The notes below the pieces were generated by a model. It did not search any database, was not told the origin of the DNA, and was given only the letters and a program-made list of their open reading frames with translations. A program made the position numbers and the translations under genes. Positions 1 through 64,000 of a stretch of DNA of 64,000 bases are shown here, piece by piece. Numbering within the stretch: position 1 is the stretch's first letter; every line of letters begins with the position of its first letter. The stretch is from Owenia fusiformis (taxonomy: Eukaryota): positions 16,058,001 through 16,122,000 of the forward strand of contig CAIIXF020000001.1 in the NCBI GenBank assembly GCA_903813345.2. Reading direction: 5' to 3'.

Positions 1-628
1 TTGCATTTAGTTTGTCATAATGGTGAATGTTGAAATTGGGTATTCTTGCAAGGTCGAGTGCTAGTTGTTCCCTGAGATCAAGTATAAAGTAATAGGGGGC
101 AAGAAAAGAATAGGTTTTGGGTTGTCTGAGATCGAAAACCGCACAAACATTGAGGGAACTGTGAACTGTGAAGTATATGTTCCATTTTTGAAAGTTGCAG
201 AATATACAAAGATTAAAATAACCAAAGTACTTGTAAAATGATATGACAAAATCAAAATAATATAATTTAGTTGGTTCATTTATCATCATCCTTTATATGT
301 AGTAAAATTAATGTATTTAGTAGATAAGGTTAAACCACATCTGGACATTAGGTAACATACAGGGTCACAATGACCTGTTAATGTCACAGGTGGAAATTCT
401 ACTCTCCCCCTTGATACAATGGTTTGAGTGATTTATATGTAGGTTCTCTTTTTAAATGTTGCCCTTTGTCCTTTTCAATTCGAGAAATGAAATATCGGGC
501 CCGGAACATAATTAGTGGTGGTGGTGGTTTTGGCAAAGGGAGTCCCAGATATTTAAAATCAACAATTTGGGCAACGGTTCCCTCAAAATAATATACAATG
601 AGATTTCAGAGAAGAGGGATATAATGAA

Positions 629-742
629 TAACAAGGCATAAACATGCAAAATGTCACCACCTGCCATATGTTACAGATACCCAACTCCGAACGTCAACCA
701 CCAAATGACAGAGGCCAAACACCACTTGTGGTAATGACATAA
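629..742 (-). mobile_element. Helentron-associated non-autonomous element (HINE/DINE-like), family A; representative of about 13 copies
   Basis: Shared AACAAGGCATTAACATGCAAAATGTCACCACCTGCCATTT...ATGTCACCACTTGTGGTGGTGACATAAAA (subterminal IR, hairpin, CA-rich core). Other full or partial copies at about 12082, 18274, 21630, 22740, 26322, 29520, 33123, 43610, 45133, 45560, 46144 and 57738. Confidence 0.7.
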
Positions 743-1182
743 TATTATACTGTCATCATGTAATCTGTTTCATTATTAAGACTTGATGAAATAGTAATTG
801 CATGTAGTCCTATCAAACATTTTGAAATTAATCATCGTACAATATTATATACATGTAGTATACATTTAGTTGATTTTTCGTGTCAACATATTCCAGTTGC
901 CCCGATCATGAGGTATGTTGTTTAAACTTTGTGAAAGTATGAGCACCTAATAATTAAATGAGAGTTGATTTTAGGTTTAAAATAATACAATTTAACAAAT
1001 TCAAAACATTTTCAAAATACATATTCAAAAAATATAGTCCCAATAAATAGATTATTATTACCAAGCAAGTGAAGTTCACAGCATGTTATACATGCACATG
1101 CCCAATGGGTTAGAACGTCATGTTAAACAGTGCATGAAGGTGACTAACAAAATTATTAAGGCATTTCATCAAGGTGACTTAC

Positions 1183-1207
1183 TGTGAACGAAAGTGTGCA
1201 ACTTCAT
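1183..1207 (-). CDS. Candidate 25-nt exon of the same minus-strand gene
   Basis: CATTTCAG acceptor and GTAAGT donor flank ATGAAGTTGCACACTTTCGTTCACA. No other support. Confidence 0.3.
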
Positions 1208-1548
1208 CTGAAATGATGGGTCATTAAACTGTAGTAATTTTTCACATTTACGTCAGTGCAGCCTTTTTCATGCCAAAAGTCCCAAATTTTATTGCCAAAA
1301 TCAAAAGGCGGGCTTTTTAGATGACGCATTTCAATCTATTTTCGAGTTGTTTTTCTGGTAAATGCAGTTCAATGTTTCAGATATGATTTGATATTGTTTT
1401 AAAAGATTTGGACATGAGTGATATTTTAACACAAATAGCTCTTAAAACTGATCAAAAGAAATGATCACTTTGCAACACACCTTACTTTCTATTCACAAGG
1501 TCAAAGCAAACTACAGTTCATTTGGTTCAATACTTCTTCACTACAATC

Positions 1549-1725
1549 ATACAGAAAAAACCTGTCTAAATGGAACACCTTTGGGACCTCTAAATAGCGT
1601 TCCACTTGGGAGGTGTTCCACTTATAAAGGTTCATTTAACATTAAGCCATTTGGTCTTGGGAGTCTGAAGTGTTCTACTAACAGAGGTGTTCTACTTCAG
1701 AGGTGTTCCACTTCACAGCTTTCCT
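1549..1725. mobile_element. Decayed MITE with AGGTGTTC subterminal repeats
   Basis: TACAGAAAAAACCTGTCT start and repeated AGGTGTTCYACT. Related CAGTAAAAC(C/T)TGTCT starts occur at about 18782 and 47427. Confidence 0.5.
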
Positions 1726-2930
1726 TTCCTTGTCACTTTTTAATTTAAATTATCTGGAGGCAATGTAGCTTGTAATAGTAGGTTTATAGATGAAGAACTT
1801 TTATAAACATGCAAATCAAACTTTTTTAAGTCGTGAAGCATCTGTTTTCATATAGTTTCACTAAGTTTATTTAGAATAAATAAAATTATAAATACTGAAC
1901 GATACTTTTATATGCCATCTTCCACACAATCTAACATGATGGGAAATATCATTCGGGTTAATAATAAAGCAACATGGATAAACGCACAATTGTAAGTATA
2001 ATTTTTTTCTTCATTTTTTTACAATTCTCTATATTTCGGAAGAAATAGCATGACTAAAAGTTAAAATACAAATATGATGCAACATAAAAATATATAATGC
2101 AAAGTGATGAATGATGAAATAAAAAAAGAACTTTCTTCTGTGGACCATATCCCTAAAAACACTTGATCTTCATCAATTTGTACTACATAATTTAATACAT
2201 TGTACATCTAATACACATATTGGTTGAAGTGTATTGTCAACATTCAAGTTCCCACTTGGTATTAAAGACATGCTTCACATTGACTTTCAAAGATTGAATT
2301 TCAAGTGAAGATCTTTGAGTGGCGGAATTAAAAATCATCAAACAATACAAAAGTGTAAAATCACACCTTATTCTCAATGTAAATCATTATACAGTAAATT
2401 GTGATCATCTACTTTCAGTCAGTCTACTCTTGAATACTATTCATTCCATTTTTTTTACTTTCCTATCAAAATAACTAGAATTTGTGCAAATATCCATACC
2501 TTATACACAAATATTTATTAGTTTTAAAATTGTTTTATACATGCATATTAGCTTTCAAAACACATTGCTGCATTCAATTAAAGCTTATCTTTTCAAATCA
2601 TTACATTTTCAACAATGACCTGTTTTGGTATTTCGGCATTGAATTTTAAAAAAACTGACATAGTTTAGGTGACATACATGTAGTTATGAAGAGAGCAAAA
2701 ATATACTTTTCTTTTTTGTAACTTTATAAAAATATTTTCTCTTTGTCATTTTTTAAAATGATATTTGGAATGGAAACTTAAGATCCTACTTTATTAAACA
2801 CGATTCATTGAGACCAATGAAGTTTCAGCTCATATATATGACAGATTATTCATTTAGAACTCCTGAACTCACAGGCACTAACCAGACCTCGGCATACCAT
2901 GAGCATTAGAGGAACCACATTGAGCTGAAC

Positions 2931-3117
2931 CAGGCCTGTAGCCAGGATTTGACAAGGGGGGTTCATTTTTTTTAAATTCCAGGGGGGTTCACATTTGACC
3001 ATTTTGGCCCCCACGTCATTAGAAAAGTGCTCAGAATGATGAAAACCTGAATTATTTTGAATTTTTTTGGCCAGACGGGTTTCACTCACACATACCCCCT
3101 CCCTAGCTATGGGCCTG
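2931..3117. mobile_element. hAT-like MITE
   Basis: CAGGCCTGTAGC...GCTATGGGCCTG termini with inner G and C runs. The TSD is degenerate. Confidence 0.6.
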
Positions 3118-3858
3118 AGCTTGCTGAAACATATAGCCATGTGCCTTAGCCGAGCAAGCTCATGGTATCATGAGATCTGACTAATAACTGTGTGAAATGA
3201 GAATTTGTATTACAAATCACAGCAAACATCTACAGATCACGAAAAATAACACAGCTCCATCTTTTAACTATTAAGGGAATGAAGTCTATATTTCATCCAT
3301 ATCCATTTGAATTAAGAAAACTTACATGTGAGATGTGACCAGGTTATGAAATGATGTTTTCAAGTTTTATTTGTACATGAATGATTTTATGATATCTCTA
3401 GGTTAAATAGGACCTGACTGAATAGCCATAACCTATATCATCTCTACCTTTTCTTATTCAAAACTGTAATACAGACACATTTCACAGTATAATAAAATGT
3501 GAAATAATTTCAAATCATTTCTGATGAAAGCTCTAACCCAAGTTGTTGAATGTCTTTATTTTGACCCTCTTAAATAATAACATCATTTTTTTTATCTCAT
3601 TTTCAAGCTAATTGAAAGTGGGATTAAAACAGAAAATATTTTGCAAAACATGATAAAACAAAACATGACAAAACAAGATACCTTGATGACAGACTTCTTA
3701 CAGAACTGAATTTTATTTACTTTGATGGCACATTTATTATATAATTGACTTGCATTAACTTGGATGGGGGGTGCCTTTTAAAATACATAAAATAAAAAAG
3801 AAACATTTTAGATGCCTTGATGCCAAATCCCTTATTTAATTAAGTGACTTGTTCTTAC

Positions 3859-3917
3859 CTTCATAGCTGGCCCCTTGATACTGCAGGCCCTGTTCTGGCA
3901 TAACTGAATTTCCTCAT
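3859..3917 (-). CDS. Internal coding exon of an unidentified minus-strand gene ((D/Y)EEIQLCQNRACSIKGPAMK)
   Basis: Pyrimidine tract plus TTTGCAG acceptor (3918-3945) and AAG|GTAAGA donor. The 59-nt exon is open only in the phase 1 to phase 0 frame. Confidence 0.65.
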
Positions 3918-3947
3918 CTGCAAATAAAGTAAAAGAAAAAATAAAGG

Positions 3948-4687
3948 TGTAGAATAGTATAAACTAGTAATTTGGTATGTTTTCAGTAAGAACTCCTCCC
4001 CCGTCAAGTTAGAGAAGTAAGTAGAGACTCAAGTCAAGACTCAAGTCAAGATAAAGACACAGTCAAGTCAAAGTCAAGGCACAGAACAATTAAAAGTCAA
4101 GGCACAGAACAATTTGCAAGCCAAAGTCAAGGCACAGAACAATTGTACCTTCACGATTAGAAGGCAAAGGCACAGAAGTTCTTAGAGATATAGAATCAGC
4201 GTATATGTTCATTAGTGATTAAAGTGAGATAGATACTTTGTGTTCTTAGTTGATTAACAATTAAAGTGAGAAAGAGACTCATTGAAGAAGTGGTGAAGTT
4301 ATTATAATTAAAGTGAGATAGAGTTTAAGATAGTTAAGGTTATTAAGATAGATTTGTGTATGTTTGATTGACCAGTCAGGTAGACACAATGTCATTGTTA
4401 GGTACAATATCAGCAATAGCAAGGGAATTCCATGATTCAAGAAGGGTGAGTTAGATAAGTGGAAAATATTGAAGAAGCAAATTAAGAGAAGATCATATTG
4501 GGAGCAAAGACGCTTGGGACTACGAAAGAGTAAATACAGAATTAAGAAGAAGTGTATATTCATAATTAAGGAAGTTGAGTACAAACCAAATTAGAACATT
4601 TGAAGTGATAGTACATTACATGAGGTAGCTTCTGGTCAACACCCCAGGCGAGAACAGAGTCAGTAGGTAAGATAACACTCTTTTATA
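3948..4687 (+). repeat. 5' LTR of the Gypsy element
   Basis: Starts TGTAGAATAGT and ends ACTCTTTTATA. Contains tandem AAGTCAAGGCACAGAACAATT units and repeated ATTAAAGTGAGA. Duplicated at 9964-10703. Confidence 0.95.
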
Positions 4688-4688
4688 T

Positions 4689-4697
4689 TGGTGGCAG
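4689..4697 (+). promoter_or_regulatory. Primer binding site, tRNA-Leu-like
   Basis: TGGTGGCAG lies 1 nt after the LTR and is complementary to the CUGCCACCA 3' end of tRNA-Leu (recalled). The match appears to stop after about 9 nt. Confidence 0.7.
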
Positions 4698-4699
4698 TA

Positions 4700-7600
4700 A
4701 TGGCAGACGCAAACGCGCCTCACGAGGGGAATGAAGCAGACCCAGTACAGCCTCAAGGGGGTCAACAGGGGAATCCAGGTCGGGAATATAGGAAAGCAGT
4801 TACCCCTAGGGCATTTGATGCAGGTTCAGCATCCTGGGATACATGGTTGAAGCATTTTGATAGAGTTTCTGCGGCGAATAACTGGCCTGATGCTACTAAG
4901 GTGATCATGCTTGGAACAGTAATTTCCGGGAAGGTGTTGGAGGAATACGAACGGCTATTAGATGAGATGGAAGATATGTCATATGCTGACCTAGCCAAGG
5001 CAATTGGGAAGGAGATTAAGCCCACGAGGAAGATTGCAATGGACAAGTACCTGGCAATGGTTATTGGTACCGACTCTCCAAAAGCATTTTTCTCTAAACT
5101 TTGGGACCAGTCAAAGCTCGTATATCCTGCGGATGAAGTTGGTAATGCAGCAAGACTGATATTAGTGAAAACACAATTCTTACAGGCTTTACCCTCCAAT
5201 CTAGTGGAAGATGTGGCCAAACAGACGGATATCCAGGCACTGGCCAAAGATGAACTACTAACAGCAGTTACTAGGGTATGGGAAGCTACGCGGCAGAGTA
5301 AAACTACCACAGATAAAGCAGTAGTAGGGGCAGTAGGGGGTGTATCGGAAGACAGAATGACTAAACTGGAATCGGAAATTCAAGAACTGAAACAGTTGAT
5401 GGTTACGTCAATGTCTATTAAGGGTGAAGGTAGAAATAATCATGTAGAACCCCAACAGTCATCGCAGCAATCACAGCCGAGGCGATGTTATAATTGTGAT
5501 AAGCCAGGCCATATAGCAAAGGATTGTTGGTCACGGAAGGAGATGCAGCCCAGGAGACCATTGCGGTGCTTTAATTGTTCTGGGACTGGACATATGGCAA
5601 GGGATTGTCCCTCGCCCAAGCAAAGCAAATCAGTTGGGAATACTTCTCAACAGAGTGATTCTACAGAGGCTGATGGAAGTAAGTCTCAGAAGATAGCAGC
5701 AATAGATGCCCCATCTCCATCAGCCTTGCTTATACGGGTTGGTATTGGTACTTGTCAGCCAGACCAATGGATGATGTGGATGATTGATACAGGGGCTAAG
5801 ATATCGGTTGTTGATCATGTCACGTACAAAATGCAACTTGCGGATTATGCACTTGATACAACTGGATCTTCAATTGATTGTGTATCTGCAGATGGTTCTG
5901 GTATCAGTGTGCTGGGGAAGGTGTCTATTACTTTGTGGTTTGGTGAGAGAAAGCTTACTCAACCCATATATGTGATTCAGGGTGCGACTAGAACAGCTCT
6001 ACTAGGTCAGGACGTCCTCAGTCAGTTTTCATGTTGGAGTGTCAAGAAGAAAGAAAGAGTCATAGTTTTGGATGAAGAGAGGATGGACCTATGTGAAGCC
6101 CCCAGTTCGCTGAACAAAGTGTGCAATGTTTCATTGGCTGCGGATGTTATTGTTCCTGGAGAAAGTATGTCTTGGGTAGAAGCCAAACTGCCAGAGCGCA
6201 TTCACGGTGTTTCAGGAATATTTACTCCAGATGATCATCTTTCAAGAAAGAAGCACATATTAGCAGCAAAAGGTCTTTGCAGGACAGATGCCCTCAAATG
6301 CTCAGTGCAAGTGAAAGTGATGAATCCAGAATCTACACCCAGGCCACTGTATAAAGGAACTAAAATGGGAATATTTTCACCTGCTGCATTGCAGGACTAT
6401 GAAAAGGTTTATGATCCATTTGGGGAGGAGTTACAGGGTAGCAATACCTTGCCAATATGGAACACCATCCAACAAGTATCAGTGGAGCCTAATTTATTTA
6501 CTGAGGCCCGAGATTGCTGGAGGGGAGAAGTAAATCATCTCTCAAATGAGCAGGTGGAGGAACTCATGACAACTTTAGATGAGTATGAGGAAATATTTTC
6601 AAAAACTGAAGGAGATCTCGGGAACACATCTTTGATCAAGCATCGCATTGAATTAAAAAGTGATAAAGTGATTCATCGTCGACCATACCGTTATAGTCCA
6701 AAAGAAATGGAGATTATTGATGCTGAGGTGGAGAAGTTGCTAGATAATGGTGTAATACAGCCATCAGTTTCACCATATTCGTCACCAGTATTGCTTGTAC
6801 CAAAGAAAGGGGGTAAATGGAGATTTTGCCATGATAGTCGATTTTTGAATGATGAAACAGTAGACCAGCATTACCCCATACCATTGATTCAGGATGCCAT
6901 AGATGGTCTTGCTGATGCTATGTACTTTACAACGCTCGACGCCACAAGTGGGTATCACCAGGTGACTTTAGATGAAAAGAGTAGGCAGTATACAGCATTT
7001 TCTACACGAACTGGGCATTGGGAATTTGTGCGAATGCCTTTTGGACTCAAGGGAGCTCCTCACACATTTCAGAGGTTGATGGGGCTAGTAATGAAGGGCC
7101 TGACACATACAGAGGTGCTGGTTTACATGGATGACGTGGTTGTCTTCTCTAAGACATTTGAGGGTCATATCAGAGCCCTGCGTAAAGTTTTTGAGAGACT
7201 TAGACAACACAACATTCGCCTAAACCCTAAGAAATGTAAATTCTGTCAAGAATCTGTATTGTATTTGGGTTATTTGGTAGACAACAAAGGAGTTCGACCC
7301 AATCCAGAAGCAGTGAGAGTTATCAATGAGTTACCAGTGCCTACAACAGTTGCTCAAGTTCAAAGGTTCCTTGGAAAAGTGAACTACTATAGAAGGTTCA
7401 TAAAGGACATGGCCTCAATAGCAAAACCCCTATATGATGCTGTCAAGACTGGGAAGGAACATAGAAAAAGGGACATATCCTTGTCTGTTGCTCAAATTAC
7501 GGCATTTCAAAGTTTGAAGGACATTCTGATCTCCTATGATGTCATGGCATATCCAAGATTTGATAGACCTTTTATTGTTGACACTGACGCATCTTCTCAT

Positions 7601-9856
7601 GCACTGGGAGCAAGTATTTCCCAAAAGGATGATAGTGGTCAGGAAAGACCAGTGCATCATGCATCGACAACACTAAGCAAAGAACAAAAAAACTATTCAA
7701 CAACTGAGAGAGAGTGCCTTGCGTTAGTGTTTGCAGTCCAACAATTTAGACAGTATCTTCATGGTACAAAATTTGTATTTAGAACGGATCATAATCCATT
7801 GACTTGGCTAAGAAAAGTGAAGGAACCAAAGGGTCGATGGGCCAGATGGCTCATGCTTTTGGAAGAGTTCCCTTATGAGATTCAGTACAGAAAAGGTACG
7901 CAGCATGACAATGCAGATTTTTTGTCAAGACTAGAAGACCAGAAGGATCTCTCTGCTCCTACCAAGTCAAGAGGTACTCAGACAGGAAATACAGAAAATG
8001 TAGCTCCAGACACACAGCTTCAGAAGGTAGAAGTGAAGATACCAGACATTTCCTGTACACATCCTACATTGGTGACTAAGGAGGTCATACCTGGATGCAA
8101 CATAGACAGCAGACCTAGTGAAGTGGCAACAGATAAGAATGTAGAGGAGAAGAAGAATATGAGTGTGGAACAGGAAGTTAATCCCAACAATGAAAGGATA
8201 CAAGAATTTCAGTCCATGTTGAATTCAACAGTTCTCAAGCAAGATCAAAGAAATGATGCAGTCATTGGCCCAGTAATTAAGTGTCTTGATGGGGAGGAGC
8301 CTGAGTCTTCATTAGAGAAGAGTGACCGACAAGTGAAATGGCTTTATGGACAAAGGAAGTTATTGGAAATAATAAATGGGATATTGTACAGGAAGATATC
8401 AAGAAAGGAAGGACTTAAACCCATCCTGCAAATAGTTCTACCTTTATGTTGGAGGGAACTTGTTCTGGAAGAATTACATGACAGCGTGATGTCTGGGCAT
8501 TTGGGAACAGAGAGAACAGCAGAGAGAGTTCGTCTGAGGTTTTACTGGTGTGGTTATCTGAAGGATGTTGAAACGTGGTGTAAGAGTTGTGTGGAGTGCC
8601 AAAAGAGGCACATGCCTCAAGCTAAAATGAAAGCGCCGTTAACAAACATCCCAGTGGAGGGACGTCCTTTCGAAGAGATCGCTTTAGATTTTGTTGAGCT
8701 TGAACCCACTCCGAGGGGAAACCGTTATGCTATGGTAGTTCAGGATTATTTCACGAAATGGGTGGAGGGTTATCCAATGAAAGATATAAAGACAGAACGA
8801 GCAGCCTCTATTTTGGTGCGTGAATGGCTCAGCAGATTTGGATGTCCAGTTTCAATAAACTCAGACCAGGGGACGCAGTTCGAATCTAAACTCTTTAAGG
8901 AACTATGTCGTATCATTGAGTGTAAGAAGAGGCGCACTTCGGCATACCATCCAAGAACAGATGGGATGGTTGAGAGGGCAAACAGGAGCTTGATCAGCAT
9001 TCTATCAAAATATGCGGTGGAAGAAAGAGACTGGGACTTGAAATTACCGTTGGCGCTATTTGCCTACAGGACAAGTGTCCATACTTCAACAGGATTTTCT
9101 CCATTTATGCTGGCTTTCGGGAGGGAAGCCCATGTACCTTTGGATTGGATTGTAGGAGAGAGTTTCCCATGTGAAAAAATGTCCACACAGAAGTGGGTAA
9201 ACACCTTTCAACAGGACATGAGGAAAGTCTACAAATCAGTACAACAGAACATTGGAACTGCACAGCATAGACAAAAGGTGAATTATGACAAGGATGTGAA
9301 AGGAAAGTATATACAATACAAAGCAGGAGACAAGATAATGCTATATGACCCCACAGCCAGAGGTAAAGAAGGTAAACTTCATAATCCTTGGATTGGGCCA
9401 TGTGTCATAAGAGATAGGACAAGCCCAGTCACTTTCCGAGTCAAGCTACCTGGTGGACGACTGATCCATGTGAATTATGACCGGCTTAAGAAATTTGTTG
9501 ACAGAAGACTGTGCCAGGGCAACAAACAAAATGTTCCTACAGAAGATCAGAATGTACCAGATGTTTTGTCAAGTCAAGAACCAGTAGAAGGGGATAATGA
9601 CGAAGTAGACAGTGAGTGGGATGAAGAGTCACAAAATCATCATTTGATAGGTAATGGTGACCGAGAGATATCAGACTCTGAGTCTGGTTCATCCATGGGA
9701 GATGAACCATCAGATATCTCAGCTCCAGAGGATGACTTCAGCTGGGAACCAGATGAGCTACCTTATAATGACCATGGGTACAGTGAGAAGTTTCCTAGGC
9801 ATTATTGTGATGTAGATCCTTCAAACATACTTCCCAGAGGATCACGTCGGAAGTAG
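4700..9856 (+). CDS. Gag-Pol polyprotein (capsid, two CCHC knuckles, aspartic protease, RT, RNase H, integrase)
   Basis: Uninterrupted ORF with first ATG at 4700. Motifs: [14 protein letters not shown] and [14 protein letters not shown]; protease [21 protein letters not shown] and YMDD; RNase H DTDAS and ERECLA; integrase HHCC zinc finger and DDE core (LDFV, SDQG, ERAN). Confidence 0.97.
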
Positions 9857-9950
9857 AAACCTATAATGTATTAGACAAAATGTGTTATAGTTAGATTTCC
9901 ATTATAGTTAAAGTTACCTAGTATAAAGTTAAAGTATTAAGTTTAGATCT

Positions 9951-9963
9951 AGGGAGGGAGGAG
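9951..9963 (+). promoter_or_regulatory. Polypurine tract
   Basis: AGGGAGGGAGGAG directly abuts the 3' LTR. Confidence 0.9.
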
Positions 9964-10703
9964 TGTAGAATAGTATAAACTAGTAATTTGGTATGTTTTC
10001 AGTAAGAACTCCTCCCCCGTCAAGTTAGAGAAGTAAGTAGAGACTCAAGTCAAGACTCAAGTCAAGATAAAGACACAGTCAAGTCAAAGTCAAGGCACAG
10101 AACAATTAAAAGTCAAGGCACAGAACAATTTGCAAGCCAAAGTCAAGGCACAGAACAATTGTACCTTCACGATTAGAAGGCAAAGGCACAGAAGTTCTTA
10201 GAGATATAGAATCAGCGTATATGTTCATTAGTGATTAAAGTGAGATAGATACTTTGTGTTCTTAGTTGATTAACAATTAAAGTGAGAAAGAGACTCATTG
10301 AAGAAGTGGTGAAGTTATTATAATTAAAGTGAGATAGAGTTTAAGATAGTTAAGGTTATTAAGATAGATTTGTGTATGTTTGATTGACCAGTCAGGTAGA
10401 CACAATGTCATTGTTAGGTACAATATCAGCAATAGCAAGGGAATTCCATGATTCAAGAAGGGTGAGTTAGATAAGTGGAAAATATTGAAGAAGCAAATTA
10501 AGAGAAGATCATATTGGGAGCAAAGACGCTTGGGACTACGAAAGAGTAAATACAGAATTAAGAAGAAGTGTATATTCATAATTAAGGAAGTTGAGTACAA
10601 ACCAAATTAGAACATTTGAAGTGATAGTACATTACATGAGGTAGCTTCTGGTCAACACCCCAGGCGAGAACAGAGTCAGTAGGTAAGATAACACTCTTTT
10701 ATA
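9964..10703 (+). repeat. 3' LTR of the Gypsy element
   Basis: Copy of 3948-4687 at an offset of 6016 bp. Confidence 0.95.
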
Positions 10704-10839
10704 AAGGTACAGCTAAGAGTACAGTTACAATAAGATGTACAGATACAGTTACAATTACAGGTCCCTCAGGTAGATATGCATATCTCCCTCTGGATAAACC
10801 CCATATCCAAAACTTCCCAGTACATAACCCTTATGTATT

Positions 10840-11900
10840 GGATTGTTATGTACTGAATTGTATTGCATGAATTGTACTTAATTAACTTAATTGTATTATC
10901 ATGAATTGTACTTAATTGATTTAATTGTATTATCATGGATTGTACTTAATATTGCATAATAGCCAATTATATTACACTGCTTTAAATTGTATTGCATTAT
11001 CATTTATACATTATCTACTTAACTATATAATCATTGCCTAGTACTAGTAATATACCTGGTATTGATATTAAAACTAAGGGATGTTGCCTTGCCCCATAGT
11101 GGTATCTATCCCTAGTGGGTCCCCACTCAAACATAGGCTTATTTCCACCCTTATCAGAACGTCCTGTTGGCGAACTTGGCCAAAAATGTCCAAACATCTT
11201 AAATTTTCAATTATTTGGCACATTTGCAAAAGCAAACAGCATTTTTGTGAAATTAATCCACTGTCAATAAGCTGCTCTGTGTAATATACAATGATTAATC
11301 CACTTTGCAAAATAGTTTATACACACTGTTATTTGGCATCTAACTAATCCTTTTTGGCTTTTTAAGGTGGTAATCCACTGCATTTTAATAATGTCCATAT
11401 TAATCAGTTATTGAATTTTGAAATTGACAAAATAACTTCCTCATATTTCACAATTAAGTTTTTAAACTCGTAATCTCTGTCAATCTGTGTTATTCTAATT
11501 GGCCTATTTGATCCATCATACTCTATGTTAAAGCAATATTGACTAAATTCTTAATCCAACAGTTCATGTCTGCGTAAATTCAATTCTAAGAATTTAATTC
11601 AAGAGAAAAGTAATTGTTGAACATATCGTGCATATTTCTCGCTATTTATAATCAATGCAGATTGCGGATCAAAGTTTATGTCTTATTTTAATATATCACT
11701 GCAATAAACTTGAATCTTTTATCGATTTAGTTCAACTCTACAGTCTGTCTTATCTAAAATGTGTTGAAATAACTGATAGTGCATTTCACAAAAGTGAGAT
11801 CTTAAAAAGTGAAAATACAACTTTGACCCCTGAAGGTTCAATTTTGCTGATCCAAAGTCACAATAACTTAGTGAATGACTGATATGACAAAATAGATCAC
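10840..11900 (-). mobile_element. Decayed CR1/L2-group LINE 3' fragment with simple-repeat tail
   Basis: The minus strand reads LCLSGDPLGIDTTMGQGNIP, resembling the RLS.H.L.IE.GR...IP C-terminal motif. A TTGTATTATCATG-type tandem tail lies at 10840-11010. Confidence 0.4.
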
Positions 11901-13099
11901 AATTCAAATAATGACATTATCTCAAATTTCTCCGAGTAATAGGTTTAAATAAATGCAAAACCAAATTCAGAACAATATTGTTCTGAAGGTTAAATAAACA
12001 ATACAAATTGCATCATTAATTGAATCCCAGTCTCGATGAGGAAACTAAAATATGGTATTTTAGTCTCAAGATTGAAGTCATAAACAAGGCATTAACATGC
12101 AAAATGCCACCACCTGCCATTTCTAGCTGATGCCAATCGCCAAACACCAAGTCCACCATCCACAAAAAAGTTGGGCAATATGTCACCACTTGTGATGGTG
12201 ACATAAAAACCAGTACAATCAAATAGCAATTAGCATCTGATATGGACAATGGGCTGAATTACTGAAAAGTATTATGACATAAATGATATATTTGTCACTA
12301 TCAAGCGTTCCATTTTATGATTGGTCAAACCTGGGTCACATGACACAGGAAAACAGACAGTATTCACCAGTCAAGTTTTAATGGAGCAGGGGTAATGAGT
12401 ATCGCAACATACTCCCAAAAATTGATAGTTCCTGCTCCAGCTTGTGATATAGAAGGAATATTTCATTCTATTTTTTGTATACCTGTGGCACTTTTTCAAG
12501 GTCGGATATTCCACGTTCCGTAACATGTGAAAGATTCACTGTTATTCAACTTAATAGAATGAAGTATTTGTGAAGAGCTGCACGTCTTTCTTGAGGTACT
12601 CCTGACACTCAAAATTATAGAATTAACTTGAGACTCACATACATAATACCAACCTCAGAACCAAGTAAAGCATTTATTTCTGAAAAGGTATTCATGTATA
12701 GAAATTCTGATTCATCAGACCCCCTCTTGTCTATTACTCGTGAGCGCCTCAAGACCCTTTTTACAGAAAGTCTAGTGAATGCTGTGGAAATGTTTACGTA
12801 AAGAAATTCAAATATTCTCCCTACAATTCTTTTCAACTTGAACTTTCAAATTTCATTGCAATGCGGCCTGTTTGCTTCACTTTTGGATTTTTGTATTCTT
12901 AACTATAATTTTGTAAAAAAAAAATCTGCTCATTAAATCGTTCTGTTTCTCAAGCAGCATAACTGGGGAGAATGAGATGGCAAACTTGATCATGATGGTA
13001 ATGTTCTCAGATAGCTTAACAAAAATTATCTGCAATTCTAACTCTTCAAAATCGAATATCTTAATTCCCTTTCTAATACATTCATTTTACTTAATTAAT

Positions 13100-13890
13100 A
13101 GAGAGATTTATTTACTAATCTATTGTCTAATGTAGAAATTTGTTTAATAATCTATAGTCTAATGTAGAGATTTATTTACTAATCTATAGTCTAATGTAGA
13201 AATTTGTTTAATAATCTATAGTCTAATGTAGAGATTTGTTTAATAATCTATAGTCTAATGTAGGGAATTGTTTACTAATCTATAGTCTAATGTAGGGAAT
13301 TGTTTACTAATCTATAGTCTAATGTAGAGATTTGTTTAATAATCTATAGTCTAATGTAGAGATTTGATTAATAATCTATAGTCTAATGTAGGGAATTGTT
13401 TACTAATCTATAGTCTAATATAGAGATTTGTTTAATAATCTATAGTCTAATGTAGAGATTTGTTTAATAATCTATAGTCTAATATAGGGAATTGTTTACT
13501 AATCTATAGTCTAATGTAGATATTTGTTTACTAATCTATAGTCAAATATAGAGATAATCTATAGTCTAATGTAGGGAATTGTTTACTAATCTATAGTCTA
13601 ATGTAGAGATTTGTTTAATAATCTATAGTCTAATGTAGAGATTTGATTAATAATCTATAGTCTAATGTAGGGAATTGTTTACTAATCTATAGTCTAATGT
13701 AGAGATTTGTTTAATAATCTATAGTCTAATGTAGAGATTTGTTTAATAATCTATAGTCTAATATAGGGAATTGTTTACTAATCTATAGTCTAATGTAGAT
13801 ATTTGTTTACTAATCTATAGTCAAATATAGAGATATGTTTACTAATCTATAGTCTAATGTAGAAATTTGTTTACTAATCTATAGTCTAAT
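13100..13890. repeat. 32-bp minisatellite, about 24 copies
   Basis: Unit AATCTATAGTCTAATGTAGAGATTTGTTTAAT with variants. Confidence 0.95.
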
Positions 13891-14293
13891 ATACTTAAGC
13901 TCTGACCTTAATGGTAATCGCTGAATGGTCCCCCAACCATGAAACCTTACTTGCACTTGTGCTGATGTTCAAATGTTTGTAGTGGGAGGGGGAAGCAATT
14001 ACTATAAGAGTTGACAGAAAAAAATTGTTTCAATTCTAGAATATTTTGGGCTCAAATGTACTTTATATTTGAGGAAAAGTAAAGATTTTTACACAAATGT
14101 ATTCATTTTTCAATAATTATGGTAACCATATTTATCATTTGAAAGAACATTTTTCCCTATTTTTGCTTTTGAAGCTTTATTAGCTACTTCATCAATTGAA
14201 TACATTGGTAGGTTAACTGTACACATACTGCTTGCAATTTTGTCACTCCCAAAAGATCTGATTCTGCCTTTAAAGTAGAATTTACATTCTTAC

Positions 14294-14333
14294 CTCCAAC
14301 TACAAATACATCATCTTCACTCTCATTATCCAT
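14294..14333 (-). CDS. Candidate alternative first coding exon (MDNESEDDVFVVG, phase 1)
   Basis: ATG, 13 codons plus 1 nt, then a G|GTAAGA donor. Phase matches the exon at 3859-3917. Confidence 0.5.
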
Positions 14334-17199
14334 TGTCTCTATGTGTAACAGTATCCTATTCGATGAATGCACAGTGTTTTATCCTGCCTAGACTTATCCT
14401 GAATAAAACCTGGTAACTCAACTCCCTTAAGTTCATATAAACATACTTTTTTACAATCAAATTGCTGTTGGTGAAAACAATTCTGAATGAGGTCATTAAA
14501 TAGAGTTTATCATAACTTTTGGATATCCATACTAATCGTGCTTCAAAGCTGCAAAAAAGTGTCCTCGTGTTGTACATCTAACCTTGCACACTTTGTAGCC
14601 TGGCCACATGCTCTGCATTTAAGTTAATGCACATAAATAACTTATTTTACATGTTATTTAACCCCCTAATCACAAAGGTAACAGTTCATGCATTTAATGT
14701 TTGGGTGTGCAGTTAAAATCACATTCAAATAAATGAAAAAAAAACTAAATTATAACTTGTATCCTTAACAACTTGGCAAATCATCTTGAAAATGTTAAGA
14801 GTATATATTTTATGTGTTGAAAACTTGACATTTATATAATCCTACATAAAATGTATTCAAATGTCACATATTATCAGGTAAATCTAGAAAACAATTTAAA
14901 TATAGAAGAGGTTATTTTTTACTACATTGGGAGGAGGTTGATCTCTTCAGTTTATTGGTCAAGGATATGAGTTTGTGTTTTCTACAGAAAAATGATGCAA
15001 CTTTTTAACTGTTTTATATAAAATAATTGTTGTCACATTGAGGCATATACCTCTCAATGAAAATAATATCCCTACCCCCCCCCCCCTACCACTGCCTGTA
15101 CCATAGTCTTACACCAGGACTATACAGAAGAGAAAGAAGAAATTAGACAATGATCTAATGATTTCTACTTGTATGCAGAATGTGAATACCAAAGTATTGT
15201 CCATTTTTGGATTAGGATTTTTATACTACATGCAGTACTATTTATTTATTTCAATGTCAAGTTTGGAGTAGCCCATATCCAGGCCCATATCATCCTTTAC
15301 CCAAGGGTATTTCAATTTATTTCATGAGCTTTGACATTGATGCCCAATTGTGAAAGATGACCCATAAAATATTAGGGTGCCCATGGTTGTAATGTACATG
15401 TATAATAAATATAGTAATAAAATACATGTTAATGTGTATTGAATGTAACCCTTTGCAACAAGTTTCAATTTGGATTTATATATATTTGATTTTTAGTATT
15501 AATATCCGGGTCTCAGTGTACATAATGATTTTAATTTTAAAAATTATTGGAATTTCTAATTTCACCAATCCTGAATTATAAATAAAAAACATGTCATAGT
15601 TTTGCCAAGAGCAAAAATGTAAACATAAAACTATTTCAACAATTTGAATTATGGCATTGTGGGATCCACAGCCTTTACTATCCTTTTGGAATAGTTCAGA
15701 CTGTGGGATATTGACTGTAATAAATGTTTCCTTTAACCCTAAAATGTACGGACCAATCAAATTATTTATAGAGTTCTATTGACCATGAGTATCATGGGAA
15801 GGCATTACCTGCAGTTGCATGATTACATAATCAGACAAAGCCTAATGAGTGTGACCAAACACAATGCCCTCTTAAATAATCCAAGTGTTGACATTTGCAT
15901 GATAATTATTGTTTAAAATTCTAAATTGGAAAACAATAAGAAAAAAGAAGTATGTCAACATTATCATAGTTATTAATTTTCAATATAAAAACAAGAACCA
16001 TCAAGATAAACAAAAGTTTTCCACATAATGAATTCATTGAATTAAAGTTTACAAAGGGGAAAACAGGACGGTGCATTCTTAGGCACTAATTTATTCCTCC
16101 ATATACACTGATTTACTTGGAGAATGCACTGGCTAGGAACATGTTCTGCCTCACGATATATCAGAGTCTCTCAAAAGCGTTAGGTAAAGAGGGAATCTGA
16201 TAAATCAGAATGGAACTATGGTATCAAGTACGTATTTAAACAATATATATTCACATGACGTTTTGGATTAAAAACACTCAGATTTGTTACATTTGTTGAA
16301 CATGTACTGTACATATTTAACATTGTCAAGTTCAATATTAAACATCAAAATTTAGTTAAGGATTGATAATGTATTTAGCTATTCTATTTTCCAATATTAT
16401 ATTTCAGCAACATTTAAATTAACATGTGCACAGACATGGACTATAATTTGTGCCATCTATATGAAATAGAGCACATCTAAATACTGCACATGTGTAGAAG
16501 TTTAGAAAACAAAAACATAGTTAAGTAAAGTAGTATTGTCAAAATGGTTAACCAGTTCTTTCAATGAAAACTTCATATTACGCCTGAATTGGTTAGCCGA
16601 GATCCTGAGTCCGAGATGTATAGTTGTCGTTCGTAGTTTTCTGTATACTGTAGTGTGTCATTTATGACATGATTATTGAATCAATAAAAGATCCAGAGTG
16701 TCAAAACGTAATACATTAAGTAGATGAAGCTCTCGTTAAAAAAGCAAAATCAATCTTTTGGAAAGAGTAAAATCTAAATGGTCATTAAAATTGAGATCAC
16801 TGTGATAAAAACAAATATCAAAAATGCAGGAATGTCAGAGAAAGAATGTGTTAAGTGACCCTGTTACCCCCTAGCCTCTGTAGGCCAAAGGGTCAAGAGA
16901 ATCAATGGACTTAATGTCCTTTGTATTTGCACAGAATTAATCACTTTACTTCTAAATATGTAGATATTGCTTTGAATATACAAACTAACATGGGAAAATA
17001 TTGTTTACCTTTGTAAGCCATTTTTGACTTCTAAGCTGGCCTGGGTATACTTGTATGAGGTTGGAAGAATTGCAAATCAAGATGTGCATGTCGAACATGG
17101 GAGTTTTGAATCATTGGTATTTGTGCAAACTGAATGAAACTGTCACAGTCTTGGTCTATAAAGAATTAAACAACTATACAGTCTTATTTGAATGCTACT

Positions 17200-18217
17200 G
17201 TAACTAGCCCAAAGGTGTTCTGATTACACAACTGGCGGAAAAGTGTTCAGATAACACAACTGGCCTAAAAGTGTTTTGATCACACAACAGGCCCAAAAGT
17301 GTTCTGATCACACAACTAGCCCAAAAGTGTTTTGATCACACAACTGGCCCAAAAGTGTTTTGATCACACAACAGGCCCAAAAGTGTTCTGATCACACAAC
17401 TAGCCCAAAAGTGTTTTGATCACACAACTGGCCAAAAAGTGTTCTGATCACACAACTAGCCCAAAAGTGTTCTGATTACACAACTGGCCCAAAAGTGTTC
17501 TGATTACACAACTATCTGATTACACAGCTGGCCTAAAAGTGTTTTGATCACACAACTGGCCCAAAAGTGTTCTGATCACACAACTAGCCCAAAAGTGTTC
17601 TGATCACACAACTGGCCCAAAGGTGTTCTGATTACACAACTGGCCCAAAAGTGTTCTGATCACACAACTGGCCCGAAAGTGTTTTGATTGCACAACTGGC
17701 CCAAAATTGTTCTGATCACACAACTAGTCCAAAAGTGTTCTGATCACACAACTGGCCCGAAAATGTTCTGATTGCACAACTGCCCCAAAGGTGTTTTGAT
17801 CACACAACTGGCCCAAAAGTGTTCTGATCACACAACTAGCCCAAAAGTGTTCTGATCACACAACTGGCCTGAAAGTGTATTGATTGCGCAACTGGCCCAA
17901 AGGTGTTCTGATTACACAACTGGCCCAAGTGTTCTGATCACACAACTGGCCCGAAAGTGTTTTGCTTGCACAACTGGCCCAAAATTGTTCTGATCACACA
18001 ACTAGTCCAAAAGTGTTCTGATCACACAACTAGCCCGAAAGTGTTCTGATTACACAACTGCCCCAAAGGTGTTCTGATTACACAACTGGCCCAAAGGTGT
18101 TCTGATTACACAACTGGCTCAAAAGTGTTCTGATTACACAACTAATCCAAAAGTGTTCTGATTACACAACTGGCCCAAAAGTGTTCTGATTACACAACTG
18201 ACCCAAAAGTGTTCTGA
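17200..18217. repeat. 28-bp minisatellite, about 36 copies
   Basis: Unit CACAACTGGCCCAAAAGTGTTCTGATCA with point variants. Confidence 0.95.
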
Positions 18218-19430
18218 ATAGACAGGTGTTCCCAAAGAGCTTTTTAATATGGTAATCTTAAGCAGATTAAAATGAGGCATTAACATGCAAAATGTCACCA
18301 ACTGCCATTTGTTAGACCACGAGTGCTTAATACCAACCAATGAACACCATCTCAAAATGTTATATAATTTAACAATATGTCACCACTTCTGGTGGAGATG
18401 TAAAAATTGGAATAAAAAAGCATTAACCTTGAGAGATTAGAGAGCCTTTTGGATACATAGATATTATGAATTTGCAACCACAAATCAATTGAAGAATGTT
18501 AGACCGCAAGTGAAATTGGTATAATGTTTCATAAGTGTAAGTCATAATCAATCACTTGGTATTGTTTTTACTATTGGCCCTTGAGCTTAACTGTAGCTTT
18601 CAATCGCATCTTGTATTTAGTTTCCACAAAAAGGCCACGATGACCAATCAATATGCTAACCGCAGACTTGGTATAGTTTTATCTGTGGTGACACATTCAT
18701 GTACATGTCATGTTGGACATCGTTTCCATTCAAGCATATTGACTGGTGGTTGTTATTGTTTCTGTAGTATTAGACTTACACGCAGTAAAACTTGTCTAAT
18801 CCAAATGCCATTGGGACCGGCGCGCTCGGATAAGGTGTTCACATTTCGAGATGTACTTATATCACAGGGTGGGAAATATCTAATCAAGGAAAGGAATCAG
18901 AGCATGACATTTTATTAAAAATTAGTTGGAGTTTGGCACAATTTGTTTCTGAACTTGAAAACCGCCTAATCTCAGACAAAATACACCACTCCATGCTATG
19001 GCAAATCCAATCATTCTTCAGCAGGAATTTTGTTCTGATACAGTACAATGTTATTTAAAAATGGTGCAACTTTTTACCATATTCACACGCTGATTGGATC
19101 AGAGTGATAGGTTTGATCTGATTTATGACCCGGACTGTCTCTTGCAACAGTCATGGGGGTGGGGCTGCTGAACTGTAATATAGTCTATACTAGGCAGAGG
19201 GTAGTTTATAACTAGACTGCATGCTGGGTATAAAGTATGAAACGAATAATGTGTACCTTAAAATAACATTAAGGACTTCAATTTGGAAGCCATTAAAATT
19301 TCTGAGCATGCAGATATACCTTAATTTGATAGAAAATGTGAAAAAGGTTATTCCATAAAATGTTGGTAAATTTTAACCCATGGACAAATCAAACCACGGT
19401 CCTTTTGACCCTTTGGCCTATAGCGCCTAC

Positions 19431-19731
19431 CTTTGTCATCCAAACTAATTGCATCATCTTCATCAGTAATTATGATAGTTGGAGGTTCGACGTTCAGCAT
19501 ACTTTTTGATATGTACACACTTGTACTTGGTTCTCCATGGTCAGACCCACCATCAGAACCAGTATCATAAGAGCCAGAACTCTGTAAAGATTCCACAGAT
19601 TTCGCAGCAGCACTCCAACTGTTCCGCCTCAATGTTGGCGAGTCAATTTTGACGACTTGTGGGATAATGTCTGTTGTAGATCCCAATGACATTATCCAGG
19701 AATTGATAGCTCCTTTGTTTTTTCCACTCAT
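19431..19731 (-). CDS. Alternative first coding exon, Ser-rich disordered N-terminus (phase 1)
   Basis: 100 open codons of protein-like composition (RRNSWS, PPTIIITDEDD) ending AAAG|GTAGGC. Confidence 0.7.
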
Positions 19732-20387
19732 TTTATAGAACTGAATAATGGCGATTGTTATTTAATATTTTATTTCAGCTGTGTATAGTCCATTTCCTAA
19801 TGTCATACTCATACTATTTTCGTAGTATACAGGTAGTAAATTTTGACTAGATCAATAGAGTGTAAATTGTTACTTCATCAGTAGAACCATTAAGTATCAT
19901 CACTGCAAAAAATCCTAGCAATTTATCACAATTACTTCAAATGTAACAGTGATTGTATGCATCTCCATCTTTGAGTTAAACTCCTCCATTAATCCTTCTT
20001 ATATCATCCAATCACAACCAAAAGTTTCAATCTTTTTAAATTTGTGTCAAAATGATTAATTCCGGCTAGTTGATTGTAAGAACATACCTCATAAACTGAG
20101 AACACAATTAAGGTGATGTTTCTAAAACATCCTGTTTGAGCGATTGTGTATCAATTAGCCTTTAGTTAGCCTCATTGTCCATTATTAGCCGTCTAACTGA
20201 ATAGGTCTTTATCTATCAATTATTGAGAAGTTTGAGTTGTCAAGGATATGCAGAAATCATGCTATGTTATACTGACTTTACAGACAGAGTCAATCGCTGA
20301 TGTTTTCTCGTGTGTACTATACGCAATGTTATCTGTTTCCTGAACTGTTGTATCCTAGAGTAAAACAGGAAAGCGTCATTTGTCGAT

Positions 20388-20570
20388 GTAGATTCAAGTT
20401 GAGGTTAAATTTACAGCAATGTCAGGAAAATATTCATTTTTTGCAGTCTAAATTGTAGAGGTAGATTCAAGTTGAAGTTAAATTTACAGCAATCTCAGGA
20501 AAATATTCATTTTTTGCAGTCTAAATTGTAGAGGTAGATTCAAGTTGAGGTTGAACAGCAATGTCAGGAA
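20388..20570. repeat. 73-bp tandem repeat, about 2.5 copies
   Basis: GTAGATTCAAGTTGA at 20388, 20461 and 20534. Confidence 0.85.
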
Positions 20571-23500
20571 TGTGAAAAACTGTGAATCAATTGTAGTTTC
20601 CAAGTATTTCAATTTGTAAATGTACTTATACACTCAAGCTAGTGTATCTATATTTATTTTGAGTATTATCCTGTATAGTATACTTTATCCTGAAGTCCTT
20701 ATAGCTAAGATACTGATCTGATTAGCTGTGATTACACTTTAAATGTGTCACATTGTTTATAATTGAAATTTGAATAATCTGATAATAATATTAAATCATT
20801 GCACAATTATATCAGTCCTTCCTCCCAATCTAGAAGTTGTTATAGCCTTGTATGAATGTAATGGCTAGTGTAGTATAGTAATTAGCTGACCAATATGAAA
20901 TACCTTTCTGTTGTATTTATTTCCCTGTATTTCTGACTCACTGAGGAGTGCCTATAGTACAATGAAGTTGCTCAAGGGCCTATAGGACTGACCTGTGAAT
21001 GTCCTCTCTGTCTGTTGGTCTATATGTCACATTGAAGTGACAACCCACTGTTGACATTCCAAACAGTTAATACTTAGCGATCATCCACCATACACATTTC
21101 AGAAAAACAAAGAAAATATCCTCAGGTTTACATAGCTAATGTTCCATGGTATTTACAAATGTTTTATGAAAATGTGTTATCATTTAATAATGCTGTTACA
21201 TAATATCAATGATTTTCACCCAAATTATTTCTATCTTTAAATTTTTATTATTTTGTATCTGTTCACTTTGTTACTTTAAACTAACATAGTTAACAACTTA
21301 GAAACCAAGCCATGCTGTTTTAAATGTCACCTCAAGCTACTTAAGAAAATTATGTGCTGAGATAATTCATGACATGTTCCCTTTAAGTTAAATAAATGAA
21401 TCACTTCATTAAAAATGTATTCTGATTAATGATTTTTGCCTCGAGTTAATTGCCCTTAATTGTTATCTACATCAAATATCCAAAATAATAGATGTTTCAT
21501 GAAAAAAATATTTAAAAGCTATAATTGAAAATGTGAATACAAAAGGTGTTACGCGCAGGTAATTACCATCATTAAAGTTTGTTTCAATTTTGAAGCCAAT
21601 GTTTAAATGCAAACAAATACAAAATTATAGAAGGCATTAACATGCAAAATGTCACAACCTGCTATTTGTTACAGATGCCAAATGCAAACCACCAAACACC
21701 AACTGCCAAACACTAACCACCAAACACCATCCATAAAGACGTATGAGAATATAACCATTTCTGGAGGTGACATAAAAAAAATTTCAGAACTGTTTTGTTT
21801 AACCATTTATCAAATTCTTTCATTTATTCAGATACATATATGTATGTGTATATATCAATTAATATAAGGTAAACCTCTGATTATAATTTATATTAACCAT
21901 TCAGTTTACTTTGAAAATCTTCACACATCATTTTTGAGATGTTCGATAAAGAGAAGATCAGTGAGAATTTCAAAGTAATTTCCATGGCTTTTGCCAATTA
22001 TTGATAAAATATGTAATATTTACACATAATGATAGGACACATTGTTCAAAATTAACTTATTTCAACACCTCCAAAATTTTCTCTTTTTAACTTTTTATTG
22101 AAAGTACAGAACAACGTGAATGTAATAAAAAACATTTAAAACGAACTGAATGACACATATCTCCTCTGGGTATACAAATATACAGTAATGTATTGTCTAC
22201 CTTCTAATTATCACTGTTTATAATTACACCTAACATTTTGCTGAGCAACTCAACCAGGAATACAGCCGATAATAAAAGTGAAATCACACTTTTGCAAAGG
22301 ATACTGGGCAACTACACATTACAACTTTATTTCAAATGATTGCAATATAAAATCACAACATAGTTATGATGATAAACTGAGCCTTCTTTCCCTTTATTTT
22401 GAAACACCATAGAAATGTCAAGATGAAAGATGATAGAACTTTAAGCCAGTACCATTTATCTGAACACTGAAGCAACATAAAAAATATTCTATCTGCAAAT
22501 TATAGATGTCATCCTAGTACTCATTAAAAGGTACAGAGCCTGACCAAGAATAATACATCAGGAATATTTATTTCGTTTGGCCTGCTACTCCCACCCCCCC
22601 CCCCCATCCCAGGACAAGTCGAGGTTAAAAATAAATAAAATAATGAACATTTTAGGAGACTCAGTGTTCTACTTAAACATAATGTGCAAGTACCGGGTAT
22701 GTCTAGTAAAACATACACAGGCGGAGAGCATTATACAGAAAGCAAGGGATTATCATGCAAAATGTCACCACTTGTCATTTGTTTCAAAAAAATGTTGGGT
22801 CGTAATTTTGAAATTTTGGGTCAAAATCTGAAAATGTAGGCCCAATTTCTTAAAACTGGCTCAAAATTAAAAAATAATGCCTACTTATGCCAGTTTGTTA
22901 CCTTAATTGCCTTATTTATATGGGGAAAACTACAATCTTTTTGAGCCTCAATTTTATTTTTGCGGGGGGGGCAACCCAGTTCCCCTTATGTTAAACATAT
23001 GATAGGAATAAAAAACAAAGTATAAGTAAAGGGAAATTAATGGCATAGGTACCTGCTGGGGGCAATTATCCATATACTCAACATATGGGTGTTCCACTCA
23101 TTTACTGAGACAACAGATGCAAGAATATGAGACAACAAATGCAAGAATACCAGTTTCTACTCAAAGTTCAAATCAATTAATGTCTGCAACCAGGGCTGAA
23201 TTTCTTCAAGCAAATAAAAGTAAAGAGCATATTTGCTTAGTTTCTTTATAGTTGCATTTGTGAAGCCTAAATGAGATTCTTGAAGTCTCGCTTGAAGACC
23301 TCATTACGTAATGTCAGAGCATGTCAGAGCATTTTACCATCATAGCGTAAAAGGTACATGAGTGCCTGCTAAATGTGTGCATGTTACTAAGCGATGACAT
23401 CAGTGGAAATTACCATATCAAAATGAATGAGTGAAAACAGAGCTCTCTTTTAAGAAGTTGAACAAATGCAAAGAATACTAGTCTTCCTAACCTCTGACTA

Positions 23501-23584
23501 TTACAGATGATTTTACAGTTTCAAGTACCCTGATCGCAGCTAGAGCCTTGCTATAAACAAATTACATCAGAGGAAATGACGATA

Positions 23585-24209
23585 CAGGGTGTCCCGAAAG
23601 TATGGGGCCCCCCTAGGCAGACATATACCATCATATATCATTTTAAGCTAATCCAAAGTTACATTGATTTGCCAAATATCATGGTTCAACTCTCAAATGT
23701 GGAAAAATTACAGGCATTTCAAAATTTAGTGTTGGCCAAAATTTAGTTCAATTTTACACCAAATCACTAGTCAACATGTCCTCCCGGGCCATATTTACAG
23801 CAGCAATTCTTTTCGGGTACGATGGATATTGAGCTGGAAAAAGAGAACGGTGAGGGTAGGTACTCCAAAAAACTCTTCTAAAGTGCCTTAAAAGTTTTTA
23901 AGAGGATTACAAAATACCACACCCCTATTTGAAGGGCTTTTAAGGTCATATCTGAAAAGAATTGCTGCTGTTAACATAGACAAGGGAGCTAGCCACATTG
24001 ACTAGTAATGTGGCATAGAACTGAACTTTATTTTGGAAAAATGCTAAATTTTAAAATGACTGAAATTTTTTCCCATTTGAGAGTTGAATCATGATATTTG
24101 ACAAATCAATGTAACTTTGGATAAGCTTTAAAATGATATATGACACATAATATGAAGACACTGGTATATGTCTGCCTAGGGGAGGGACCCATACTTTCTG
24201 GACACCCTG
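23585..24209. mobile_element. Tc1/mariner-type MITE with long TIRs
   Basis: TA|CAGGGTGTCC...GGACACCCTG|TA, with inverted arms of more than 200 bp. Confidence 0.85.
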
Positions 24210-26339
24210 TATACAGGAAATTGTCCTTCTGGCAATGATGACAAGACCTGGCTGCAAATTTTCATGCTATTAATAACCCTGACATAGACCATCCTCATTC
24301 AGAATCCTTAGATTTCAAATAAGGTGTCAGTTTAATGGTCATCTGATAATAAGTAGGTGCAAAAAGAAAGCCTCAGACACAATACACACTACTTACAATT
24401 ATCACGTAAATGTCAACTTTAATTCAATTCCCACCTCATCATACAATTCTGCATTTTTGTCATTTCATTCAATACGAAATCTAATCACAAATTGACCAGT
24501 GGAGCAATAGATATAATTATTAATATCCTACTTTAGCTACTTTTTATCAAATGGATAAAATGGATTAATTAGTAAGATTATATATATCCGAAAGGGGATC
24601 TATATATATCTCTAAATTGTCAAATTGAACAGATAAAATTGATTGATACATCAAACTAAAGCTAAAAATAAAACAATTACTGTTGTGCTGAATGAGTTAC
24701 TTCTCAGTTAAGAGTACATCTTGTATACTGTTTGACGTAATCATTGTAATCTTTGCCACCTACGGTGTATAACATGATATTAATGTTTCATATTTTAAAT
24801 TGACATAAATAATTAATCACAATAGAGGGATACAATGAGGGTACCCCTACACTCTTGACCAGGGAGTGAATTTTCGGCAAACCTGTTATGAATCTACCTA
24901 GCCTATTGACAGGTGTATTTGCGAGGCATATTTTTAGTATACCTTGAGAGTTAGCAGGCATGTAGCTAGCTTTTGCCAAGACGTTCACTTTTCAAAAAAT
25001 TTCACATTTAGCAACTTTGACCCAAAATCAAAATGGTAAAAAACTGCATGATTTTGAAACAATTTTTGGCCAGCGAACCCCACAAACCCCCCCCCCCCCC
25101 CTCCCTTGGTTAGAGCCTAGTGAATTAGAGCAAAATGAACGGAAATGATAATATTGCCTCATCTGTCAGTCTTAAAACCATAGAACATCAAATCAGGCCC
25201 TGGAATTAATTTGTTACCCTAGATGCTTCAGACTAGAAAATTGCACTATCTATTCAAACACAGCGTTTGTTATACAGTACCCCCTTGTGCAGAATGGCAT
25301 TGTTAAGGGAATTAAGGCGAGAATAAGAGACAAGAACTGCAGAAACAATTGCTATCCAAGCTCATCAAAATACATGTATCTTATGTTCCAACTGTATACA
25401 TGTTACACAACTAAGTAATCAGTATACTATTCCTGTATGTAGAATTGCATGTCAATGTATCAATCAATGAATCAATTAATAAATGAATGAATGGATCAGT
25501 TAATAAACATGCAGATAATTCAATCAATCATTCAGCATTTTTTTGTTTTCTATCTCAAGTCCTAGGATCTTAAGATGACAGTCAAAAAGGTGATGTGTAT
25601 AAAAAGGGTATCATCTGATCATGACTTGCCACATCCCGAAGATATAACATTAACTACCCTGAGTGCAGAGACTAGTTTTAAACAACCCTCTGCCTAATAT
25701 ACGAGTAAACTATATTACAGTTAACAGCCCCACCGCGACTGGTGCCCGTGACAGCCCAGGTCATAACTTATTTCAAACCTAACCATGCTGACCTTTCCTT
25801 AACCAATCAGCAAGCTAGAAGGAACATGGGCGTCAACTATGGGATGATGTCAGAGGAAATGCCCATAAATAAAAATTAATCCATATTTCAACGATAAACT
25901 TTGATTGGCTCGGAGATTTCAGAGATCCAAGTCCAACAAATGCAAAGGGTAGATATATCGCATACTGCATGTGAAATCAATGTTTACTGCTTCCCATGTT
26001 TTCTATGCTGACTAATAAACACTTGACGAGATTTTTAGTAATATAGCAGGAGTGTTCACTAATACCATTACAGGTACCTCGTTAGCTATACTCTAATGTT
26101 ATATGTCTCTGCTCTAATCTTACCTAATGATCTATGGGAAACTAAACCAAAATAAGGGCATGTAATCCTACATAATAGTCTTTTTGGTAGTAGCATTGTA
26201 ACAATAATAGAGCAGTCTGTAGAGTCATTCTAGTTTGCTACCTCTGCCTCTCTCACCAAAATCATTTTGTGGGGTCTGACTATTAACATGGGCGACCAAC
26301 CGCCATCCATAAAAAAAACTTCAACAATATGTCACCATT

Positions 26340-26530
26340 TCTAGTGGTGACATAATAAAATACTCTAGTGGTGACATAATAAAATATTCTAGTGGTGACA
26401 TAATAAAATATTCTAGTGATGACATAATAAAATATTCTAGTGGTGACATAATAAAATATTCAAGTGGTGACATAATAAAATATTCTAGTGGTGACATAAT
26501 AAAATATTCTAGTGGTGACATAATAAAATA
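26340..26530. repeat. 24-bp tandem repeat, about 8 copies, derived from a HINE terminus
   Basis: Unit TATTCTAGTGGTGACATAATAAAA. Confidence 0.9.
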
Positions 26531-29500
26531 TATCATAGCAATTGGAAAAAAGAGAATGAAATGGAGGAAGTTGGGGCTAAACCAGGGTAAGCGAAGGATA
26601 TACGGGAGATGAGACAAATGGCAATGGAGTGGCATTGAGCTGAAAGGTTTCTCCTTAAGGAGACAATGGGATACAGCTGATGTGAATACTCAACCGTGGC
26701 AACAAAGTGCCCCACCCCAGTGGGGTTCACTCTAAATAATTTGGGTAGGTATGTCCAGCACAACCAATTTTGGCTTTTGGCATCAACCATGGAAACTCAG
26801 GCCAATCTGAGAGGAAAAAAAGGGAGGAAAAAATCACTTGAAATATTTGAGAGAAAGCCCCGGAGCCCAACCCAACTTACCAATCAACAAACCAACCTAC
26901 CAACTAACCAACCAACCAAACTAGTTTATGAAAATCTAGGTATCATAGAAGGTCTGGCCTTCACCGCAAACATTGACTCATCTATTAACCTAATGTTCAC
27001 AGGGGACATATTTTCAGGGTTAGTGAATAAATTTGACATGATTGTACTGTAATAATTCTTACCTCTGGGACGATTCCTATCTATAACTGCCACAATAAAT
27101 CAATGGGAAAATGTTCCCGCTGATTGCACGTACTAGAGGATGACAGTTAGGAAGACAAGGTTAAATGTAAAAGGAATTACGTGTTTTTTATGTCAATTAT
27201 GAAAATCCAAACCTTGCCCACGTGATAGATAAAACACATGACTTAAATATAGATATTGCTGATAAAATAATGCATTACAGTTCTATAAAATACATGTAGC
27301 CAGGATTTTGAAGAAGGAAACTGAATACCAATAGAACTTGAAGAAATCATTTTTGGCTTAGAAATTATTTTTGGCTTTTGAAAATTTGGTTCAATGTTCT
27401 TTGAGTTGAGCAAGTTTTATATTTGGAATTTCATTAAAGAGACATAGTGCACAATTAGAGTATCACCTTGATACTTTTGTACTAGTAGATGTAAAACAGG
27501 TTTATCCATCTACAGGGTGTTTAAAAAATGCAACCCACCAAACAGCTCATATCATTTTAATAAAGAGAGTATAACAAATCTTGTTTCACAAACAAACTGA
27601 CTGACTGATAGACAGAGGGCTTCCCTTTATCCCTTCTGAATGATTGTCATATTTCAGTGACATTGATAATCTTAATTTAATTGACCAATTGATAAGTCTT
27701 CTCTAGCTTTACTTGATAATTGTTTAATTTATACATTGATTGGGATGTCCTCGATAATTGACCACAGAATTGATATATTCATACATTCAATCACTGAACA
27801 TTTTAATTTGAGTAGACATTCAAAACTTTCTATTGACATAGGATGATCTTAAGAGAGATGCTGTCTGTGATGAATATGCCTAAAATACCATGTCAGCAAG
27901 GAGGGAAAAATTAGCTGAAACTGCCAAAAAAGCAAAAGAAATTGCCAAAGCAAAAGTCTTGCAACAAATGTTCCCCTATTCTCTCTCACATGGGGAGAAG
28001 GTAAAATCATTATATTTATGGTAGTCAGAAACTCGATGCACTACAACTATAGAGAAATCTGAGGAAAAAGTCCTCTAATATAGAAAGGATTTATTCAAGC
28101 CAAAGACTAAGTCAAACTATTCAAACACTAAGTTACCATATCAACAAGAGAGAAAAATAGACAAGGCCTAGAAAATTGTATCAAATCAACTTTATCCAAA
28201 TAACCAAACATCATTTTCTGATTATAGAACATCTGAAAATATCTCAGATATGTCATCACATACAATTATTAAAAGATCTAAGAGTCTGCAAATCATCTCG
28301 TAATAGAAACCCAGTGACACAGAATTGAAAAGATTTCCCTAATTAGGACCCCTATCAGGAATGATAAAGTCCAAATCTTATATAAATACTGCATAACTCT
28401 GAGAGTAAAATCAATAGGTATCAATAGTACAATATACATTATTTATTTGATTGTGAGTAACTTGGATAAAAGAGCGAGTCTGAATATTTAATCCATCATG
28501 ATATACCATGGCAATTTCTATCAGAGATCTGTCCTTTTTACGAGAAAAGATGTACCCGGAAAACATTTCATTTGTGCAATTTTCTTTTGAAATTCAATAA
28601 AAATATTGGTATAATATTTAAAAACTTTAAAACCATATTACGAAGGAAGACTGAAAAATCCCTGCTCAAAAAAACTCATGATCATCTGGTCAACAGTCAT
28701 CCCCATACTTTATTCCCTTTATGTTTTTAAAGATTTTAATAAATTCATTTTCTCAAAGGTTTGGTTTTTCTTTCAATACATGTTTGTAAATTAGACACTA
28801 TTGGCAATGACATTATGAGTTGTAAATCCCACATAACATATTTCATTGAGTGGCAGGTATATTCAAATGAATATGAGACATCACTCCATCACTTTTCAAG
28901 TGAAAACTAAAGATATAATAATGTAGATATAATATGAGCTGAACAAAAAATAATAATGTTGAACAATATTTCATCGATGCAACTGCAATCGATGGGTTAA
29001 TACATGTAAATCCCTTATGTTCTATTATTACCAGCCATTACCCCTTTCTTAACAATTCTTCTTAATAATGGATACTTATTATCTAATTGAGAAGCTGAAA
29101 GTGAAAATCTATTAAGATATGCCACCTCACAATTATTGATCACGTAATCCTACAAATGAAACGGAGCATTATACTTTTCATGAGTCCTCATTTCATACTT
29201 AAATATATTCAGATTGATCTTTGAGCGAAGTTCTAGATGTTGATTGGCAAGGGGTGGCAAAGGAGGGAGAGGGTAATATGGGAGATAGGGGGTGTTACAC
29301 TACACAGGCATTGTGGGCCTAGGTTGTATAATCACCATGTCTGTCGCTTAGCAATCGACTCAAATTTATCACATCCTCAATGTGTGACAAATATTTAGTT
29401 TTCCAATTTACCTAAGAAGCAATCTTTTTTCTCTTTAAACTCAACAAATTGAATTTCATCAGATAATACATTGGCAATATGAGTAAAACAAAGGAAAACA

Positions 29501-29977
29501 TTCAACAAACTACATCCATAACAAGGCATTAACATGAAAAATGTCACCACCTGCCATTTGTTACAGATGCTAAACACTGAACACCGACTGCTGAATGCGA
29601 AACACCAACCACTGAACACCGTCAACAAAAAGTTGTGGTGGTGACATAAAAACAGAAACATGGCGCCAAAATCTGTATAAGAGTTATATAACAACCAACT
29701 AAAAAAAACATCCGGGTCCATAAAGATTTTTTGTTTAGCTGGACCAAGTGATATGGCGCTGGATATGATGTGATGCTCCCAGCGAAATCGTCACGAAATG
29801 TTCAAAAATACAATTTTTTGAAATCTGGGATTTCTATCTTACCCATTATTTGAGTCATTTCTGGAGTGCTTTCAATTTGGAAACCACACTGTGCGCTCAT
29901 TAGAGAGAATACGGTAAGAGATAAATTGTTGTTTTAAGTTGTATAATGAATGACCATTGTATAGTCATTTTACTTAC

Positions 29978-30365
29978 ATGTTATGTTCTCATCATCTGAG
30001 CTGTATCCATCGTAATTACCTGGATCTTCATCATCCGAGTCTGATCCTATAGTTATCTTAATGGCATCTTCTATAGGGGGGTATATAGTGGGAGGGCTGC
30101 AACCTATTAGGGCGGGCGCAGCTAATAACGCAAGTGCTCCTATCCCAGGCATAGATACAGAAGAAGACAAACCAAAACCAAATCCACGCTCAATTCCATG
30201 TTTCTTTTTCTTTGATTGATGAAAACTAAATTTGTCTAATTTTCTCATGATGGGGGACTTCAATGATTGAGTCGGGCGATATGTTGGTGCTTCTTTTACA
30301 TCTCGATGATGAATCTCCGAAAAACTACGTGACATTAAGCTATCCATGGCTAGAGATGCTAGCAT
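29978..30365 (-). CDS. Alternative first coding exon, disordered N-terminus (phase 1)
   Basis: 129 open codons (SRSFSE, SSSVSMP, IKITIGSDSDDED) ending ACAT|GTAAGT. Confidence 0.7.
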
Positions 30366-31540
30366 CAATGCAATGTTTGAGATAAGAAGAGTAGATTTAT
30401 AGAATCACAGCTAATCCAATATAGCGTATTCACGAGATAAATCCATGATATGGTTGCATGACAAAGACGCACTGATTTCTACAACAACAGCAACAAAGAG
30501 TGGATGTTTACAAGGAATGATCCCTCTTCAATCATATTACATCCTATTGAAGAATCAATCAAAATTGATATACAGGTTCACAGCATAGAACACATTTCCA
30601 TTGTTAAGTATCAATTATACGCATGTATTTTAAAAATACCCTTGAGGCAATTTGTAAATAATTATTTTCCTATGCAGGCACAATGTGAATTCTAATTTGT
30701 CGTTAATGTTTTAAGTTGCAACTTAAATCAGGTTCATATAATCCATTTTGTTGTTTTTCTTGTTGTAATATATGATACGATTGATAGCTTTCTTTTAATC
30801 ATGCATTTCGTATCATAGTAAGATATCCTCATAAATGTCTCAATTAAAATACATCTCTGTTGTTTTCCTTTAGGTAAACATCTTATGTTTTGCAAAGAGA
30901 ATTAAGTAAGCAATCCTGACGAAGCAGTAATTCATTAACTAGTCACTTTTTTATCATCACTCGTTGTCAGTGTGAGTCAATAAACTATAAAACAACAAAT
31001 CCTACAATTTTTATAATTATGTTCTTCTCCAGCAGCTATTGAATGACACTAGATGATCATATATCAGGACATTGCACAAATCCCCCAGGTAAAGTCCAAT
31101 CTGTGGCAATTTATCGACTGATTCAGCCAAACAAAAGTAGCGATGATCTTGCCAATTATTTACTCCAGTGGCAGATACTATTCTGGCGTCACACTTTCTC
31201 TCAATAAAGGTTCCACTTTCGCTGTCTTTCAGAAGTCAAACTGGCTTAGCTCACTTAAGTAATTCAATCTAACCTACCTATAATCCAATATGTCCATTTA
31301 TTCTATATATTACATGGTAGAACAACTAGAACATGCATCAGCTATAGAATGGTATACATATGCAAAATGCTTGCTTTTCAGAGCCTTTTGACCAACAAAT
31401 ATTTAATTCATGAATTTTCATTAATATTCATGTATTTCTTGATTTTACAGTAGTTTCTAGAATGTTTTACATTAACATCACTAAGGTGTTACGTGAGTCA
31501 GATAGTTTCTTATTTTGGGTTTGCGGATTTCAATTAGCAT

Positions 31541-32000
31541 TAAGGTGTCTCAAAAAAATGTACCCAAAAGTATATCAACAGCATAGACAAACCAATCAAT
31601 ATTTTCAGATATTTTTTGCATGGTCTTGTAGATAAAAGATGAAAGTTTTTTCCCATATACACAATTTTTAATTCAGTTTTGCCCTTTTGATACTTTAACC
31701 CGTTACCTTTTACACCACATATTCAATGTAACCTCATATTTCGATGACAGTCTGCATCCTTATTGTTCATCACATTTGATATTTCTGGTGGAATATTTTG
31801 ATTTCTGTTTGGACGCTGGCCTAAGTTGTTCTAGGTTTCTTAGCTTGGGTTTAGCATAAAAATGGTCCTTCAAATAGCCTCAGAGAAAAAAGTATGGGCT
31901 GTCAAATGTGGTGAATAGGGAGGCCCTCACATTGTTTTATAGCCCCCTTATACAGAGAGGTCAGAGGTTCAAGAAACTGCATTGGTTGGGATTCTAGTGT
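31541..32000 (-). pseudogene. Decayed Tc1/mariner-superfamily (maT/rosa-like) transposase 3' end
   Basis: The minus strand at about 31800-31925 reads PPYSPHLTAH/FFL*GYLKDHFY across a frameshift, matching the WPPRSPDL...DFFLWGYLK motif. A TIR-like AGGTGTCTCAAAAAAATGTACCC lies at about 31543. Confidence 0.65.
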
Positions 32001-32389
32001 AGCTTTTGTTGTGTGTATCAATTTGAGACCACTGTGTTTTCATTTGGATATCATTTGGTCTCCAGGCTAGCCTGCCTAACTCTGGAAGGTAACTCCTGAA
32101 TCATTTGCCGATAATTGACCTGATAATCTGTGTTTGTTCTGCCATCGTCATCCTCAAACATCTTTCTCTGTGGCTTTTTGAAGGAGTGTTTTAATGATCA
32201 TTCCAAGCAAAAAGACCGAGAACAACTTTAGGGCGTTTATTTACTTCACACATCTCAATATCTCTAAGTTGTTCTCTGCGCAGTGTTTCTTAATTCTTAA
32301 CCTGTTTATCTTGTCAGTTTTAAAGATTATTTTATAATTAATGAAAATCTAAATATACTTATCTTTCAGAGGATTAACAAGAGGGAGGT

Positions 32390-32818
32390 ATAGATCTGTT
32401 TTAGATTTTGCTTTGGTTTGGTTCAGGAAATTGATTGCCCAAAGTTGGCACTTACAGCATGTAGATTAAAACACAACTTCAAGGGTTTTAGTTGAATAAT
32501 CTGTTTTTTATTTTTTAAAAAGATAATAATTTTGAGGGTTTTAATTAAAATTATAATTTTTTTATCAGTCCAATGCACATCCTTCAAATTAGTATGTACC
32601 TCTTAAAAACTAGACAAAAATTATAATTTCGATTAAAATCCTCAAAAGTATTATTCTAATCAAAAACCCCAAAATTATTATTTTTATTAAAAATCAAATT
32701 ATTATTTTAAATAAAAAACCTTGAAGTTGTTATTTTAATCTATATTTAAGATGTAAGTACCAACATTGGACAATCAATTTCCTACTAAATCAAACCAAAA
32801 TCTAAAACAGATGCATAT
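32390..32818. mobile_element. Foldback/MITE-like long inverted repeat
   Basis: ATCTGTTTTAGATTTTG...GGAAATTGATTG is mirrored by CAATCAATTTCC...CAAAATCTAAAACAGAT. Confidence 0.7.
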
Positions 32819-33821
32819 TTTAGAAAAGGTGCATCTTTACCTTTCCCTCCCTAACTTGCTGACTTGGGGGTGTATCTTATAAAGAAAGTTCATTTACCTT
32901 GTTATGGTATACCATTGTAAGAAAGGAGATGTAATGAGAATCACTTGTGTTCAATGTGGACATTATCCGATATAATAGAGTAATTTACACATAGAATGTA
33001 GTTTCCTGAACATGCAGTACCACCATGCTGATCCTCTAAGAGTGCATTCACCATTTACAGTTTTATAATTCATTAAAAGTGTTCATGTTCAGTTACAGTA
33101 AACAGTAATCCCTAGAAGATTAAACAAGGCATAAACATGCAAGATGTTACCACCTGCTATTTGTTACAGATGCTGACCACAAAACATCAACCTCTGATCA
33201 CAAACTGATGAATGCCAAACACCAACCACCAAACAACAAACACCAAACAACAACCGCAAAGAGTTGGAGACTATAACAAAATGTGACATAATAAAAATGG
33301 GGTCGGAAAAGTGTTCACATTGATAGGTATTCAAGATAGAGAGGTGTTTGGATTTATGAATTTTACTGTACATTATGTTTTGAGCACCATCAGAATGTTC
33401 TGTAACTCTGCAGAACACATGGGGATAAAGAAACATTCAAGGAAATTGCCTGTTCTCATTGAGACAGTTATTGTATCAGAAAAGCCGTAAGAGTGATTTT
33501 TACAGATTTTTAATCAAGAGCTGTTCCTGTATTGAGAGACCTCACATCCCCATCAGGCCATATCACATTAACTACAGAGGCATAAATAAAGTCATCTGCC
33601 ACTAGAGCAGGAAAATAATCATTGACTATAGACACGCATCATGCCCTTGTGACCCGCCTCCATATACACCTCAACTCTACAACTGAGAATGTGAATTAGA
33701 TAGTAGGGGTCAGAGACAAGATGCAATTACTACCTAACTAGACAAATTAGCTTCTACTAACTACAGATGATTAATAAGATCTTAACAACCTTCAATGGAG
33801 CTTTAGCTACTCATATATACC

Positions 33822-34049
33822 CAGGGGTGGATCTGGGAACCAACAAGGGGGGGGGGGCAAATTTCAGGTCAGAGAAGCTTGCGGGAAAAAAAATTTGGGC
33901 CCCAAATTTGGAAATTTTTCTTCAAAATTTGCCCTGAAATTAAGAATAAGGCCTTAAAAGGCCCAGTAATGACCAAAAAGGCCCACTTTTAGGGGCCTTA
34001 AGGCCTACCTAGTGGGCCAAAAAGTGCCCCCCTCCCAGATCCGCCAGTG
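33822..34049. mobile_element. hAT-like MITE
   Basis: CAGGGGTGGATCTGGG...CCCAGATCCGCCAGTG termini with poly-G and poly-C subterminal runs. Confidence 0.6.
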
Positions 34050-34805
34050 ATACCAAGAGTTTAAATGTGAAATAAATGTCAGCTTTTGTCCAGACTTTTC
34101 TGATTTTCTCTGAATGTGGAATACAGGCTAAAACAAATAATTAGCTCTGATTCAAAGAATATAGATGAAGCCATGCTCCTACAATGGTAACATACAGTAA
34201 GACTAAGTAGAAGCTGAGACAGGAATAGAAGCGTGTCTACTAGTGGTACAGTAAAAAGTCCTAGAGTCGCCTTATTGACGTAATCTCAAATAATCATGTC
34301 CACTCTAATGTATTTATTTGCGATTTGTTGTAGTCTGTTTAAACCGCTATAATGAACTAGTTAGATGTTAGCAGAGGAAAATACAAAATTATGAACCGGT
34401 ATGATCTGACATAATCTTTTTGTATTTATGAATGTCACAAATAGACTGTTTTTGAAGTGAATTCATGCAATCTTTACCAACTTTTTATCATGAAATATGA
34501 ACATCAAGACACATTATTGATGCACTTTCAGCTCCATTTTTCCTAATCTTGTAGACTCGAGTCTCTAAACTCGCACCACTGGTATATATACAGCTAATTT
34601 GTCTACCTCCAAGCCTCTGAAAGATATATCCATAGAACATCACTAAAACCTATTTGAGAAGAACACAAACCATATGCTAGAACATAAAAGATACATATAC
34701 AAGAACAATCTTGAATCAACAACCTCGTGGGTTATGTACACTGCCAGAATGGAGCCAGCCCACATAATCATACTTGAGCAAAATAGTGCCTTGAAGTGCC
34801 CTCCT

Positions 34806-35838
34806 TAGTGATTTTTAAATTACCTCTTCTGCACTAAGGTTCCAATACACCATTGGAAAGCTGAGAGTGTCAGCTTTAAGAATCTAACCTCCATTAAAAT
34901 TGTGGCTGAATGCAAAATTAGATATTAATCCTTCCACCACCAAGGGGTAAAATTAAGAAATCAATCATGCTTTTTCAATCAAAATATATTTTGACAATCG
35001 GTTTCTATTTTCAATCTAAATGTTCATAACAACAAAGTTTGTGGTCTCGGTAACACAATAGTATTTAATAATTATGATGTTTACACTTTGTGGTTAGGAT
35101 TACATTTTCTCTTTGAAATTACCACCCAATATCCATGAAAACAATGTCAAGTTTCTTTTTTACATCATAATTTTTCATTAATTCCTCATATAAAACAGGA
35201 GAATGTACTTTAATTGCATAAAGGATATATTTGTGTCACTCTTCATGATAAGTTGTGTGACTTTGCTTCTCTCCTTAGTTTATATGAGGGTGGAAGAGTG
35301 GTTGTATATGAACATACTCTAAATATTCTCCAAACTTATAATTTGACATTGAATTAATTATTGTAAATCTAAAAATAATCCATTCTGGCCATAGGGGTAT
35401 TTGTCATTTTGAAATTGATTTTCATAAAATTAATAAATAACCCCTTGGGAATGAAAGGGTTAATATCTAATTTTACATTCACTAACTATACAACAGCAAC
35501 GCCAAAGCATTGCAAATCCCATCGAACAGCCATGGCTGGCATTTTTACAAACAAAGTATATAACAAAAATGGCAGCCATTTTTCAAGCAGAACTTCTACC
35601 CCCATAGGGTATATGTGTACAAAATATGAACAAAATCGGGCCAACGATATTTGAGTTATTGCCTGGACAGACGGACGGATGTACGTGCAGACAGACGGAG
35701 GCGTTCCCTATATCCCTCCGAACTTTGTTCGATGGGATAAGAATTCAAATGGAAGTCAGATTCTTAAAGCTGACCATTTCAGCTTTCCAATGGTATATTG
35801 GAACCTTAGTTCAGAGGTGGTCATTTATATCACCCTAG
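34806..35838. mobile_element. MITE with long TIRs; right arm interrupted by a HINE insertion
   Basis: ACTAAGGTTCCAATACACCATTGGAAAGCTGA (about 34833) is mirrored at about 35780-35811. 34921-34948 is mirrored at 35440-35467. Confidence 0.75.
35491..35740 (-). mobile_element. HINE-like family B with a GACA/GACG microsatellite
   Basis: AACAGCAACGCCAAAGC...AAATCCCATCGAACAG start, GACAGACGGACGG tract and terminal ATCCC...TCGATGGGAT inverted repeat. Relatives at about 38490-38712, 62040-62460 and 63328-64000. Confidence 0.65.
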
Positions 35839-36758
35839 TTTGCTCTACTATCATGACAAATTACAAATGAGGCAGACATTACTACCAACTATGATGTTCT
35901 GTGGTGTAGCATGCATATTTTGTGAGTGTACGCTATGAGTGAGCAAAGCGAACGAGCTTTGAGGGGGGTTAGGGGGAAAATTTGAAGATGAGATTGCATT
36001 TGAAGCATTCTGGGGCGCTTAAAAACACAAAATTCCGACTAATATGGATTAATAAAATGTAAATTATTGGCCATTTTTCAGAATATCCAGTATTTTTAAA
36101 GTGTGGGGCAAATCAATAAAAAAAACTTTTCTCTAAACTTTGAGAGTACACCATGGCATTTCATACCCATATGACGCTAAGCCATTGATGTTGATAATAT
36201 AAGAAAAACACAAACATAAACAAGTATTTCAAAATTACATAGGTATGGACAAGGTAGACTGCAAACAAACTGATGAAACAAAAAATATTTCTTATTTCTC
36301 AATTGCCGATTGGCACTTTTCTACTCTTGAACCTACTTATAAAACAGCAGGAAAGATGAATTGTGGCGTCTTTAATGGCAAGCTCTATAGTTCATCATAT
36401 GAGAAATGAAACAAATATAATTATTGTAAACATGATATAAATTACAAGACAAGATGATGTTGTGTTATTAATTCCAATTTTCTACTATAGTTATTAAATG
36501 AGTCAAGTAACACACAGAAAATCGTGATCAAGTAAAGTCTGTTATAAAGATTCAGTATCAAATGATCATGAATTTTAGTCTCATTTCTAAACGAAAAATT
36601 TCAAAACTCACAAGAAATGATCGAGATATTGGTTTGAATCGTTTGAACTGTTTATTTTGAATTTATAAGTCGGTTATAATTTCAGAAAATAATGACATTT
36701 CAACGTTTTCATTGTTGGAAAATATCGAGTTTCAATCATGGGAGCCAATTCTCCTTGA

Positions 36759-38008
36759 CCCAGCCTATTGACAGGTATAGCAGGCGTATACCAAAAGTAT
36801 ACCTCATTTACGCCTCACTTACAGGTATATACCAAAAGTACGCCTCATTTTTCAGGTATTCTTGAGGCGTATACCAAATCAATACCTCATTTACTTTAAC
36901 ATTTTCATTATATACCTCATTTCCAGGCGTATGTACCAAAAGTGCGCCTCAAAAACTTATACATTTTCATTATATACCTCATTTCAAGGCGTATATACTA
37001 AAAGTGCGCCTCAAAAACTTACACATTTTCATTATATACCTTATTTACAGGCGTATATACCAAAAGTGCGCCTTAAAAACTCTAATGATTAAATCTACAG
37101 ATAGATATACCAAAAGTACGCCTCAAAAACTTAGAGAATTTGCAAGCAATATATTTCCGAAAAATTTTCCATTTTTATCATAGTATTTGATTAGGATCAT
37201 AAGAGAGACAGATTATATATTGGATAAACAGACCAATAAATTGTCCTTTCAACTCCTCAATGGCGTCTTATCAAAAATTGTTAAAAAATAATCAAAAAGC
37301 CTGGGAGACCTAAAGTAAGATGCCTGAAAATAATAAAAATTCAAATATGGTAAAATTTAAAATATAAAACAAAAATACAATATATAGGAAATTGTCATAT
37401 AATTTATATAAGAATATTACATAATTTTTGCTGCATCATTTTAAAGTTTTCATAGACCTGTATCTTATTAATGAGACAAGCTATTGCTAGAAAACAACAA
37501 AGCAATTCAAACTAAATGTACAACTCATTTAATTATGGAGGTTACTACATATACCAAACACTTTCCTCATAACAACAAAGAAATAAAACTATACCAACAA
37601 ACTAGGTATGTACCTCTTATCAGGCGTATACCTGAAAAGTAGGTATTTACCAATAATAAGCCCTAGTTGCTGCCCCAATAAATCAAAATGATAGGAATAG
37701 TATACCTCTTAACAGGCGATACCTGAAAAGCAGGTATATATCAAAATAATACCTATAAAACAGGTATAATGAGGCGTATACCTGACATGAGGCGTATACC
37801 TGATATGAGGTATATACCTGATATGAGGCGTATACCAATACTGCGCCTCTAGGTATACTATTGGTATAATTAGCATAATTGAAACGCGCCTGCCTATGGG
37901 ATTTTAACACAGGACTGCGCCTGTAAATTGCGCCTAAAGTACGCTTCATGAGTATACCAAAACTGCGCCTCAAAAGTATACCTAAACTGCGCCTCACTAT
38001 AGGCTGGG
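36759..38008. mobile_element. Non-autonomous CMC/EnSpm-like DNA transposon
   Basis: CCCAGCCTAT...ATAGGCTGGG termini, 2-bp GA TSD, and dense subterminal GGCGTATACC/TATACCT repeats at both ends. Confidence 0.8.
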
Positions 38009-40253
38009 GAGCTCAAACTAAGAAACTAGAAACTGTATTTGCATCAATTTTAGGGAGTCTTGTATTAGGGTCGAATTGACTTTGAAATGATCTGTTTATA
38101 GATTATGTTTATTAAACCAGGCAAAAAACCTATTTTGCATTCACATGGGAATTGCCAATACTTTATACCAAAAAGTATATTATATTGAGTTAAAATCTCA
38201 ATTTATGATGTCAAAATGATCCAGAAATATGTCAACTATCAGTTTTGGAAATTCTGACTGATAATACCTGAATAGTAAAGACAATCCTTCATTGACTTGA
38301 TATTTCTACATGGTTAGCTTTGATCAAGGGCATGAGTAAGGTGATCTCAAATCTCATTGGTTTTCAATTGAAAAAATAAATGTCTGCATTTGAAAAAATA
38401 ACAGGAATTAACAAGGCATAATGTAAACCGCTACCACCCACAAAAAACGGGAGATATAAACACAAAAATGCATGTATAACTACTGAATAATTACAAAAAC
38501 AACACCACAGAGTAGCAAATCCCACAGAACAATATTTTGTAAAATCATTCTGCATTTTGAACATTTCATGCTTGAAATAACCAGGTAGTAATTTCTGTGT
38601 CTTTTTGTGTTAAACCTGCATTTGAGTTATGTCTGAACGGATGAATAAATGGATGAAACAAATGGTTGAGTGGCTTCACTATATCCCTTCTTGGAATTTA
38701 TCGGGTGGGAAAATCATGTTACATAATATACTTCGATGAAAAATGGATGGATTCTAGATTTATAGGAAAGGACAAAATGACTTTATAAGCCAGGGGTAAA
38801 ATGTTAGTACAGACTGAGATCATTGTCGATAAACTACAAGTTATCATGAACAATTAAGTAAAATTCAGTGAGATTATACATCAGTACAATACAATCACAG
38901 TGAAAGGAGGAGATATTGATCATTATAACACTCGTTGCAAAACATGAGTTAAAAAGCTGGTTGCATCTTAGTCAATCTACACTGTGATAATGTATTGGTC
39001 CCTTGGAAACCTTAAAATACCAAACTCTACATTTCAGTCTCATCAATTGAACTGAACTTACCGTATTCTCTGTTATTATCGCCATTAGCTCTTAGAAAAT
39101 TCTAAATACCTCCTTCAGACCATTCTAATAAACGCCCACAAATGATATGAAAGAAGTCAAAAATCCCTGAGAACTTCATGTGTGTCAATTTTAATGCAGA
39201 GTAAGAGTATATGATATAATAATGACATGGATTGTTATTGGAACGTTTACAGTTAAGATCGCTAAAATCAACTAAGGATCTAACAAAAAAGTATTGAAAA
39301 AATCCCAAGTGAAACTCCACATTGTCTTTCCCAATTACCTTTCTTATCTCGACATAGAGACTGTTGGATTTTGATCTAATGTTATACTTTATGTTTCTAA
39401 TTTAATGATAGATCACCATTTTTCATGTAACAGTTGTGAGAATAAGGAGAAATGTTAAAAAGAAACAAGGAAGTTGACAACCTTGACATGCGCAGAACAC
39501 CTGTGCAGTTAAGCCTACTGGGATAAATGATAAAACAAAACTCTTGCATTTGAACATTTCCTTCGTCCATTTAGATTAGTTCAGAATGGTGTAGGAAGTA
39601 CCCAATGACTATTTATTGGGAGGATGTATCAAATTACAAAATGGATCATTTTCACTGAACTCCATTATTGCCCACTTGATTTATTTTGAATTTGGATCTT
39701 TTTCTTAAAGTCACAGTAACCTTTTGCATATCTGTTACATAATAATATTAAATGCATTCATATGGTGTTGAAACTGGTAACTATAACTACTGGTACCTTG
39801 GTAACTGATATGATATCTTTAAGTGATTAACTGAGAGTGACACTCTGTCCCAGATGAAATCTTTAACTGCCAAATTTTGATTGATGTCTCCTCACAGATT
39901 CTGATTAGACTTCCCTCTAGTATCTGTGATAAAGATAAGCCGCATGCATGACTGCCCATGACAGGTTTGTGGCCAGATCAAGCTCAATCTAACATTAGAA
40001 TCCCATGCATCAATTTGACTAAACAAATATCCAATATGCTCTATTACAGTTGTAAAGTTCAGTTGTTCTTTTTCTTGATTTGACTAATATAATTCCTTCT
40101 TGGTTGCTATTAGGTTAGCTGGCCATGGAACCAGAGAAATGCTAACTGAAAACATGGTGGGGCAGAATAGAGGTCAAGGTCATCATTCTGATCAAATATA
40201 CTTAGAAAGAAGGCAAAGTTGCTGAAGCTACCAAACTATTACAGCATATTACT

Positions 40254-40497
40254 GCAAAGAAGATCCTGTATACATCAAGATCACATATTATAGCAAAGAA
40301 GATCCTGTATACATGAAGATCACATATTAAAGCAAAGAAGATCCTGTATACATCAAGATCACATATTAAAGCAAAGAAGATCCTGTATACATGAAGATCA
40401 CATATTAAAGCAAAGAAGATCCTGTATACATGAAGATCACATATTAAAGCAAAGAAGATCATTATATACCTCAAGATCACAAATTACAGCAAAGAAC
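40254..40497. repeat. 39-bp minisatellite, about 6 copies
   Basis: Unit GCAAAGAAGATCCTGTATACATSAAGATCACATATTAAA. Confidence 0.9.
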
Positions 40498-41973
40498 ACA
40501 TTACAGTTCTTCTAAGATAAGCAGATACTGTATCTAAATGATAAACCACGGCTATTAAACATTGCACATAAATCATACTTTGTAGTATTAATGCAACATC
40601 ATGCGAAAGTGTTTCTGATAAGCATTATAAAAATCCCTGATATTAATAGAGAATTCCCTAACACTGTTACAGATACAATATCAATTAATTGACTATTTTT
40701 TCACCAAGTTTCTGAAGGTCCTAGCAAATAATTCATAATTCAGTGAAACGTTAGATCATTAATACTCTTTTATCCAAATCTAAATAAAGTATGATATATA
40801 TGGGATGGAATCTACAGTTGCGCAAGGACTACAGAAGAACAAGCACAAGAAATACAGAAGTCAGGCCCATAGCCAGCTTTGGCAAGGGGGTTCATATTTC
40901 AAAAAAATCAACCCAAAATGATTTTGAAAAATTATATATAAGTTTTTAAATATTCAAGTTTTAGAAATTCTGTATGCAGTTATTCCAGTTTTACAAATAA
41001 AGCCTACCCTTTTTGGTTGACGCTGAATTGAACAAAATGTACATTTCTATGGCTCAAATAAAAGAAGGTAGGGTATAACATGTTAATACTTAGGTTATAT
41101 ACTTGATGTTCCTCTTTCAAGCATTTTCGAAACTTTTTCTGATGAATGCATATGTATACCTTTCTCTTTAAGCCTTACATTTCAAGATTAATCCGTCTAT
41201 TTGATGCTGAATGACACACATACTGTATCTAAATTATTAAAAATTAAAGCCCAATTCTGATCCATTATCCCCAAATCTCTTAGTATTATCAAATATGGTT
41301 AATAAAATATATTACATGATTTGGTGTAGCAGCTAATTCTTTATTTTGACTTCATACCTCTTATCCTAATAACATTCTTAATAACAATCTTATCCGTGTG
41401 ATCTATTTGATTGATACCATGGTTCTATTAGGACATCCTTGTTTGTTTTTCACTCTGTTGTAATTTCTCATTTATCCATTATTCTCCTGTTTGTACCTCG
41501 TTGGTACTGTTACACAGCCAATAGTTGCATTATAGGCAATGTTTCTGATATACCAAGTAAGAGTTCAAATCTACATAAAACAAAATTTCAATTTCTTTAA
41601 GTTTACTTTTCTGTATTTGAATAGTAAATTCCTTGCTCTGCTGGTATATTTTAGGTTGATCCAATGTATAAAAAATAAATTGATTCCACATTTTTTCAAC
41701 AGCACTTTCTCATCATTCAGTGAATGTTTTCAGTTAAAGAAAACATTATAAGAAATACTTCATTTTGGAAACATCATTTCCATTCATTTTCCTATTAATG
41801 TAAAAGTTATTTGTTAGTTGCTGTTTAAGTTCGAAACTTCCATGACAAGCCCAAAGTATCAGTGATCAATAACATAATGTTTCTGTTCTATCACAAGGCT
41901 CCAAAATGTTGTTTTTCCTGTTCCTAATCTGGACACTTTAACCTCGGTTCTGCGTAACAATTAAGTCGTTCCA

Positions 41974-42167
41974 CAGAGTGTCCAAAAACAGGACCAAAGA
42001 AAGTTGATTAACTCAGTCAATCTTGCATATCCTGCCTTGAAATTTCAGAATTATTTAGTTCATTCAATTTGAATTTTGTTGTGAAAGTTTGATGATAATC
42101 TGCCTAGATATGCACGATTGACCGAGTTAATAAACTTTTTCTTCAGTCCTGTTTTTTGTACACCCTG
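41974..42167. mobile_element. Small Tc1/mariner-type MITE
   Basis: CAGAGTGTCCAAAAACAGGAC...GTCCTGTTTTTTGTACACCCTG|TA; nearly palindromic. Confidence 0.7.
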
Positions 42168-42830
42168 TACTTGCTAATGTACAATAAGCAACTTTAGGCT
42201 CAACATACTAATCTATGCTTCCTAGGTCAGGTTGGGTTGTTGAGAAGTTACCTCTGACATTAATCTCCAATTTGATTTATTCTATGGATAAAAATTACAT
42301 CTTAAGCTAATAACAGGAATGTATTATTGTATCATGAAATGCACGTATACACTAAAGATATTTTGTATGAATATGTATACAAGTATTAACCAGAGATGTG
42401 GAAATAATTCATTCTGTTATAAAGTTATGTTAATATTAAAAGTATTGTACGTGATGAATACAATATATTAAATATAACCCTTAAATTAAACCTTATATGT
42501 ATAAAAAAAATGGTTGATCTTAACAAATTCCTTACAAAAGCTTTTTGTAAATATAATCTTTAGTTAAATGATTATGTTTAAAAGAAAACAATTCTGTTGA
42601 TCTTTTCAGTTTCCATACAATAGCTTTTTGGGGAATATAATCTTTATGTAAAATATTACGATTTTAAGAAAACAATTTTGCTGACCTTTTCAGTATTACT
42701 TAAATCAATCCCCTGTTAACAAACAGTCAAATATATCAATGTGAGTTTGATAAAACAGTTAAATATGTTCCCCATATATTTAGAGATTTTAGAGGTTACA
42801 TATTTCACTAACATCCATCAATGCCAAAAT

Positions 42831-43595
42831 AATACTGATAAGCAAACTTCAATACAAACTAATTGAGAAATATATAGATCCATCAAGGTATTTGGTTTGA
42901 GGAATACACTGGTATACATCAGTATGGGAACAATTCCAGCGGCTCTAAATGATAAGCCCAGTATGTACAGGTATACAGATAAGCATGAGAATGCAGGCGT
43001 CACATGGGTACTATCTGCATTTATGTATCAGAGTTGAATGTTGTCTTTGACCAAAGCAAAGTTAAGGACCTTTCATAATAATAAGTAATAATACTGATAA
43101 GCAAACTTCAATACAAACTAATTTGAGAAATATATAGATCCATCAAGGTATTTGGTTTGAGGAATACACTGGTATACAACAGTATGGGAACAATTCCAGT
43201 GGCTCTAAATGATTAGCCCAGTATGTACAGGTATACAGATAAGCATGAGAATGCAGGCGTCACATGGGTACTATCTGCATTTATGTATCAGAGTTGAATG
43301 TTGTCTTTGACCAAAGCAAAGTTAAGGACCTTTCATAATAATAAGTAATAATACTGATAAGCAAACTTCAATACAAACTAATTTGAGAAATATATAGATC
43401 CATCAAGGTATTTGGTTTGAGGAATACACTGGTATACAACAGTATGGGAACAATTCCAGTGGCTCTAAATGATTAGCCCAGTATGTACAGGTATACAGAT
43501 AAGCATGAGAATACAAGGGTCACATGGTATTATCTACATTTGTGTATCAGAGTTGAATGTTGTCTTTGACCAAAGCAAAGTTAAGGACCTTTCAT
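42831..43595 (+). repeat. Triplicated ~260-bp unit, probably a decayed L1/Tx1 LINE fragment
   Basis: Unit starts at 42831, 43090 and 43350. The last copy reads TKAKLRTFHYRII, resembling the zf-RVT KLR.F.Y.I motif. Confidence 0.75.
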
Positions 43596-46500
43596 TATAG
43601 AATTATATTACAAAGCATTAATATGCAAAATGTCACTACCTGCCATTTGTTACAGACATCAACCGCTGAATGCCGAACACCAACCACTGAACACCAACTG
43701 CCGAAACCACCCAGAAAAAAGTTGGAGTCTACATATTAAAGAAGTGAAAGCAATTGTTTGTAAACATGCACGACCACAGCTCAAAATAATGGCTTCTCAT
43801 TCCAAATGTAATGTTGAGTCCATGAATATGTATACAAGTATTTCACAGCATTATCTTAACTTTGGATCATAGCATCATGCCCCCGAGTACTTTTATGGAA
43901 TCTTGCATTAAGTCTCTTCTTGTCTTTCCCCGTCTATTCTCATACCCCATGCGGTTGTTCTTGCGAAGAGTGGTTTGATGCAAGACTAGCCATTGTGTAG
44001 TTCCAAATATATAGATCTGACTTTTTTTTATCGAACCATGACCACAGATGAATGATACATATGAGAACAATTATTGAAAATAGGCCAAGTGCAGTGATTA
44101 ATATGGCTTAAATCAACTTGAAAACTGAAGCCATTGACAACCAGGTCTAAAAGTCATCTAACAACGTACCCAATCGTCCAATCACCAACTGACACACAGA
44201 AAAGCCAAGCAATTTGACAAGAAATAACGAGAAATAATACTTAATATTGACATGTATGATATGAACAAACCCTTAAGATATATCTCTTCTTCTGGTCAAT
44301 CAGAATTCCTTAATTGTATCGATTCTGAGATCATATTTTATCCCATTCTCCCCTCTCATACACCCTTTCAAATGGTTTGATTTTGCTGCTTAAAAGAGAG
44401 CTTTATCGTGCTTATGTACTAGGCCCTAACACTCAGGGTTCCATCCCCAAAGACAATCAAGTCAATGTTGAAAGATCGCGACAATAATTAACGAGATGAT
44501 TTTGAAAAATGTTCGCTTAAAGACTCCAGATTAGAATTGACCTTCATTTTGACCTTGATCTGACCTATTTTACTCCTCTACCTTCTACTATCATTCGGAC
44601 CTAATTTTATTTAAAGATTACTGAGAGAATGGTCACATAAAGTCAAACTGAAGGTTAGGTTTTGAAAGTGCCATTAAGGGACCCAGTAAATTAAATACTT
44701 AAATAATACATGTACTTTTTTCATACATGTACTGGACTTTAAATTGTGTCATTTTCCACCAGCCACTGGTTGGGTATGGCAAGCACCTTTATATTTCTTT
44801 AATATTGACTTTCAAGAGAGTGCCATCTATAAATGAAAGGAAGATTCACATGTCTTCAATCTCAAAATTGTTGAATAAAATTGGAATCTAGAATACTAAT
44901 TATTGCACCTAGCATACAAAGTATATGTTTGCACTGCATATGTAAGTTATATAACAATACTGACTTACACAAGTGATTACTCTTTCTGGTGAACATAATA
45001 ATCATTTTGATAAGACATATATTACTATCTTGTTATTGAGTCAACCTATTTTACATGTATATTAATATTACAATCATGTAGATATTGTGATGGGACAGTG
45101 TACCAGTGGGTATTTGTATTATAACAGTCTTGTACAAGGCATTAACATGACAAAATGTCACCATTTGCAAATGGTTACAAAAGTGACAACAACTATTATA
45201 GATGCCAACATTAGACACAAAACATGGTAGTCACTATAAAAAGTGTCATCACTTGGTTTCCTATACTGCAATACAAGTTTTGAAGTGCATTGGCTAAAAA
45301 TAGACTGTAGTGCATTGTGCTCTACTGCACAACACTGATTTGCAAACATATAAGTATTTACTGTAAAACATGTTAAATTCATGCATGTTATTTTTGATTA
45401 TTCACGGTAAGAGAATTCCCTGGCTATTTGTGCCATGATGAATTCACAATTCAATATCAATTTTTTTATTGCATCAATTGTACAATTATTCATTTGTGAC
45501 ATGCAAAATTCATAAATAATTTTATTTGTGAATTTAAGCAGTAATAACATGTAAGCCACACTAAATGTTACCATCTGCCAATAACACCAGCCACATAACA
45601 CTGAATGCCATCCACAAAAAAGTTGGAGACTATAACAATATGTCACCACTTGCGGTAGTGACATACATGCAGCACATAGATTTAAATGCTACTTACTGCT
45701 ACTGCTACTGCTACTGCTGGACCTCCTGAACAGTTTCTTGACACTGTTGATACTCATACTGCACTGTTGGAGTCACTGCCACTGCTAGAGTCACTGCAGC
45801 TGTTGAAGTAGCGACTGATACTGGAGCTACTACAGCTGCTAAATGTTCCAGATGTTGGAGCTATCCCAGATGTTGTATGCAGTTCCCATACAGCTACTGT
45901 AGACACCTCCTAGCTTAGATGTTATGCACCTTCTACTGATTCTGCAGCTGTAGATGTTGCAACTGTGAAAATACAGCAGATGTTGGGGATGTTGCTTGGG
46001 TCGAGGTTCTGCAAAAGCTGCAATCTGAGGCTTCTATTTATACTGGACTATTTTGTTGTCTTGTGTCCTGTTTTCCATAGTTGTTCCCTGAAATCATTAT
46101 TATATCCCATAAATAAACATGATATTTGCAAAAGTACATGCATAAGGCATAACATGCAAAATGTCACAGCCTGCCACTTGTTACTGATGCTGAACACCAA
46201 CTGCTGAACACCAAACACCAACTGCTGTCACAAAAAATGTTGGAGACTATAACAATATGTCACTACTTGTAGTGGTGACATAAAAATGATAAAAATGTTC
46301 ACATTCTAAGAACAAAAGATTAAAACATCATTTTATAAATTCTACACAAAATTAATATATAAAATTATACATAACTGTACAACAAAGTGCTTGCCCTTCA
46401 TAGCGTCAATTACAACCAAGGAAGTTGGATCCTTGAATTTCTGTTCTCAATTTAGTTTCGCAAATATTTTACTTGTTATGTCCAAATAAAGATCAAGGAT

Positions 46501-49435
46501 TACAGGTTCAACTTTCAATATTTATCCTTTTGTCTGCATTGAAATGTACTATATATATCCATTCTTTAACTTTTGATGCATGTTTGTTCCCAGGTCTTAT
46601 TAAAACCCTAGATCTGAATAAATGTATTGAGAGCCAATATGTTTTAGTTCTATTAACTTCAAATAATCATGATCGACTATTCTCATATTAGTATCCGTTA
46701 CCCAATTGTGAAAGGATTTTTACATGCATCAGTGCAAATCTGAGAAATCACTTCCTAAATCTAACGAACTTTGATCATCTTATTCTGTAAGTGCCTTACT
46801 CTTTTATGCATCTCTTTTCATTTTGTTTGAGAATATAGATGCAATGAGATTGTGTTACGTTTGAAATGATTGTTCATTTTTTCATCTATTGTATCCTACA
46901 GTATATACATATGCACTTAAGATTGTTTCAACTTAAAGAGGCATTTTCCGATCTGTAAAAGGGCCTGTGATCACACATTCTGATACTCATAGCACCTTTC
47001 TGTTTCACCTGAAACATGTCATCTCAAGGCTGAGAAGAAATGAGATGTCATGGTTTATCATGATGGTGAGCACAGTAAAATGAGAAACCAGGATTGTTAA
47101 ATGAGAATTTTGCACATAGGCTTACATACTATAAATTCATATTTGATTTTCATTTAATTATATAGAGATTGGTAACAATTCAATATAGCATATCTTTATA
47201 GTAAATAAATGACATTTTAAATTAGTAATTCATAGAGGGTTTAACTTACCCAAATTGAATGCTGAATTGAATATTGAATGCTTGCCTTTCTGGATGACTG
47301 TGTGAACAACAATGTTGTTGCAATATTTAGGATAAATATGGAACTGAGTTGAATAAACTCAAATGACACCTGGTTGCAATAACAAAAGTGTAACAATTGT
47401 TACAGATGCAGAATGCTAATCCTACCAGTAAAACCTGTCTTAGTGAATACCTCAGTCTAGTGAACACCCTTCATCCACACATACTCTATTTACCCTCTCT
47501 CTTGTGAACACCTACCAACACTGAACATTTTTTCTCAGAATAAAAGTTCAATATATGGAGGTTTTACTCTATATCAATATGTCACAAGCACCTCTTCATG
47601 ATAAGTCAAATTTTTAAAGATCTAGATCAGACCATGCCTCTTTAATCAAGGCATTGAAAAATGACACTCACGACCTTACACATGTTTGTCAACTAAGCAT
47701 TTATATTCTTAAAGTATTTACCTAAATGATTGACATATGATAGGCCAATAGATATTAATATCCTAGCTTAAATAGAATTAGATATTTTAAAGTGACAAGC
47801 AAAATAAAATATCAAAAGAGTTAATGCCTGTAACACAACTTGAAATAAAAAGAAAGTTTGGAGTGTAGTCTGAAGTGAAGATAAGACACAATCTGGAAAT
47901 AAAAACTGTATTTTAACAAAAAAATTACAATAGCAGGTCAAAATGACTTTATATTCTAAAGGTTTAAAGTATACAAATCTGGCACTACTTGTATATTTGA
48001 CACTTGACAACACAAATAATATATCATGCTAAGTTTTAAACTTTTGACATTAAAATATATTAGCTGCAATCTGTCAAAAGATCAGATATGAAAAAATCAC
48101 TTTACAAGCGCATACCATAGGGCATTTCTCCATGCTATTCTGTCGAGTATATAATAATCCTTTTAAAGCTTTATACACCATTAGAGAGGAACATGTACAT
48201 CCTTCAAATTGGTTTATTCCAGCAATTCAATGTAAATTTAACTTCTCCAAGATCCTAGTGCATCTATACCAACTTGAGATGAGTTTAACTAAAATATCAA
48301 ATTCAAATGCATTCCATTTTCAATATCAGTGATAAAAATGCGATTGAGATAAAAACACTAATAGGTAACTGGGCTAAATCCTTTATAAATAACTCAAGGC
48401 AGACTCTGAATGATCTCTTAATAGGGGAGGACCATTTGGGACCAGAAAAGGGGAGGAGGAAGGAGGTAGGAGGGAGGGGTCTTACTAACAAAAATGAGAT
48501 TTTCAAACCTCTTATGGTCAACTACTTTGAGGAGGCAGTCATTAGCATCTCTTTAGCTGTCATATTCTTTTTCTGGTGAACAATTTTCCAATTTTAAATC
48601 AAATGGTTGACCCCTACAATGACAATAAGACAGATCAATGTATGCTATCTGACATCCTTATTATATGGAGATCAGTCCTGGGGGCTGTGTCAAAATATAC
48701 AAATATGATTTTGATCAACACAATTTTGTTTATCAAAGTAAACCATTAAAATCTTTGATATCGTTTCATTTCACTGTCCACTAGTATTAATGGAGAAGAG
48801 ATGATTTTAACCCTTTGTTTAATTAGTTTTGTCAAAATTTGAGATTTTGAGCCAGTCCCTTGTGTACACAGATAATAAATAAACAACTGAAGTAAAGTCA
48901 AAGTACAAGACTGAAGAATGTCAAGAAGCTGAAGTAGCCCCGTCAGTCAAATTAAATCATTGTCTCATAAAACATGTGTATCATGTACATGTACATTGTC
49001 CAGTTAAATATTGTTGGGTTTTTCTAAGTCATGCTAGGTTTCAATTCTTACCTAAAGATGGCAGCATAGCTGTCCATCAAGACTTAACAAAATCATTGAG
49101 GCCAAAAGCCACAACTCTGTTCTTTTCACTCATCATATAGGCAACACTTAGTCATTTTTCATAACCAGACTAGCTGGACTCTGTTATTTTCACGAACCTG
49201 TATCTCAATACTTAAACATTTTACACCCAACCAAAGGCGCTGGACTCTGTCATTTTGCAACAACAGTGGTTCATGACTAAGCCAATTTTATTCATTCATA
49301 CAGTTGGACTTAAGCATTTTCAGTGACATTTCAGTAAGAACTTAGAATAATTTGGTCATTAAGTTTCATTGGCACTTTGCCAAATTGGTCATTGGCAGGT
49401 TGCCAATTGTGGTTTGGCAACATGCCAATAGTAGT

Positions 49436-49609
49436 ACTATATAAGAGGCTTCGAAACCTCACCCTGGCAGTTATGATCTGGAGTTATGATCTGGAGTTAT
49501 GATCTGGAGTTACGATCTGGAGTTACGATTGGGTCTTTTACAGTCAGTACAGTAGCTCAGTAGTATATAACTTGTACATAGATAGTGTAGTTTGACTCTT
49601 TATAATAAA
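49436..49609 (+). promoter_or_regulatory. LTR promoter/R region: TATA box, 13-bp tandem repeat, polyA signal
   Basis: CTATATAAG near 49437, about four GATCTGGAGTTAY units at 49470-49530 and AATAAA near 49604. The same layout occurs in the 3' LTR. Confidence 0.7.
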
Positions 49610-49927
49610 GTATCGTATGTTACTCTGAACTCTGAAGTTTGTCGTATCATATTGGCGTCATCGTTTCGTAGAGACCCAACACTGGTGAGCAGCGATGGGA
49701 TATGAACTTATACACGCTTATAGCGCTACCAACAATTAAGAGACTTTAAGATGGCGCCAAGAAAATATAAAGATAAACCAGCTAAACGGAGACATGATCG
49801 TTACCAAAACTTGCAGAACATTTGCAGATTTGCAGAACATTTATTCTCTCATTAGAGAGTGGTGGCAGCAAACTTTTTATAATATGATTAGTGACATTTA
49901 ATTGTGGAATGCAGTATTGAACTTAGG

Positions 49928-50341
49928 ATGTCAGCACGGGGTACCATGATGTCACGTCGGGGTAAAATTCTCAACATGCAGGATCAGCGGTACTCAGCTT
50001 CACATTGTTTGAGGGACTTTGTTCATACTGAACTTTTGCGAAGAAAGCAGTGCCATTATGAAGCCATTTTGGGATGGGTCGCAGTTATACTCATTCTAAT
50101 AACCTTGATAATGGTTCATTTGTTTATTGATGTACAGGATCCCATACCTGTCATCTTGGACAAATTCAGTCAGGTGTTATATTTGTGTTATTTGAGTATG
50201 TCTATGATGCGTCAGGACATATGTAGGATCAGAGAGACACTAGAGATTCAGAGATCAGAGATTGATCGAATCTTCAGTTTTATATGCGGAGATCAGAGAT
50301 TGATCGAAACTTCAGTTTTATATTTAGAGATCAAAGATTGA
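49928..50341 (+). CDS. Hypothetical ~137-aa membrane protein inside the non-autonomous LTR element
   Basis: Longest interior ORF, with ATG at 49928 and a hydrophobic helix AILGWVAVILILITLIMVHLFI. Its C-terminus runs into a ~38-bp tandem repeat. Confidence 0.3.
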   Translation: MSARGTMMSRRGKILNMQDQRYSASHCLRDFVHTELLRRKQCHYEAILGWVAVILILITLIMVHLFIDVQDPIPVILDKFSQVLYLCYLSMSMMRQDICRIRETLEIQRSEIDRIFSFICGDQRLIETSVLYLEIKD

Positions 50342-52487
50342 TCGAATCTTCAGTTTTATATGCAGAGATCAGAGATTGATCGAAACTTCAGTTTTATATT
50401 TAGAGATCAAAGATTGATCGAATCTTCAGTTTTATATTCAGAGATCAGAGACTGACCAGTTCTTTATTCAGAGAGACATTTTCATGGGATCCAGGATGCT
50501 GCTAAAATGCCTTTTGACTATTATTTGGTGATCAAGACACAGTGTGAACTATAATACAATATTGAGAACTAATAAGGCTGGTCGTGCCTACATTCAGCAC
50601 TCAGTGACAGATCAACAAGACAGAGATATCCTTCATTGTAAAGTTGTGAAACCAGGCCAGTCTTCAGTACACATTGTACCAGCTAATTCACTTCCCATCA
50701 TCAGGAGTTCAGTGCAGTGCAGATATCAAGATGATCAAAGGAGGAATTTTGATTTGTGAATTTGAAAACCTTATATTATTTTGGCTGTGTGTGGTTATTG
50801 AATACCTACATCATTGTCATTGATTCAGTGTGTTGAACATGACAAATGGTCTTCCTTTTAACTTACTAAAGTTGAAAGAAACCACAATATTAAAGATAAA
50901 CATAGCATATAATATTATGTTATATGTCAGTGGACTGTGAAACTAAAAGGAAGTGTGTGGGTGAAAGATTGCCCAATATTATTGACTCATAACATGAATT
51001 ATCTAGTTCTTTATCAGAATGTTATAGAAATATTTGCATTGCTGAATGATTTTGAAGAAGTGATCAGGTTCAATAAACATTGCACTTGACACTGAACCCT
51101 TTGATTTTCATGCCTTCATTGAAGTGCAACAGACTGTAATATTACAACATTTAAAATAACTTTATGAACTTTTGAGGCTGATAGTGTTTTTGATTATTCT
51201 GAAATTAAGAGTGCTTTAAAAGTGGAACTTGCTTTTGAGTCTTCGTAACATTCTGATGGTTTTGATATGATTTGTTACAAAGTTTCAGTCAGTTGAAAGT
51301 TTACTCATCAATTTAGTTAGGTAAAAAATGTGGCATAACAGTTCTATTATTTGGTGATGTCATTTTTTTTCATAACAGGTTCGGTCTTCGACACAATTGT
51401 CTCATAATTGACCTTTGTTATTTTATCTTGGCTCAACAGTAATGGTTTCATTATTTCGCTGATGAACATTGGCTACTCTTGTTTTTATATATTTTTTTTG
51501 ATTACGGTTTAAAAGGGGTTGTCAATATGCTGATATCATTTTAACAAGGTTAATTTGAAACTTGTTGTGACCAGGAGGTCACAAAGCTAGTGGGGAGTAG
51601 TGTTGGGTTTTTCTAAGTCATGCTAGGTTTCAATTCTTACCTAAAGATGGCAGCATAGCTGTCCATCAAGACTTAACAAAATCATTGAGGCCAAAAGCCA
51701 CAACTCTGTTCTTTTCACTCATCATATAGGCAACACTTAGTCATTTTTCATAACCAGACTAGCTGGACTCTGTTATTTTCACGAACCTGTATCTCAATAC
51801 TTAAACATTTTACACCCAACCAAAGGCGCTGGACTCTGTCATTTTGCAACAACAGTGGTTCATGACTAAGCCAATTTTATTCATTCATACAGTTGGACTT
51901 AAGCATTTTCAGTGACATTTCAGTAAGAACTTAGAATAATTTGGTCATTAAGTTTCATTGGCACTTTGCCAAATTGGTCATTGGCAGGTTGCCAATTGTG
52001 GTTTGGCAACATGCCAATAGTAGTACTATATAAGAGGCTTCGAAACCTCACCCTGGCAGTTATGATCTGGAGTTATGATCTGGAGTTATGATCTGGAGTT
52101 ACGATCTGGAGTTACGATTGGGTCTTTTACAGTCAGTACAGTAGCTCAGTAGTATATAACTTGTACATAGATAGTGTAGTTTGACTCTTTATAATAAAGT
52201 ATCGTATGTTACTCTGAACTCTGAAGTTTGTCGTATCATATTGGCGTCATCGTTTCGTAGAGACCCAACAATATGTACAGCTGTACATAAAATTTATATT
52301 ATCCATTAAACATGTCTTATGGGGATATCAGCTTTAGTCATATTGAGAGTATGTTCTGACTACATGGGAGTCTATTGCACATCTAAAATATGCCATCACT
52401 GAAACATGGCAATAATTAAAATTGTTCATTATTCATTTATATAAACTTATTAATAACAATAATGTACATGTATTAACCTTATGTTAA

Positions 52488-52786
52488 CCTCTTCGACTAC
52501 CTGGAGTGACAAGATTTCTTGTCACCTCAGAAATGACCTTGAAACCCAGAGTGACTAGAAAATCTGTCACAATTTTTTTTGCTAAAATTGCTCTTATTTG
52601 AACAATTTTCATTCAATTTATACAAAAAAATTGTTTTAAAATGTGAGAAAATGATATCTGCCTTTTGATTTACTAAGTTGAGTATCTACAATTGTATAGG
52701 TACATGTGTAGTAAAATGACAACAGGTGGCAAAAAACTGAAAAATTCTCTGGTTTCAACCGTTTTTAGAGCCTGGGATTCAAGAGG
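52488..52786. mobile_element. piggyBac-like MITE
   Basis: TTAA|CCTCTT...AAGAGG|TTGA. A similar, more decayed pair lies at about 52995-53188. Confidence 0.45.
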
Positions 52787-54661
52787 TTGATTAATCAATG
52801 GTACATATTATGAAATGTCAATGGAATTGTTCAAATAATTAATTTCCAATGTTCTAGTGACAGTTCTCAAATACAAATAAAAAGGGTTTTATAATATCAA
52901 CTATAAAGCAAAAGGCACATGCTAAACCATGTGATGATGGTTTCCAGTGACAATAATATATAAATTTTGACATGTCCTGAATTTCACCGTTTAACCCCTT
53001 GGATAACATGTTTCATTTTTTGCCATTTTACTTTCTTAATAAAACAATCTTTTATCATCATTTGATAGTGATAACATATCAATTATACACATTTTAATAT
53101 ATGACTAATGTAATTATTCAAAAGAGCCATCCTAATGAGAAATTATGTGAGAGATACTATATATCCATTACTTTCTGTATTCAAGAGGTTAGAGGATTTT
53201 CTGCACAATATCAATCATTTCTTGAGATTCTTACTCTGCTTTTGTTACTTATCTACGCATCGTGACCCTGTCAAATTCTATTTTGATATCATCAAGAAAT
53301 AAAATAACGAGCCATTTGATAGAGTTGTGATATTTTATCACAGAAATACTATTATATATAATTATCTTTACTCTATATGCTCATAGTACTATAACCACAT
53401 CTAATAGATAAAGTTACAGAAGACATTTTCATTAAAATACAAATTCAATATTTATACATATGTTTACATTTTTGGCCAATAAAGAGATTGAATATATGGT
53501 TTTGAATTACTCACACATTTAATTTTTGCATAGACTATGAATAATTTAAGGAGTACATGAATATTAGGTATATAATATACACTACTCCATCATTGTATTA
53601 CCCTGGTAATATTATCCTGGCAATTACAATAAAATGTTGAACTAAACAATGCTGAAATTGATATAGCTAGCTTACAGACCCAAATAAAAAAATCGGACTC
53701 ATCTAACTAAACTAAATTGCATAATTTTCGGACACCTTTAATAGTAATATATAAAACACATGGTCTGAGTTAAGACATTACTCATGTCAGTTTGAGAGGT
53801 CAAGGTCACATTTATAGATCAAGGTCAACTAGAAGATAATGTATCAGTATTTCAAATGAAATAACAAAATGTAGTGATCTATATATTGCATAATATATAG
53901 ATCATATATGAACAATATGGAATCCAATGTGATTTTTAATGGGAATATAATTGAAAACCCCTTGAAGAATTTAACAATACATAGTAAATAATAAATTACA
54001 TGCCCAACTGATTTGATATGAATAGATTGTATATACTCACACACAGTCATTATCAGATCAATTTTTAATATTGTTATTCTTAAATAATTTTCTAAATCTG
54101 AATGCCCAACACAAAAGAGATTATTTGGATTAGGAAAAGATGTGGAAGTTTAGCACTTGAAAAGTCCATTCAAGATCATTTTCAAAAATTATCCTCTTAG
54201 CGTGTAAACTGAAATTAGCTCTGCCAAAATATTACAATATTTTAATGAAAAAACAAACAAATGTAATACGTTAAAAAATATAAAAGTATAAAAAAACAAT
54301 AATGGTAAAACAATGTACAACTTTGAATAGTATATTGAACACAGTAAATTGTTCAAGATTTTTCCATTGATATTGATGTAAGAAATCTTAAGGATTTTTA
54401 TTATATAGTTAATCTGATTTATTCGAACCTCTTATGTTCCTTCACAACCAACATACATAACCTACATGGAAAGCTAGTAACAACACATTCACACAAACAA
54501 AATAATTCAGAGAGACAATAAATGAGAGATAGCCTAATTTGAGTGTCCAGAATTGCCATGTACATAGCGGTTAACAAGTAACGAAGTTAGAAAAACTTGA
54601 CAACTCAATGAACTTGTAATCCACTGAACATTGTTGTACAACAACCAAAAGAACAAATAAT

Positions 54662-55219
54662 ATGGCATCTAAAAACAACATGGATAAAGTTGTCGGCCAG
54701 ACAAATAAATTGATGGCAGCGGATAAACAGGGCAATCAGAAAAGTCGAAGAAAAAGCCAACTGCCTCCTGGGACAACCTCAGGTGTCCCTGCGAGTAAAA
54801 ATGTAGCTCCGAGTACAAGATCCTCCGTCTCGGAGGTGCCGACCCACAGACAGATGGTAACACTGGAGAATTCGTATAAAATGAAGCCAGCTCCTGAAGA
54901 AACATTTTCATCTTGCAAAGTGGAAAAAATGATGGCTGATGTGTTGGAAACACATTTAAAGAAGACGGAATACAACAAGGACACATGCACTAAACTAACG
55001 CAAGAACTAACTTCCATCATCAAAACAAGAGTGAAAGAGATGGGTTATAATCGTTATAAACTTGTATGTAGTATCACCATTGGAGAAGTTGGAGGCCAAA
55101 GTGCATCCATGGCTAGTAGGTGTGTCTGGGATGATACAGTAGACAATTCGGCTTGTTCAAGCTTCAAAAATGACTCATTATATGCCGTTGCTTTAGTATT
55201 TGCAATGTTTTGTGAATAA
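54662..55219 (+). CDS. TCTEX1D1: Tctex1 domain-containing dynein light chain (TCTEX1D1/DYNLT5-like), intronless CDS
   Basis: 185-aa ORF with LENSYKMKP, RYKLVCSITIGE, SRCVWDDTVDN and SFKNDSLYAVALVFA, typical of the Tctex-1 family. AATAAA at 55291 and 55446. The paralogue assignment is tentative. Confidence 0.9.
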   Translation: MASKNNMDKVVGQTNKLMAADKQGNQKSRRKSQLPPGTTSGVPASKNVAPSTRSSVSEVPTHRQMVTLENSYKMKPAPEETFSSCKVEKMMADVLETHLKKTEYNKDTCTKLTQELTSIIKTRVKEMGYNRYKLVCSITIGEVGGQSASMASRCVWDDTVDNSACSSFKNDSLYAVALVFAMFCE

Positions 55220-55720
55220 CATATTCCAAGATGGAAGGAGTACAGAATGTTCAATTATAGAGATGATACCTTACAGATACACTGTGGTAAAATAAAATGA
55301 GTATTCTAAAGGAATATTCTACCTGCTCTGAAGTGAACTGATCTTGCCAATTTTGAAACAAACAGTTGTCATTGACCTTGAAAGTTCTACTGACTTAATG
55401 TTGAAATGTATGCAAAGCAAAGTCAAAATTCTACAAACTGAATATAATAAATGTTTTTTTCTAAATCATAATATTTTTTGATTTTTTCAAAGAAGTGATG
55501 ACAGGGAAGGTGTCTTATATTCTAAAATTTTGTATGCACTCCCACTCAGACTTTCAGGAAAATATCCAAGTTTGACCGATAATACTTATACTGTAAGTCC
55601 ATAGTCTATTACAAATAGTTGAAAACTCAGCATATTTTGCCAGTCCAAGAGAACCAATTACAAAAGTACAAATATTAAGTGTTGGTGATCAATTTGTCTG
55701 TATTTCTCTTTACTTATAAT

Positions 55721-57363
55721 CACGGGGGATAAGCAAAACGAGGGCGAAGCCACGGACTGCGACTCGCGTAACTTTACACCGCAGCCCAGCCTTCTGGCCT
55801 TCTGCCTTCAGGCAGTGCCTTCTGCTTCTTCCGACAAAATAGAGAAATCCAGGTATTTTAAATGCTATCGTAGTGTCTAATCGGTGACCAAAATATTACT
55901 CTGTATCTACTGTTGGTCTGTAGATAAGAAAATAAGCAGTTGTCCAGATCAAGCTAAAACAGTAGCAAAGTTCTGATTTTACCTGTAAAATATGTGCATA
56001 TTATTTAATTTACTATACATTTGAAAGGAGTTTTGACACGTTTCTGATATCTAAAGGTTACTTGAGGCTCCGAGTATAATTCGTGAAAATGATTTGATAA
56101 TAGAATGTGTTCATGAGGAGAAAATTAGATTCAAACTGCGCATTCATAGTGGACGCAGTCCAGTAAACAAAGCTATTTCAACAACGCAACACAGCCTCCA
56201 TTGATATTCTAAGTAACGCAGTCCAGCCGCGAACACGTATATTCCTACGCTATTATTGTTTCAGGAAAAGAAAGTCAGCATCCAGATTATCATTCAAAGT
56301 TACGTTGATTAACATATATCTATTACCTGAATCAATGTCCCAAATTGCTATATTGTATCGTTTAAGACCTAGAAATATGGCAATTCAATAGCGTATTTGG
56401 CAGAACAGTCGAGCGCAAGATGACAACGTAATATGTTTATTACAAACCAATTTGTGGATAGGGTTAAATATATAGATAATTGGATAGTGGTGAGACTTTT
56501 TATAAGAAGTAGAAATGCGAAACAATTAACTTTTTGATGATGCAATAAAAGCTGTTGGGGAAGGGTACATTGACTAGTATTTAAGATATCAGGAAAATAT
56601 CAAATAATTGGAGAGTTGGTGAGTTAATGTAATTTTGGATGATCTTTCCAACAGTCCATCAATATTGCTAGCTACCATAAATTCATGATTTCAGCTGTAT
56701 TTGACAGCTTGTATATATTTGCAGAATGGATTGAGACACGATGTAGGTCTATTAAAATAGCCCTTTATATTCAATTTTGTCCAAAGTTGCTCCATTTCGG
56801 CCACACCTGTACACACATTGTGCTATCTACCTTTGGCTGTGATTGCGTTCAGCTTCAGATATAAAGCAACACTGAGTCGCGGACTGCGTTGGGCAGATGG
56901 ATGGACTGCGACTATTGTAAATTCCAGTTTTCTATGTCATTGTACGTTTTCCGCTTACCAAATTTCACACGAAGATGTAATTGTAACAACAGAACATGAA
57001 TAGTTATATTAATTCGATGTCATTTCTGATTCCTTTGTTTAAATCGGTATATTAGGGACAAATATTGACAAAATTACATTTTTTGTGGCAGATTTCGAAT
57101 TCATTTGTGTTCATGCTAAACTATTGGACAGCCGAGCACCAAGAATGCCATTGCAGGTGGAGTATGAATATGTTGATCACCGACTGGAACATACTAGCTA
57201 TTCTGTAGAATATCCAAACCAATAATCTACCCCAAATCCTAACATGCCTTCTAAATTAAGTTTGGACTTACCGCCATTGTTCAGCTATAATGCGTTGTAA
57301 CCTCGTTTTGAATTACGCGAGTCGCAGTCCGTGGCTTCGCCCTCGTTTTGCTTATCCCCCGTG
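55721..57363. mobile_element. Non-autonomous DNA transposon with 51-bp perfect TIRs and CAC...GTG termini
   Basis: CACGGGGGATAAGCAAAACGAGGGCGAAGCCACGGACTGCGACTCGCGTAA at the left end and its exact reverse complement at the right end. ATAAT on both flanks. Confidence 0.92.
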
Positions 57364-60300
57364 ATAATGTCCTAATCATAAAAAACTACATTGGAAAACT
57401 TAATGACGATCACAATGTCATCACTGTATCTTTTTATTGCCATTACATTAATAAATAATGACGGCAGTTTGACATATATGTAACTTTTATTGACATCTTG
57501 AATCATTACATGATTATAATCATCACATAAAATGCATTGTTTTTTGGACCTTTCTGTTCTTATTTGAAATGGCATGAAAAAAATTTACATGAATCTACAA
57601 GTATGATCCAATAAATAATACAGTGACGTCAAGAAGAGCATATATTGAAGTTAGACTAAATCTGATATATCACAGTACAAAAACATTATTATTGATATTT
57701 TATCAATTGTAACTTTAATAGCTCCATTAGAAAAGCAAACAAGGCACTAGCATACAAAATGTCAATGCCAACAACCAACCACTGTTCACAAAAATGTTGT
57801 AGACCATAACAATATGTCACCACTTGAGTATTTGATGTTTAATACAAAAAAATACTTTGACGATTGGGCAGAGCGACACTTTAAAGCAATTTATCTTTTA
57901 TATTCACTTCTGAATGGCATTATTTGTTACACAAAAAAATACAACCAAACAAAAAATGCTTACCTCTGTTTAGCTCTATAATTCTTTAAGATAAATGCCT
58001 TGAAAGCATAATATTTCTTCATCACGTCAAATTCATAACATCCCCAGTCCGCAATGTCCAACCCTAAAGTATTTAATATAAAATAAATAATTTAGGAGCT
58101 TACTAAATAACAAAATCCCTTCTCACATGCGATAAGTCAATTCAGGTTAAGTACTATACATAATTCCCGCACTTGCTTTTTAAAGATTCATCAATCTAAT
58201 ATATCAAATGTGTTTACAAATTAATGGACAAAACACATTTTTCATATTTTACACATAGTAAGTTCTTCAAAGGAAAGTCCACTGGATTTCCCTATAAAAA
58301 ATTGTTGATTTCATTTGACACTAACCTCTATGGTATAAGTGATTGTCAACACTCATGAGTTGAATATTTGTATGGTCCAGTACGAATGCCATCAATCATG
58401 TAAAATGCCATCTTATGGGATGCCCGTTAGCCTCTTCTTTGTTTTATGCAATCAGTGTTGCCGTGGCCATGTATCATATTTTCATCACCTTAGATTTTCA
58501 AATTCACAACAAGCAACTCATCTGCTATAAACATAAAAAATAATTATTCCAACAAAAACCATCGGTTGATTTCTAAATTCAAATTTTAAATTTAATCAGT
58601 ATATTTTCCAGTATGTAATACAATACAATGTATTTGCACTACAAAAGACCATCATTATTCCAAATATATTAAAATTCTTCACTGACCATTAGCTACATTC
58701 CTATCTCTACTATTATGAATCAATGATATAATTAAGATGATCATTAATTATTTCAATTGTAATAACATGTTGAAAACTACTTGGTTCTATTCAATGTATA
58801 TTTATATGGTGTGTAATTTTCAAGGCCCCTGGGTAATAGACTTTCTATGGAGAATAATGATATAAATTATATACTTGAACCTGCTTAGTAGAATTCCAAT
58901 CGTTATGAATATAACCATTGTAGACCATCAGACCATGGGCCCAATCAATTATTTAAAAGGAAAACACATAACTGGACAAAGTTCTCATTATTGTATAAGG
59001 AGGTGAAATATGAATTAAATTATAACCAAAATAAATGAAAAATTAAATTAAATGAATGCTTAAACTTTTTCTTAAAAATTAAGTGATTTTTGGATTTCTC
59101 ACATGATTAAGGCATGTGATGTTTCTTTGAATCGGGAGCTAATTTTACATAAATAGATGCCCTTATCATTTGAATGACCGCTGTCTGTACCTCAAAATAA
59201 AATTTCATTTTGAAAACATTTTTCATTTTCAGAAGGTAAATCAATGGCACAAAGCCTCTTCTTTTTGAAATATTTATAAGTTATACAGTGAATTCCCTAC
59301 CTCTAAAGATAATTCTAAAATAATAACTCGAAAAAAACTTTTAGCTGGCGGAACATGAAAGAAAATCTAGGTATAAAATATGATTTATGTTATGTTTTAA
59401 CATGACCCAAAGATGGCACGTCCAGTTAAATTATTGTATGCATATCTCTCTGATCTAAACAGGAACATAAATATAGAGCTATATTTACAACTTTTAATCA
59501 AAACATATTTGAAAATCTTTTTACGGTATTTCATTTTTGGTGTCAAGATTTTTAATAATTAATTTAAACGTTCAATAAATTTCATGAGAAGGTTGATTTA
59601 TTTCCATTTCAGTAGACTCACATACACTCATAAAATAATAACCTATACTTATCGAAATGCGGATGTTTAAATGTTTAAAAGAACCAAAATGAAATAAATA
59701 ATTCTTGCCACCTTCAGTTATTGTTAAACAGCTGATAAAAAACATTCGAATTGCTATTTAGGAGAAACTCTGTTTTGTTTCTTCAGCCATCATGGCTTAT
59801 AACATGACTTGGAACATTCCTTATAACCCCATTGCTGTTTTACTATGGTTTATTTAGCCAAGTATCTTCTATCCATACTTAGTAAAAATATGATACAGAT
59901 TTGGTATGGTTGAGCCATCCTAATGCCCAATGGCTGCATGTAGTTAAATGGTTTTTGACGAGTATAGCCTCAGGACTGGAGAATACCTAAGTTTCCCAGC
60001 AAGTGTTGAAAATGGGACACAAGATATCAAAAGGAATAGTAGAGATCAAAGCAATATGTCACTACGGTGACCACATAACAAAAAAAACAATTTAACTTTA
60101 TTTATTCAATTTATTTTTAACATGTAACAAGTCTTGGTGTTTTTAATAATACATATATGTGAGCACACTGCATAAATATACATCTTTTTATTAAAAAACT
60201 AATTTGTCGTATGATACAGGCCTCGTTATACAATAAAATTACTTCTGCACATTTTCCTTTATTATGAATGACTGGTAACAGTCCATCATGATAAGTATGC

Positions 60301-60440
60301 CCCCTCTGTCTCAATCTTTCACAAATGACAGATAAGAGGGCGAGTGGTAAACCAGAATGGGTACAGGTATCATAAATTCAATCTGAGCGATAATGTTTCA
60401 AAAACGTTGGCACATAGAATTTCTTTAATTTAAAAATGCG

Positions 60441-63017
60441 TCAAGTGGTAGTTCCAACCTTAGCTTTGTTATTTGCACATTCATCCTCGAGGAAAATAAT
60501 AATATCCTTATTGGGATTAGGGACATCAGCATTTGTTTGATTTAGCACAACATTGTCAGTGTCATCAACTGGAATTATATTGTCTATTGCGTCAATGTCC
60601 CGTTCAGACTTCCATGCAAGATATGTGTTCCAGAATAAAGCGGTAAAGTTAACAACCATCACTCTGCAATGTACAATTGTAATGTTTAAAAGACATCAGC
60701 TGCTTTGTACTTTTGTAATGTTATCCTTTTTCACATAAACAGAAGTATAGACAATATACTTGAGTAATATGTAGAATATGAATAAGGGAACTTTTGAAAA
60801 CTATGTTAAGATGGCTCATGACATGAATGAAATATCCCACTAAGTAGGCAGTATATTTGAAGTTAATCTATTAAACTTGCTTAGCACCTTCCTGGAATTA
60901 CACTGAAAAGACATATACGAGAAAGCAAGATTGCAACCAAAAGGTATTGAACTTAAAACCTCCCAACGTGTGTATGGATTTGAAGAAAATCAAATTGAGT
61001 GGTTATCCTGGAATTATAATATTTATCACAAAACTTCATAAATTGCTGCCTGAAAACAAGATGGCCACCAAATGTGTATCACCTGTAAAGATGGGCTACC
61101 TGTAACATATACTGAAGAAATCTAATGAGCAATTTTCTTTGAATGGCACTTTTCTGAAAAGACTATCAGAAAAGAAGTTGCTGCCCAAAAGTTAATCGAT
61201 CATGATGTCCTCTAAGATGTGTAAAAATTTGCTGAAAATCTAGCGACTGATTTTCAAGGAATTGTGATCTCATAAAAAACAGAATGCCACCATAGGAAAA
61301 CACTCAGGACCATTATTTCTAAGTCTAGTATGGTTTATCTGCAATAACATATGAGGTACAATTAATCATTATCGGTTTATTATGTATCGGTTTATTATGT
61401 ATCGATCTGGAATGCTCGCTGTAAATTGTTCTATGACTGCTAGTGATCTATGTTGATATAATAGACAAGATGCAAGTAGACATAATCTTAATTTACATTG
61501 TTAAATATATATAATTCAGTCAAAGTATTTGAAATCTACATGTAAAACTACTCAGCTATATTTTCAAGTGTTATACCATATAGTCATATGAAAATTGATC
61601 CACTAGAAGTGATGAATATTCAAGTTTAAGGGAACTTTCTAATATACCTGCCATGTTGCCAGACCCAAATAAGCCACCTGATGGTGAAACTGGTAACTAC
61701 CTACTTGCATATGGGTTATTGTGCTTGTCAGGCAGATTAATTGTTTCAGATGTAAAGGATAGTAAAGCTTGATGAATGGGTAATATTAGGGGTTCCATGA
61801 TCCAATATTATCTGAATATCTTTTAATATTACATGTGTTTGATATTTTAACGGTCCATTTCCATTCATGGTGGATACATGATCTTTCAAAACAGCAACAA
61901 ATAAAATAAATCTGCTCACCTGTGTTGGAGTGGTACAAAGTAGAAGTTGACTAGCTGCACAGCGGGCCACAGTTTGTAGTTTGCTATTAATATATCGACA
62001 AAATTCTAAAATAAAACCAATTAATCAGTGAGAAACAGATAACAGCAACGCTGAGTCTAGCAAATCCCATCGAACAGCCAGGACTGCCCTTTTTGGGAAA
62101 TGACTGCCTGTAAGGGAAATTGTCATTAGACATTGTAATATGCTTTTAAGTACTTACATATGAAATTTGAACAAAATGGCTCCACTACTTTTCCATTGCT
62201 GCAATTTTCTGAAATGCCTGTATATTAGGCAAATTGTCATTGACAGTGTAATATTTTTCTAAGTATTCACATATAATTTCAACAAAATCGCTCAACTTTT
62301 TTTTCATTTATAGCAAAAAAACGTAAAATAACACACATAAAAATGGCCAGTGTAATAAAACAGGGTAGCATGCTTTAGGAGTATTCAGGTATCAAATATA
62401 AACAAAATCGCTCGAGTAATGGCTGCCATTTCTCAAGATGGCCACAATGCATTTTCAAAAATAATTAGAATTTCAACAAATCGATATCCTATATATTTCT
62501 AAAAATATAACCATGGAATTCAAGTACTTAACCTGTTTATATTTCTGTTTTATATCCTCAGTTGAGTCTCCTTTTGCCAGGCCCATAATACCCAGGAATG
62601 CAGTCAGAAAACAGGGGGCAAAAAATAGCTGAAACAAAAGATCACACAATAGCAATTTTAATTTATATAACTGATGCCAATCCATTCACCTGATTATATA
62701 TGATTATTTTTGAAAAAAACAGATAAAAAATAAAATGGAACTTACAAAATCGGTTTCAAATGATATAAAAAATTGTATGGTATGGTACTAGACATGGTAA
62801 CAGCGGAAGCATTGAAGCAAGGACCATATTGTATGTTTCTGTTGACTAATGTATTGAAACATCTCTATTATTCAGGACCTACAATTACAAGATGACAAGA
62901 AAACTTGATACATATGTGTACCTGGTCAAATGAGACTTTCCCTAGTGCTGCTAGATTTGCATTCTTTGGCTTGACTACCTTATCCAGCACTCCATACCAG
63001 CCTCTTAATACAGGGCC
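60441..63017 (-). CDS. MPV17: MPV17 mitochondrial inner-membrane protein, last four exons (5' exons lie beyond the window)
   Basis: Exons 63017-62922 (GPVLRGWYGVLDK...FDQ), 62628-62533 (LFFAPCFL...), 62005-61920 (ANYKLWPAVQLVNFYFVPLQHR) and 60663-60441 (VMVVNFTALFWNTYLAWK...). All have GT-AG boundaries and consistent phases. Confidence 0.95.
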
Positions 63018-63327
63018 CTGGAAAGTTAAAGTATGTGTAAAAAGAATTCACAGAGATCCTGTAGTGGGCTCATATGGTAAATAATTGGTGTAAATTTACC
63101 CTCATAAAATGGATATAAGCATTCGGTCAGATGTATGACTTTTCATTTGTCCAAAACTGGATGGATGTGTGAATGTATGGATGGATGGATGGACAGACGG
63201 ACGGTCAAGTTGGTGATTCAAAAGGATCAGAGCAAAGTCAAACTCTGGGTTTATATCTGAATTCTAAATAGGGTTATAAGTGAAACTAGCTAGTAATAAA
63301 TGGTGGCCAGTATCAATCTATAATCAG

Positions 63328-64000
63328 AACAACGGCAACGCCAAAGCGTAGCGAATCCCATAGAACAGAAATGACTGGCATTTTTACAAACAAAATATAT
63401 AGCAAATATCATAAAATAACACACATAAGAAAGGCCACCATTTTCAAAATGGTTGCTCACTAGCCAAGTTGTCATCAGAAGAAGTAATATGCTTTTTTTT
63501 ATAGTATTCACATACCAAATATGAACAAAATCGCTCCACTACTTTTCGAGTAATGGTTTAAAATACTTCAAAATGGTGGCCATTTTTCAAAATGGCCGCC
63601 TTCTACCAAAAATGTCATTAAACAGTGTGCCATGCTTATAGTATTCACATACCAAATATGAACAAAATCACTCCACTACTTTTCAAGTTACAGCAAAAAT
63701 CGTTAAATAGCGAATAAAGGCCGAGTAAATTACGTTTAAATGGCGGCCATTTTTCAAAATGGCCGCCTTCTACCAAAAGTGTCATTAGACAGGGTACCAT
63801 GCTTATAGTATTCACATACCAAATATGAACAAAATCGCTCCACTACTTTTCGAGTTATAGGAAAATAAGTTAAAATGGCGACCATTTTTCAAAATGGCTG
63901 CTTCTACCAAAAGTGTCATTAGACAGTGTGCCATGCTTATAGTATTCACATACCAAATATGAACAAAATCGCTCCACTACTTTTTGAGTTATAGTAAAAT
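63328..64000 (-). mobile_element. HINE-like family B copy with an internal tandem array (~135-170-bp units), truncated by the window end, in an MPV17 intron
   Basis: TAGTATTCACATACCAAATATGAACAAAATC recurs at about 63502, 63639, 63807 and 63941, after the family-B terminus. Confidence 0.7.

Follow-up and report, generated by a model that had tools for sequence, protein, structure and literature searches.

The locus described here raises the question of whether a retrotransposon integrase can hold chromatin through a short motif resembling that of a histone chaperone. Known integrase tethers are either a chromodomain, which is a folded reader of histone tails, or contacts with non-histone adaptors. 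To our knowledge, the choice of chromatin by animal LTR retrotransposons devoid of a chromodomain is largely unexplained. For a stretch of 64,000 nucleotides from Owenia fusiformis (hereafter the window), the original prediction stated that a Gypsy integrase ends in an acidic tail with a motif similar to CHZ, the histone-binding motif of Chz1 and HIRIP3, and that this motif may tether the intasome to nucleosomes. This interpretation was partly supported by the present analysis.

Architecture of the element

Positions 3948-10703 of the window represent an intact, complete and young Ty3/Gypsy LTR retrotransposon, of which the window contains one copy. Its features are the following:

3944..3947 (+): left copy of the TSD, AAGG, read directly; an alternative 5-bp reading, AAAGG, starts at 3943
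3948..4687 (+): 5' LTR of 740 bp, TGTAG...TTATA, with 100% identity to 9964-10703
4700..9856 (+): single, intact gag-pol ORF of 1718 aa plus stop, from Pfam domains and translation
8447..8953 (+): integrase zinc-binding domain (residues 1250-1304) and catalytic core (1323-1418), Pfam PF17921 (4.6e-18) and PF00665 (3.6e-11)
9332..9520 (+): integrase C-terminal SH3-like domain with a PW.GP (GPY/F-type) signature, ending ...NYDRLKKF, from AlphaFold2, Foldseek and weak Pfam matches
9497..9805 (+): acidic linker (residues 1600-1702), predicted to be disordered, from composition, alignment and AlphaFold2
9806..9853 (+): CHZ-like terminal motif of 16 residues (1703-1718), from Pfam CHZ, the clade alignment and the alignment with Chz1 via the profile
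9854-9856 (+): stop codon right after the CHZ-like motif, from the sequence
9952..9963 (+): polypurine tract GGGAGGGAGGAG, abutting the 3' LTR, read directly
9964..10703 (+): 3' LTR of 740 bp, identical to the 5' LTR
10704..10707 (+): right copy of the TSD, AAGG, with the same letters as the left copy

The gag-pol frame is open from 4676 to 9856 on the forward strand, with an ATG at 4700 and no interruption. Pfam analysis of the polyprotein identified two zf-CCHC domains in gag, a weak aspartyl protease, RVT_1, RT_RNaseH, Integrase_H2C2 (1250-1304) and rve (1323-1418), while SH3_Tf2-1 and Integrase_p58_C gave weak matches at residues 1553-1598. The element thus displays what defines Ty3/Gypsy (Metaviridae) elements, i.e. 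two LTRs, a TSD, a polypurine tract, the order gag-PR-RT-RNaseH-IN and an integrase of the H2C2 and DDE type. The integrase core followed by a C-terminal domain with a GP motif, as originally described, was recovered as Pfam rve and an SH3-like barrel with PW.GP. The absence of a chromodomain, also part of that description, was confirmed: Pfam detected no PF00385 in gag-pol at E<=10, and the element does not qualify as a chromovirus. The Pfam domains precomputed for the 28 closest relatives (P0003-P0030) did not include Chromo either; it occurs in more distant relatives retrieved by the integrase search. Raw RNA reads were sparse (11, 2 and 14 in three runs at >=97%), on both strands, with 0 in the region 9167-9853. 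Elsewhere in the window, a neighbouring intronless Tctex-1 gene is located at 54620-55219 (PF03645, 1e-28). Its closest homologues with a name come from a gastropod and a hemichordate, at 44% and 40% identity, and the host is an animal.

Conservation of the terminal motif

A search using residues 1400-1718 of the polyprotein as query (the integrase search) delivered 90 proteins, of which the 28 closest (P0003-P0030) are 34-49% identical to the query. The terminal motif was found in 25 of these 28, at 14-22 residues from the C-terminal end. The full motif is missing in P0008, which ends within the block, and in P0017 and P0021, the ends of which are truncated or divergent. All 62 remaining proteins of the search lack the terminal block. 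A profile of the tail (A2) was then built from 26 tails and compared with 5.8 billion proteins, with the 7999 candidates sharing most words being scored. It retrieved 36 proteins, without exception from retroelements, 35 of which belong to the group as integrase-bearing proteins or short fragments. Twenty-two proteins were newly found in this way, all of them integrase-linked or short fragments, and 21 of the 22 display the motif at their very end.

An alignment of the tails that starts 40 residues before the end of the C-terminal domain and runs up to the stop revealed three conserved blocks: the domain itself, an acidic-serine cluster and the terminal block. The linkers between these blocks are not alignable among relatives. 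In the relatives the terminal block reads P-L-M-G-x-R-G-x-x-W-C-N-x-D-P-x-N-I-x-x-G-x-R-R-R, and the block of the window is recognisable from [YW]-C onward only. The consensus of the motif is C-[DN]-[VIL]-[DN]-P-x-N-[IV]-[IVL]-x-x-G-x-R-R, directly followed by the stop. Substitutions within it are conservative (V/I/L, D/N, R/K, W/Y) among elements whose tails share 24-38% identity and whose pol sequences share about 50% at most. Since the motif occupies the same position in 25 of 28 relatives and in 21 of 22 new proteins while the linkers cannot be aligned, it is more than a product of chance. These data show that the terminal motif is real, that it sits at the extreme C-terminus and that it is under purifying selection through a deep clade. 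A conserved motif between diverging flanks is what had been anticipated for this tail.

Similarity to the CHZ motif

The CHZ motif is a common eukaryotic device for binding H2A/H2A.Z-H2B (PMC6544321), and it is bipolar, acidic and then basic (PMC3395605). It is required in Chz1 and HIRIP3 for the binding of H2A-H2B or H2A.Z-H2B (PMC10854748, PMC6544321). HIRIP3 cannot bind H2A-H2B without the motif (residues 484-507), which modelling on 2JSS places on the H2B alphaC helix, reaching H2A alpha2 (PMC10854748).

The Pfam profile of CHZ (PF09649) comprises 34 positions and has a gathering score of 23.3 bits. With the last 40 aa of the window's polyprotein, CHZ was the sole Pfam family matched, under the gathering score (11.9 bits, E 0.15, profile positions 9-22), and it was not matched by the pieces of 60, 103, 136 and 1718 aa. 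The last 40 aa of the relatives gave CHZ as sole family in 16 of 28 cases (17 of 29 with the window's own tail). One of these scores is above the cut-off (P0019, 25.3 bits, E 1e-5) and 15 are below (10.8-21.3 bits), the best of them being P0026 with 21.3, P0012 with 21.2 and P0029 with 19.3, followed by 18.5 and lower. No CHZ match was obtained for the other 12 tails, three of which are without the motif. As a control, 40 C-termini of retroelement polyproteins from outside the clade, several of them arginine-rich, were analysed: none matched CHZ, and five matched Chromo. The CHZ matches run from profile position 9 (to 11) through 19-25 of 34; the proteins stop at a point beyond which the cellular motif goes on, and the full length of the profile is not reached.

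For the reverse search, the profile built from 26 tails was compared with 177,635 distinct PDB sequences. Only two matches were obtained, both to yeast Chz1 (2jss_B, E 0.039; 6ae8_C, E 0.15), and they sit exactly on its CHZ motif, ...IDTSNIITSGRRTR. The tail profile ...NvDPrNIveggRrrr aligns with Chz1 ...EIDTSNIITSGRRTR over the core D-x-S-N-I-I-x-x-G-R-R-x-R. When a profile was built without the window, the tail of the window's polyprotein ranked first of 2086 ORF pieces (E 0.029). Cellular CHZ proteins were not found at E<=10 by the tail profile among the 7999 scored candidates from 5.8 billion proteins, phmmer with the last 60 aa of the window gave 0 matches in the PDB at E<=10, and the ESM Atlas returned no usable match for the last 40 aa.

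Just before the core, the relatives have G-x-x-W-C-N and the window HYC, so that an aromatic-Cys-Asn/Asp triplet replaces the acidic run of Chz1. The linker as a whole is strongly acidic, yet the 8-10 residues right before the core are non-acidic.

Considering the relatives, the control tails, the reverse search in the PDB and the profile built without the window, the similarity of the tails to CHZ is well supported by sequence comparison at the level of the family, and the window's own copy is, on the same basis, a divergent member carried mainly by its position and phylogeny. The profile similarity to CHZ claimed in the original prediction was thus retained for the family, with CHZ as sole family in 17 of 29 tails, one score above the gathering score, 0 of 40 controls and Chz1 as sole PDB protein, but not for the window's motif taken alone, which stays sub-threshold at 11.9 bits. 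Nothing points to the preference for H2A.Z over H2A that had also been considered. For HIRIP3 the CHZ motif was reported not to set the preference between H2A and H2A.Z (PMC10854748), and in yeast the preference for H2A.Z stems from flanking elements and not from the CHZ motif itself (PMC6544321).

Conserved linear motifs may also have another job. The terminal block could be a nuclear localisation signal (an importin-binding site) or the docking site of a different host protein, its likeness to CHZ being convergent and without functional meaning. Several observations go in this direction: the basic cluster G-x-R-R-R/K at the end is of the kind seen in monopartite import signals, most of the CHZ scores are under the cut-off of Pfam, and neither W-C-N nor the upstream P-L-M-G-x-R-G of the relatives has a counterpart in Chz1. 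The best-conserved columns of the motif (an invariant N, then N/D, P and I) are, however, non-basic and would not be needed by an import signal. Moreover, CHZ was the only family in the matched tails and Chz1 the only protein of the PDB, and arginine-rich control tails did not match CHZ. On balance this alternative appears unlikely, while still deserving serious attention.

Composition and predicted structure of the integrase tail

The 103 residues between ...DRLKKF and the terminal motif contain 28% D+E and 6% K+R, with a net charge of -23. Linkers of the relatives have a length of 61-104 aa, contain 19-34% D+E and have a net charge of -9 to -26, being acidic in all cases. The acidic-serine cluster (DSEWDEE in the window), about 20 residues after the C-terminal domain, is the sole block of the linker that aligns among relatives. 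An AlphaFold2 model was calculated for residues 1520-1718 with an alignment of 26 relatives as input. The SH3-like domain was predicted with a pLDDT of 75-97 (90-97 for the strands of the barrel), the tail with 46-54 and without secondary structure, and the last 20 residues with 64-65 and a single helical turn at P-S-N. Foldseek analysis with the barrel gave weak matches (best E 5.5e-3) to the C-terminal domains of PFV integrase (about 60 residues superposed, rmsd 1.7-1.9) and Ty3 integrase (7q5b), and to Tudor/PWWP barrels. The tail originally quoted for 9545-9853 agrees letter for letter with the sequence, and its description as acidic and disordered with the motif at its end holds in view of these values.

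The linker of the window also contains the letters EDDF, for which a reading as DEF/Y motif was evaluated. DEF/Y motifs consist of an acidic run followed by an aromatic residue and bind H2A-H2B (PMC6544321). This reading was rejected because [DE]{2,}[FYW] is not enriched over shuffled linkers: it occurs in 5 of 29 tails, against about 5.5 expected. In the window's own shuffled linker the chance of its occurrence is 0.43.

The same composition could be taken for an intramolecular regulator, in which the acidic linker folds back onto those surfaces of the integrase that bind DNA, with the basic tip as a latch, histones not being involved. All carriers indeed share an acidic linker followed by a basic tip, and the linker is predicted to be disordered. 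This model has no specific support and leaves the likeness to CHZ unexplained, which makes it quite improbable; it is not strictly exclusive either, as histone binding could be the releasing signal.

Phylogeny of the motif carriers

Trees were calculated from pol after removal of the last 125 residues, i.e. the tail (FastTree with 61 rows, IQ-TREE quick with 42 rows). The element of the window and 29 relatives form one clade with a support of 100 in both analyses. Within it, the element of the window branches off first and is sister to all other members, from which it is separated by path lengths of 1.4-2.3 changes per site and to which it is about 50% identical at most. The motif is therefore older than that split. 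Mapped on the tree, the motif requires one gain and three losses, the latter being the truncated or divergent ends (P0008, P0017, P0021). P0093 and P0109, omitted from the IQ-TREE run, carry the motif and are placed outside the clade on very long branches by FastTree. A wider sample was obtained from the best 150 representatives at 50% identity, covering the C-terminal part of the integrase and the tail and including many fragments. Four of them possess the motif (P0003, P0103, P0112, P0154), and the other 11 profile matches among these 150 score <=0.7 bits. The motif is thus the mark of one clade, within which it is old. Two points would fit a signal of the nucleotide sequence close to the 3' end of the genomic RNA, or chance among close copies, without any protein motif: the polypurine tract follows about 100-150 nt downstream of the motif, and relatives were compared as protein only, a level at which synonymous variation does not show. 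Conservative substitutions at the protein level despite the low identity in tail and pol, next to an unconserved linker, make this reading hardly credible.

Outside the clade, many integrases end at the same position with R-R-S-[TG]-R-x-[RK]-[RK]-P-P-x-R-[YFL]. None of 29 clade members has this second motif; it was counted in 6 of the 62 other matches of the integrase search and in 9 of 147 representatives. In the PDB, its profile is best matched, with a non-significant E of 0.57, by chicken KNL2, whose CENP-C-like motif peptide is bound there to a nucleosome (7y7i_K). The invariant arginine of the second motif aligns with R527 of KNL2, and the aromatic residue eight positions later corresponds to F535; R527 is the acidic-patch anchor of KNL2 (PMC10015371). 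If this likeness is real, the integrase C-termini of the group would carry interchangeable mimics of nucleosome-binding motifs.

Proposed mechanism

The reading towards which the evidence leans, by a modest degree, is that the terminal block is a putative CHZ-type linear motif on the integrase tail that binds H2A-H2B. In the proposed arrangement, the SH3-like C-terminal domain would be followed by a flexible acidic linker ending in the CHZ-type short linear motif. Like the cellular CHZ, the motif would lie on the H2B alphaC / H2A alpha2 surface of the H2A-H2B (or H2A.Z-H2B) dimer and set its arginines against acidic residues of the histones, and the acidic linker may cover the basic DNA-binding surfaces of the dimer. 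As a consequence, the integrase or the intasome would be coupled to H2A-H2B. Such a contact need not imply nucleosome tethering. It could serve to tether the intasome to nucleosomes at the moment of integration or, as an equally possible option, to handle a free or loosened dimer, e.g. by co-import or by local opening of the nucleosome. From this coupling we infer a potential effect on the targeting of integration. Complex prediction with H2A 14-119, H2B 31-124 (metagenome locus) and the last 40 aa of the window, run without supplied alignments and without controls, gave scores of 0.05 and 0.07 versus a mark of 0.34, which speaks neither for nor against the contact.

A broader scenario may tentatively be formulated, to which we give a little less than an even chance. 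A deep clade of animal Ty3/Gypsy elements would have gained a CHZ motif at the end of the integrase, by capture or convergence, with which H2A-H2B is seized on or off the nucleosome during integration with the help of the acidic linker. Sister clades would carry a CENP-C/KNL2-like motif at the same position, and integrase C-termini would be a site where short mimics of cellular nucleosome binders are swapped.

Comparison with known systems

The integrase tail shares with yeast Chz1 and mammalian HIRIP3 the core D-x-S/x-N-I-I/V-x-x-G-R-R-x-R, acidic sequence before it, its location in a disordered region and profile matches in both directions. Unlike in these chaperones, the motif is here the extreme C-terminus of a retrotransposon integrase, it extends to about position 25 of the 34 in the profile, and right before it an aromatic-Cys-Asn/Asp triplet takes the place of acidic residues.

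The chromodomain has a fold with which it reads methylated H3 tails. In chromoviruses (Ty3/Gypsy) it occupies the same position of the polyprotein and has the same presumed purpose, the coupling of integrase to chromatin. The tail described here differs from it by being a linear motif of about 16 residues without a fold, probably aimed at the surface of the H2A-H2B dimer. Chromodomain-directed integration is cited in a survey of the chromatin domains that transposable elements have captured (10.1101/2021.11.30.470311).

The use of a short disordered segment of the integrase as a tether is reminiscent of Ty5, where the integrase contacts Sir4 (PMC12159745), and of MLV, where the C-terminal tail of the integrase binds BET proteins (PMC4027182). 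In contrast to these non-histone adaptors, the partner would here be the histone dimer itself, reached by mimicry of a histone chaperone.

Short arginine-bearing peptides directed to the H2A-H2B surface, as proposed for the present motif, are also known from viruses. Peptides of KSHV LANA, hCMV IE1 and the foamy virus Gag chromatin-binding sequence dock on the nucleosomal H2A-H2B acidic patch, and the docking of foamy virus Gag shapes integration sites (PMC9040877). These peptides differ from the present one by their sequence motifs, and none of them is located in an integrase. The latter review mentions neither 'retrotransposon' nor 'Chz1'.

Significance

Chromatin modules at the C-terminus of integrases are already known, as is the CHZ motif; their combination is new in the literature searched. 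Searches covering the CHZ motif, as well as CHZ or HIRIP3 together with retrotransposons, gave no report of a CHZ-type motif on an integrase or a mobile element, and CHZ is absent from the main text of the survey of captured chromatin domains (10.1101/2021.11.30.470311).

If the CHZ reading is true, a conserved histone-chaperone-like motif of 16 residues would represent a direct tether at the level of the histone dimer, and it is small enough for peptide tests. It would also serve as a concrete marker in the sequence from which the insertion behaviour of the whole clade could be predicted, and mobile elements would join the cellular chaperones in which the CHZ motif has been described so far. 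The acidic tail together with the CHZ-like motif suggests that a mobile element may hold chromatin in a manner not yet described.

Integrase ends outside the clade with the CHZ-like motif

A second conserved integrase C-terminus, distinct from the CHZ-like motif, was identified among the relatives outside the clade formed by the window element and the retroelements closest to it, most of which end in that motif. It reads R-R-S-[TG]-R-x-[RK]-[RK]-P-P-x-R-[YFL] and is located 13–31 residues from the stop codon. The following retrieved proteins, all outside the clade and not in the window, carry it:

P0031, P0035-P0038, P0046, P0048, P0188, P0203, P0220
P0243, P0246, P0254, P0272, P0287, P0296

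The two ends are mutually exclusive, the R-R-S-[TG]-R motif being present in none of the 29 clade members and in 15 of the 209 others. Its invariant arginine aligns with R527, the acidic-patch anchor within chicken KNL2's CENP-C-like motif (7y7i_K), and the aromatic residue at +8 corresponds to F535, the profile match there being not significant (E 0.57).

Acidic-serine cluster of the linker

Alignment of the tails of the relatives revealed a single conserved feature in the otherwise unalignable linker between the integrase C-terminal domain and the CHZ-like motif. It lies about 20–35 residues past the C-terminal domain, and in the window element it is:

9581-9607 (residues about 1628-1636), acidic-serine cluster of the D-S-x-x-E-E type, DSEWDEE

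The cluster resembles casein-kinase-2-type sites. For HIRIP3, an association with CK2 is reported (PMC10854748).

Element structure, neighbouring gene and raw reads

The gag start codon at 4700 follows the 5' LTR by just 13 nt and is included in TTGGTGGCAGTAATGG (window 4688-4706), where the primer-binding site is expected. The gag-pol frame is already open from 4676, i.e. within the LTR. Another coding sequence of the window is:

54620-55219, + strand, intronless ORF, Tctex-1 family dynein light chain (PF03645, 1e-28)

The named homologues that match it best, at 44% identity in a gastropod and 40% in a hemichordate, assign the window to an animal genome.

Each of the 25 reads aligned from X20, a DNA raw-read run, matched the element only partially. 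Close to the 3' LTR, on its upstream side, four reads displayed a different sequence ahead of 9938. At position 6808, G was found in 4/4 reads, as opposed to A in the window. The individual behind this run may carry related copies or a variant instead of the exact window insertion.
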